From Lepidodermella squamata (lineage: Eukaryota > Animalia > Gastrotricha): 64,000 bases of DNA. The stretch spans positions 1,364,001 through 1,428,000 of the forward strand of contig JBLDXI010000074.1 of NCBI GenBank assembly GCA_047495785.1. Reading direction: 5' to 3'. The notes below the pieces were generated by a model. The model was not told the origin of the DNA. It saw nothing but the letters and a program-made list of their open reading frames with translations, and ran no database searches. Positions 1 through 64,000 of this stretch are shown one piece after another. Position numbers and translations under genes: made by a program. The number at the start of each line of letters is the position of its first letter. Positions within the stretch are counted from its first letter, which is position 1.

Positions 1-388
1 GCCAATTTTGAATCACGCACTTTGCACGAGTAGGATATGTAGGACGTTTTCGACCGATTTTATTGACTTCCAACGGCAACGGCATTTTGATTACGAATTT
101 ATGGAGACCCATATCAATAGGATCCTGCAGGACAGTGCGGAATCAGACGTTGCGTGGGCTTCGCTCCAATTTATCTCCGTGGTTTGAGCACTGCCGTTTT
201 TCATCAACGAACAGACGATATTCCGTGTTTTTCTTTGAGGAAGTGCGACAATAGAAAAGCTTGTTTGTGTTGAATTGATTTGAATGGGCGTTTTTTACAG
301 GTGTCAATAATAGCAGGTCTTGTTCGATTCAATTCACATTTTTGCTTGAATACCTAAACTTCAAACTAGAGTTTCTGACTCTTCCTTA

Positions 389-1693
389 ATGAAAATCCTT
401 CTTGATCTTCATTTTTATCGATTCGTAGCCTTTCTCCTATCGATTTGCACCGAGGCCTCTGCGCTGAATACTACGTCCAAGTTGGCTGAATCAACTTCTA
501 CAACCGAGTCATCGAACAAACAAGTAACCGATTCCATTGAAACTGCTAAAGAGCTCGCAATCGCAGGGTTTTTCGCTCGACAAGACGCTGATACGAATTC
601 ATCTTACATATTGGAGAAATGTCCGCACGTCTCGGCTGAACGCCTGTTCCCTGCCTTGGACAAGGAAGCGTACACAGTTTTGCTCCCAGTGACACTCCAA
701 TTTCAGCCCGAGTACTTCTACGGCATAAACGACGTTGATGAGACTCTCTCAATTGCCGCATCACCACGCATTATTTGGGATGTAGAGTGTCCTGATTACG
801 GCCCGAACGTTCGGTTTTTCCGTGAGATACTACCGCCGTCGCAGTTATATTCAAAGCCAAAGTTCAAACATTTGAATTCTGTGCGCGACCCGGGAATGAA
901 CCAGAATTTCGATGAAGTGTTCAAGATCGAATCAAACGGATATATCGTCAATGAACCTAATATGGTGTTCAGTTGGCAGAAGTACGGCGTATTTGAGTCA
1001 TTCTGCTTCATCTCCTACCGAGATTTCCCATTCGGAGAAACTGAGTGCGGAATTATTTTTGTGAGTACGCTGTCTCCGGAGATCATCAACATTTCATCGG
1101 CTTACATGGGCAGGTACAGTGACGCTATTCTGCAGCCAAGGCGATCCTGGACTTATAAAGCTAACCGGACTGCTATCGACACATACCGGGATGGCCGAGA
1201 AAGAACTTACCGAAGAGCCACGTTCTACTTGAAATTCAAACGTGTGCCAGACTACTATATTAGCAACCAAATTATACCATGCAGCGTTCTCGCATTGATG
1301 GAGGTATTCGGCCTTCTAATACCTCCTCGTTTCCCCGACCGTCCAGCGTTTGCTATGACAATTCTTCTTGCTCTAACGGTTCTGCAAGGCCAAGTGCTGC
1401 AAATTGTCCCGATAACTTCTGAAAGAATTTATCTCAACGACTTCGTTCTGCTGTGCTGCCTGATCGCCACTCTTTGCAGCGTCTACGCTTGCTTTACCAA
1501 CTGTTTAGCCAACTCGTCCGATAAGTCGCGCCCTGCCTTCATCTACCGAATGTTCAAGTTTCACCTCTGCAAACGGCTGTCGGTTTCGATTACTCTCGTT
1601 CGAATGGTCGACTGCATAATTGGCCTGGTTTCGCTTCTGTTTCTCGGGATGCTCGGTGTTTACACTTACACTCTAGCAGTTAAGTGGGGCTGA
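389..1693 (+). CDS. Cys-loop (pentameric) ligand-gated ion channel subunit, divergent, single-exon
   Basis: 434-aa ORF with signal peptide; Cys-loop C-x13-C (CFISYRDFPFGETEC) containing FPF; pre-M1 FKR and M1 YYISNQIIPC; M2 DRPAFAMTILLALTVL; four hydrophobic segments with a short M3-M4 loop. Confidence 0.88.
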   Translation: MKILLDLHFYRFVAFLLSICTEASALNTTSKLAESTSTTESSNKQVTDSIETAKELAIAGFFARQDADTNSSYILEKCPHVSAERLFPALDKEAYTVLLPVTLQFQPEYFYGINDVDETLSIAASPRIIWDVECPDYGPNVRFFREILPPSQLYSKPKFKHLNSVRDPGMNQNFDEVFKIESNGYIVNEPNMVFSWQKYGVFESFCFISYRDFPFGETECGIIFVSTLSPEIINISSAYMGRYSDAILQPRRSWTYKANRTAIDTYRDGRERTYRRATFYLKFKRVPDYYISNQIIPCSVLALMEVFGLLIPPRFPDRPAFAMTILLALTVLQGQVLQIVPITSERIYLNDFVLLCCLIATLCSVYACFTNCLANSSDKSRPAFIYRMFKFHLCKRLSVSITLVRMVDCIIGLVSLLFLGMLGVYTYTLAVKWG

Positions 1694-2079
1694 AAACAAC
1701 ATTTATACCTATTGCGTGTTCTGAAGAAATGAGAACGGCAATTTTAACAGAAAACAAACCGCTAAACCAGAAAAGCACTTGTGAGTGAAATAGGAAAACG
1801 CATCCTTATTAGGAATTGTACAAGTTTTTCACCGCTGTTTTGTGCCATAGCTGTTTTGAGAGCCTACCTCATACCGTATTTGCCTGTCCATCTCGGTGCG
1901 CGTTTCTATTGTAACACTGCATTGATATATTAAAATCGTCAAGCGTTGTTGTCTGCAAAAATTTCAATAATACAGGGTATATTCGAGGCTGAAGCGAAAC
2001 TCAGCATTCGAAAATTGCCAGAAACAGCTGCTATTATCGCGTCTTCGATTAAGCTATTAGCTATCAAGTTCTTAAATGA

Positions 2080-2260
2080 TCTTTACTTTATTAATCAGAG
2101 ATTTAGGGCTGGCGAAGATTCGCAGAATAGAAAGTCTGATATAGTTTGACGCTAATCATCTAGGTCGCTGCCAACGCCAAGGATTGGGAAGGGCAAGTCG
2201 ATAGGCTGCTTGAAGTTCAAACCTTTCGTAAATACTTTGACGTTTACGTAGAATTAGCTC
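2080..2260 (-). pseudogene. 3' remnant of the secreted tandem-family gene (paralog of 12846-13592)
   Basis: 2152-2208 encodes QPIDLPFPILGVGSDLDD* versus RPIDLPSPILGDDSDQDD* at 12846; the downstream flank also aligns with 12780-12845; upstream there is a stop/frameshift and no further homology. Confidence 0.75.
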
Positions 2261-2789
2261 TTTTTTCCTAGATTCGCGTCCTCACCTTCACTTCTACCTC
2301 ACCTCAATCACTAACTAAGCCAGATAATTGAAGGTATGAAGCGGCATATTATTTTTTCTGTCACAAAAATAAGTCCTAATCATTGTGCTAGAACATTTCA
2401 CTTTTTCAAATTTTCTTCCAGGCTTGGGTAAGGACCCTTCTCTTACTGCGTGTCTTGTTCACGGGTATGTAATTGGGTAACCGTAAACCGCATTAGTTTA
2501 AAGCCTCGATAAACCAGTTTCCGAATTCTTTTTAGTAGAGTCAATTTCCATTTAAAATAATTTTTTTGAAAATGAACAAAGCTGATGGAGAAAATGAACT
2601 CCAACTGCCGAGTAGTCGTGTGCCGAGTTGTCGTTTTCGATCGAATCATTGCCGAATCGACGTTTGTTGAATTGTCGTATTCCTAGTTGTCGTTGCTCAG
2701 TTGTCATACAACCCATGCAACGTGCATCGGACAGGGCAGTGCTCGTAGCCTTTTTTCTTGTGAAATTTGCCATACACCTGCCCTCGTCC

Positions 2790-3428
2790 ATTGCAATTCA
2801 CTGCGATAACCTTAAAACAAAATGTCTTAGACTATGTGGATTGATTTGTAGAGCCTTTACTAATACTTCCTTCAGACTTGAAGCCTACCGTGTGTATGTC
2901 CTTCCTATAATCGATTACTGTTCATCCGTAATTCGCCATACTTGCTAACTGTCATAGAATCACTAGAAAAATTACAATTTAATTTTCTCAAAAGAGCCTT
3001 TAATATACCTCGCTGCTCTCATATTACGTATGAATGTTTATTGAAACGTAGTGGAATGGACTCCTTGGAAAAGCGTCGCTTTAAAAATGATTTGAAATTA
3101 ACTTATAAGCTATATCACCACTTCTATTATGTCAATTTTGACGACTTCTATGAATTTTCTAAATCAAATTACGCTAGCAAACACCGGCTAAGACCTTCTA
3201 AGTGTAAACGCGATTGCAAAAAATATTTTTTTAACAGAAGAACAATTAATTATTGGAACAAACTACCTGCTGACGTCGTTTCTGCCTCTTTAAATGTTTT
3301 TAAACAATATCTTAATGTTGACTGTAACCTAGAGAAATATCTTTTATCCTCAGTGAGGCGCCTGGCTGGCTAATTGCATACGCATGAAAAGTGCACTTGC
3401 GACGACAAATAAATAAATAAAATAAACA
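2790..3428 (+). mobile_element. 5'-truncated non-LTR retrotransposon (CR1/L2-like ORF2 C-terminus), frameshifted
   Basis: Peptides YRVYVLPIIDYCSSV, LEKLQ..FLKR, SLEKRRFKNDLKLTYK and FFNRRTINYWNKLP are typical of the post-RT region of CR1/L2-type LINEs; (AAAT)n tail at about 3407-3428; frameshift near 2940. Confidence 0.85.
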
Positions 3429-3829
3429 AATTGGTCACCCGAGTTTTGGTCCAGTTGACGTAAGGGTCGTATCGGCGAAGCAATCAAGGGACTGCTGTAG
3501 CCCACCCAGTGGAGCCGATGGTCGGACATACTGGTCGTATTCATAAGTTCGCTTAACAGGCTGATCATCCGCATCGGCTTCGCTCGTTCCTTCACCGCGA
3601 TCTTCTGATATGCCATCGGATTCGCCATCGGATTCGGACTCCGAGGACAGCGGCAAATTTGCCACGAAAACAGAGAAAATAAATAGTACTTAGTGGGGAA
3701 AATGAAAACGCCATTCTCAGATTGATGAAATGAATGGAAAAACATTAGGCTTTTAAAACCTTTGCTGTGCTGAAGCTGCGCCGAAGCTGCGCCGTCCACA
3801 CGCCTTACACGGGCTGGAACAGCTTTATT

Positions 3830-3929
3830 TTGTCGGATGAAAAGAGCCGCCCTTGTCGGATGTTTTTAGTCACATTTTTGGTTGTCGGATGAAATAAGAC
3901 ATTGGTCGGATGAAAAAAGTCACACCCTG
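3830..3929. mobile_element. Possible DNA transposon end (subterminal TCGGATG repeats ending in CACACCCTG)
   Basis: Four GTCGGATG copies followed by a terminus reading CAGGGTGTGAC on the minus strand; no partner TIR found. Confidence 0.3.
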
Positions 3930-4287
3930 GTTTCATTTATTTTGATGAGATCAAGACTGAGCGGCAATTGCCCACTTCAAATCTTATACCACGTGACAGA
4001 GGTGCTCGCGTTCTATATGCACGCAAAATTTGTTGAACAACGGAGATATCTGTTTTAAGAAGCACTCCATTTAATAATACAGAGCAAAATGTTAGCTTGA
4101 GTGCTTACTCTGGTCACTTTTTTCTCTATGGAATTCACATATTACCTCATGAGCACTGAAAATACTCTGTAGCTTAAACGGCTTTCCAAGATCTTTAATT
4201 TTCATATTCAGAAGATTAACAGCGTCATTATTGATTCTCGAAAAAGCGATACGTTATCACTTATCATCAATGGCTTGGCCGCTGTCG

Positions 4288-5293
4288 TTACCCGAGGGTT
4301 AAGCCGATCGGGGGCTGCATTTCCCTTGGGGGCTGCACTTCCGTCTGGGAGTCGGTTAAGCCGATCGGGGGCTGCATTTCCCTTGGGGGCTGCACTTCCG
4401 TCTGGGAGTCGGTTAAGCCGATCGGGGGCTGCATTTCCCTTGGGGGCTGCACTTCCGTCTGGGAGTCGGTTAAGCCGATCGGGGGCTGCACTTCCGTCTG
4501 GGAGTCGGTTAAGCCGATCGGGGGCTGCATTTTCCTTGGGGGCTGCAATATGGGTTCCTGCATTATTGGCCGCTGCTCTAACGGCGAATCAATAGGACGC
4601 TGCTCGTACGGCGACGGTGTAGGCAACGCTTCTTGAACGGGGTCCCGGATAACGACATTTGTATCGAAATTCAACTCTCCGCGAGAATTCGTGTACTTGG
4701 TCAGTTCGGACCATTCAACAGGCCAGCGGATGGTCACAGTAGGATTCGGCGTGTAGTACTGCTGCGAGATGCCGTTCAGCACGACGCGAATGCCCATAAC
4801 CAGAGGCTTTCCGCCAGTTGTCGCTGGCTTCAGGGAGAGCGTGATGTCGTAGTCGAGCGATCGGCTGGGGGCAACAGTTTTGATGGTCGTAGCCAGAGAA
4901 GGCCGAAGGACTGTTGTCAGATATTGGCTTCGCTGCACCTTAAAATACCTGCATTGATCAAAAAAAATTTCCCTGTTTTTCTGTTTGGCCAGTCATGAAA
5001 ACTTACATTCCGCCGATGATATTCCTCGCGATTGGAACCTCGTCCGATTTGGTACCAGTGATGTTAGCCGCACTGAGTTGGTCGTTGTTTTTCAGCGAAC
5101 CGAAGCCGCAGAATGTCGCCGAGTAGGCTTGCGTTCTCGAGTCATCCGCATTCATCGCTGCATAACAGAATGCAAGGCAATGAATCTAGAATAAGCTTAT
5201 AGTACTATATTGATACTTACATTGCTTAGTTGTGGTCTGTGCGCTGTTTACACCGAGCAGTGCAGCCACAGAGAGTGCGATAAGCTGCCACAT
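4288..5293 (-). CDS. Unknown secreted protein, tandem family copy 1 (~294 aa) with Pro/Gln repeat tail
   Basis: Exons 5221-5293, 5007-5157, 4288-4948, all GT-AG and in frame; signal peptide MWQLIALSVAALLGVNSA; homologous to the copies at 12846 and 15024. Confidence 0.8.
4297..4548. repeat. 57-bp coding tandem repeat (DSQTEVQPPREMQPPIGLT)
   Basis: Three full 57-bp units (4297, 4354, 4411), a 39-bp unit and a partial unit. Confidence 0.95.
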
Positions 5294-5850
5294 TAGTAAT
5301 CTCTATTGCAGCACGTAGTGATTCAAAGATTGAAAACCTCCATTTTAGGAACTTTGTCAAGACTCTCGCTAAAAGGGCAGGGTAGATCCGTGTTGCAAAT
5401 GTTCAGGTATGGTCATGAGAACATAGGATTCCCCCAAATGCCCTCAAGAACTTGGAATAAGCCTCTAAGTTGTATCAAAGTTGCAAAGTTGGAGCAAAGA
5501 TTCTACAGTTACAGGAAACTGAACGGCATTAATATGCCTACTCAATTTCTCCATCATGTACATAGCCAAGAGGCAAGCACTTCAAAGCTTATTAATGAAA
5601 AGTTTCTGGTAGGATTATTCTCGTCGGTCGTGCTCAAGTAAACATTATTCGATACTCACTCAAGTCAGAAAGGCCGAGCCAAATATAAAAAAACGAGCAT
5701 TTAACCACGCGTTTTTTCTTCTCCGTGCGGTTATCCTATTGTCAATGCTGTTTTCTGACTAATCTGAATGATGAAAGCTGAATTTGAAAAAATAATAACC
5801 TGGGAGAGAAGAGAGAAGACGTAAAACTTGAGTAAAACTATTCCTAACTA

Positions 5851-6364
5851 CAGTGAAAATCATAAATTCCGCACGGTCAGGAATTTGTTGAGTTGAAACT
5901 AAAAATATCTCTAAGACGCGCCCGAACTATTTTTAGCACCAAGCTGGGTTTAAAATCAACTAAAAATAAAAAGTGTAACTCGGACAGACCAAAAATTTTG
6001 AATAGTTTTAAAAATATGAATATTTATAAGGCGCTATTAATATTCCGAAGCCCTCAAAGTTGATAATTATGTCGGTAAAATTCCGGAAACAATAAGTTTT
6101 CCTTTGTTGTAACCTTACTCTAAGTGCTCAAATTTTTCTGCAATTTTCGGCACTTAACTAAGAATGTCCTAGTTGCATGACACCTCATAAATATATTCAT
6201 ATTGTTGAAACTATCCCCCTTTCCTTGGAGCTATTATTGGAGCTCGTGAAAAAGGCGTCATCTTGGTCCGTTTTGCAGGGGTTGAAGAGCCTCATTTCGC
6301 ACGTGCGAAAAATGTCAACTAGCGTCGTCTCAATTCCACCGTGCGGATCTTTTGATTGCCACTG
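5851..6364. mobile_element. Tc1/mariner-type MITE
   Basis: TA on both sides; imperfect TIR CAGTGAAAATCATAAATTCCGCACGGT versus CAGTGGCAATCAAAAGATCCGCACGGT; similarity to the paralogous segment at ~16420 stops at this point. Confidence 0.75.
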
Positions 6365-6862
6365 TATGAACGAAATACCGTAACACATTAAGTTATCGAA
6401 AATCGCCTAAAAATGGGTAACACATCGCCCAAATTTTAAATCTGCTGATCAAAGTGACTGTGCGTGCAGCGCCGCATTTTGATCAAACGCGGCGCAAATT
6501 ACGCAACCTGCAGCAGGTTAAAGTAGGTTAAAGGTTAAAGTAGGTCTTACTAAGGAAATTCGCCGGAAAAAGAAAACCAATGATAAAAATAAGGTTAAAG
6601 ATAAGAAAAATAAAACCACCAAGAAACGAGAAAATAAGAAAAATCCCGGCGAAAAGGATTTTGAGATAAAATTATTCCCGATATCCAACTAGCGGAATCG
6701 GTTTCTTTCGAAAAAGATGAATGACGCATGGTTGTAAACTCGATTGAAAATTACGAATTCTATACAAAAAGCAGAATCCTCGACTGTGGGGGTAGGTGAG
6801 GATCGTTCTTCGCCTGCCTTTGCCCTCTTCAGAACCGGAAAACGGTACACGACGCTCAGTCC

Positions 6863-7891
6863 CATAGAGAACGTAGTGATCACTATATACAATATCTGGG
6901 AGCTTTGTAGCGGATAGCGGAAAATATTCGCCTGAAGGCCAGCTATGGAGACCTGAGGCGCAGCCGAAGGTCGGAATAGCGGCCTGAAGGCGAATATTTG
7001 ACCTATCCGCTAAAAGCTTCCAGATATAGTTGTTATCCGGATCACTATCCCCGACTATCCTCCCGAAATACCAAATTATCGCTACAATACAGGTATCACC
7101 TCAGTCGAATTAAGTGAAAATAACGAAAATAAAAAATCCAACTTAAAATTTTGCATCAAAGTTGCAAAAGCGAATGATTTTCAAAAGCTAATCATTTTTC
7201 ACTTTTTCGCCGCGATTTGAACATGCTTTTTTCACGCCCGTCCGCATCAACATGGGTGGCATCGATTCGGGCAAAACGTCAAGCCTATCTCTCGAATTGC
7301 GAATTGGCCGTTCAATTCTAGAAGCCAGGCTGCTAATACGCTTGAAGAATCTCCAGGCGACCAGCCAGTCACCCAGCAAAGGCAACGAAACGGTGTCGGC
7401 TATGGCGACTTGTTTCCTGTAACATCTTCTCTTGGCGCCACAACGGTTCTCGAGTAGATCTGGCCCCGCTCTGGAGCAATATCAGGCGCAAGTTTTGGCT
7501 GGCTCAAGCCTCGGCAATCGGCGATGATTCTCGACTCCGCTGGATTTTCTGCCGGATTCAACCTGATCCAACGGCAAAAATGGCTTGGCCCGCTTGTCCC
7601 CGTGTCTTTGCGGCAAATCCTTCAACTTAGTTAATTTTCTCGTAATTGCGAAATAATAAAATTTTGGGTGTCGCGGGGGTTTTGGCGCCTCAGTATTTTT
7701 TGTGACTTTTGTATCTGTGCTCAAAGAAATCGAAAATAGGGGTAATTGCTGCCAAAATTTCAAGCCATGACCTGAGTTTAAATCAGCCCGGATAGCATGA
7801 TATCCTGGCTCAAACAGCCCGGAATAGCAGAAAATATTCCGGGCTGTTTTACGGCGTATTTTCCACTATGATCCGGATAACGTTCTCTATG
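6863..7891. mobile_element. Non-autonomous DNA transposon, TIR CATAGAGAACGT, 8-bp TSD (P/hAT-like)
   Basis: catagagaacgt...acgttctctatg flanked by ctcagtcc at 6855-6862 and 7892-7899 (can also be read as a 10-bp TSD gctcagtccc); contains a ~135-bp internal hairpin at 6892-7027. Confidence 0.85.
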
Positions 7892-7914
7892 CTCAGTCCC
7901 GAAGAGAATTAATA

Positions 7915-8160
7915 AAAACATTATTATTATTATATTATACCTTGCGCCTCCTTAATCGCACTAGCCGGCGCCCTATCACTCAGAGCCACCGCAAGGGGCG
8001 GAAACACGTCTGGATAAGTAAACAACGGATGTAAAGGGCCTTGAGCGCTCTTATAGCACAGCGTTTCGCCACGACGTCTCAGTGGCGGGGTTCGATTCCC
8101 AGAGGTCGATTGTCACCCCATCAGGCCTGCCCTACACGACTAGGATCCACTCGGCCATAT
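7915..8160 (-). mobile_element. Possible tRNA-derived SINE
   Basis: Minus strand begins with an A-box-like TGGCCGAGTGG, has a degenerate B-box-like TCGAACCCC and ends in a (TAA)n tail near 7920-7935. Confidence 0.35.
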
Positions 8161-8268
8161 TAACATTATCGGGAAACATGTAAAGTTCTTTTCAAGGTGC
8201 TTTTATGGAGGGAAAATTGATATAAGGCGGATGGATAATTGCGCGGCAAAGTTTAACATTTCGGCTGC

Positions 8269-8685
8269 CAAAATATATGTTGTACGCCTACAGAGGATCT
8301 AAGCTTATACGGGATGAGCGATATTTTAAACTGTCATAGCGGCAAAACCGTGAGGGTGACTATCGATCATCATTTGTCAATCGATTGCTGTAATCAAGGG
8401 TTATCGATTGGTGTCTAATCGAAGTCCACGCGGCACATTCAGAGTCCAGTTTTGGTCAAAAACGCAAATTTTTCGCATTTTTTCAACTTTGAAGGCAAAA
8501 ATCATATTTCCAAAAGTTGTGCGCGGAATTCGATTTGGCACCAATCGATAACCCTTGATTACAGCAATCGATTGACATGTGATGATTGATAGTCACCCTC
8601 ACGGTTTTGCCATTATTTTGGATAAATACAATGCTCATACCCTAAAGGCTTAAATCCCCTATAGGCGTACAACATATATATTTCC
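8269..8685. mobile_element. Foldback MITE, same core family as 58169-58627
   Basis: Long inverted arms (aaaccgtgagggtgactatc...gatagtcaccctcacggttt; atatatgttgtacgccta...taggcgtacaacatatat); cggctgc direct repeat on both flanks. Confidence 0.8.
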
Positions 8686-8809
8686 GGCTGCACGCGTGTG
8701 ATTACGGTTACAAAGTAAACTTTTGGGCTTGGGCGCTGCAGGTTTCAAAATTGGACGCAGGTGAAGGATTTCCATCCAAAATTAGCCTTATAACTCAACA
8801 TTCTACATG

Positions 8810-10055
8810 CTAAATCACTTTGCCTAACCCTAGTCCTAATCTTAAGCCTAATCGACTCAAAATGTGCACAAGCCTTATAATTTCTGAGCCGAACTTCAAG
8901 TGGGTTAAAAATTTGAATTTAACCTTAAAACATATGCAACCTACAGCTATTCCTTTTCTGCAAACAGAACTCGAAAAGGACCCATGTTGCAAATCAGCAA
9001 AATTGCCTCATTTTTTATTGTTCTCTCAAATCGGCAAGATTTCGTCCAGGTATCAACAAGGTCACACAATATTACATAATTGTATAGCAATAATTTTGAA
9101 GCGCGACCGCCCCGCCTCGCTGCGTGACGCATTGAGAGCCGCAATTTTTAAGGTCATCGAGTATAATAATATTGCAATATGTATATCGGCATGTGTCAAC
9201 GAGCAGCGGAGCGGTAAATCACGCGATGTTTGAGATTAGCATTCCAATAGATTTCTATCAATATTATTATTTCAGTATAATATAATTATTGAAATAATTC
9301 TTCCAATATTAAGCTGTAAAATTGGTAGAAAATTTGTGAGCAATACAATTTTCCATTCACTGAAAGAGAGACAGACGTAATTTAGTAGTAGGGCAATAAC
9401 AGCTTTTTTGAGCAACGTGATGATAATTTTTTTGTTCAGTAAAAGGCACAATGATTTTTTTACAGGTCGAATTTTAGTTATAAAAAAAATTGCTACTATT
9501 TTTGATTGCACAAATTGAGCAAAAACTTTTTTCGCATAATCGCATAGTAATAATAATAAATTGAGCCGGATTATTTTTGTTTATCATGGCGACGAGTAAA
9601 AATGAAGTCGTAAATGGTATTGTACAATTTTTTACAATTTTAATACTAATTTTGTCGCACGTCAATGCTTTCGGTTGTACCGCCGGTGACTCGAATAGGA
9701 AGGCTGGCTGTCGGGCATGTAGTCGCGCTGCTGCTGCTGCCCTCTGCTGTCGAAGTTTTGCGCGTACCTTTGGCCGAGCGAGTTCGAGGAGGGTGAAGCA
9801 CTGTTTCCGCTGTTGCCGTTTTTACAGCCGTTTTCGCACTCTGCCTGTGTTTTGAAGTTGTTGTGATTGCCGCCGCAGCCCGTGTAGATGAACGGCTTGC
9901 ATACCTCGAGCGACGTGTCGTAGTAGTAACGCACGATTTGAGTGCGGCACGTGCCAGGGTCGACGGATTGCAGGCACTCACCTGAGGGGAAAATCGTGAT
10001 GTTAATTAACCTCAAAACGGAGACGTTGTAAAAGTGGATTCAGAAATTCGGTAAA
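8810..10055. repeat. Duplicated segment: last intron end, Kunitz exon and 3' region of the WAP/Kunitz gene (paralog ~16490-17855)
   Basis: Collinear high similarity, e.g. 8986-9660 with 16743-17443 and 9661-10050 with 17443-17860. Confidence 0.92.
9662..9981 (-). CDS. Orphan or alternative terminal exon encoding a Kunitz/BPTI domain
   Basis: Intact CAG acceptor (9982-9984) in the same phase as exon 17444-17787; six Kunitz cysteines, FIYTGCGGNHNNF; open to the same stop. Confidence 0.6.
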
Positions 10056-10067
10056 ATTGGGTCCTCT

Positions 10068-10518
10068 GTTAGCGGAGCCAAATTTTAGACTTTTTTAATG
10101 GCCTGAAATCACTTTTCGGATATTTATCGCAGGTCTAGATTGACCAAAATAATTCTAGAAAATGTACCAGTGAATTCAGCGCAACATTCTCCATAAGACA
10201 GAGTGTTCAATTCAGAATTCATGCTTAGCATAAAATTCGTAAAAATATTCAAAAAATTACTCTTGGTATATTTCGGCTTTGGTTCTGCAAAAAGCAAATT
10301 GGGTTCAGATGCAGCAAATTAGGTTCCGCTCATTGTAAATTGGCATGTGAAGGATTTTATTTGTACCACCATCCGTCATAGACGCTCTCGGCGAGTTGAC
10401 TCGAGCCTCATAACGAGTAAAATGTATCAAAACAATCATGCATGTAGTGTAAAAATATATAAAATGAGGTAGAAGTGATATCATGCCATCGTAGCTGTCT
10501 ATTAGGTTCCGCTAAAAG
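10068..10518. repeat. Dispersed repeat with GCGGAACC(T/A)AATTT motifs (related copies ~30365-30420, 31130-31215)
   Basis: Inverted ttagcggagccaa / ttaggttccgctaa at the ends; internal motif cluster matches the 30.4-kb and 31.2-kb sites in reverse complement. Confidence 0.45.
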
Positions 10519-10722
10519 ATATTTCGCTTCAAATATTGGTTCAATAAGCCTAGAAATTGCTTTTCCTACATAATTTTGTGGTGCTTTTTCAAAGATGAAC
10601 GAATTGTTAAACTTTCATCCAATCAGTCTAATTTTTTGGGCGCCGATAGCTGACCATCAGCTGTATCTTACCCCTAAACATCACGATTGGACCCCATATG
10701 GGAGAGTCGCAAAATAGTACTA

Positions 10723-10817
10723 CCGTAAATATTCAAATACAAGCCCAGGCGGCACTACAAAGAACATCGAAGTGCCGACAAAGAGTGCCGCCTGGGCTTG
10801 TATTTCGGAATTTACGG
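10723..10817. mobile_element. 95-bp hairpin MITE, pogo/Tc2-like (CCGTA termini, TA TSD)
   Basis: TA-ccgtaaat attcaaatacaagcccaggcggcact ... agtgccgcctgggcttgtattt cggaatttacgg-TA. Confidence 0.8.
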
Positions 10818-11618
10818 TATTTTAATTCTTTTTCACGACCCTGACGTGAATATGTACTGGAAGATGATCTGATGAAATTCGAATACTAGGTAGGTCTCAC
10901 TATGCTGCGTCTACCAGTGAAATTTCATGTTATCATCGTCAAATATCGAAATTCCACACCTTTTTGAATAACTCGGAAAAATCGAGAAAAACTATACCGT
11001 CATTTGGGGATATCTAGTAGTTTGGGGATAATCGGACAAATGTTCATGCAAGCAGAAGAATGAGCTTTACTCAGAAACGACGTGGCCGTTGGCAATGACA
11101 TTTTGCAGGGAGTTGGGTGGAAAGACGACTCATGTACCGCAAAAATTGCATGACCTGAGAGTTAGTGGTTGTGAAGATATGGCTTACCTTTGAGGTGTAA
11201 GTTAAACTCACTTTAACCACTGTTCTGCGGTAAATTACCTGGACCGGAAGAGAATTTTGCTAGACCAGCGCCCAATTTGTCCTGAATCTACAGACGCGAC
11301 GGCATCCATGGGCATCCATGGCATCCACGTTATGCACGAATGGCTTTACCCATTTTAATTACCGAAATTATTATCTGCCAAATAGCAGAAGCCAGTTAAC
11401 CTAGCAAACCAACCAGCTTCTCAACGTTCACCGATGATGACAAATAAGCGGACAATTTGGCATCCCACTCGGCGAGACGGCGGGGCAAACAACGAGCGCC
11501 GCAACGGATCGATGTTCATCTCTTATAAAAGAGCTGTTAAAAAGTCCAGAGGAGTCATTTCATTTTCGAAGTTTTATCTTTCCAAGTATTCCATCATTTC
11601 AAATTCCTAACGCCAAGC

Positions 11619-12018
11619 ATGAACAAGGTTATTTCAACGGTTTCGCTTTTGCTCTTGCTTTTGGTTGGTTAAAGCCATAAAAATTTTGAGTAATCTATGA
11701 TCAAGATATTTGCAGGATTGCGTTGCTGTTTGGTCAAGGTCTGATCTGCCGCCTACAATTGCAGCGTCCAATGAGGTCCAGCGTGGAACCCCGAACAATG
11801 AAAAGTGGAAGACTCCAAATTCCAGGCTTCGGGAGCAGGCCGCTAAGGCGGTCCAGCGTGGAACCCCGAACAATGAAAAGTGGAAGACTCCAAATTCCAG
11901 GCTTCGGGAGCAGGCCGCTAAGGCGGTCCAGCGTGGAACCCCGAACAATGAAAAGTGGATGACTCCAAATTCCAGGCTTCGGGAGCAGGCCGCTAAGGAG
12001 GTCCAGCGGCGGATTTGA
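11619..12018 (+). CDS. Small secreted repeat peptide precursor (~115 aa)
   Basis: TATAAAA at ~11525; exon 11619-11663 (MNKVISTVSLLLLLL), 52-nt GT-AG intron, exon 11716-12018 in frame; AATAAA at ~12110. Confidence 0.6.
11775..12008. repeat. 75-bp tandem repeat x3 (VQRGTPNNEKWKTPNSRLREQAAKA)
   Basis: Units start at 11775, 11850 and 11925 and are near-identical. Confidence 0.95.
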
Positions 12019-12845
12019 ATGATGTTGGGTTTTCGAGGTGACACAGCTGACGAGGCTCTATTGAAGCGGGCTGTTTGATTCTTTTTGATTCAGGTGTTTT
12101 TGAAACCCTAATAAAGCAACTAGATTGGTTTATTCACGTCAATTTTTTCTCAAATTAGCATGTATACAGTTCTTAACAGAGGCTGATGACGTACATAAAT
12201 TTGGTCGTTTAGACTGTGGAGTGGGTCGTGGTCGTGGGTAGTGGGTCCAAGCAAGCTCACCCTCAAATCTTCCAAACCTGTCATCTTCATCATCATGATC
12301 ATAACACGCGGCATTTGAAAGTAATCCTTTAACATTTTTCTGAGTCATTATTTTAAAACACGATATTTTAGCAAGATACTTGTGCAGTTTCGAGTCATTT
12401 TATTTCATTAAGATGTTATAGTTCCGGCCACAAAGTTTCGGCCACAAAGTGGCCATCGTCAGGCAATATCTAAAAACAAACAACAAGATGAAAAAGTCAT
12501 CAGCAAACAAGCTGGTAAGGTCGCTTTGGGTTTGTCGTGCAACGCGAATGATGCAGCGGAGACTGCAAAAGGATACAGGGTACAAGTTGGATTCGATGCT
12601 GAAGCAAAGCAAAGAATTCTTGAATTGACAGGAATCGCAAAAAAACAGCCGATAAAGCTTCATTAAAGGCAAGGCTTCGAGAGCAGACAGTGTTAGAATT
12701 GCAGGATATGAGGATTCAATATTCAAAGCTCTCATCGCCTCTTTGATTCGCGGCGGTTAAGTACTTGGTTGATATTAAATTTAATATTCAGAAAAATTAA
12801 GGCTGTCAAAGATTCGCCATGAGAAAAGTCTGATATCATTAAACG

Positions 12846-13592
12846 CTAATCATCTTGGTCGCTGTCATCGCCAAGGATTGGGGAAGGCAAATCGATAGGA
12901 CGCTGCTCATACGGCGATGGCGTAGGCAAAGCTTCCGGCACGGGGTCGCGAATCACGACAATGGCGTCGAAGTTTAACTCGCCGCGAGAATTCGAGTACT
13001 TGGTCAGTTCAGACCATTCAACGGGCCAGCGGATGGTCACCGTGGGATTGGGTGTGTAGTACTGCTGCGAAATGCCATTCAAAACGACGCGAATGCCCAT
13101 GACCAAAGGTTTTCCGCCAGTTGTAGCTGGCTTCAGGGAGAGCGTGACGTCGTAGTCGAGCGAGCGACTTGGGGCAACAGTTTTGATGGTCGTAGCCAAA
13201 GATGGCCGAAGCACGGTGGTCAGATATTGGCTTCGTTGCAGCTTGAAATACCTATTCCGAAAACGATAATGAAACAGATAAACCAGAGGCATGCTTTCAA
13301 TAGTGAGAAATTACATTCCGCCGATGATGCTCCTCGCGATTGGAACCTCGTCCGATTTTGTTCCAGTGATGTTAGCCGCGCTGAGCTGGTCGTTGTTCTT
13401 CAGTGAGCTGAAGCCGCGGAATGTCGCCATGTAGGCTTGCGTCCTCGAGTCATCCGAAGCCGTTGCTGTATAACGGAATGAAACTAGAATGATGTATGAC
13501 TGATAAGGATGCTCACATTGCTTGGTTGTGGTCTGTGCGCTGTTGACACTGGCTAATGCAGCTAAGGGGAATGCGATAAGCTGCCACATCAT
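12846..13592 (-). CDS. Unknown secreted protein, tandem family copy 2 (~210 aa, intact)
   Basis: Exons 13517-13592, 13315-13465, 12846-13251; signal peptide MMWQLIAFPLAALASVNSA; total length divisible by 3. Confidence 0.82.
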
Positions 13593-13974
13593 TAATCTCA
13601 ACTATAGACCGAAGGTTTGAAGCCTGTGGATAAAATGTATCGCCGTACAAAGATTCCCTGTGCTATTTCTAAATGAAGGAGAAAGAACCCTCTCCCTCCC
13701 TATAAATAGGCATAATGTAGGCGTAAAATGTAGCGCTCCTACTCAATCTCCATGTCCAGCAAAAATGCATGCAATTCAAAGGAACCGTGTATTGTTGTAT
13801 GACGTTTCTAGTCGCATTTTTTCCGTCGTGTTCGAGCAGGTAGGTAAACACATTCCTCGATATTCACTCGAGGTTTAACGGCCTTGCCAAATAAAAAAAT
13901 CAGTATTTCACCACGCATTTTTCTTCTTTGTTTTAATCCTGTTGCTTTTGTTGTTTTTTCACACGTCTGAATGA

Positions 13975-14090
13975 TGGATATGCTGAGGCGCAGCCGAAGG
14001 ACTAAATTTCGCGCAGAAGGCCGAATATCCATCGATATCCGCCGATATCAACGGGTGTATGGGTGTTATCCGGCGTTGTCCGGCTGCCCG
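13975..14090. mobile_element. Fragment related to the hairpin of the 6863-7891 element
   Basis: Shared core ctgaggcgcagccgaagg followed by gaagg..gaatat and gttatccgg. Confidence 0.55.
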
Positions 14091-15023
14091 GATCTGCAGA
14101 TTCTACACCCCAGATTTTAGGGGTTGCATGCTCTGCTAAAATACTTACTCTGCCCAATAAAAACTATCAACTGCTCCAATGTTGAAAGTTTCGAACCTAA
14201 TCTATTGTGGTTTAATAATAGCGGAATAGCTAATAGCATGACTCCTTTGTTGATAGGTTCGCAGTTTCCTTGCCTTTTCTCCGTTGATTTTTTATTTTTA
14301 GTCAGTCATATAGTAAACAGTATGCTTAGATCATCGATGCAATTGCTAATCTCTTTTACCTCCCATATCGGCACCGGTTTAGTCGAACTACGCTGTGTTG
14401 GCCAAACTTTTAGCGAACTAAGACGATAAAATGAAATATTTGTTCGACCAAGCTCGGCCAGAATTGCGTACTGCTTATCATGGAAACATGCACAGGGCGT
14501 GATGAAGCTACCCTGGGACAAATGACATAGATATGTAGCCCCTGAGAAGATCATATGTAGCCCCTATCTTCGACCGTGTTCGACTAACTGGTGCAAAATT
14601 GGCTCAGCTGGCTCATAGTTTGCATGGATAGATTTCTCCATATCTTCAAACAAACTGCAATAGCTGCGTGAGCATGTAACATGCATTCAATTAATTCCTG
14701 CTTAGCTGGTATGGTGCTTTTACACCCATTTGTGGCTTGATAAGGTTCAACGGGAAAAAGTTTAAGAACTTTCAACCTATGCTTCAAACTTCTAACCAGA
14801 GGCTGTTGATCCCGTCAACAGCGAGCTGTATGAAATTACGTATGGTAGGGCTGAAACATGTCGCTGGAAATGTTTTTCGGGTGCAGCTATTAACTTCGAA
14901 ATTCACAGAAGCACAAGGTTAACCCACGAGCATTAAAAATACTCGGTAGCTTCAACGACTTTCCAAGATCTTTATTTCGCGTTAACTCTATCATTATTGA
15001 TTCTCGAAAATGCGATACGTCTA

Positions 15024-15857
15024 TCACTTATCCTCGATGTTTTGGCCGCTGTCATCATCTCCATTGGCAGAGCCTGGGAACGGCAAGTCGATTGGGCGCT
15101 GCATTATGGGTTCCTGCATAATTGGTCGCGAATCAATAGGACGCTGCTCGTACGGCGACGGCGTAGGCAAAGCTTCCGGCACGGGGTCGCGAATCACGAC
15201 AATGGCGTCGAAGTTTAACTCGCCGCGAGAATTCGAGTACTTGGTCAGTTCAGACCATTCAACGGGCCAGCGGATGGTCACCGTGGGATTGGGTGTGTAG
15301 TACTGCTGCGAAATGCCATTCAACGCGAATGCCCATGACCAAAGGTTTTCCGCCAGTTGTAGCTGGCTTCAGGGAGAGCGTGACGTCGTAGTCGAGCGAG
15401 CGACTTGGGGCAACAGTTTTGATGGTCGTAGCCAAAGATGGCCGAAGCACGGTGGTCAGATATTGGCTTCGCTGTAGTTTGAAATACCTGCAAGTCAACA
15501 CAGAAAAGTAATCAGAAAACTTATTTTCACAGCCTTCAAGAGGGTTTTCAGTTGGGCTAGTCATGAGGACTTACATTCCACCGATAACATTCTTCGCGAT
15601 CGGCACCTCGTCCGATTTGGATCCAGTGATGTTGGCTGCCGTGAGCTGATCGCTGTCCCTTAGCGAGCTGAAGCCGCGGAATGTCGCCGTGTAGGCCTGC
15701 GTTCTTGAGTCATCCGCAGTCATCGCTGCATAACAGAATGCAGGGCAATGAATCCGGAATAAGCCTAGTACTATTGACACTCACATTGCTTCGTTGTGGT
15801 CTGTGCGCTGTTTACACTGGCCAGTGCAGCCACGGAGAGTGCGATAAGCTGCCACAT
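15024..15857 (-). pseudogene. Tandem family copy 3 with a 5-bp frameshifting deletion
   Basis: Exons 15785-15857, 15575-15725, 15024-15487; ccattca^acgcg at ~15322 versus ccattcaaaacgacgcg in copy 2 splits the ORF. Confidence 0.78.
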
Positions 15858-17443
15858 TACAATCTCTACTACAGCATGTACTTAATGATTGAAAGATTGA
15901 AAACCTCCATTTTAGGAACTTAACGGGATAAAGTTTGATTTTCCAACCCATCCTCTCGTCAAAAAGCTTATCCTTGTTGCAACTTTTCAAGAATGATCAT
16001 GAAAGTATGGGGTTCCATCCAGAAGCCTCAAAGGATTGGAATACGCTTCTAAATTGTTGCAAGGTAGTAAAGATGGAGTAAGAATTTGTTCTGATTTTAG
16101 AAACGCCTGTTTTTACTGATATAGCCATCCCTACTCAGTTTCCATGGTCAGCGAAGAGGCATGCACTTCAAAGCTTATTAATACGAAGATTCTGGTCGGA
16201 TTATTCTCTTCTGTCGTGCTCAAGTTAGTAAACATTACTCGATACTCACTCAAGTCAGAAAGGCCGAGCCAAATAAAAAACGAGCATTCAACCACGCGTT
16301 TTTTTCTACATGCGGTTATCCTATTGTCTTTGCTGCTTTTTGACTAATCTGAATGATGAAAGCTGAATTTTTAAAAAAATAATAACCTGGGAGAGCAGAC
16401 GTCAAACTTGAGTAAAACCTTTTCCCGTGTTTACAACAAAATTATACAGAAACAACCCAAAATAACCCTCTAATTCGAAATTCTACAAGCTAAGCACTTT
16501 GCCTAGCCTTATCCTAACCCTAACGCCTAACTCTGATCCTAAACCCTAACTTTAACCCTAAAAGTATGGCTAATGGACCCAGAATTTGATGCTGCATCTG
16601 AATCCGGGCTTGAAATATGCAACAACCTTTATACTTGAGCCGCTAACTTCCAGCTGGTCGCAGGAAACTTATTTTTAAACCTTAAAAACAAATGCTATCC
16701 AAAGGGATTCCCTTTCTGCGGACTGAACCCAAAAAAGACAAAGTTGCAAATCAGCAAAATTGCCTCATTTTTTATTGTTCTCTCAAATCGGCAAGATTTC
16801 GTCCTGGTCCTGGTATCAACAAGGTCACAGAATATTACATAATTGTATAGTAATAATTTTGAAGCGCGACCGCCCCGTCTCGCAGTTATGTATGACGCAT
16901 CCAGAGCCACAATTTGTCGGGTCCAACGAGTATAATATTGCAATATATATCGGCATCTGTCAACGACGTCACAGCTCAAGCAGCGAAAAGCGGAGCGGAA
17001 AATCACGCGTTTGAGATTAGCATTCCAATAAATTTCTATCAATGTCCGAATGTTATTATTTCAGTTATAACAATTGAAATAATTCTTCCAATATTATTTT
17101 GTAAAATTGGTAGAAAATTTGTGAGCAATACAATTTTCCATTCACTGAAAGAGAGACAGACGTAATATAGTAGGGCAAGAACAGCTTTTTGAGCAACGTG
17201 ATGATAATTTTCTCAGTCTGGAATAAAAGGCACAATGAACTTTTTTTTACAGGTCAAATGTTAATTATAAAAAAATGCTACTATTTTTGATTGCACAAAT
17301 TGAGCAAAGTTTTTTTCGCATAATCATAGTAATAATAATAATAAATTGAGCCGGATTATTTTTGTTTATCATGGCGAGTAAAAATGAAGTCGTAAATGGT
17401 ATTTTACAATTTTTTACAATTTTAATACTAATTTTGTCGCACG

Positions 17444-20400
17444 TCAATGCTTTCGGTTGTACCGCCGGTGACTCGAATAGGAAGGCTGGCTGTCGGGCAT
17501 GTAGTCGCGTTGCTGCTGCCCTCTGCTGTCGCTGAAATTTGGCGAAATGTTTTGCGCGTATCTTTGGCCGAGCGAATTCGAGGAGGGTGAAGCACTGTTG
17601 CCGTTGTTGTTGTTGCCGTTGCCGTTTTTACAGCCGTTTTCGCACTCGGACTGCGTTTTGAAGTTGTTGTGATTGCCGCCGCAGCCCGTGTAGATGAACG
17701 GCTTGCACACTTCGAGCGATGTGTCGTAGTAGTAGCGCACGATTTGAGTGCGGCACGTGCCAGGGTCGACCGATTGCATGCATTCACCTGGAGATAAAAA
17801 TTGAAAAATTAATTAACCTCAAAAGTGGAGACGTCGTAAGAATGTCAGAAAAATTCGGAAAAAATCTTCAAAATATTGATTCGATGAAACTAGAATATTC
17901 CAAATGGTACGATTCTGTGTATGGTTCCAACTTCACGATTCCAACATTAAATCTTAGGCTCCATTCCCCCAAAATTATTATTTTTCGAAGTTCAAAAAAT
18001 CAGAAAAAGTACTCTAAATTTAATGTTGAGCTGACTTGTCGTGCTTTAAGGAATATTTCAGCCATTGATGCCGAAAATTCTACGGATTATCTCAACTTTC
18101 GCTAATTTTTCATAATTCATCCAAAGTTTCCCAATCCATGTTTATAGTTCCGGAAAAATGAGGTTAAACTCACTAGACACAGCAGAATTTTGCCGTTGGC
18201 TGAACGCGGCTAACTGCGGTTGTTTCGCCTCGTTTTGCTGCTGCTGCTGATTCGATGGCTGAGCCTGTTGCTGCTGTCGCTGTTGCTGCTGCTGCCTCGG
18301 CGGCTGTTTATGCGACCTGCCAACCGGAATCTCCGCCAGCACCCCGGGCCTGGTGCCGCGCAGCTCCGCCTCGGCGTTCTTCTGCGGCAGAAAAACCGGA
18401 CCTCGCCGTAGCGGCTGCTCAGTGACCGGCGCACTTGTATCCTCCGCGTCATCATCGCCCTCATTCTCGGTCTCAAACTCCTCAGCCGAGACCACCTGTT
18501 CCGCCTCTTCCTCCGACGTCCGCGTCTCGAAATCACCCGCCGCGCCCTCGTCGCCGTCGTCGCCGTCACCCGCCGGCAACTCACCCGAGGCAACGTGGAT
18601 GTGGTGATGGTGGTGGTGGTGATGCAAATGGCCGGGGTGTTTCGGCGTCGATGTGCCACCCTGCTGCTGCTGCTGCTGCTTCATCGCGAAAATTCTCGGC
18701 TGTTGCGGGATTGCAATGGCTTTTTGCGTCGTCGCCTCGGCGTAGTCGCCCAGGTCGTCGAGCTGCTCCGACCCGCCGTCGCGTTCGCTGCTCGACTGCG
18801 CTTGCTCCTGGCTGTGTAATTGCTGCTGCTGTTGTGGCGGCGGCTGCTGATGCGTCTCGGTTTCGTCGTCGAATTGCGGCTGCGGGTAGGCGAGGTACGG
18901 CCGGGCTGAGGCGCGCACGCGTTTTGATTGCACGGCGAATAGCTGGCTCTTAGGCGTGTTGCCCAGGCCGGGTGGCGCCGGGTTCGAGAACAGCGGAGAA
19001 CCAACCGGGACCGCTTTCTGGAAATCCGAATCGTCCTTCGCTGCAAAAATAAAAATTGTTGGTAAAGTTTTAAATTTGAATTTTTCAAGTTGAAATTCTT
19101 GAAAAATTAAAATTTGAATTTTCAAACTGTTTCAGAATCTTTTTGAAAATTTTGAATAAGATTTGAACCTAAGTTCTTCCGAAACTGTCCGACTGACGAG
19201 GCCCCAACAGGCGAACCTAAGAGCGCTCATTCGGGACCCATGGCTTCGGCCCATCCATTCAACGAATGGGACGTCTCAAAATGAATCCATTTATCATTTA
19301 CCATTCTTCCGAAACCGCAATATACCGACAAGATTCTGAACTGGAAACTTTCAGCTTTCACGATACAAGGTGATCCAGCGAAAATTTCCCGACCCAAGAT
19401 GGACAACTCAGATTCGGAAATTCACTTGATTCCTTTCGAAATTTAATCAACAATTTGAAAAGTTGAATTTTTTTCGAAACTTGGAAATTTCAAATTCAAA
19501 TGAAAATGCTTTTTACTTTTTGAATAATTAAAAACATTGAAATTTCAAATTTGACGGAAGGGTCAATACATATAAAATTCGATTAATATAAAGAAAGTAC
19601 TACACTAATAAAGGAAAAAGTACGTAGAAGAACATTTTCTATTATTAGTGTAGTACTTTCTTTATATTAATCGAATTTTATATGTATTGACCCGAACACT
19701 TAATTTAGAAAAATTGCAAGAATCTCCAGAAAGTTTAGAAAATCCATTGAATTTTCAAAAATCCTAGGTTAAAATGAAGATATTTTTTCAACTCACGTAG
19801 CACGTAAGCGACTAGAGCAGGCAGGCGCCAGCGGTTGAGCACCAGGTCGAAAGTAACGCGAACCAGGCCATTGGACACCATTTTGATTTCCTCGAACTCG
19901 CGCTGGTCAATGTTCATCGCCACGCCGGCCTCGACCAGCTCGGTCGCATTCGGCGCCGCGACGTCGCCGTCCAGGTACGGCACCACCATCTTCGACTCGT
20001 CGATGTGCACCGAGTCGTAGAAAATGCCCAGGTACTGGCCCATTTTCACGTCGATGCGCTGCTCGCGCGGCACGACCCACGTCTTCCACTTGCGGTAGCG
20101 GTCCTTGCCGGCCGTGATGCGGTTCGAGCCGACGAGTTCGAACTCGAGGCGGCGCGTGTTGACGCGGCGCCACACCGACGCGTGCACCGACGCCTCGGGG
20201 TCGACGGCGAAGCGCACGAACTGCCACGCGACAATCTGGCCCGTGCACGTGATCGGCATCGACGTGAAAATTTGCAGGTAAGACCCGGCCATCGTGAAGT
20301 GTTGCGGGTCGAGCGCGGACTGGTTGTGGACAATGCACGTCTCGGGCACGACGACGCCCTGTTGCGCGAGCAGCTGGTCGGCGGTTCCGGCGAGTTGCGC

Positions 20401-23400
20401 CATTTTCGACTCGCGGCGGTTAGATTGTTGGGGCGGGTGCTCGAACACGGGCTGCGCTGCGAATGCTTCAGGAAATTCGGTTGTCGACATGGATTCCGTC
20501 GTGGTACGAGGCGGTTTCGTCATCTAGAAATTTAAATTTGAATTATTAAACAATGAGGGCTACCAGAGCTTTGGAAATTTTGGAAATTTCCAAAAAATTG
20601 AAATTTGAAACTCACGAATAATTGGAAATTTTGGAAATTTCCAAAAAATTGAAATTTGAAACTCACGAATAATTGGAAATTTTGGAAATTTCCAAAAAAT
20701 TGAAATTTGAAACTCACGAATAATTGGAAATTTTGGAAATTTCCAAAAAATTGAAATTTGAAACTCACGAATAATTGGAAATTTTGGAAATTTCCAAAAA
20801 ATTGAAATTTGAAACTCACGAATAATTGGAAATTTTGGAAATTTCCAAAAAATTGAAATTTGAAACTCACGAATAATTGGAAATTTTGGAAATTTCCAAA
20901 AAATTGAAATTTGAAACTCACGAATAATTGGAAATTTTGGAAATTTCCAAAAAATTGAAATTTGAAACTCACGAATAATTGGAAATTTTGGAAATTTCCA
21001 AAAAATTGAAATTTGAAACTCACGAATAATTGGAAATTTTGGAAATTTCCAAAAAATTGAAATTTGAAACTCACGAATAATTGGAAATTTGGAATTTGGA
21101 ATTTCAAAATTCTGAAAATTCCAAATTCCAAGTTATGAATTTCATTTTCAACTTAAAAATTTAGTATTCAGCTTTAAAATTGTTTCAAAATTTCCAACTT
21201 CAGAAATTTTTGAATTGGAAATTTCAAAATAAAATGTTCCTAAAAAAATAATGGATCCCAATGGATTTTTTCAAATTCCTTGACTTCTTTGGTTTTCTGA
21301 TTCCGGAAAATCAGCTAAAAAAAATTGAGAATGAAATTCACCGATATTTTGCGACCGCTAACCTTGGCGCGAGCCGTCGATACCGGAATAGCCGCCGAGC
21401 TAGTTTCGTAGAATTCGGTCGAGTAAGGCGCCATTGTGGTTGTCGTGCGTCTCCGGCGTTTCTTCGCCGTCGAAAACACGCTGAGCACGCGCTCGGCCTT
21501 CGTGCTGAACGGCGTCTGCACGATTTCGTCGGCGTCGTTGATCCAATCGCGCGTCATCATCGCCATCAAGGCGTTGTTCGGCCGCTTTGTCGGTTTCAAA
21601 GCCGCTGCGGCTGCTGCTGGTTCGTTATAGGACATTCCTGAAATAAGGACGTATCAAGAATAAAAAACAGCATTCGAAATAAAAAATTAAAAATTAGACC
21701 AGTTGTCAAAATTAAATAAGCTAATAAAAAATTGAAATCAATTCCGAATTTTAGTGAAAAATTAAAAATTTAACAAAATTTCAAGAATGAATTTTAAAAT
21801 TCTAAAAATTAATTTTCTCATCTATTTGTAAATTTTGTTTGGAAATTAATTTCAAAACCTCAAATCAATTTCATTCAAATTTAAAAATTCAATTTCGCAA
21901 AATTTGACCTTTGAAATTCGTTAAATTTTACTTTTAAAGTTCGCAAATAACTCTTGAAAAATTTCGAAACGGGTTCAGTTTACTGTTGCTCACCTGGTAC
22001 GAATGGCATGCTGGTCTGGGTGTCTCCCCGGCTAGGTGGTGACGCGGCAGGTAAAGGCATGTACTGCTGCGACGGCGCCTGGGCCACCTGTTGGTCGGGT
22101 TTCGGGGCGAAAGGCGGTGCTGGCTGCCCGGCTACAAATGGCATGTGCGGAATCGGAGCCTGCGTCGCCCTCGGCTGTTGCTGCTGGTTCCAGCCGGCCA
22201 GGGTGACCGGGGCGAAGGGTGACTCATCGCCGGATGAACCTTGCCGCTGCTGGGGGTTTTGGAACCCGCCAGGCATTTGAGGCTGAAATTGTTGTTGTTG
22301 TTGCTGCTGCATTTGTTGCTGTTGTTGCATCTGCTGTTGCAACTGTTGCTGTTGTTGCTGCTGCTGCTGCTGTTGCTGTTGGGGTTGGCCGTATTGGATT
22401 GGGTAGTTTTGCGGCTGATAACCTGGATTGATGTCATTCTGGCCGTACTGACCCTGCTGGCCAAATCGACCTAGAAGAAAAATACAGACAAAATATTAGA
22501 GATTTTCAACCCCAAAATTGCGATGTTAATTATTAAGCGTTAATTATTAGTAGAACAAGCAACTAAAATGCTAAGTTAAAATTATATTGCCCAAGTTAGC
22601 AAGGAATTGCATACCACACTTTCATATCCTGTTCATTTTGGCTAATTCTTGGTATCAATTCTCCTTCCGGAACCTCGAAGCTGCTATCAATCCAATTCCT
22701 TCTCCTGTATTATTTTAAATAAAATGCCTAATTTAGCAATAATCCCCTGATCCTATACTGAAAAAGGAAAATTAAGTTGCCAAATAGGGATTCTCTCTCT
22801 CTCCCTATATCATTTTCTGAGTGTATCCTTTTTTCAATTTCCTACTCCAGTTATGTCTCCCTTTCCTACACTTACCTACACTAAATCCTAATTTTGCAGT
22901 TTTTCCCCAACATATCCTATATTCCCATTTAGGGTTCTAGTTTTTTAAAGGAAATACCCTATTTACCAGCTATACATCCTTTGAGATCCCTAACGTTGAG
23001 ATTCCTAATCTCCGAGTTCCTGATTCATAACGCAATTGAATAGGATGAGCCATGATACGTCCTTTATCGTATCCAAGTGGAACCCTAACTGAAGCTTTTC
23101 CGAGAATTCCATTTCTAATACTCTTGCGACCTTATTTTTCAGTTTTCCTAATCTCTTTGCTGACCCTCCACGATCAATTCCTTGCGCAAAATCCTTGTTT
23201 ACGAAAAATAAAAAAGCCAATATATATGAAGCGTGTTTGATTATGGAAGCGCAGTGGGTAAAGTGCTGAATGGCAAAAAGTGGGCGTAAAAAAATTCAAA
23301 GCCGTGCGTAGATGATTTGTATGAATTGCGAACGTGATAAGTTGTGCTTGTTTGCTTTTTTCGCGATCGGTTTGATCGGCAAGAGCAGGCCGGGTGGTGC

Positions 23401-26400
23401 GTGCTCACGCTTGCTACTACTACCACTACTGATGGTGCTAGCTCCTCCTCCGCCACCCATCAAGTCTGTTGAAACAGGGCTACCCGTGCTGTAGTAGCTA
23501 GAGCTAAGGTGCGTTGTGAACGCGTGCGGCTTTTCTATCAACATCCACGAACCGCTAGAGGCCGATTGCGTTATCAACGCCGCCGGAAGCTGGGGCCGGT
23601 TGGTGGGCGGCGGCGGCGCTGGCTGCGTCGGCTGCGTCACGATTTGATAGCCATTGTGGTGGGGTGGCGACTGCACCGAGTCGTCCTGCGAGCCGAACGT
23701 TGGCCGCACGCACCGCATCGTACAGCCGTTCGAGCAGCATTTGTAGAAGAATTCACAGTCCTGGTCGTTCGAACACGTCTGCACGCAGCCGCCGGTGCCG
23801 TAGCCGAGCGATGGGCACGTGCCGGGCTTGTCGTCTATTTTTGCAAGGGGGAGGCAGTTTCACGGTACATTTAACAACGCGGCATCAGCATTATTTTCGA
23901 TCATTCGCAACAAATTTGAAAATTTGACAACAATTTGAATAAATATTGGAAAATTAATTATAAAATTGCGAGACAATTTTCGAAAATTTGTGAAATAAGA
24001 AAAATTGAGCTTTTAAGGAAAAATAAAATTGATTTTAGCCAAATTGGAAATTTCAAGCCGATAAAAATGTGGATTCGATTTCGGTGAATTTCAGTTGTCT
24101 CAAAAATTTTAGCTCTATTTTCATACCCAACCGCAAAGGAAAATATTCGCGAAGCTTCCAAGTTTGGCCGTGCCTCCGATTCCTCAAGTTGCTGATCTAT
24201 GGAACCTTTCAGATTCATTTCAAGGAAAAGATCCCAGGTCGTAAGGGCGATTTTAGTAATTCTAGTCGTAGTAGAGTTGCGCAAATGCGAAAATTGCAAA
24301 AAATGTAAAATCTTACTCGAAATCATGAAAAATTGCTCAAGGAAGCCAAAATGGTGAAACAAAAAAATTAGCCATTCCGCGAGTTAAATTCAGTTTCAAT
24401 TCAAACACTTCAAATTTCGAAAAAAAAATTAAATTTTCAAAATTTACGATGCGTTCATGTCATGCGTGAAAGCATGTGATAACAATCCGTATCAAGGCAT
24501 GTAAAAAAAAATTATTCTTCGATAGAAATGAACTCACTTGTTTTCGGCAAGACCTTGTAATTATTGGGCTCATGCGTGACGGCCGCTGTTGCGACCGGCT
24601 GGTCCAAGATCTGATACGACCGCCTAGATTGGCTGTTGTTGTCATTTCCATTTCCATTGCCATCATTGCTGCCCCCAGCACCCGCGCCGCTGGAACTCGA
24701 GTTGAGCTTGCCGACGCTCCACTTGGGCGCCTGGCCGCTCGAGAACGTGACGCAGAGCTTGCCGCAGCCGCTCGAACAGCACAGCGACGAGCCGGGCGCG
24801 CCGCCGCAGTCGTGCTCGGCGTTGCACTGCACCTCGCACGAGCGCGGCAGGAAGTTGGTCGGCGGGCACTGGTGCGCGGACGGCGGCGCGTCGTACGGCG
24901 CGATGCCCGGCAGCTTCGACCCGCCACCGCCGCCGTTCTTGTTGAACTGAGCCGGCGCCGATGGTTTAGCCGTGTTCCAGATCACCTGGGCGCCGCTTGG
25001 GAACCGCGAAGCTGGCGGTTGTTGCGGTTGTTGCATTTGCTGCTGCTGCTGCTGTTGTTGTTGTTGCTGGTTGAATTGCTGCGGTTGCTGGTGCTGATGC
25101 TGGGGCATCATACCTGAACATTTCAAAAATCAAAATTTGAAAATTTTCCATTGTCAAATTGCCGTGTCAAACAAATTAGTTTTCATATTTTCCGCGAATT
25201 TCAAGCAGCAACTGCGCAGAACAGCGAATGCGACAAAACAGCAAATTTTATATTTCGCCACAAAACAGCGAAAACTTGCTGTGTAAAAGATGTTTTTGCT
25301 GTTATGTCGCAAGTTGGAAAATTTGCTGTTTTGTCGCGTTTGCTGTTTTGGGTTATTGCTGTTATTACGGTCAAAGGAACTAAGGATAAACTTCAGCGAA
25401 GTATGTTGCCTCAAAATACGGTGAAGATAGTGCTAATCTCAACTTTGGCTTGGTTTTTTCAACCAATATAACGCGAAAGGTCCTTCTAACTTTCAAGGTT
25501 TAAGATATTCCAAGTTTCAAGGACCGATAATGAAATAACCAAATAACAGCCCTACTTCAAAATATCAAGGGATCACTTGGAAATTATGATTCGCCCACTT
25601 TTGAAGGATAATGCTCACCTTGAGGCGGGCCAAATGGTAGCTCCTGTTGAATAGGACTCGGCAACGTGGGTGACAGGCGGCCACCAGCACCTCCGCCGCC
25701 ACCTCCACCGCCCATGGCCATCATAGCCTCCTGCTGTTGCTTCGAATTCTGCCCACCGTACATGGACATGAGTGACGACTGATCATTGGCGTTGCCGTTG
25801 TTGCCGTTGCCATTCGCTGCGTTCATGATATCGGCGGCGTTCGTGCTCGGCGGCATGCACATGGTGCCGCAGCCGTTGAAGCAGCACTTCTGCTCGTACG
25901 TGCAGTTCATGTCGGTGCGGCACTGCGACACGCACCAGCCGTAGTCGCGCACCGACACCGATTGCGGGCACACCCCGGGCTTTTCTAAAAAGCACAAGCA
26001 AATAAATTCCAAAATTGAAATATTTATCAACAAAGAACAAAGAAATATTATAAAATTTCAAATTAATTTCAAATTCAAATTTTTAAAAGAGAATTTCAAA
26101 ATAATAATTTTAAAATTCCAATATTGCTTAATTTTTGTTTTACCAAATTCAGATAATTTAATTCTCGAAATTAGGATGAAAACGAAAAGTTGATTAATAA
26201 TTTCGTTACCTTCGGACGATTGTTGGAAGGCGGGCGAAACACCAACGGGTACAGCACTTGTTATCGCGGCATTGGCGAATTCAGGCGGCAAGGGAAGCCG
26301 GAGGGGCTGGTTCGGTTGCGCGGCGGCTGCGGCGTAGGACGGGTCGGACTGGGCGCCGGCGAGCTGGGCGAGCATCACGGCGCCCAGCAGCAGTGCGAGG

Positions 26401-26471
26401 CCGAGCGACGAGGATTCGGGTAAGGAGGATCGCGCACCTGCCGCGAGGCCGCGCCGTTTTTTCACCGACAT
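17444..26471 (-). CDS. Large secreted multidomain protease-inhibitor/matrix protein: 3 WAP-type domains, Gln-rich and Thr-rich linkers, an unnamed globular domain, a His/acidic tract and a C-terminal Kunitz domain (~1391 aa)
   Basis: Phase-compatible exons 26210-26471, 25619-25984, 24538-25113, 23553-23834 (donor uncertain), 21994-22470, 21363-21637, 19797-20523, 18174-19040, 17444-17787; WAP motifs KPGVCP..C..C..D..C....KCC.NGCG..C and KPGTCP..KCCSNGC; Kunitz P1 Arg (GTCRTQ); probable upstream exon ending at 27033. Confidence 0.85.
19560..19693. mobile_element. 134-bp hairpin MITE with ~52-bp perfect TIR and 3-bp TSD (GAA), PIF/Harbinger-like
   Basis: gggtcaatacatataaaattcgattaatataaagaaagtactacactaataa and its exact reverse complement; gaa on both flanks. 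Confidence 0.85.
20571..21100. repeat. Intronic minisatellite, 51 bp x ~10 apparently identical units
   Basis: Unit ttggaaattttggaaatttccaaaaaattgaaatttgaaactcacgaataa repeated from 20571 to ~21080. Confidence 0.97.
25215..25350. repeat. Intronic inverted repeat (foldback)
   Basis: gcgacaaaacagcaaattt (25230-25248) versus aaatttgctgttttgtcgc (25319-25337), plus further AACAGC/GCTGTT pairs. Confidence 0.6.
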
Positions 26472-29400
26472 GCCTTCAACTACAGCTAGGTTCAGGAGTA
26501 TAAAATACGCCCTAAAAATGCAAGAACAAGCTTCAGTACAAAAGTATTAAGAAAATATTCGAAAAACTCGAAGAGTTAAGAGATACGAAACTCCGAGAAA
26601 GGTGTCCATACTTCGAAATCGGAGATTTTGCTGCTAAATTAGACCACAAATAACTACTGAAGGATTCTCAGTAAGCAAAAAACGAACCATCGCCTATCTT
26701 TAAAAAATATCAAAAACCTTTATTAATTCATCCTAATTCCTAGCATCGCTTTTATCCAAATTCCTAATTTCTTATTTCCAGTTATTCCAGTATCTGAGCC
26801 TAGAAACTCATTCTTTTTAGAATTTGGGATCTCAACACATGGCTTATCCTTATTCGAATAAATCTATTCAGAACTCCGCTCTTAAACATCGACCATAGCC
26901 CACCTCTGGCTTTCCTAAAAATTGACCTTAAAAGATTCCAAACGTTCATATCCGAGCCCAAGTCGATGATGACTTGATTGAACTTAACAAAAAAAGCATC
27001 TCAATTTGGCAAAAAAAAGCTATTTCTCAAACCTTCGTAGATTGAAATAAACGAAAATAAAAAAGACTGAAGTCAGTTGATGAAAAGGGACAGTAGAGAC
27101 AGTAGAGGGGGAAAAAAGCTGGCTGGGCGCGCGAAGTTGACCTGACGAGCGAGAGGAGGGATGGAGAGAAAAAAGCGGCGGCGCGCGGCGTGCAAAAAAA
27201 GCGCGCGCTCGAGGCGATAGCTGCGATAGTTACAGCCGTAGCTGATGATGACGGCCGCGCGGCGCTGGTGTTGGTGATGCGCCATCGACGTCGACGCGTC
27301 GCCAGTGCGATGCGTGACGGCGTGCGAACGCTGCGACTGCGCTGGCGCCACGCTGCGACCTGGTAGTCCGGCCTGGCCGCAGAACAAAGGCACAGCTTTC
27401 TGGTAATCTCACTCGCATAGCAAGACGCCACTAGCTACTACTGCGCTGCTGCTGCTGCTGCTGCTGTCTTCGTCGTATTCTTGCTGCTCGAAAATGAGCG
27501 CAATAAGAAAGCGTCTAATACCTGTTGCAACAAACGCCATTATCATGTGTAGCAGCAGACGGCGATGATGATAACCGCAAGTTGCTTAATTGCACGCGTA
27601 AACACAAGCGGGGCGAAAGTCAGGCAACACGCCACTTGATCGCCGATCGCACAAGGGCGCGCGCGGTTTTTGCGCGCAACAATATTATTGCTTTATTGCG
27701 CGCGAACAAATTATTAATTATTGCAGCAGCGATACGTGATGCGCGCGCACTAATAAAATTGAACGCGCGCGGGCGCTCGCTTTAAGTGCGCAATAAATTG
27801 AACGTAAATTGTTTGCGCGACGGTCACGAAATACGTATAGCCGATATAAAATTAGGCGCATCCATCAACCAAGTCAACGCCTCGTCCCGTTCGAGTACTA
27901 TTATAGTGATCACTCTCTCAGGTAATAATGGAAACAATAACATGGTAATAAAAGTTTTCGCTCTCTCTCTTCTCTTCTCTCTCTGGGTCGTCAAAATTGT
28001 AAACAAACAACGCGCGAAGACGCGAATTTGCTGCCGCATCTCGCCAATTGCCGCCGCAGACGACGGCGCCGTAAAGCCGTCATCCAACAGCAAGCAACAC
28101 AATGCCAGCTGGCCACGCATCCCGCACATCTTCTTGTTCTTCTGCTTCTTCTTCTTCTTCTTGGTCTTCTTCGTTAAATTCTAGTGTCTCAAGTTATTGC
28201 AAAATAATAACAATAATAATAATAATAATAAAGGCAAGAAAGTTATTTGTTTAAAATTATTAAACTCTCGACACTGCAACGGCGGTGGTGAATGACACAC
28301 AGCAATATAAATTAGGTACCTGCCCGCATGCAATAATAACCGTTGTGGCTTATAATGAAAATTTCTCTGAAATCTCTCATAAAACTAAAATTTTAACAAC
28401 GCCTTTATAGGTTGGCGCGAAAAATGCTGGTTGAAATTGAAAAAAAAAATCCGAAAAATTAACGACAAAATTACGAATAATTTTCCGAGGTAATTCAAAA
28501 CCATGTTTCGAACAATATCGATTGTCGATTAGGAAATATTACCCAAATTAAAAAAAATCGAAATTATCAGTAAATTTTTTTAAATTTCTTGGTAATACCA
28601 CCGAATAAGTTGTAATATCATCGCAGTTCGGAAACCGCAGGTATTCAAAGTGATGTATAAATTGCTAAAACCTAAGCGCGGATAAAAAAATTCATATTGC
28701 AGCTTCATAATTTTCCTAAAAAAAACGTTATATATTGTTTTTTAGGGACTATATCGAGCATTGTTTGAAAAGAAATATTTCCTATTAATCGCCAGGATCT
28801 AAGAGTTGACGGATGACTATAGTGTCTCATATCGCATGTTCCTTGATATAAATTAATTGTATGTAATTACTATTATTATTAGTATAGCAAATGAATTTAA
28901 TCTAAATATTCACGCGGCTGGTGGCGTTGAAATGATGCAGCTCTCTAAGAATAAATCGCCGATGAGAGCGCGGAGATGGCACTCGAGACAAGGTGAAGAC
29001 GCGAGTTGGGACTTTCACATGGTACAATACGGCAGGCAGTCAAGTGCCAGTATTTTTAGCCTAGCTGGACTCTGAAATGTAGTGCGTGCGCGCTCGCTCG
29101 CGCATTAATTACGCGCGAATACGTAGACGCCTCGCGTTAATTGCGCGCACAGGTTAATTAGCGCGCAATGCGAGCGAGAATAAAGCTGTCTAAATACCTG
29201 CGACCACTACACCATGGCAAAGAGCATTTCGCTGGTGCAAGTTTGCCTACGAGAACAGAATCAAAATGTAGCAAAATACATCTTTCATCCGGGAAGCCAG
29301 ATTGCGTCCATCTTAAAATTTCGTGCTAAATTTTGAAGTAAAACGGAGACGAAACGAAGCTATATTGAAAAAAATTTAAATCCAATTGCAAAAATGTATT

Positions 29401-32400
29401 CTTACAAGGCCAACAAGGCCGAATGTAAGGCCAAATGTAAGTTCTCAGCCAAGCTGATAGGTAGAATTTTTCTGAATTTTTTTAAGCAAATGGCAAATAA
29501 AGAAACTAGTCGGAAAATCGACACCGGGGTCTCATGCGCACATTAGTTCCTATCAGCTTGCGATTTCACAAGTTATACTCGCGCCCAGATGAATGCATTG
29601 AGAGTTCAATAGCCAGCCTAATACTGTTTCCCAAGTGTTTCATAACAATTCAAGAAGACAATAAACGAAAATTGGTTAAATGGAAGGAAAATTAATTAGA
29701 AAAAATTATTCATAATAAAAATTAAATAAATAATTTTTAATAAATAAATTAAAAATAAAAAATTGAAAAATGACGCAAAAAATATCCTCGATTAATTATC
29801 ATCTCTGCAATATCATTATCTCCGCTATCCAGACATTGACGAATTTATTTCCGAATTCCTCGGAAAACATTCCATTTGTTGCAGTTGGAACTGTCAGTAA
29901 TTCGGTGTAGTATGAATGGAAGAGAAAAGGTTGGAAAATAAGACAAAAACTGCATAAAAGAGTCGCCGGAGGCAAATGAGCAGCTCACTTATTTTTGTTC
30001 AGAATATTATATCACCATTAGTAGCTCTCGGCTATGAGACGTCGCCATCACATAGGATGACAATGACACTTTTAAATCGGCCGTTTTTTTTCTTCTTCCA
30101 AGCTCGGGAAAAACAAAGTAAGGAATAATATACAAAGCTTTTATTTGCGTGGTATCTTTCGCCTGGAAAAACTTGGTCAGATGTTAACTTTTTTACGGTG
30201 CCACGATAAAATTTTTGAAATTTTGAACTGCGTGATAAGGCAACGCGTGAGCATGGTATTGTTCGCGTGAATGTAGGCCATTTTACAAGGAACACATCCT
30301 AATTATATTCAAGTGCTGTATCGGCGTACCGCGAGCTTGGAAATGTGCATAAAGAAAGTCGAAAATCTTTTAGCGGAACCACATTTCCATGAAGCTGAAC
30401 CTTACTCGAAATAGGCCAAATGTCGCTTTTCGAATAATTCTGCGAATTAGAGGTACGAATTCGAGGATCAAGGATAATCTATAGGATAATCTACCAGCAA
30501 GGCCTGAAGTCAGCGGCTATCAATCGGCTGGAATCGGTCAGCATCCAAGGCGGAATCTGTAGCCACCTCAATTATACCAGAAATATCATTTTCACGACGA
30601 ATTTCGGCGTTTGATGGTACTTGGCTCTTTGTCCATAAAGCATTAGCTTCACCCAAGCTTTCAATATGATTATCAGCCGAATTTGCAAGGTTTTTCAGCT
30701 ACGTCATCGGTGTAGCTTAACCCACTGACAGCCGAATTTGTTCAACTAGCTCTCGAATGCTTGATACAGATTCACCCGGAGTTCAGCAGTTAGGCCTCTG
30801 TTTCGCCAGCTTTTCATGATAATTCAAAATGGCGTCCATCGCAATGGGTACCTAGTCAATCGGACCTTGCCGAACACGAGAAGGGCTTGAAACTTGAAAC
30901 TCACGAGGCCTTTGCATAATATATAAGAAATTAGTGAATAAAATATAGAACAAAATTACCAAAAATAGACCGGGAAAATTGAAAAATTATTAGTGAAGTC
31001 AGAAATCAGCTTGCACACTTTTTATTTTAGAATTTTCAGAGCAAAGGCTAATTTTTAACCTTGGAATTATTTGCCTGAAGTACCCTCGTTAAGGTATCAT
31101 TTTCCTGCACTTCCCGGTCTTTAGAAAATTTTTAGCGGAACCAAATTTACGGTGACCCGAACCTGAATTACAGTAGCGGAACCAAATTTGCTTTCTGCGG
31201 AACCTTACTCGACTAAGGGTCACCTTTTGAATAATTCTACGGCTTCGAGGCGAAGCATGAGTTCTGAAATGCGCGCGCAGTCTCTGCCGCGGCACCGTAG
31301 TATTTTGCTACGAAGGCTATCGAGTAAATTTTATTGCATATTCACTCATTTCTCAATTTTTTCTTGTAGTCGCCCAGTTACATTCAATAATTTCGTTCAC
31401 ATTCCTCGTTGCATGCCGGCTGCATTGACGCTGCTGTAATGTCGCACCCCAGATATTCAAATTTGGCGATGCCGCATCCTATACGGCTGAGTATCAATTT
31501 GTCTCGCACTGCATGCCGTTAGTCGTCGCTGGCGGCGCGATGCAAGAGCAAGGTGCGGATTAATTGCAACTCTCGGCGCCGAGTCGGAACCCGGCACTTA
31601 ACTGCGGCACCTGTTGGGCGCTCGGGGCGCCCGCGGTCTTTGGCTCGCGGTGTCTCCGGGCGATGGCCGCGCGATCAGTAACGACGTTAAGACGCCAAAT
31701 GGCACGGCTTAGCCGGCTAATTTCGGCACTTTTGACATTCGGCTCATGTACTACAAATTCAATCAATTATTTGTATTGGCGCTCACTTTGAGCAACGCGC
31801 GCGCGCATTTGAATATATCATCATCAACATCATCGGCCTAATTAAAAATCATCGCGATTATTATTATTATTGCGCGCATAAATGAATTTAGTTTTCAAAT
31901 TTTGCCGCGCCGTCAAAGAAGCAGCGCGCATCTGCGCCGTAAGAAACACAACTTAATCCGCAGCGCTTAATCCGTCGCCTTTGAATGTGACGTGTAACTT
32001 CGTTGTTGTAGCAACCGAAAATACTAATAATGATACATAGTATTAAGGCGGCTTTGCGCGGTTTGAATAAATAACCAACAAAGGTGTGCAATTGATGCAC
32101 TGAAATATATTATTGGAAAAATGTCTGTGGAAAATATTGAAAATGACTTGAAATCAAAATTGGATCAAATTCATAGCCGACAGGATCAAATGCTCATGTC
32201 TCCGTTTTTCGGCTCAATTTCTTTCGCCCTTCCCATTTTCATTTGCTGCTCAAATTTCTGCGGAGAATTCTGAGTAAAAAATACGCCAATAAAAACACGA
32301 TGATTGAAACTGATAAAATGTTTTATTATCAGCGCGAAATTTTCTATATAATAATAAAATGTAATAAAACTTCGATTTTTGTTATCGTCCACTTTCAAAA

Positions 32401-32944
32401 ACTTGGCTCGCAGGCATTTTCATTTTCATATATAATATTTGCACTTTGCCCTTCGCGATTGTCACCAATAATTGTTATTAATTTCTTCAATAATAAAAAC
32501 GCCGCTTGTTTCATATTAAAGCAGATAAGCCGTATGTAATATTGACGTAGAAAATTGGCAAATACGTTACTTGTAAATATTATTATAATAGCAGTTGAAG
32601 AAATAATGTTATTAATATAATATGAATAACAATACCGCACAACATTTAACGAAAAGAAACAAAAAAGATATTGCGCGCTCACAACAGATGTGCGCAATTT
32701 TTTGTCGCAACAGGAATGCGCGCGCGTTTTCATGGTCAAGTGCAGGCGAATAATGTCGAGTGATGCAATCCAAACATATCGATATACAATATTTACTTAT
32801 ACAGATAATAGAGTGGTAATATAGCAATAACTAGATTTTTCAGCTTTCAGCTTTTGTAACAAGAGCAGTGTTTCTCGCGTGTATAACGAAGGAATGGTTA
32901 ACAATATAAGCAGGTAATAATATTATTATCGTCAGCCCAGATAA

Positions 32945-34101
32945 TTACCATTGTAAACACCCGGCTGCTTGGTACTGTTGTTGGTAACCGCCGTGGAATG
33001 CCGACGGTTCGAAGTAGCTGCTCTGATTGGCGGCCTGAGGCGACGCCGGTGCCGTGTTGGTACCAGAACCAGCGGTACCAGTCTGGTACCGCCAATCAAC
33101 AGGTGCCGGCGTGTGCCCAGCGTAGTACTGCGACGTGGGGTTGTTGCCACTTTCAGTCCACGTTTCAGACATTGGACTCGCAAAATAGCTGCTGGTAGTG
33201 ATCGGAGCCATGGTGGTACCAAACTGAATAGAAAAATCAGAAAAAAATTAATAAAAATAAAAGAATGGATCAAATGAATTTCATCCCGACCAAATGAATT
33301 TTCAACTAGGGATCAGATCGAAATCAAAATTCAAAGTTTTGGATCAATATTTGAATTCGTTATTTGATCAACACATTTCATATAATTTTTAGAGCATCTT
33401 GATCAAATCAAGAGCATCTTGAGAAAAATGGGGGAAAACTGGGAATTATTTGTAAATCTCACCTGCTGTTGGGTAGGGACAAGGCGAGGCGTAGTGGTAT
33501 AATGGTGTTGCAGAACCCGCTGCTGGTGCTGCTGTTGCATGACTAATAGATTGCTGCTCGCCAACTGGGCATCACTCGCCTTTTCCAACTTGAAACCGTG
33601 CTGCTGATCGCTCGATGAGGTGGGCGAGCACGAATTAGATTGGTGTTGCTGAAGTTTTGGCGAGCAAGAACTGGTCGAGCAGGCCGAGGGTGACATGGTC
33701 GCGACGAACGAGGCCGAAGAATTCTTGCCAGAACTCGCGTACCACGACGGGGTATCGGGCAGCAAAGCCATCGCATCAGGCGCTTGTTGCCGCAGAATTT
33801 CCTTCAACGTCCTGATGTATTTGCACGCGAATCGCAGTGTTTCGATTTTCGTCAGCTTGCCGTCGCCCTGAGCCGCGTTCGGCAGGGCTTCGCGAAGTTG
33901 ATCGAGGGCTGAGTTCAGATTGTGCATACGATTGCGTTCGCGGTCGTTCGCCTTCACACGGCGTTGTCGCTTTGCCTTCTTAGAAATGGCACATGAAATG
34001 AAGATCGACTCAATTAAATGATATTAACTCACCTCTGGCACTGGAATCGACGGGTCGAGGGAGCGTTTTCGGTTGGCAGTCGACATTTCGAAGATTGTCA
34101 T
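32945..34101 (-). CDS. ngn: Neurogenin-family proneural bHLH transcription factor (~287 aa)
   Basis: [24 protein letters not shown]...[11 protein letters not shown] matches the neurogenin bHLH signature; exons 34033-34101, 33463-33978, 32945-33223. Confidence 0.9.
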
Positions 34102-34404
34102 AGAAGAAGTTTTTTGAATATTGCTTATAAAAGAGCTAGATTAAAATGAACAATAAATCAATGTTACAGACGACGTAAAAATTGATCAAATTTTGATTCA
34201 AGGCCGAGTTGTAGAGAGAATCAAATGCGAATCGACATTAAATTTCAAAGGCAAGCTATGACTCTTGATTCTGGTTTGATTCTCTCAACATCCGGGAAGC
34301 TTGAATCAATGCACTACTTTATGACTGTGTATAGGTGTAATTATTACAAATTAGGAAGAGTAAACAAATGCGAGTGTGCACGTGTATGTTTATGAGTGTG
34401 GGAG

Positions 34405-34480
34405 TGAGTGTGCGCGCGCGCTGATTGGTCGACGAGATGCGCAAAGCGAGCGGACCAATCAGAATACGCGCGCACGCCTC
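34405..34480. promoter_or_regulatory. Candidate neurogenin proximal promoter: inverted pair of CCAAT boxes between GCGC tracts
   Basis: ctgattggtc...gaccaatcag inverted 10-mer about 330 bp upstream of the ATG; E-boxes CAGGTG (~34633) and CATCTG (~34748) nearby. Confidence 0.45.
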
Positions 34481-37400
34481 ACACACCTATCTTACACGAT
34501 TATTACGAGCACGCGCGCGCCGCTGGTCTTTTGAGGCCGCGTGCGGCGCACTTGAATTTCGTCAAGTTGAAACTTGTTGAGACGCCGGTGGTGTTTAGAG
34601 GCGGAACCACTTGTTTCGATGAGATTTTTCATCAGGTGCCGCCACCGCCCGGCTACCAGGCGCCGCGATAAAACGGTACAATGCGTTGCCGTGTTTACCA
34701 GTAGCAAATCAGCGCGTGTCCTATCTGCGACGCGCGCTATCGACTGCCATCTGGACGATCGGCAGGCGAAAGGGCAAAACTTCTAACACGCCTCGATTTT
34801 CGCTCATTCCCAGACCAGTAAATGCAATCAGGCTCGATATTAGATTCTAAAAGCCACGAAGCTGATTAAAGATGATGAATAATCAGAATTTGACGTAATT
34901 TTTCTTATTCATAAAGAGAAATTGAGATTTTGACGAGTACTGAAAAATGAGCAACTGATCTAATATTGATCCTAGTCCAATTTTTCTCGCTGGAAAATTC
35001 ATAAAGAAAATCACAACAAAAACTATTTTAATTTTAGATTGGCACTTCGGAAAACTAGAAATTCCGATCGAAGCCACTTAAAAAAATGGGATTAATTGGG
35101 AGCTTACGAAATTACGGGAATCAAATCAGAGATCAGTAAGTAAATAAAAAATTTTCCAGCATTCCACATTTATTTATACATACATTTCTGAAATGTACTA
35201 GAAATGATCTAAACTAGGCTATGACGGGGAAAATAAATGTGCGTGCCAACTGCGAAATGATCGTGAAAACTGGCTGATTGGTGCGGGTTTAAATATGAGG
35301 CTTTCTGGTGGCCTTTTCACCAAAGCGCAATAGCCCTCCCGATTTCCTGAGCTTTGACAACGCGGCGGCGGAAGCGCGGCCATAAATTACCGCGGGCGGA
35401 GCGAGACGCGGATCGCATGTTAATTAGCGCGCGCGAACGCAGATGACTAATTGCGATACAGTGCGCGCATCTATCTCATTACTACAAGTTTGATTGCGAA
35501 ACACGCGATCAAAAGTAATAACCGCGCCGGCCTGAACAACATCAAGACAGCTAATACAAGTAATACGTCGACTAATAGCAATTATTGTTAAAGCAAAGCC
35601 TGTAATTTGCGAGAATGAATTATGTTCCTTTTTTCGAACAGCCGCCGCCGCCGCTGACGACCGTTAATTACCGTTCGCGCAAAAAAATACTAGGATATTG
35701 AGGAGAAAAATAAAGCAAGGTCGCGTGGCTTGACTAATTTTTGAAAAAGTACTACTTTGCGATAAAATGAAACGGCGCAGTTGCAGTAACGGGTTTTCGC
35801 GAAAAAATTGGCCGGGTGTGATGGGCGCGCGGCGGTCTTTGAGCGCCTCGTCTGTCACCGCGCCGAACAGGTGCTGTCTAATTGACAGTCAATCGCCGGT
35901 GTGTCAACAGTAACAATTATTGAAGAGCGCGCGCGGGCGTTAATTCGATTAAAGGACGAGCCGATTGTCAAGGGCCGCCCGCGCAAATATTTGCGCGTAA
36001 TCGACGGTGTTTGCGCTAAATTGTTACACCAATAATAACAATAATATTGTAGCAACCTGTTGTTGCGGTTGCGGAAGTAGCTCGGGATAATATAAAACTC
36101 GAGTGCTGTCAAATTGGCAGGGCAAATACTACTCAAGTAGCCGCTTTTATGGCGGCGTTCGAGCCGAACATGTTCACGCGCCCTCTTGACATCGGCTAAA
36201 TTACCGATTGAAGTGTCCCACGTAGGAAATACCTAGGATACCTAGGAAATAGAAATAGATACCTAGAACCGAGAAAAATGGTAGAAATCGATTGGGGAAA
36301 TGTTTTAACCGTAAATTAATAAAAAAACGAATGCAAATAGGATACAAATTTTCCTGATAATTTGCGCGTGTTACTCATAATTTTTGGCGATTTGATAACA
36401 TTTACACCTGATTATTTTTGAGTAAATAACTTTGAAAAATTCTAGTCGAAACCTGCTATACTTGTTCCAACGAAATAAGGGAGAATTTTCGTAATACCTT
36501 TTTATAACGGAAAATACGAAACTCGCTCCCAGCCAAAGCTTAAATTTCCAGAGAAAATCCCATTACTAGTCATAACGACTTCGAATTTTCAATCTAGGTA
36601 CCCTGCTTTAGATGTTCTACCAGTAAAGAATATAGTTGGAAATTTTTATACGAATATTTGAGATGAGAATTTTAGGACATCATAATATGGCGAATTCCCC
36701 CTATTCAAGGAATCAAGCTTAAAATGATAGAAGATCTGGCTGGTAATCCTTACTACACGCGACAGATTTATGGCGAGAAGAATATCAGCTTAATTCAGTG
36801 CGTCTTTAGAGCGAATTAAAACAAGGCGATTGACAGTTATACTTGGTAGTAACTACTGGTAGGAAGTAAGTAACTCATTTTAAGCCAATTTATCATTGAA
36901 AAATAGTAGTAGGACTGCAGTAAAGACTAGTAGGGCTTAGTTAGCTGACCCGTAATAAGCCAGGGCGACGAGAGGTACTCAAGGAGTTACTTGGCTTTTT
37001 ACGACAGCGTAACAACTTTGCGAAATAATTTTAATGACGGCTTATGTAAGCGCGTGCGCGCGTGTTGCAATGCGCGACTCGCCTCGCCTCGGCCTTCGAG
37101 TTGCGAGTTACGAGTGACAAATTCGACTCGGGCGCGTGCGTTGCGCAAGAAAAGGATGACACACGCGACTCAACGGGCCAGGGTTATAAAACTCTACGCC
37201 CGCGTAATTATAATGAGCCTGTGTTGTTTTTCAACACAGATCTTGACCACCACCACCAGCATCGCAGCTATAGCAGTGCGAGATTGCTATCTGGTCTCTC
37301 ACGCGGGCGCGCGCTCGAGGACTCGGCGAATCGCGAAAATTGTAGGGTGTTTTCGAATTTTGACGCGCGAGTGCCACCCGCAATCTTTGCGCGCCACTTA

Positions 37401-40400
37401 ACCTTATCGAGATTCGCTCGCTCGTGGCACCCCGTGGCACCAGCCGCAGCCGCGCCCATCCAAGAGTGCGTATCGAGTTTCAGCCATCACAAAAATACAA
37501 GGCCTGATTTCAGGCGCGATAAGCGACGAGCGGTAATAAGTAATTCGTTTACAGCCGAATTCACATTGCCTATTAGCGCATTTGAGAACGCTCCGCAATT
37601 GAAATGGAGCGCGACACTTGACAGAAAGGAAGAAAATAATATAATACCTACTTATGGCGCTAAGAACATTTCAGTCACCTATTAGTTATTCCACATGTAC
37701 ACAAAAGAAAATAGGTTTTTTAAATTTCTTGAAATTTCATAGCTCATAGCTTGCGCTTTTTTCAACGAGTACAGGAGTCCAGGAGAGTGCGATTTGTTAT
37801 CCGGTCATATTTTTAGTTTCAGGTTTTCTCGGTGATTACTATCGAATTTCAAGACATTTCGAATTCGCGTGTCGAATTATCCAAATAAAACTGTCTGAAT
37901 TTTCGACTAAATTTTGGTTATATTTTCGAATATTCGATGTTTTCGAGAAAATGCTAAACCAAAACCCAAATAAATTCAAATCAAATTAGTTTTAATTAAG
38001 TTCTGAAAATATCATAACAAAACATAACATTTCTTTATTCGTCAACAAGCACTATTGAGCTTAAAGAGAAACAGTAAAAAACAACAACAGGCGTGCTGAG
38101 AATAAAAATCACTCCGGTGTATAAGTCACGGTGGTGATCTGCCAAGCAGAGCGCGTGTCGGAGGAGTCTAGGAGACTGATTCTAGTCAAACCGAAATCAT
38201 TTCCCCATCAATGAAACAAAATATAATAAATCCCACGAGCAGTTTCAGATTAATCAACCCAGACTATGAATTTTCATCCTCCACTCATTTCTGTCCTATA
38301 CGCTAAATGATCTAAACTTTACATTCTCACACGTCCCAAATTTTTCTTAATTCAATCGAGCCACCTTAGTTTAGGCTTGCCTCTAGGCCGTTTCCAACCC
38401 TCCGGCACGTTCCAAACCGTAGTCGGTGAGCCTGAAAAGAAATAATAAGTTCTGAAAATCGGCAGGCGCGTATTTCATTTTTAGTTGTTGGGGTTCAATC
38501 AATGCAAAATGCAATCAATGCTGACGTTGAGTTGACGCTGTGTTTGATTTATGACATAAAATTCGGGAACTACTCCGTAGTTACAAAGCCATATAACTCC
38601 TTCTTATTGCAGATAAATGACCAAGTGTCTAGGTGAAGCCGGCGGCCTGATTTCCAACGAATTTTAATACAGAAATAACATTTGGGAATAGTCCATTTAT
38701 TTCAATGTTCACGGTAAAAAATTCAGTAGCAGCCAATACATCACAGGTTTCCACATTAATTGATAAATGAAGGATTAAAAGATCGAAGCATCCCATTCGA
38801 ATTTGCTCAATTCAGGGTTCAGGGCATTTCGAATGCAGAGTGCACGATTGTTGACTACACAGGCTTGAACCAGATAGCGTTTGGCGATGTTGTTAGGCTT
38901 ATGTCACTGTTAGGATAGTAACACAGGTATTTCCGAAGTGTCCAAGATCGTTTCGGTAGTTGTAGCTGTAGGAGCCGCAAGATGTTCCCTGAAGCTTCCT
39001 GCTGAAACTAACTTTGAATGCCAAGTTTTCAGAATCCGTTTAACAGGGTCTCAAGTCTGAAATTCTGAAGTTCAGAGTCATCGTTTGTTACGTTCAGTGA
39101 TTAACTTACCAACTACTTATCACCGCGACTGATAGCAACATTTTCCGATCAATGCCATCACCACTTCATCCTTGGTAAGTTAAATGGCCTCTTCGTGTAA
39201 TATGAAAAACATTTTGCATTATATTTTTATCACAGAATTATACAATATTATACAATATACAATTATACAATACTTGCTGATTTCCACTAGATGCTTAGAC
39301 GAACCATTGTTCATTGTTCCGCAGGAACGAAAGTGACCACTTAAATACTTACCATTTCACATTAACCATCTGGAAGCACCCCAAAATCGATCAGAATAGT
39401 TTTTATCGGGACCGCAACAGGAATAAATAGTACTTGATGGAATCAAGAACAATAATATTTCGATGTAAGAATGAGTGAATAAAGGCTAACGCATACAGTT
39501 TCAGCCTAATTTTTGCGATATCAATCGCTAGATAAATCTTTAACATCATTTGTGACCATCCGAACGAAAAGATTAATGTAATAAAATCCCGAACAATTTT
39601 GCATGGAGCACAATCGGAAAGCATTGTGATCAGATTCGTTAACAAAAGTAGTAGAAAAGCATGTTATTGCGTTTCTTGCGGTCTCATTTAATGAGTCTTA
39701 GTCATTCAATGTTCCAGGTTGAGTACGCTCCAAATACTTACTAGAATCGCAAATAGCATTGGATTACTTATACTCAGCAAATGTAAGTTGCAACCAAGAC
39801 ACAATCATAACCTTGAGAAAAACTAAGGTTCGTGTATGTGTGACAGCAATTTACGCCACTTTTAATGGTAAATGTGCGAAAGTGCAAAGAAAATAACATG
39901 AGACCCACGGGAAACGCAACAGATGGCAACGAAAGTCGCGGTGGTATGTTATTTTCGATACTAGTACACGTCATTTTTTAGCCAGGCAGGTTTAGAGACA
40001 GAATCGATCCGCAAATTCTATAGCGACAGGTTTGAAGCAAACATTTTCGCTTGAAGATTTGGATGGAGTCAGGTTGACAACGGATCATCGTCGCTAGCGT
40101 TCTTAGTAACCCATACGTTCGGCAATATTTTAAAATTCCCGCCAAAAGTTCTGTCAAGGCCATTAAAAATAATAATAATCAAAATTGTCTAAAAGTTTTT
40201 CTGTATTAATAATTCATTTTCTCATATAATGACGCGCAATTTTTCAAAAAGTTTGGGTTTGGTGCGAACGAAGGGTGGACGAAAAGCGGAGGCGGGGGCA
40301 ATTTCGAGGTGTAATTTTTATCGCCAAGTTGCTGCCGTAAGTTGTTTTAGTGTGCTATGTATGTGTGTTTTGTTATTCATACTGCTATCGTCACTTTCAC

Positions 40401-40916
40401 GACTCGACCGCCAGATTACTAGCTGTTGAACATGACATAAGTTCAAATATCCAAACTTAAGTAATCGAATTCAAAGAGGAAGGTTGTCTGGAAGTTTTTG
40501 GATCAAGCCCAATGTCATTCCAGAACCCCTTGTGATATTGCTGTCATTAACAGCTGTTCACCTGTTTCAGGGATAACGGACAGTCTTCATCCCGGACCTT
40601 AAAGTTCGGACCTTTAACCCGGACCTACGGAAGGTCTTCTAATCCTTTGCCAAATGCCTAATTCCAAAGGCGCCCGCGGAGTTCGAATGCTGCTTATTTG
40701 TACCATGTACTATTATGAGTATTAGAAATGCAAAATTTTAGCTACTGTCACATTAGAGACAAGGTTTCCGCTAGATCGGGTTTCTACAACTGCCCTAAGT
40801 ACACGACCTACTCCTCAAGGTTTTATGACCTCTGCGTCATCCTTCATCGTTCATTTGTTCATGGGTTTCTGATTTATTCTGCTTCCTGCTTTAGGTTACC
40901 TTGAAACTACTGGTTG

Positions 40917-43900
40917 ATGGTAATCCTCTTTCGATGCGGCTTCTCCGCAAGCAGCTCGTTCGTCGCGCTGCTTGTCCTTAGCTTAAGCTTTGTGGAGAGC
41001 CAAGGATCCATTACCGACTTCTACCCAAGTGAGCGGGAAGATTCAGACGGCTTCGCCGACGAGTTCGTCGTTGAACTCCACAAATCTGTGCCGGCGAAGG
41101 ATGCTTACAAACTAATAGAAGGAAGCGAATTCGAAGTCGATCAGCATGTAAGATGATTATTTTCATCCCAAGTTTAGCCTTATTATCTCTTCATAGCACG
41201 AAGCTCTCGGAAATGTCTTCAAGTTGATGCATAAAGACAAATCTCCGGAGGGAACCTTGAGGCGGAAACGTCGTGAAGCTGTCGAGGCTTCACTGAGCTA
41301 CTTGAACGACCACCCAGATGTAGTTCACGTTGCTCAACTCGAGTCGCTGGTGCGTGAGAAACGCTCTAGCCTGTTCGAGCAGGACTTCGACAGTGATGCT
41401 TACATCCAACACAACAAAGACCGTGAACTTTTGCACGAGAAGCACGACATTTCAGAGTTCTATCGGGCTAATATGGATAAGAAGGAAGAAACGCTGTGCA
41501 GTCAAGCAGTTTTCAGTGATCCACTGTTCACAGACCAGTGGCAAATCGTAAGATCTAGCTTATACGTCGTCATTCTTGCTATAGTTTTCGATTTTCTAGT
41601 GCAACGCTGGTCAAACTGGAGGAAAGCAGGGTTTTGATAACAATATCATCCCGGTATGGGTCAATCGAAATATCACCGGTCGCGGCGTGAAAGTCTGCAT
41701 TTTGGACGATGGCGTCGATTACAAACACCCGGATTTGATCGGCAATTTCGACCCACGTGCCTCGCTCGATTTGAATAATCGCGGCAAATTGAACGACCCG
41801 AGCCCGCGTGGTGATGAAGAAAATGCGTAAGTCTCTCAGCAAATTTTCCCGCAATTCTTGAAATATCATCGATGATCTGATTAACTATTTAGGATTGGTG
41901 AGTTTTAGCTAGTAGTAAATTTTTGTTATCGTCACCCTATTGTTTGTCCTGAGTATAGTTGTTACTTTTGAATGGCTCATTTGCCCCTTGGTTATTACCC
42001 TCTGTATTTTCGGATTTCCAGATTTTATTAAATTTATTGTTATTGTTAAACAGGCATGGAACGAAATGCGCCGGTGTTGTCGCTGCCATGGCGAATAATT
42101 CGCGTTGCGGTGTCGGAATAGCCTACAACGCGAAAATTGGCGGAATTCGAATGCTAGACGGCCAGGTTTGTAATATTGTCATAATATTCAAAGTCATATG
42201 AAGAAATCGCTTGAAAAATTATTAAAATATCTTTTGGAAAAATCCTTGGCATAAGTCTTTGATTTGGAAGTATTGGGTGAAAATGGAGTAAAACCGGCTA
42301 ATTTCCAATTATTTCTCAGGTGACTGATTTGTTGGAATCGGAAGCGTTGACATTTAACATCGACTACATCGACATTTTCTCGGCTAGCTGGGGCCCGACC
42401 GACGACGGCAAAACGATGGCCGGCCCGGGCAAATTTGCGAGCCGCGCCCTGAAAACGGCCGTGTCGAAGGGCCGCAACGGCCTGGGCACGATTTTCATCT
42501 GGGCGACGGGCAACGGCGGGCGGAAGCACGACGACTGCAATGCCGACGGCTACGTGTCCAACGTCAACGTCATCTCGATCGGGTCGGTCGACGAGTACGG
42601 CGGCGCTCCGGTCTACATGGAGGTGAGGGAAATTCTTGAAATTTGCATCTGAAAGTTGACGCTAATAATTTGCTGGGGATCCCCTATGAAAAGTCGGTAA
42701 AAAGTGTAGTTTTCGATGATTAATTCTACCACACTGATATTGGTTTTGAAGTGGTAAAAACTTGAGGAAAACAGTATAATTTTGTGAATTATGCCATTTG
42801 AGGTTAATAATAGTTCGATTTCAATCTGAATATCGCCTCGAATGAGGTGGCTGATGTGACAACTTGTTTGCGCTATATATCGCCGCCGTTATTTGCGCGC
42901 TTCTATTCTAGAAAAATCAGTCAATTTCTTGACCCGCAATTTTCAGTTGATTTTCGATTTTCCCACCTATTACGAGGTCACATCTTCGAGTTGCTTTTGA
43001 AGCGTAAAGATTAAGCGTAAAGCTACCGTTTCTGTCGTCGCTGACGATTTTGGCCAAGCTTTGATGCTAAAATCGATTTACCATGTGATTCTATGCTGCT
43101 TGTGTTGTAAATTGTAGGAGTGTTCGTCGACGATGGCGGTCGTGTTTGTGGGCGGGCCGAAATCGTTTTCGGCGACGCAGCCGAACGTGAAAATGGTCAC
43201 GGTCAACATCAACGAGCAGTGCACCGAAGACTTCACGGGCACGAGTGCCGCCGCGCCAGGTACTGCCGTCGAATCAATGTTAAAGTTGCATTCTTTTACC
43301 AAATTCTTGTGCAGCTGCTGCCGGCATTGTTGCTCTGATGCTCGAGGCCAAGTAAGTTTCAGGCATTACTCGGCAATTTGTGCAATCTGTTGATGTTCTT
43401 TTTCCTTTTTTAGCCCGAAACTGACTTATCGAGATGTCATGCACATTGTCGTCAACACAGGTATATTCCCGTTTTTTCATTATCTAAACAAATTGTGGAT
43501 TTAGGCAAATGCGATTTAGGACGGGGTATTGAATTTTGCCATTTGTGTTTCTTGGAACTGAAAATCCATCCGAAGTTTTTGCGTTTGTTTTGTTTTTGCG
43601 TGATGCGGGCTACGAAATTGCAAATTTTACCATAATGATTGCGCTCATTCCCAGAAAATGGGGTGCTCGAACTCGGCTGAAATCAGCTGGGCCGATTGGG
43701 CAACTTTCGCACAGTTTAGATAGGGACAAATGGGTTCCAATAATCTTCATCAGGACCAAATTGAAACCTCCAATAATTGCTGTCAACATTATTGGCCTTG
43801 AAAGGGTTATATTCTCATACATAGAAGAAATCGAGTAGTTTTTCGTTTAAATTGCATTATTCTATCTTGAATTTTTTCTGTTTTATTAGCCGTGAGCACT

Positions 43901-45815
43901 GGCCTGAACGCAACGTGGCTGAAGAACGCGGCCGGGCACACGTTCAGCAGGCGGTTCGGTTTCGGGAGGCTGGACGCCGATCGGCTGGTCGGCCTGGCGC
44001 AGGCGTGGCCCGGCCCGGTACCGCCGCTGCACATCTGCGAGTCGAACGTGAAGACGCTGCGCGACGTGACGATGCAGCCGGGCGACGTGGTGACCATCGA
44101 GCTGGAGACGGACGCGTGCGTCGAGAACGCGGCGACGCGCGTCGACTACGCCGAGCACGTGCAGCTGTTCATCGACGTGACGCACCCGCGCCGCGGCGAC
44201 GTCAACCTGACGCTGGTGTCGCCGGCCGGCACGCACTCGCAGGTGCTGTCGAACCGGCGCTTCGACACGAAAGACTCGGGCATCCGCTTCGCCTTCACGT
44301 CGACGCACTTCTGGGGCGAGAAGGTGCGCGGCACGTGGAAGGTGCTCGTCGGCGACAACCCGCCCGACGACCAGATCGCGCCCATCAAAGGTGAGCGCTG
44401 TCATTACGCAGAGAAACTGAAATTTACAAGTTGCACGAGTTGAAATCAAAACTATCAAGCGCGCGTTTGAACCAGTTGTAGATCCAAGCTCGGGCTCACA
44501 AATAACAATTTATAGGTGTTAGACTATTGAAAGCTATTTTTCGGCCGTTAAAATTGTATGACCGTTTTTAACGAAATCGAAATCACGTAAACACCTCGCG
44601 AAATGATGACGAAAATCGAATCTCGTCAAATGTGTTCATCTGCTTGTCATCATGCAGGGTGCCTGATATCGTTAATCTCGATATAAATTCTGCTCTCTGA
44701 TGAGAAAAAAGTTGTGAAGTAGTTTTGAGTAGTAACGATTTTTCACCAGAATTGACCAAGAAATTCCTGTTGAATAATATCTGAAATTGTGCTTATCTAA
44801 TTTTGCTACTTTTGCAGCATTCCGCGATTTCACCGTAGAAATAACAATTTAAAGGAACCAAAGCAACCGGGTAATACCTGCGAAGACCAGGTTTCGACTA
44901 GCTATTTCGATAAAAATCTATGGGAACAAAAAGTCACCACAATTTTCAAACTTGTTTTCGCTCCTAAAAGATTCGCTTTCATCATCCTGTTTTTATTCTC
45001 TCCAAATGTGAGTAAATTAGAATTTCCAATCAATTGTTTTCCATTGTTTTAGTGACAGAAATACAAAAGAAGGAATTCTATTGGAAAAAATTGCGGATTA
45101 AAGAAACGGTTTTGAGGGCCCAAATGAGATTTTTGCTCGGAGAAGGAGTCCCAAGTCTCATTGAAACGTTCTGTTATGGGTCGAAACTTGCCTTGGTGTG
45201 TTAACGAAGAATCCCAGTCCAGAAAGCGTTTCTTTATTCTCGACGATTTTCTGCTGAAAAATGAAATTACAACGCGTTACATACTATCTAGCCTCAGCTC
45301 AAAATAGCTAAATCGCGAGCCATTTATATTTGCTTATTACTTTACTTTCAGCGTGAATATTTTTATTTTAAAATCAACGAGTTAATTTTCCATTCTAATC
45401 TTTCATTAAAGGTGAGCGCCGTATCAACCGTGTCGGTCTTGCGCTGCTGGGCACCGTCGACGAGGTGCAACTGCCGGCCGGTTTCATCGCGCCAACACAC
45501 GCGCCCACAGCCAAAGTGGCGAATCGCGCCGCGGTTGGCCTGCAGCAGGACCCGGCGGAGGACGCGTCGCGCATCGAACTCGAGGACAACGCACCGCCGG
45601 CCGGGCCGCACGTCGATCGCGACTTCGCCATCGGCGACGACGGCCTGGCACCACCGCCGCCGAAACCGCTGCCCGTCGGCCGCGAGCATCGAAACCCGCT
45701 GTCGCAAGCCGGCGTGTGGCGCCGCATTCTCGCATCGAACCGCAAGTTCGCGGTCGAAACCGGCCTCAGGAATCGATATTTCGAAGACGGTGACGAAGAT
45801 GAAGACGAAGAGTAG
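40917..45815 (+). CDS. Kexin/furin-family proprotein convertase, PC7-like (~784 aa)
   Basis: Exons 40917-41147, 41197-41547, 41600-41826, 42054-42165, 42320-42622, 43118-43259, 43315-43351, 43414-43460, 43890-44390, 45412-45815; signal peptide, RRKRR and REKR prodomain sites, catalytic ILDDG, HGTKCAG, GNGG, GTSAAAP; P-domain RRGDV; [24 protein letters not shown] resembles PC7. Confidence 0.92.
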
Positions 45816-47219
45816 ATCTGCTAGTTCACTACTACTACCTAGTGTTGTTATTTCCCCTGTGGTTTTGGTCTCATTGTTCAAGTCATTTTACCGACGGCAA
45901 TTATTGGTCTCTTTTTAGCGTCCCTCTAGTCTAATTTTGATTCGATTCCACGCACAGTTGATTGATTGATTGATTCCTCTCCTGTAGGGTAGCTACGCTT
46001 TTTCCTCGCTTCATTATTCATTGTTGTGATATTTACAAACAACACTTTATTTTTTCATTGTTAATCGACCGATGACAGCTGCTTGCGCTTTGTTTACACA
46101 TGAACTGCTTATTACTGACAACTCCGGTTTTTTTCATTCATCGTTTTTTCATGCGTTATCAGCGGTGATGGGTTATGTGCAATGCCAATTACTTCATTCA
46201 TCTTGTTGTGTTATTTCGAGCCAAATTTTATTCTATGCAATACAATTGACTGTGAATATATCAATTTTAAGCATTTCTATTTATCGGAAATCTGGTGATG
46301 GGCTATACAATAAAAATCGAATGCATTTGATCGTGAGTTCTGTTTCCTTGGTTCACATACCAGTCCTCAATGCAGACATCGTACTTTGAGTTACCAGCAG
46401 CGAAACAATTTGCAACATGATATCAGGTTTCCCGGTCGTTCCTCTCCGATGTAGTCCAACAGCTGTCAGCGCTGCTGAGTTAAAGTATATCGTATAGATC
46501 CGTATAAGTACTTTCTCATATCCTGAAAAGGACGCATCTTGGAAAGGCATGAATCAAGCTAAGCCCAGCAAATCACCTTTCATCGGCTGCTAATAATCAA
46601 GACGAAACAACGTCAGTTCTATCATTTTGCTTCGATCAACGTGGAGAAATGAAGCCGAGCATCGACTCCCGTATACTCTTAATTTTACCTGTCTAGTTGC
46701 CGAACACTCGGAGAGACACGGCCAAACCGAGGCACCGCAGGTAAGCAATGATTCAATAAAGGCCCAGGTCTTCTGATAAGAATGCGCGGTTTATCAGTTT
46801 TCGAAGGACTGTGGGTGAAATTCTATTGTGTGCGTCTCCGACGAAGGCAAACTGTTTGTAGCAAACTTAAAAATCTTGGGGCAAAACTTTAAAAAAAAAT
46901 AAAAACCGCGCGCAAAATCAGATGTTGACATTCACAATAAAAAAAATTAAATGAATAATTTGATGTTGAATTTGATTTTTTAAGTATTTCATAGAAATTT
47001 GTAAATTAGGCGTCCTTAGAGATGTAACACCTGTTTCCGTTTCGATCAAATGGCTCTTGCACTGAGACCGGTGCATGTTTCATGCAAGTGTGCGTAACGT
47101 GAAATTATCGTGACCGGCTCGTAAATATTTCATGAGCTTTCAACTAATCTGCATCTCTGAGCACCTATTTGTGCTAATGTGACTTTCTTCTTGCAATACC
47201 ATTTCAGCTTGCTGCTATT

Positions 47220-47726
47220 ATGTCCGAAGAGAGATTTTCTCCGGAAAAAGCCAATCAATATTTTGGCCTCGGTCCGAATGATGAGCTGGTTGCTGTTCAG
47301 AAAATAGAGATGGGCGGCTCCGAAAACCGCTTCATGATCAAACTTGTTCATAAGTTCAAAGGTCTTGAAGTTTACGGAAGCGGTGCTGTAGTTTCGGAAG
47401 ACTCAGAAGGGAAATGGACAAAGATTGACTCTTCCGCGACGGTGAAGAACATCAAAGACCTAGCCGCTGCGATCGACTTTGAAAAGCTGCCATCAGGCGA
47501 TACCTCAGTGTCACTTTGCAAGGACGAATGTAAAACAGCTGAGCATGCCCACTTCAAGCAACGCTACCTGTACATGGACGACAGTATGCCAGAATTAGCT
47601 GGCAAGCTTATCGTTGCCGATGAGGTTGTTGTGAATCTCGAGCCTGGCAACAGCAAAGCTTGCTTAGTGGATGTTTGTTCTAAGAAGATGTTCAAGAGCT
47701 GGAAATGCTCCTGTGGACCGAATTAA
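47220..47726 (+). CDS. Stand-alone thermolysin/elastase (M4) propeptide-like protein (FTP + PepSY), no catalytic domain
   Basis: FGLGPNDELVAV, HKFKGLEVYG..VVSEDSEGK, TVKNIKDL, YLYMD and LVDVCSKKMFKSW follow the motif order of bacterial M4 propeptides; intronless CDS; 5' UTR intron 46741-47207. Confidence 0.72.
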   Translation: MSEERFSPEKANQYFGLGPNDELVAVQKIEMGGSENRFMIKLVHKFKGLEVYGSGAVVSEDSEGKWTKIDSSATVKNIKDLAAAIDFEKLPSGDTSVSLCKDECKTAEHAHFKQRYLYMDDSMPELAGKLIVADEVVVNLEPGNSKACLVDVCSKKMFKSWKCSCGPN

Positions 47727-47896
47727 CTATCATCTCTATCCCTCAGTAATTGATTGTTGAATCCTTACGTTTACATTTATTTTCTTTATATGACACTCTA
47801 GTCTCATTTTTCTTTCACCGCTTAATCGAGAGAATGAATTAAACTGTTAAATTATTGAAAAATTATTGTTTCATAGTGGTTCGTAAGACTTGAGTA

Positions 47897-50800
47897 ATGG
47901 CTTGTTGTGCTCCTGCAAGTACTGCCGCTGCGAGTAACAAGGTCGGAGATGTGAACACAAAGTTAGAAGAAAAGTACAAGTCTTTCGGCGAACCATATCA
48001 AGGCTCTTTTGACGGACCAGTCAAATCAAGGTCTGAAAATGCTGCAAATTCAACTTTTATCTATGAGTTTTACAATAGATCATGTACCGATTGCGCTTGC
48101 TTGATTATCTACTTGATTTTCACCCTTGTCGGCTTTGCTGTAGCAATTTTTGGTTTGTAGCCGCAAAAAATTTCGGTAATCGATGAAATGCGTCTATTTT
48201 ATTCAGCTTACTATCGCGGAAACCCTGCGCTTCTCGCGTATCCAACGGATAGCCAGGGAAGAATGTGTGGATTCAATCAGTTAGCTGATAGGCCTAATCT
48301 TTTCTTCTTCGACTTGCTGAAATGTGTGAGGAATATCGATTCTCTGCCTTTCACCGGCTGCCCAACAACTCAGGTGTGCGTGAAGGACTGTCCAGGTCGA
48401 GATCAATACTTCTCATGGCAAGCTCTAGCCGTGATTGAGAGCCGATCAGGGCCTATTGCAGCTGTTCGAGCTAGGCAAATGATTTGTATTGACAAGGTCG
48501 ATTTCACGAATAACACGTGGCTGTCAATCAGCGTAAATCGGCTGATTAGTGACGGCTACTGCGCGCCTTATACAATACCTCAAACACCTGTGCTAAATCG
48601 ATGCATGCCGACTTTCATCGTCGAGGCGATTCAAGGCTCAGAACCGGAAATGGTGACAAATGTCACGATTTACGACGCATCTGGCAACGAAATCAAACTA
48701 TCAGATTTAGGCGCGTCGAAAGCCGCGTTTGAAGCTCTGTTGAAAGTTCAAGCCTGGGGCGAGAAAGTGCTGCAAGATATTCGAGCCTCCTGGCCACACA
48801 TTCTCTTTTTCGTCGGATTTTCACTGGCCTTCGCGTTCATCTGGATTTTGCTGCTGAGATTTATTGCCGCCGTTGTGGTTTGGACGACTATTGTTCTGTT
48901 TTTGCTCATGTGGGTCTTCGCGGTGGTTTTCGCGTTCTGGCGCTACAATCTTGTCGCTCATGTTATCGATATTCCAACGCCGCCAGGTGAATTGGCGAAA
49001 TTCACAGCCGCGATTTCGTTTCAAAGCTCATTCGACTCAGTAAGTTATAGTTAAGGCATATAGTTCAGCCAGAAATTCAAATTGGAAATTTAAATTTAAA
49101 TAATTTTGGATATTTTTTTATAAATTGAAAACAACCTCTATGAAATTTGAAATTTGAATGATGAAATCGAATATTGACATTTTCAGCCTCAACTTTGGCT
49201 CGCTGTCGCGATCATCTGCGGCATAATCCTGCTGGTCTGTTGCATTCTGCTGTGTTTCTTGGGCTCTCGCATCAAACTAGCCGTGAAACTGTTCGAAGAA
49301 ACGTCCAAAGCCCTCGGCCACATGCCCTCGACCCTAGTTTGGCCGTTTGTACCCTTCGCTTTCGAAATGGCAACCATAGCTTGGGCCGGGGCGGCTGCGA
49401 TTTGCTTGGCTACGCTCGGCCGAGCTCAATTCATAGGCCAACAGCCGAATTCAACTTACAAGGTAAAAATCGGTTCAGATGAAAGATGATTTATGCGAAA
49501 ATTCAATTTTGAAGCTATTTGAACCCAGTTTTTAAATTTTGAGAGATGCATTATTGTTCTTTTAAATTAATCTCAGATTGTTCTAAATTTTTCTAGGGTT
49601 TGATTCCACTTCCCAGTGAAATGACCGACTGTGATTACACGCAGCAATTGACGCGAATAGCAAATTTCAGCGAAAATGCCGTCTCGAAAATCGAAGGCGC
49701 CCTCAACGTTAATTTCTACGCCAATTCGGCCGAAAACAGCTCAAGCGTATCGATGCGAGCCGTCGCCGCCGTCAACAAAACCCTCGTCGACATTTGCCGA
49801 TTCTTGAACTACGGCGGGGCGGAGTATGCGATATATTTCCAGATCTACAACGCTTTCATGTTCTTCTGGCATTTCAACTTCATCTCGGGCATGGGAGTCA
49901 TCATTTTAGCCGGCTCTTTCGGCTCCTATTATTGGGCCTTTCACAAAGTAAGACCTTCAATCATCATTTTTTGAAAAATAATTGTTCGAAAAAGTCATTT
50001 TATAAAGTTGAAATGATTGTTTGAATTCTTTTCCGCAGCCGGAAGATATTCCACCGTTGCCGCTGTTGAAAGGCTTTTGGAACGCAGTTCGCTATCACAT
50101 GGGTTCGGCCGCGTTCGGCTCGCTGCTGATTGCCATTGTTCAAATTACGCGGCTCATTCTCGAATACGTCATGTTCAAAATGAAAGGAACTCAAAACGGC
50201 GTGGCCATGTTCATTTTAAAATGCCTGCAATGCTGCTTCGGCTGCCTAGAAAGAGTTAGTCCAAGCAAAGTCTTGAAATGCTGATATTCCGAAATTTTAA
50301 TTTTGATGAGATCCTGCGTTAATTCTATCTTTACTATGCATAACTGGTTTGAAAATATCTTTTTTTCAGTTGGTAAAATTCATCGCTCGGAAAGCGTACA
50401 TTGTCGTGGCAATTCACGGGAAAACTTTCTGCGCCAGTGCGAAAGAAGCCTGGGGTCTAATCATGCGCAACGTCGTTCGAGCGGCCGTACTCACCGGCGT
50501 GACGCGATTCCTCATTGTCATTTCCATTCTCATCGTTTGCGGCGGCATGAGTAAGTCATTTTTAATTTTCACTGGAAATTAAATTTGAAACATGTCTCAA
50601 GTTCAAAATTATTTGCTAGTATTGTGTGAAAATTTTAAAATTGCGAATTTTATGAATAAATTACGGAAAGATGTAAGACTTTTCTTATTTTTTCAGCTAC
50701 ATTCTCGTTCTTTTACTTCCACGGTGAAATACCGGCCGGTATTCCGATTTTGGTGCGCACGTGGCCTACGCTGAACTTTTTCTACGCCCCGGTGATCGTC

Positions 50801-50962
50801 GTGGCCGTCGCCTCGTTCGCCATCGCCACCGTCTGCTTCTACGTCTACGACATCGGCGTCGAGACCATGTTCATGTGCTTCCTCGAGGACTGCGAGCGCC
50901 ACGACGGCAGCCAAGAACGGCCTTACTTCATGAGCAAAAACCTCGCGGCTGCGCTCCGGTGA
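47897..50962 (+). CDS. Choline transporter-like protein (SLC44/CTL2-4-5 type), paralog A (~776 aa)
   Basis: RSCTD, YPTDSQGRMCG, CPTTQVCVKDCP, YHMGSAAFGSL, HGKTFCASA, FLEDCERHDGS..RPYFM; exons 47897-48030, 48079-48152, 48207-49039, 49187-49462, 49597-49947, 50039-50254, 50370-50550, 50697-50962. Confidence 0.93.
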
Positions 50963-51631
50963 AGCGTTACAACTCACAACAAAATAACTTCCTAGTCTCT
51001 TTTTGACTCGATTTGTTATGAAATTCGCACAATTTTTAGCTATTTAATTGACACTTGCCTATTTTACTGAGAGCTTCCGGCTTTTACAAGCAAACCCTGT
51101 GATACTCCGACTTGATGTGATAGCCTTCCTGTGATATTTACAAAATAAAATAATAATAATTTTTTGGCGATTTTTTGAAATCGATAATTGAAATCGATAA
51201 TTGAAATCGATTTTGACCGATCGATTATCGGTAATTCCAATTAATTGAGTTTGAATGAATTAGATTCCAACAGTTGACACGTGAAACTTGATGAGATATC
51301 AAATTTCAGCGCAATTTTTGCGTTCACACTCAGATAAATCGATTTCTCACAACTTGCGGAAAAAACGCAGTGACGCAGTTCAATCGCAAAAAACGTAGTA
51401 TTGATAATCTTTTTTATGTCCACATTGCGATCTGCCGTTGTCATAGGCGGCTACTATACACATCGAACAAAACAGCGCTCCCACCACTACATGATGTATT
51501 GGTGATCGAAGGCAAAACAAAAAACACTCATTGTCGTCGAGTTTTTTATTTGCACGCGGTTGGCTTGATTAAAAACCCATATTAACCGGATATTAACTAC
51601 CGACTTGCGTGTTTGCTTCCACAGCTGAGCG

Positions 51632-54600
51632 ATGGGTGACAACAAAGTTAACGACATCAGTGCGGCTGAGGACAAGAAAGCGAAAATGCTAGGTGAGCCC
51701 AATGCCAAAAATCAACCATGTATGACAATCTCATTACAGGTGAACCCTACAAGCATGACCCAGATTTCAAGGGTCCAATTAAGAACAGATCATGTACAGA
51801 TTGCTTGTGTTTACTAATCTACATGATCTTCGGTCTTGCCAGCATTGCTGTGGCGATATTCTGTAAGCTCCGCCCCTTTTCGCCAACCATTGACTGTGTA
51901 ATCTCTTCCATTAGCTTACGCTCGAGGCAATCCAGCGTTGCTCATGTATCCAACTGATAGCCAGGGTAAAGTCTGCGGCTACAACGAAATGTCGTAAGTC
52001 AACTAAATTACTGAGCAATTGAAATAAAGAAAACCGTTCGAGTTTATTGGTTACCTCAGAGATAGATGGGTGTCAAGTTTTGTCACCTGTTGTCACATGA
52101 TGCGAAGTTTGTGTCCCATGAGGAAGATTTCATTATAGAAACAGATGTTTTCTGTTAGATTTAGAAAAAGCTCACTAAATTCTGGCAGAAATTTGGAAAA
52201 GCCATCCTAGAAGGTGGGAGGTTAATTTTTCCTCGCTTTCCACGTTCTCCACATACCGTCAGATGGGGCGACTTTGGACAGTGGGGTGACATTGCCACGG
52301 AAAAATGGGGCGACTTTCGCATAGCCATATCTCAGAGGTATCAAGATAAAGACCCCTTGAGTGGGATACCGTTGGAAAGCCCGAGAAAAGACCAACTGGA
52401 ATGTCTTGAACATACTTCAGCCTTTAACAATACCTGGTAATTAAACACAGGTAAAGTTGAGCGAAAAAAATACACTTTTCGGCAGAATATAGATGACTCT
52501 AAAGTCGACCAGGTGTGCTCAAAATGAAAAGACCTTGTCATTTTCGAGCAGCCCCCGACACAAGCTATCCAGCGGTACCCAACTTGTGAGGTATCCACCT
52601 TTCCACCTGCGGTTTGAGTTAGGGCAAAGTCACCCCATCTGCATCTAAACCGTACTCAGGGTCACTTAGCCACCCTTCCACGTCATTAATCAAGGTACAT
52701 ACGACCCAAAAGGTTCCACGACGTATATAATTAAATTCTCCATCATCAGGGCTTTCCATTGACATCCTACTTGACATGTATCATGTCTGAGAAAATGACG
52801 TCGTGTGTAATCTAAACTCGATCGCAAAAACCTATGGCAATGTAACCCCCATGGCCAAAGTCGCCCCATCTGACGGTACTTTTCAAAATGTATATTGTTG
52901 GGATTTTCAGGACCCGACCGAATCTGATGTTCTATGACTTGATCCAATGTGTTCGAAACATCCCATCTCTACTCGCTGGCGGGTGTCCCACAACACAGCA
53001 ATGCGTCAAATCGTGCCCTTCAACCAGTTGGTCGTGGTACACCCTGCAGGCTGAAGAATCCACTTACGGCGTCAACGTCGAAAAACGCAAGCAACAACTG
53101 ACCTGCGTAGACCAGGTCGACTTCACCAAACCGCAATGGGCGGCTTACAAGCTGTCGGATCTTGTTAAAAACGGGCAATGTGCTCCGTACACGATTCCGG
53201 AGAAGCCGATCGTCTACCGATGCATGCCTGCATTTCTTGTCGATACAGTCAACGCGGCTACGGCCTGGAACGAAACTCTATACGATGGCGACAAGAACGT
53301 TGTAACGGAATCAGCTCTTACGGCTTCGAAAGAAGTCTATTCGATACTCATGAAAATCCAAGGCTGGGGAGACAGAGCTTTAGCTGACATTCGAGTTTCA
53401 TGGCCACACATGGTTGTCCTCTGTACAATCGTAAGTGCATTTTATCGATTGTATGAGGCTCCTGTACCAAATTTTGACAATTTGAATTCATGATTAGGCG
53501 TTGGTGTTTGCGTTTCTGTGGATCGTCCTGTTGAGATTCGCTGCTGGAGTCATCATATGGACCACAATTGTCCTGTTCATGTTGATGTGGATCTTTGGCA
53601 TCGCATTTTGCTTCTGGAGGTATAATCTTCTGACGAGGGTTGTCGACTGGACCCCGCCGAGCAACAGTGAGTCATTCGAAAAGTGCGATTGTCCGTTAAT
53701 TACATGATTCATTATAACTTAAGCCTTTACCGATGCTCTCTCGTTCCAAACAAATTTCGACTCGGTAAGATGATGAAAAAATGTTGAATCAAAAGGCCTC
53801 ATTCATTTTCCGATAGCCTGATCTTTGGCTTGGAGTTGGAATTGTTTGTGCCATCATTTTCCTGGTCTGCACAATTGTGCTGTGTTTCTTGGGCTCAAGA
53901 ATCCGCCTGGCAGTAGCTTTGTTCGAGGAAACCAGCGCAGCCTTGGCCAATATGCCATTCTGCCTTTTCTGGCCTCTCTTTCCCTTTGCAATCCAGTTAG
54001 GAACTGTAGCATGGGCTGGCGCTACAGCTGTTTGTCTCGCTACACTGGGCCGAGCTCAATATGTCGGAAATTCTGGAAACTCTACTTACAAGGTTGAAAG
54101 TTATGAAATGAAAATATATCCTTGCTCAACTTCGTTTCTTTTTGAAGGCCCTCATAACATTTCCAGACAGCGTTTCATCTTGTGATTATACTTGGGCATT
54201 GACTACAGCAGCTCAAACTGGAACTTCTATCGCAAATTCAGCGACAGGTCTCGTGAATTACAACCTAAATGCTAGCGCAAACAACGCCGCGGTTTCCTCG
54301 GTCGTATCAGCGGCTAACAACACACTGGCTGAAGCTTGCCGGTTTCTGAAATACGGCGCAGCGGAGTACGCTGTCTATTTCCAACTTTTCAACGCCTTCA
54401 TGTTCTTCTGGAACTTCAACTTTGTCGGATGTTTCGGCGTTGTAACTCTAGCTGGAGCCTTCGCAACGTATTATTGGGCTAGGGAAAAGCCAGCTGACAT
54501 TCCTAAAATGCCGTTAATCTCTGGTTTATGGACGACAATGCGATACCACATGGGATCTGTTGCTTTTGGGTAAAAGATGATTTGAAAAAATCAAATTATA

Positions 54601-55324
54601 TCTAATAATTTTTGAGTTTTTTTAGGTCACTTTTGATCGCAATTATGCAAATTTTGCGTATAATCATGGAATACGTAATGTATAAGATGAAGAAGAACCA
54701 GAATAACGTAACCCAGTTCCTGTTACGATGCGTTCAGTGCTGCTTTGCCTGCATTGAGAAAATGGTGAAATACATCGCTCGAAAAGCCCTGATTATGGTC
54801 GCAGTTCATGGCAAAAACTTCTGCGCCTCTGCTATGGAGGGATTCCAGCTGATAACTCGAAACGCAGCTAGGGCAATAGTTTTAACTGGCGTTACAAGAT
54901 TCCTGATAGTTTTATCGAAGCTAATCGTAACTGGAGGGATGGGTAAGCTGTTATTTTCCATATAAACGCAATTTCACAATTTCACAATTTTTATCAAATA
55001 TTTAGTCACCTTGGCCTATTTTTACTTCCACGGTGAAATTCCTGGTTCATCACCTGCTTTAGCATCTACTTATCCTATCCTCAACTACTTCTACGTACCG
55101 GTGATTGTAAGTTCAACTTTTAGCCCTAATTGTCGCGTTTAAAGTTTGTTTTTCCGCAGATTGTGAGTATCAGCAGTTTTGTGATCGCGACAGTTTGTTT
55201 TCACGTTTACGAAATTGGTGTCGAAACGCTGTTTTTAGCCTTCCTCGAGGATCTCGAACGAAACGACGGTTCTGCTGAAAGGCCATACTTCATGACCAAA
55301 AGACTGGCTGTTTCTCTCCGCTGA
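51632..55324 (+). CDS. Choline transporter-like protein (SLC44), paralog B (~757 aa)
   Basis: Same motifs as paralog A; exons 51632-51692, 51740-51862, 51915-51993, 52911-53430, 53498-53666, 53724-53764, 53817-54092, 54148-54569, 54626-54942, 55006-55106, 55160-55324. Confidence 0.93.
52256..52876. mobile_element. Intronic Tc1/mariner-pogo-type MITE (TA TSD)
   Basis: TA-ccgtcagatggggcgactttgg ... ccaaagtcgccccatctgacgg-TA, a 22-bp perfect TIR with internal sub-repeats. Confidence 0.88.
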
Positions 55325-55462
55325 TACCCTGTGTTATTTTTCTATCATTTTGCTCCATGCAGTCTTTTCTCGAAATTCTCAAATAAATTTATTTAGATAA
55401 AATAACCTATAATGTGATTTTTTATAGACATTAACAATCGTTTTTGCTAGTTCCAGCTAGGT

Positions 55463-57334
55463 CTAAAACGAGAGAAGAACCAACGAAGCACCGATAGCCA
55501 AAATGCAGCTAGGTACCAGAATCGCTGAGCTGGAGTAAATTGCTACAACGATGGTCGTTGTTGTAGGCTCACCGGGCCGAGCTGAAGCCCAATAGCATTT
55601 CCCAGTTGAGCCATCCGAATCTGAAGGCTGATCGCACACAATACAAGCATAGCTGTTGTCGCAGATCGATTCCAAAGAGGCTGGGCAAGACTGTCCGTTT
55701 GTAATTTTAGTTCCTGAGGCACATGTTCTAGAAAAATGCAAAGCATTGTCATTCCAAAATTCTCGGAAAGAGCCATAATGTTGTTTACCTTTTGTTTTCT
55801 CCCTTCTCGTTAACGTAGGTTTGAAGGCTGTAGCCGCTCGAACAATCACAAGTTCCATTTGTAGAACACTCTGCCCGAGGTAAATGGCTGCAATCACGGT
55901 TGCCGGAACACTTATCGCCGTAATTCAAAGACCGGCACGTATACGAACTATCAGCAATGCGACCCGGGGCACAGGCGCAAACGCCTTTCGAACAGATCAG
56001 GTCGTAGTAGCACTCGTCGCTAGACCGGCATTGATCGCCCATTTGAGACGTAGCCGAGCTTGCTGCGCAGAGATTAAGCGGCCCGGGCTTGTAGCCCTGG
56101 TTACATTCGCATTTGCCTGATAGCGAGCAGTAGGAATTTTCAATGCAGATCGAATCGCTGGACGAGCAGTCCTCGTCGAATTTTCGTGGGATGACGCACT
56201 GGTTCGAGATGAATTTGTAGCCAGATTTGCAGACGCAAGTTCCGGAACTGCAAGACTTTGAATAACGCTCGCATTGCGAATTTCTGGTAGCGGAGCAGCC
56301 ATCGTTTGACGTACATTTCGCCCCGATTGAGGAGGAGCCAGACGTGCTCTAAAATATAACGGCATAGATTGCTTCAAGCCTTTGAAGCTTTTTCTCACCT
56401 GTTGTGAAGGTACTGGAGTTGCGATTGAGCAAGATGTTCCAGAATAGCCATCGAAGCACTAAATTCGGTGAGGTCAAATAAAAATCCAAGAGGTTAATTA
56501 TTTTAATTGTTTTACCTGACATTGCCCATTGGAGCATTTGCCGTTTACGCACGCTGGATTACAGGTTGTGGTGGTGCCAGCTCCTGGTGGTACGGAGCAG
56601 TCGGAACCTGTGTAGCCATTCAAGCATCGACATGTAAGTGGAGACTCACAATAGCCGTTCGATCCCCCACAGCCACTTGGGCACAATGGAACCGTACAGC
56701 CAGTTCCGCCGTAGCCAACCGGGCACTGGCAAACGTTCGTATCAACACATCTACCATTTCCACAGCCTCCAGTGCACGTTGGCGTGTAGGTCGATGGGCT
56801 TGGGGCGGAATTCGATGGTGCGAGGAGGCACGTCACGCCTGAGTAGCCATTTGTACATGTGCAGACGTTGGGCGATGAGCAGTAGCCATTTTGGCCACAA
56901 CCATTTGCGCATTGGGGCACGGAACAATCAGTGCCACCGTAACCAGTATTACATTGGCACACGTTGCGCCCGATGCACTGGCCGTTTTGACAAGGTCGAC
57001 TGCATTGCACGTTGGAATTGCTGTTACCACTACCATTCCCGCTGTTGCCGTTACCATTACCATTACCGCGACCGCCGTTCGAGTTAACGTTTCGACAAGT
57101 GTTGATTCCAACGCAGACTTGGTTTCTGCCGCACGGCCTTCTTGCGCATTGCGATGTTTGACAGTAGGTTCCAGTCCATCCTTCATTGCAAACGCAGTAG
57201 CCCGACTGACAAGCTCCGTTACTGTTGCAATCACTGTCGCTTCGGCAATTGTTACCGTTTTCTTCCTTGCTGTCAGCCAAAGCCAGAGCTGCCAAATTCG
57301 CAGCAATAACCAAGGTGCATAAAAAGGTCTTCAT
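55463..57334 (-). CDS. EGF-like/Cys-rich (EB-like) repeat surface protein, probably GPI-anchored (~567 aa)
   Basis: Signal MKTFLCTLVIAANLAALALA; tandem C..C.NG.C...N.C.C..GY.G..C repeats; exons 56516-57334, 56399-56458, 55789-56348, 55463-55727; hydrophobic C-terminus with no cytoplasmic tail. Confidence 0.85.
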
Positions 57335-58003
57335 TATTGTTTTAGTTTCTATGAATGAAAAATTTGAAATGAAGTCGTTCAAAGGATGAGTGTTACACAT
57401 GTGAGGTTTGTGTATATAAATAGTGAATCGGGACGTAGCGAAGGCGTGGTTCACTGTTTGCTCTAGTCGAGTCGTGTTTTCGGCCTCCTCCGCGTATCAA
57501 CACGACTGCGGTCTCTCTCACAGCCACCTACTGCTTACTTGAGGCTTTTTCTGTTGCAATGCAACGAGTTTAACCGCCGCTCGCACATGACGTATCGCAC
57601 TGCGTGACCTGCATAGCTGCGTGCTGAAAAACGTAGTGAAAAAAAGCCGCAATTTGAACCATTCAGTGTAAGGGAGGCTACAATTCAACGGTTAATTGAT
57701 CTGATGATAGTTTTTGCTTTAGTTCAAGATACAGATAGAATCATTGACGTTGTGACGGACGCCCTTAATGTTTCATTACATTTCTCCACGATGACTATCA
57801 AATGAACAGAAAAGATACAAATTCGAATTAGTGCCATTGTTTTGGAAAGCTCGTCTTCGCTACTTGGCAACTTCTGCCGTTTTAAATTGAGGAACTGCCA
57901 TTAGGAACTGCTTTTTACTGTCAAAAAACCCTCTAAAAACCCGTCAAACATTTTGTTTTATCGGTATTAAAGTTTAAAGTCACAACATTTTTTATTTTTT
58001 ATC

Positions 58004-61000
58004 TCAGTTATCAAATTTTTCCGCATTTTCCGTCAAGGTGTCTGCAAATTCCACCTTGGCTCGCTTTCTATTCCGAGTACTTCGCCCATTCTTCGGGCTG
58101 TGGTCCACATTTATGCCTGGCGAAAACTGCCAAAACAAGACAGATAAATCCTTTTACATAATTAGTAGGGAAAAACCTTTTTTCGGCAGCAAAAATCTCT
58201 TTTTGGCAGCAGAATCCTCTTTTCGGCAGAAAGTACTTTTTTGGCAGCAAAGACTTTTTCAATTGCCATAGTGGCTAAACCGTGAGGGTCACTATGGATC
58301 ATCATATATCAATCGATTGCTGTAATCAAGGGCTATCGATTGGTGTCCGATCGAAGTCCACACGGCACATTTAGGGTCACGTTTTGGCCAAAAAACGCGA
58401 ACATTGCGCATTTTTCAAGTTCGAAGGCAAAACTCGTATTGCCAAAAGTTCCGCGCGGAATTCGATCGGGCACCAATCGATAGCCCTTGATTACAGCAAT
58501 CGATTGATATATGATGATCCATAGTGACCCTCACGGTTTGGCCACTATGGCAATTGAAAAAGTCTTTGCTGCCAAAAAAGTACTTTCTGCCGAAAAGAGA
58601 TTTTTGCTGCCGAAAAAAGCATGGTCCATTAGTAGGCGAAAATTACCTTCAATACACCGACTAAGGTTAAATTGATATAACTGCAAGACATTGCGGTGCT
58701 TAGGATTAGAAGGAAAACGTGTCGCTGATTGGCGAAGAGCAAAAACACCATGAAGAATGCCACTACCATGAAGCTGAATTCGATGAATACCAAAATTTTG
58801 CAAAATTTGCAAACTCGGAATTTCTTAGCCATTGACGAGCTCTGAAGAAAGAAAACTGTCCTTAAACTAAAAAATCTTTAAATCCTTATCATACCATGCG
58901 TGAGGCAAAATAAAGCGCACGGATTAACCCAGTCGCTTGAAAAGCCAGCAGAATTGCGACGAGAATAACCGATCTTCGCTTATCAAATGAGATGTGACAA
59001 CTCAGTCTCACTTGATTCAGAACTACGCTGTCCTCAAACGGCGACTTGTCAATACTTTCCTTCACAGAAATTACATTGATCGGGTCGGATGTTAGCCAGA
59101 TGATCAGCAACGCAAAGCAGGCTGCAACTCTCAATACCTTCAAAGCATCGTCGATCCTCTGGGTCACGGGGCTGTTTGCCCCGTCGACAGCAGTTTTATA
59201 GCAGATTTGCAGTCCGCGGACGAGGCCAGATGTGGAAATTGCGAATCCGATGACTGTAAGACCAAGCATGAAACTGCAGTGTGAAGTCAGCATCGAATCG
59301 ACGGAGATCGGCATCAGAAAGGCGCTGCTCAGCATCACTATGATGCCAACTAGAGTTACAAGGTCCGTTTTGGGTGAGTTCTTGAACTTCTTGCTCCATA
59401 TTGAGGCTACTATAAGCGCGACAGCACACACCACGCCAAAAATTGCCAAGCCTTAATAGTTAAATCGGATTTTTAAATATTATAACCTAGAAAGCACTAA
59501 TAAAATCTAACCAGCAAACAACGAAAATTCAGGAAGGTCGAACATCGGTCTCGGGACTTGGATTGTTGTCACTCTGTCCTTCGGCGGCATGCCATCGCGA
59601 GTTCGCCAATGCAGCATACCTGGCAGCACTTGCAAGCGATCGCTTTCTCTCTCGGCATTAGATTTGTAGTAAGCAAAGGTTCGGCTGTCCAATGAACCAT
59701 CGTGTTTCTTCACGAATCGAGTGAATGTTTTTGGCGAGAAGCCTTTCGAATTAGTATTTGTCGCTTCATCGAACTTATACTCGCCTTTGAATCCATGGAT
59801 GTGAGCAGCGTTAGAGAAAATGGCTGTCCGCAGCTCACTGTTGAAAATTTCACCGCCATTTGCCATGAAATTCGGCGAATTTGTTACCCAGTCGCTTAGA
59901 GTCTGGTTTTCTGCAAACATTTAAGTTTAAAATGAGTTACCTTTTCACAAAATACCATACTTTCACGAAGTTGCGCCTCTGTTTGATTAAGGATTGTTCC
60001 GATGTATACGTACTGATCGTAGCACATGCTGCGCCAGTAGAACCAGGCCGGATGCCGCTCAGCATACTTCAGCTTGCCACTCAGTGAGGTGAGAAAGTTC
60101 GAATAACTGAGCCCAGTTGAGTCTTTCACGTCGTTGCCGAAAATTATAGGCATGTTAGCACCAGGCGAGTAGAAGATTATGCTCTCAGCTACCTATGGAA
60201 TCCGATTGCAATTTACTTTTTATGACGTGGTGTTGACGCTTACCTTGGATACCATTTCAGTGGAGCACCATTTCCTCCAACTTGTTGGAATAACGGCTGT
60301 AGCGGGGTCAAACATGCTCCAGGAATTGAAGAAAGCCACGTGATTTGGCCCGTAGAGGCGATAACGATGCAGCCAGCATGAAATCGAAACCGGCGAATTT
60401 GTTATGCCAATAATGATTCTAGGCTCGTGTTGAGACATTTCGTCAAACGATGAGCTCATTTCCGCCTCATCAGTCGACGCATAACCTATTTTGCCCATCC
60501 ATGCTATGGTGATGTTGTTGCTCTCCATAACTTTGATTAGGTGATTATCTACTGCACTGTTGAAATAGTCGTAGACCTCAGAAATGACCGCGATTCGCCG
60601 CCATCCCATCTTGATCATGAACTGCACGATAGCAATAAAAATTGACCCAGACTCTTCGGTCAACGAGTAGAATGAACTGTATCTCAAAGGGTTACGACCA
60701 GTCTCAGGTCCTTGGTTTATCGCAAACTGTTAGATAGCGGCAAAACATAAAATGAAATATGATGATGAAGAAATTCCATACCGCTGAATAGTTGAAGTAT
60801 CGAACTTGTGAAGCCGTGAAGATTTGAGCTCGAGATGCACACATTGAAGAAACAAAAATGGGTAGCCTGTCGGACGTCGTTGAGCTCGATTCTAAGGCTA
60901 AAACAGCTCTGGAAGTTGCCATTGCATCATCACACTGGAGGGAACATCACAAAGTTGTTATAATAGGTTATAGATGACGATGTATGCTGTCGAAGTTGGA

Positions 61001-61415
61001 AATAATAAAATAATTAAAGAGCCTTACCTCATCATCAATCAGCTCAACTGTCAGCTCGTAGCCTTGTAGCCAGTCTTTCTGGGATTTCAGCTGATCAAGG
61101 GCGAGTTCGATAGCTTTGGAACAGATTCCCCCAATCGGCGTCAACTTTCCCCCATAGTTGATTGAAGCTAGTATCGAGAGAACTTTGTTTCTTGAAGGAT
61201 CCTCGCCAAACGTAGCAGATGCCGCAAAAAGGGGCATCTTTGACGCAACTTCGGGCTTCATCTAGGTGTCGTAGGCTCACAATTCAAATAACGTTGCTCC
61301 GCGTAGTTTATATATAGCTCACCTGTGCTGCGCTCGTCCATTCGAAACGGATTTCAGCGGTTGTTACCACCACAAAACATAAAATTAGAACTGCAGAGTA
61401 AGGTGAATTACTCAT
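58004..61415 (-). CDS. Class C GPCR, GABA-B-like orphan (Venus flytrap + 7TM, no Cys-rich domain; ~822 aa)
   Basis: AIELALDQL..LQGYEL..IDDECD, MGWRRIAVI, GFKGEYKFD, W..DGMPPKD, IIWLTSDP; exons 61323-61415, 61028-61261, 60782-60934, 60244-60726, 59961-60192, 59512-59910, 58895-59451, 58647-58841, 58004-58126. Confidence 0.85.
58169..58627. mobile_element. Foldback MITE with GG termini and 8-bp TSD (attagtag), Merlin/MULE-like
   Basis: Near-perfect inverted arms of roughly 170-190 bp; attagtag at 58161-58168 and 58628-58635. Confidence 0.9.
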
Positions 61416-61955
61416 TTTAAGATAAGTCTTGAATGAGATACACTTGAGATACCGATACACTTCTTCAGCTTATATACTGGTTCACGAGGTTGTAGCGCGG
61501 CTTCATTATAACGTATATGAGCTAATCAGCCACGGCAGAACTCATCGCAGTCGATGTTACATCCTACGACAATATGGCTACTCTGCGAATGTTGTTCATG
61601 ACCGATCGTGCTCTACAACGAAAATTCCAAGCTGCTTGAGCTGCTTCATTGCCGAGGTTGTCCGATTCATTATGACAATCTGGAAATAAAATACCGAAAC
61701 CCTTAAATGTTCAAAACTTTCAGTTGCTTCGTCATATTTGAAAATGCTGACGGTAGACTCTCTCCTTTCAACATAGCAGGTAAGGGTGAAGCACAAATTT
61801 TACTTTTTCGGCACATTCAAACACGAGACATCATGAATTCATTTATCAGCCAGTTAAAACGAATAACTCAAACCGAGTAAAATAGTCACAACGATAAACG
61901 ACGACATTGAAGACAATTCGAAGATACCAGTACACTATAATTGAGTCAATTTTCA

Positions 61956-64000
61956 TTAGAAAAGACCGGAATCATGCACGCCATTGAACGATGTCGTATG
62001 GCCGTTGTTGAAAACCGAATTTCCACCAGTGCCATTCGTCGTTGGCAGCTGTAGATTTGCGGCGTTGAACCCATTTTGCGGCATGGAGAAAAAACTGCTC
62101 GCCGCTCCCTGGACGGAGCCTCCCGTGCTCGCGAACGCGCGAGGAAATGCGACGAAGCCCGATGTGGCTGGATCGCCGAAATGCGTCGCCCTTGGGTAGC
62201 CGAGCATGCTGCCGCCGTTCGACACCGTATCTTCATTAGCGATGACGTTCGGCGAAACCGATGGCGGAGTGTTGCTTATGACGTCGCAGTTCATCGATTC
62301 GTCATTGCTCATGTCACCCGACGCGCCTTCATCTTCAGTGTTATCACTCGATGACGCCCCCACGGTTTTTTGTTCTAGTTTTTCATACCCGCCATGCCCG
62401 CTACGATTTTTCTTCTTTCGCGCGCTTGGATTTCGGTTATTGAGCTCGTCAATTTCTCGCAACACATCATGCTTAGCCCGCATTGACGGGTAGAAAAATT
62501 TCAACGGTTTTAGATCAGCGATAACCTTCACTGGTTCACATTCTTTGAAAGTGCATGGACCATAACCACGTTCTACGAATTTCGTGCCATTTTTGTGCAG
62601 TTTGACGTAGGGTATCACCACTGCACCGAGCTCGGTGCTTGAAAATCGAAGTAGGAACTAGAAAATGACAGTTAGATAATATACTCAAAATTAATGACAA
62701 ATTCTGCTAAAAGTTAATGAACTGACAGAAGTAATCGATAAAAGCGTCAAATTTACTAATGCTAATGGCGTCTACGGGGAAAACAGGAAGCTCTGATCGA
62801 ATTCTAACGACGATTTGAGGTTGACTCAGAGGGCAAATCTTGAAATTTGAAACTTACAGTTCCAGGTTGACAATCCTTCAGCATTTCTTCGACAGTTTCG
62901 TGAGCCGTAAATCCAACGAGATGATCAGGCCAGAACGAATACAGACAGTCCTTACTCATCAATTTCAAACAGGAATGAAACCAGTCCCAGAAGGTGAAAC
63001 GTGGCAAATCAGGGTTATAACAGGGTAGTAGATCCTTGGCCAGCATTGTCCAAGTTACTGTCTCATTGTCGTAGCAATACGTGTTCGAGATACTCAGCCC
63101 GCTGTTGCTAGCGATTGGGCCGCCCGACATGACAGAGTTTCGTTTAGAATTATTGCCACTGTGAAGCAGGCGGTCGGCGAGATAGGCCAAGTTCTGTTCA
63201 GAGAGACCTTGCCCACAGACCGCCTTCCAGCGCCCGTTCAACAGCTGTTTCACATCGGCCCAGACAGCTTTCCGGGGTACCTCGAATGGCAACCGGTTTG
63301 GCTCGGCAAAGTAGTTGTCCCAGAGTGTGGCAATAGCCGCGTTCGCCTCTTGGCTGTTATGGACCGTAACTACAATAGGCAGGGACAGAACACTAGCGAG
63401 AACAGTTGTGCTTTGGGTGTCGAGAAGTTGGACTAAAGCTCGCATTGGAATTCCACAGATGAAAGCGAGACAAAACTTCTCTTCAGTCACCAGCTGGCTG
63501 TGTTTACGATCGCCGCGAGAAAAGTTGCTCTACAAAAATAGTTTAAAATAGTTTAAATCGTGGAAGAGTTCATTCCAATGCCGACTTTAAAGCCTGACTT
63601 ACCAGAGATAAAGCCTTGAAGACTGCACCGCATTGTTTAGTAGTTTTGTCAAAGGTCAGTTGAGCCGAATGAATACAAGCTCCTGAATTGTGTTTCGGCA
63701 GAGACACATTTTTCACAAATTCCTGCGCCTGGGATTCGCTCAGAAAATACACATCAACGTCCACATTTGCCGGCATCATTGCCCCAGCTCCTGATCCACC
63801 ACTCGCAGCCTTGCTGGCTCTTCCGCCCGGCATTCTCGAATTCGGTAGTTGTTGCGATTGCTGCTGAATTGCTGCTACTCTTTGTTCCACCATCGAGTCG
63901 ATAGACAACGTTTGTTGTTGGGCTATTGTCAAGCTGCCGCAGATAGGAAACGGCTTGCTAGCAACTACAGGGGACGAATTGCCATCCCTAGCCGCATTTG
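61956..64000 (-). CDS. stat: STAT transcription factor (STAT5/6-like), 3' portion; gene continues beyond the window
   Basis: VTEEKF, SLPIVVTVHNSQ, LWDNYFAEPNRLPFEVP, FTFWDWF, SH2 PGTFLLRFS, tyrosine motif GYEK; exons 63603->64000, 62858-63529, 61956-62657. Confidence 0.93.

Follow-up and report, generated by a model that had tools for sequence, protein, structure and literature searches.

After autoprocessing, the propeptides of M4 metalloproteases remain on the mature enzyme and inhibit it, and folding or inhibition in trans is also possible. Several M4 proteases are virulence factors. Structures of such propeptides include 3NQY and 3NQZ chain A, from vibriolysin MCP-02, and 8CR3 and 9GM4, from the Pseudomonas pro-elastase LasB. 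Relatives of prodomains can also act as separate proteins: yeast PBI2 (family I9) is a cytosolic homologue of the subtilisin propeptide that has no signal peptide and guards against vacuolar proteinase B, and in bacteria the PepSY protein YpeB holds a non-protease enzyme, SleB, inactive. CTLA-2alpha, Drosophila crammer and Bombyx BCPI are stand-alone inhibitors resembling the cathepsin L propeptide (MEROPS I29; PMC4089206). The M4 (thermolysin-type) proteases themselves are described in PMC7851659 as almost exclusively bacterial. The literature searched describes no stand-alone propeptide-like inhibitor for M4/thermolysin-type enzymes, and searches on M4, FTP or PepSY in animals or rotifers returned no description of such a gene.

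The gene considered here encodes 168 amino acids (ORF168) and lies in a window of 64,000 nucleotides from the gastrotrich Lepidodermella squamata. It is real, transcribed and selectively constrained, and its entire product is one complete FTP+PepSY prodomain of the M4 metalloprotease type. Ordinary M4 propeptides are preceded by a signal peptide and followed by an M4 catalytic domain in one polypeptide; this one has neither, and we are highly confident that the M4 prodomain is encoded here as a gene of its own.

The gene, its transcript and its surroundings

Table 1. Features of the ORF168 locus, with positions counted from the first letter of the window.
Feature	Positions	Strand	Basis
Stand-alone M4 prodomain CDS, single exon, 168 aa	47220..47726	+	ORF list, ATG to TAA, stop included
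FTP half, about residues 16-71; FGLGPN motif, then four beta strands including HKFKGLEVYGSGAVV	47265..47432	+	Pfam FTP, model
PepSY-like half, about residues 86-163; helix 93-104 and four strands	47475..47708	+	Model, VIA-align
C-terminal tail WKCSCGPN, where the propeptide segment ends at the autoprocessing site	47700..47723	+	Profile alignment to LasB
X1 contig, 703 nt, gap-free: 5' leader, entire ORF, stop and 74 nt of 3' UTR	47182..47800	+	RNA-type run
Originally proposed 5'-UTR exon (46690-46740) and intron (46741-47207)	46690..47207	+	Unsupported

The reading frame is present as originally predicted, with its six cysteines (residues 100, 104, 148, 153, 163 and 165) and a stop codon at 47724-47726. 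The further claim that no catalytic domain lies nearby also holds, as HExxH is absent from the forward frames of 46000-49000 and six-frame scans of the whole genome gave no Peptidase_M4 or M4_C match on the contig that carries ORF168 (C74). Nor was a hydrophobic N-terminal segment found, the Kyte-Doolittle maximum over the first 40 residues being only 1.06 (9-residue window), in agreement with the predicted lack of a signal peptide. Animal-type genes flank ORF168 on both sides, as had been noted: a proprotein convertase (S8 plus P domain) lies upstream, and two choline-transporter-like genes and a teneurin-type EGF protein lie downstream. These neighbours, the intron-bearing paralogue described below and the large contigs, rather than any 5'-UTR intron, indicate that ORF168 is integrated in the animal genome.

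Transcription is seen in X1, a run of RNA type from a related strain that is about 98% identical, in which one assembled contig covers ORF168. We take X1 to be RNA because it has a poly(A) tail at 46330 and because the following gene contains GT..AG joints. The contig is colinear with the genome through the ORF168 stop, and of the nine differences in coding sequence just one alters an amino acid (pN/pS 0.033; P 2.7e-5 under neutrality). Long-term conservation of the gene is judged from one paralogue, on contig C16, and this one strain comparison. A functionless remnant of a partial M4 gene duplication, transcribed by chance, might be expected to look lineage-restricted, as ORF168 does (orthologues were not found in the searches made), and the M4 family of this genome does include broken copies, with internal stops in some of the C1-type matches. 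Such a remnant is nonetheless scarcely credible in the face of an intact ORF, the low pN/pS, a fold predicted with confidence and a paralogue of about 32% identity whose start, size and end are unchanged.

A 5'-UTR exon and intron had also been proposed, and this is the part of the original prediction that fell. The X1 contig shows no splice at 47207/47208; the 54 letters that extend it upstream correspond to 47161-47188 and not to the proposed exon; no X1 contig lies on 46336-47170; and a DNA allele in X2 deletes 46694-46748, taking away the proposed exon together with its donor. The interval is best treated as promoter or intergenic DNA, and transcription would be expected to begin at about 47100-47180. 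The same observations bear on the idea that a signal-peptide exon spliced to 47207 has been missed, in which case ORF168 would be a secreted inhibitor or chaperone that encounters M4 enzymes within the secretory pathway or extracellularly. A good in-frame acceptor (catttcag) does stand 12 nt before the ATG, an oxidising compartment would be a fitting place for six cysteines, two of which (C100 and C148) are a pair conserved in the family, and in the C16 paralogue a hydrophobic stretch follows an ATG that lies upstream in the same frame. However, the X1 contig runs past this acceptor without a splice and stays colinear with the DNA before it, the frame is closed by a stop at 47175-47177, a search for an upstream exon that has an ATG, a hydrophobic peptide and a consensus donor found none for ORF168, and ORF168 and the paralogue start at the same point. 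With the stretch empty of X1 contigs and the allele that deletes the proposed exon, these points make a secreted form improbable. In a separate search, nematode SL1 was compared with the locus under a trans-splice reading of the tttcag acceptor; it gave no match, and the controls were equally silent.

Sequence and fold of the prodomain

The core of the original prediction, that a thermolysin/vibriolysin-type FTP+PepSY prodomain occurs alone in an animal, is upheld independently by a family profile, by profile-profile comparison, by protein-language-model neighbours and by the predicted fold. An HMM built on seven prodomains that are each part of an M4 enzyme encoded in this genome, with ORF168 and the C16 paralogue left out, scores ORF168 at 38.0 bits (E 2.5e-10) and the paralogue at 25.4 bits, the best of 4000 shuffled controls reaching 6.6 bits. 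In BLASTP, residues 15-166 of ORF168 are colinear with residues 22-193 of a 676-aa C1-type M4 protease of this genome (E 3e-5), so the motifs do follow the M4-prodomain order that had been claimed for them. The own-genome prodomain family in turn aligns with three bacterial M4 prodomains (hhalign probability 91.9%, E 7e-7, 145 columns), and the ESM feature clusters nearest to ORF168 are FTP and FTP+PepSY proteins (score 0.93, 182-183 features in common). The HMMER check suggested at the outset gave no match above the Pfam cut-offs. Pfam FTP (PF07504) matches residues 42-71 at 17.7 bits (E 0.0031), below its cut-off of 21 bits; genuine bacterial M4 prodomains score 16.7 (P0004), 22.7 and 44.8 bits with this profile, so that ORF168 falls inside the family's range although under the curated threshold. 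Pfam PepSY (PF03413) has no match in ORF168 at E<=10, and since none of four genuine M4 prodomains was matched at E<=1 either, the profile is insensitive here.

Orthologues outside the animal's own genome were not found by a word-index protein search, by exhaustive phmmer against 1.84 billion representative proteins or by scanning metagenome contigs with the ORF168 protein. The sole phmmer match among the representatives (P0001) is a repeat-protein artefact. A word search with the C1 prodomain (residues 1-200) gave no match, and ORF168 alone gave only noise against PDB sequences and against NCBIfam. Weak own-genome matches on contigs C38 and C59 fall in frames of 389-434 aa that are unlike a prodomain, and we attribute them to chance.

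Single-sequence AlphaFold gave an unusable model of ORF168 (pLDDT 42), and an AF2 model from an input alignment that included three bacterial prodomains reached a pLDDT of 86.1 and a pTM of 0.77. The FTP half of this model has strands at 21-31, 37-46, 49-60 and 66-71 and aligns to the MCP-02 and fungalysin propeptide chains. The PepSY-like half carries the family-conserved C100, RYLY, ADEV and CLVD, and residues 86-163 match the PepSY proteins 4exr and YpmB (VIA-align Z 8.9-7.6). The predicted structure is consistent with the two-domain FTP+PepSY fold anticipated in the original prediction: Foldseek places the MCP-02 propeptide chain first (3nqz_A and 3nqy_A; TM 0.70, 166 columns), VIA-align gives Z 13.2 over 151 residues with 3nqz_A, followed by the fungalysin propeptide 4k90_B (Z 11.5) and then by PepSY proteins, and the top ESM Atlas shape matches are all M4 peptidases (TM 0.70-0.78).

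At the C-terminus, profile alignment to pro-elastase LasB sets W161 of ORF168 on LasB W192, G166 on P1 and P167 on P1' of the autoprocessing site. In LasB numbering, with cleavage between H197 and A198, ORF168 ends two residues beyond the cleavage position, which agrees with the earlier statement that it stops at the junction of prodomain and mature enzyme. A tail motif, SW-x-C, is common to ORF168, the candidate last exon of the C16 paralogue (8 codons, C16:507969-507992, minus strand) and one C1-type M4 gene.

Origin within the M4 protease family of the genome

Six-frame scans point to about 20 M4 protease genes in this genome, some nine of C1 type with an ORF168-like prodomain and at least 10 of C13 type. 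These proteases carry HEIGH and NEAFSD, at least one has a signal peptide on an upstream exon, and judged by sequence they look active. Stand-alone prodomain genes number two, ORF168 and the old paralogue on C16, which have the start pattern MS....PEK.N..FG.GPN in common. The paralogue has a phase-1 intron after VYSS, and an M4 gene (L031) has a phase-1 intron after VWNS; the agreement in place and phase argues that the stand-alone family branched from proteases of this animal, with no separate transfer. In a prodomain tree in which no branch is well supported, ORF168 and the paralogue group together (79/99), apart from the bacterial rows. ORF168 falls there, with weak support, among the eukaryotic prodomains and away from bacterial ones, and we draw from the tree neither a donor nor an order of events.

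It is well supported that the M4 proteases of this animal, an expanded family whose genes bear introns, are the source of ORF168. Two origins had initially been offered, and on these sequence comparisons a protease-derived one is better supported than a horizontally acquired one, given the number of M4 genes, the closer relation of ORF168 to their prodomains than to bacterial ones and the intron of the paralogue. If, instead, a stand-alone FTP/PepSY gene had been acquired separately from bacteria and had no kinship with the M4 proteases of the animal, an intronless ORF would be natural, and bacterial stand-alone FTP(+PepSY) proteins of 147-254 aa are indeed the nearest ESM feature clusters and include one shape match. 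The 38-bit score against the animal's own M4 prodomains, the lack of a true match among the 1.84 billion representatives, the intron shared in position and phase and, with weak support, the tree all stand against such an event, which we consider very improbable.

Proposed role and comparison with known systems

On balance we favour a joint reading in which ORF168 is a stand-alone prodomain from the animal's own M4 family and a putative M4 binder or inhibitor. Taken by itself, the proposal that it works as a binder or inhibitor is drawn by analogy and is put forward tentatively. ORF168 would be, in effect, a ready-cleaved propeptide and, if it behaves as M4 propeptides do, would most likely bind the catalytic domain of an M4 protease, with its PepSY/FTP body on the enzyme and its C-terminal tail in the active-site cleft. 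Lacking a signal peptide, ORF168 does not obviously share a compartment with those M4 enzymes that are secreted, so a meeting between them would be non-trivial. More speculatively, the missing signal peptide may mean that ORF168 acts in the cytosol, where it could serve as a guard against an M4 protease that has been misrouted, leaked or delivered by bacteria. An elaborate form of this idea, which we think unlikely as a whole, is that an animal with a domesticated bacterial-type M4 family evolved its own cytosolic thermolysin-type inhibitors: the prodomain would have been split off and its signal peptide dropped, and the free tail (SW-x-C..GP) would act as an uncuttable pseudo-substrate that blocks the zinc site, its proline at P1' and one of its cysteines close to the metal, in the manner of a 'cysteine-switch'. 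If true, M4 proteases would here have their first family of endogenous inhibitors derived from a propeptide, and the family would offer a scaffold of natural origin against LasB, vibriolysin and similar virulence proteases.

The FTP+PepSY fold may, alternatively, have been retained as a scaffold that lost its link to M4 enzymes and now binds some other cytosolic partner, comparable to YpeB and SleB. Such a change of function would fit the apparent loss of the signal peptide in both stand-alone paralogues, the strong divergence from the protease-attached prodomains of the genome (19-25% identity) and the extra cysteines C104, C153, C163 and C165, missing in most family members; PepSY proteins with non-protease partners are known (PMC13556211). 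It sits less well with the retention of the whole prodomain, including the tail up to the processing site, with a tail motif held in common with an M4 gene and with some 20 potential M4 partners in the same genome, and we regard it as possible but on the unlikely side. Were it correct, an FTP+PepSY protein lacking a signal peptide in the animal cytosol would be a clean case of a prodomain with a new job.

Our preferred reading, a prodomain-derived binder or inhibitor, can be set against several described systems. With the MCP-02 and LasB propeptides ORF168 shares the order of its motifs, a W-containing C-terminal strand that aligns with LasB 180-202 and, in the model, the same two-domain fold over its full length; it differs in being encoded alone, as an animal gene without a signal peptide, at 15-18% identity, and in a tail with two cysteines and proline at P1'. 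The C1-type M4 prodomains (for example the 676-aa ORF L022:1012-3039:-) are direct sequence homologues, with the conserved cysteines, RF/YxY, ADxV and CLxD..W in common, but their genes run on into Peptidase_M4, M4_C and a PPC-like domain, and at least one has an upstream signal-peptide exon, whereas ORF168 has neither. The PepSY half also superposes with bacterial stand-alone FTP/PepSY proteins (YpeB, YpmB and ESM Atlas clusters of 147-254 aa; Z 7.6-8.9), and a 234-aa bacterial stand-alone FTP protein matches ORF168 in shape (TM 0.76). These bacterial proteins are mostly membrane-anchored or secreted and have no detectable sequence kinship to ORF168 closer than that of the animal's own M4 prodomains.

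In kind, ORF168 can be compared with the I29 and I9 inhibitors, being a homologue of a protease prodomain encoded by a separate gene. The principle proposed for it would be the same, a prodomain split off as its own gene to act as a trans inhibitor, although sequences, folds and protease clans are unrelated and the likeness is one of functional analogy only. PBI2, which is cytosolic, resembles ORF168 in lacking a signal peptide, and in CTLA-2alpha one cysteine is essential for potency. The finding, then, is of an animal with about 20 M4 genes and two prodomain-only genes. If the latter are inhibitors, they would be natural protein inhibitors of a drug-target class, they would show how a horizontally derived enzyme family gains host-made regulators, and a third unrelated protease clan would have repeated the propeptide route taken by CTLA-2 and crammer for cathepsin and by PBI2 for subtilisin.

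Prodomain identity of the stand-alone frame

First-pass searches with ORF168, the 168-aa stand-alone frame, were nearly blank, and the motif match behind the original prediction would by itself have stayed unproven. No relatives were found by a word-index protein search, by exhaustive phmmer against 1.84 billion representative proteins or in a metagenome contig scan. Of the two halves of an M4 (thermolysin-type) propeptide that had been proposed, Pfam picked out FTP alone (residues 42-71, E 0.0031), at 17.7 bits against a cut-off of 21 bits, and PepSY was not matched. Genuine bacterial M4 prodomains can score no better there (FTP 16.7-44.8 bits, PepSY matched in none), so that the score of ORF168, though under the curated cut-off, lies within the range of the family and need not count against its belonging there.

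At the level of sequence, comparison within the source genome settles the identity of ORF168 as a prodomain. In BLASTP its residues 15-166 are colinear with residues 22-193 of a 676-aa M4 protein encoded on contig C1 (E 3e-5), exactly the stretch N-terminal to the catalytic domain, so that the predicted order of motifs along an FTP+PepSY prodomain holds. A family HMM built from seven M4-attached prodomains, excluding ORF168 and its paralogue on contig C16, scored ORF168 at 38.0 bits (E 2.5e-10) and the paralogue at 25.4 bits, the top score among 4000 shuffled versions being 6.6 bits. When the own-genome family was compared with three bacterial M4 prodomains by hhalign (91.9% probability, E 7e-7, 145 columns), the alignment reached GGN, the opening of the mature enzyme. 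An independent line comes from protein-language-model clusters, those nearest to ORF168 being FTP and FTP+PepSY proteins (0.93, 182-183 shared features).

Single-sequence AlphaFold folds ORF168 poorly (pLDDT 42). Given a 14-row alignment in which the own-genome family was joined by three bacterial prodomains and one metagenomic M4, AlphaFold2 returned a model (pLDDT 86.1, pTM 0.77) with four predicted strands followed by a helix and four more strands; because bacterial prodomains were in the alignment, it does not count as evidence independent of the claimed homology. Its best Foldseek match in the PDB, in keeping with the expected fold, is the propeptide of autoprocessed vibriolysin MCP-02 (3NQZ and 3NQY chain A, TM 0.70, 166 columns), followed by the fungalysin propeptide 4K90_B and then YpeB and YpmB. 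VIA-align gave Z 13.2 for the MCP-02 propeptide (151 residues), 11.5 for the fungalysin propeptide, 7.6-8.9 for PepSY-only proteins and about 5-6 for unrelated rows, and the top shapes in the ESM Atlas were all bacterial M4 peptidases (TM 0.70-0.78, 152-157 residues) together with one stand-alone FTP protein.

A profile search of PDB sequences aligned the last strand, LVDVCSKKMFKSW, with residues 180-192 of LasB pro-elastase, W161 corresponding to LasB W192. Given that the LasB autoprocessing cut falls after H197, ORF168 ends two residues beyond the equivalent position, with G166 at P1 and P167 at P1', and the prediction that it stops where the mature enzyme would start is true within two residues.

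Gene, transcript and surroundings

The frame (table) is preceded by an in-frame stop 15 codons upstream of its ATG, and its six cysteines, as first counted, lie at residues 100, 104, 148, 153, 163 and 165. The predicted lack of a signal peptide is upheld, since residues 1-40 are hydrophilic (Kyte-Doolittle mean at most 1.06 in 9-residue windows); a hidden secreted form is poorly supported, as a scan upstream found no credible signal-peptide exon. The flanking genes in this 121 Mb assembly are of ordinary animal type on both sides, as had been claimed.

Features of ORF168, its neighbourhood and related loci
Feature	Position	Strand	Description
ORF168 CDS	47220-47726	+	ATG-to-TAA open frame, 168 codons, no intron
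Proprotein convertase gene	upstream of ORF168		Peptidase_S8 and P_proprotein exons
Two tandem choline-transporter-like (SLC44-type) genes	47897-50000 and 52888-55000		downstream of ORF168, first start 47897
Teneurin-type EGF-repeat gene	further downstream, beyond the choline-transporter-like pair
C1-type M4 loci	C1 ~1.058, 1.863-1.876, 2.157-2.183 Mb		among loci L019-L055
C13-type M4 loci	C13 ~3.08-3.63 Mb		among loci L019-L055
C16 paralogue of ORF168	C16:507969-509856	minus	loci L002, L003; second stand-alone prodomain gene
C16 candidate 8-codon last exon	C16:507969-507992	minus	782 nt downstream of exon 2; KKKSWQC-stop

Expression was assessed in run X1, whose source strain or species shares about 98% identity with the window. 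We take X1 to be RNA on the grounds of the poly(A) tail of the upstream gene (at 46330, on the convertase transcript), the GT..AG joints of the downstream gene and intergenic DNA without contigs. RNA-type contigs confirm GT..AG introns at 49040-49186 and 49461-49594 in the first SLC44-type gene. One 703-nt X1 contig spans 47182-47800 gap-free, covering leader, ORF, stop and 74 nt of 3' UTR; it is colinear through the stop, so the transcript does not splice to a catalytic exon ahead of it. The spliced leader first proposed (exon 46690-46740, intron 46741-47207) was not borne out, as this contig continues across the acceptor site. The 54 letters that it adds upstream agree with 47161-47188 at 24 of 28 positions, that is, colinear DNA, and X1 has no contig on 46336-47170. 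In the DNA run X2, one allele (~40% of depth) carries AGC instead of the 55 bp at 46694-46748.

Between window and X1 the coding sequence differs at nine positions, eight of them synonymous third positions and the other S2T (pN/pS 0.033; P 2.7e-5 under neutrality), and a dead remnant is poorly supported as an account of this gene.

Contigs of both runs diverge from the window sequence beyond 47800 and rejoin it at 47793. This 8-bp overlap is as expected of a target-site duplication and suggests an insertion allele between ORF168 and the next gene (3' UTR/intergenic). The inserted sequence is probably a repeat element, since the re-entry letters resemble window 12372-12401 (26/30).

M4 proteases of the genome and origin of the stand-alone genes

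Judged from six-frame scans, the M4 family of this genome is large: C1 has about 8-9 loci, and C13 at least 10, that match Peptidase_M4 and M4_C. The same scans found neither match anywhere on the window's contig, in agreement with the claim that ORF168 lacks a catalytic domain, nor an M4 catalytic match on C16. The 676-aa C1 frame carries Peptidase_M4, Peptidase_M4_C and a PPC-like end, with intact zinc motifs HEIGH and NEAFSD, and the ORF168-type prodomain is present at nine C1 loci.

The C1-type genes (~9) comprise signal peptide, FTP/PepSY prodomain, M4, M4_C, Thr-rich linker and PPC-like end, some copies having internal stops. In the C13-type genes (at least 10) similarity to the C1 enzyme begins only at the HExxH region, and each has its own divergent first exon with a signal peptide and an FTP-like part.

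The closest relatives of the C1 catalytic part are two unnamed metagenome proteins (44-51% identity), one of which shares the prodomain type, followed by bacterial M4 enzymes at 32-40% (Myxococcales, other MAGs). P0002, a 673-aa M4 protein on a 4917-bp ENA metagenome scaffold (L036), shares 44% identity with the C1 enzyme and has the same prodomain type and Asn/Asp-rich runs. A related eukaryote is its probable source, and the family is therefore not confined to this genome.

The C16 paralogue is about 32% identical to ORF168 and shares its start, MS....PEK.N..FG.GPN. Its first intron, in phase 1 directly after EVYSS, occupies the same aligned place as a phase-1 intron after VWNS in the C1 M4 gene L031, which favours an intron-bearing M4 gene of the animal as ancestor over a bacterial stand-alone gene that was transferred separately; the latter rival is accordingly poorly supported. 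ORF168 does not have this intron, through either loss or retroposition. In the prodomain tree the two stand-alone genes form a group (79/99) among the eukaryotic prodomains, but none of the branches has good support.

Exon 2 of the paralogue ends in a strong donor, AGG|gtgagt. With the candidate last exon, predicted from sequence (a poly-A run makes up three of its codons) and similar to the ORF168 tail KSWKC, the protein would be ~169 aa long with the same end point as ORF168. An in-frame upstream ATG is followed by a hydrophobic stretch (MIHATTPPNLISSICCLLCNIL...), which could be a signal peptide or merely an AT-rich leader.

Possible function and known counterparts

ORF168 is a free, complete and constrained M4 prodomain with no export signal. 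M4 propeptides are foldases and tight inhibitors that stay bound after autoprocessing, with the C-terminus in the cleft, and by analogy ORF168 would most likely bind M4 catalytic domains in trans. Lacking a signal peptide, it would act in the cytosol, perhaps as a guard in the manner of yeast PBI2, which protects against proteinase B there. In the tail, P4 and P2 are Cys and P1' is Pro, which suggests, speculatively, an uncuttable pseudo-substrate with a possible thiol-zinc contact. The main rival is that ORF168 has taken on a new function unrelated to proteases.

Our literature search found no paper on an animal with an M4 family or with a gene for an M4 prodomain alone. Bacteria have stand-alone PepSY/FTP proteins, and stand-alone propeptide-like inhibitors are known for subtilisin-type enzymes (I9). 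Cathepsin L-type enzymes also have such inhibitors (I29; PMC4089206).
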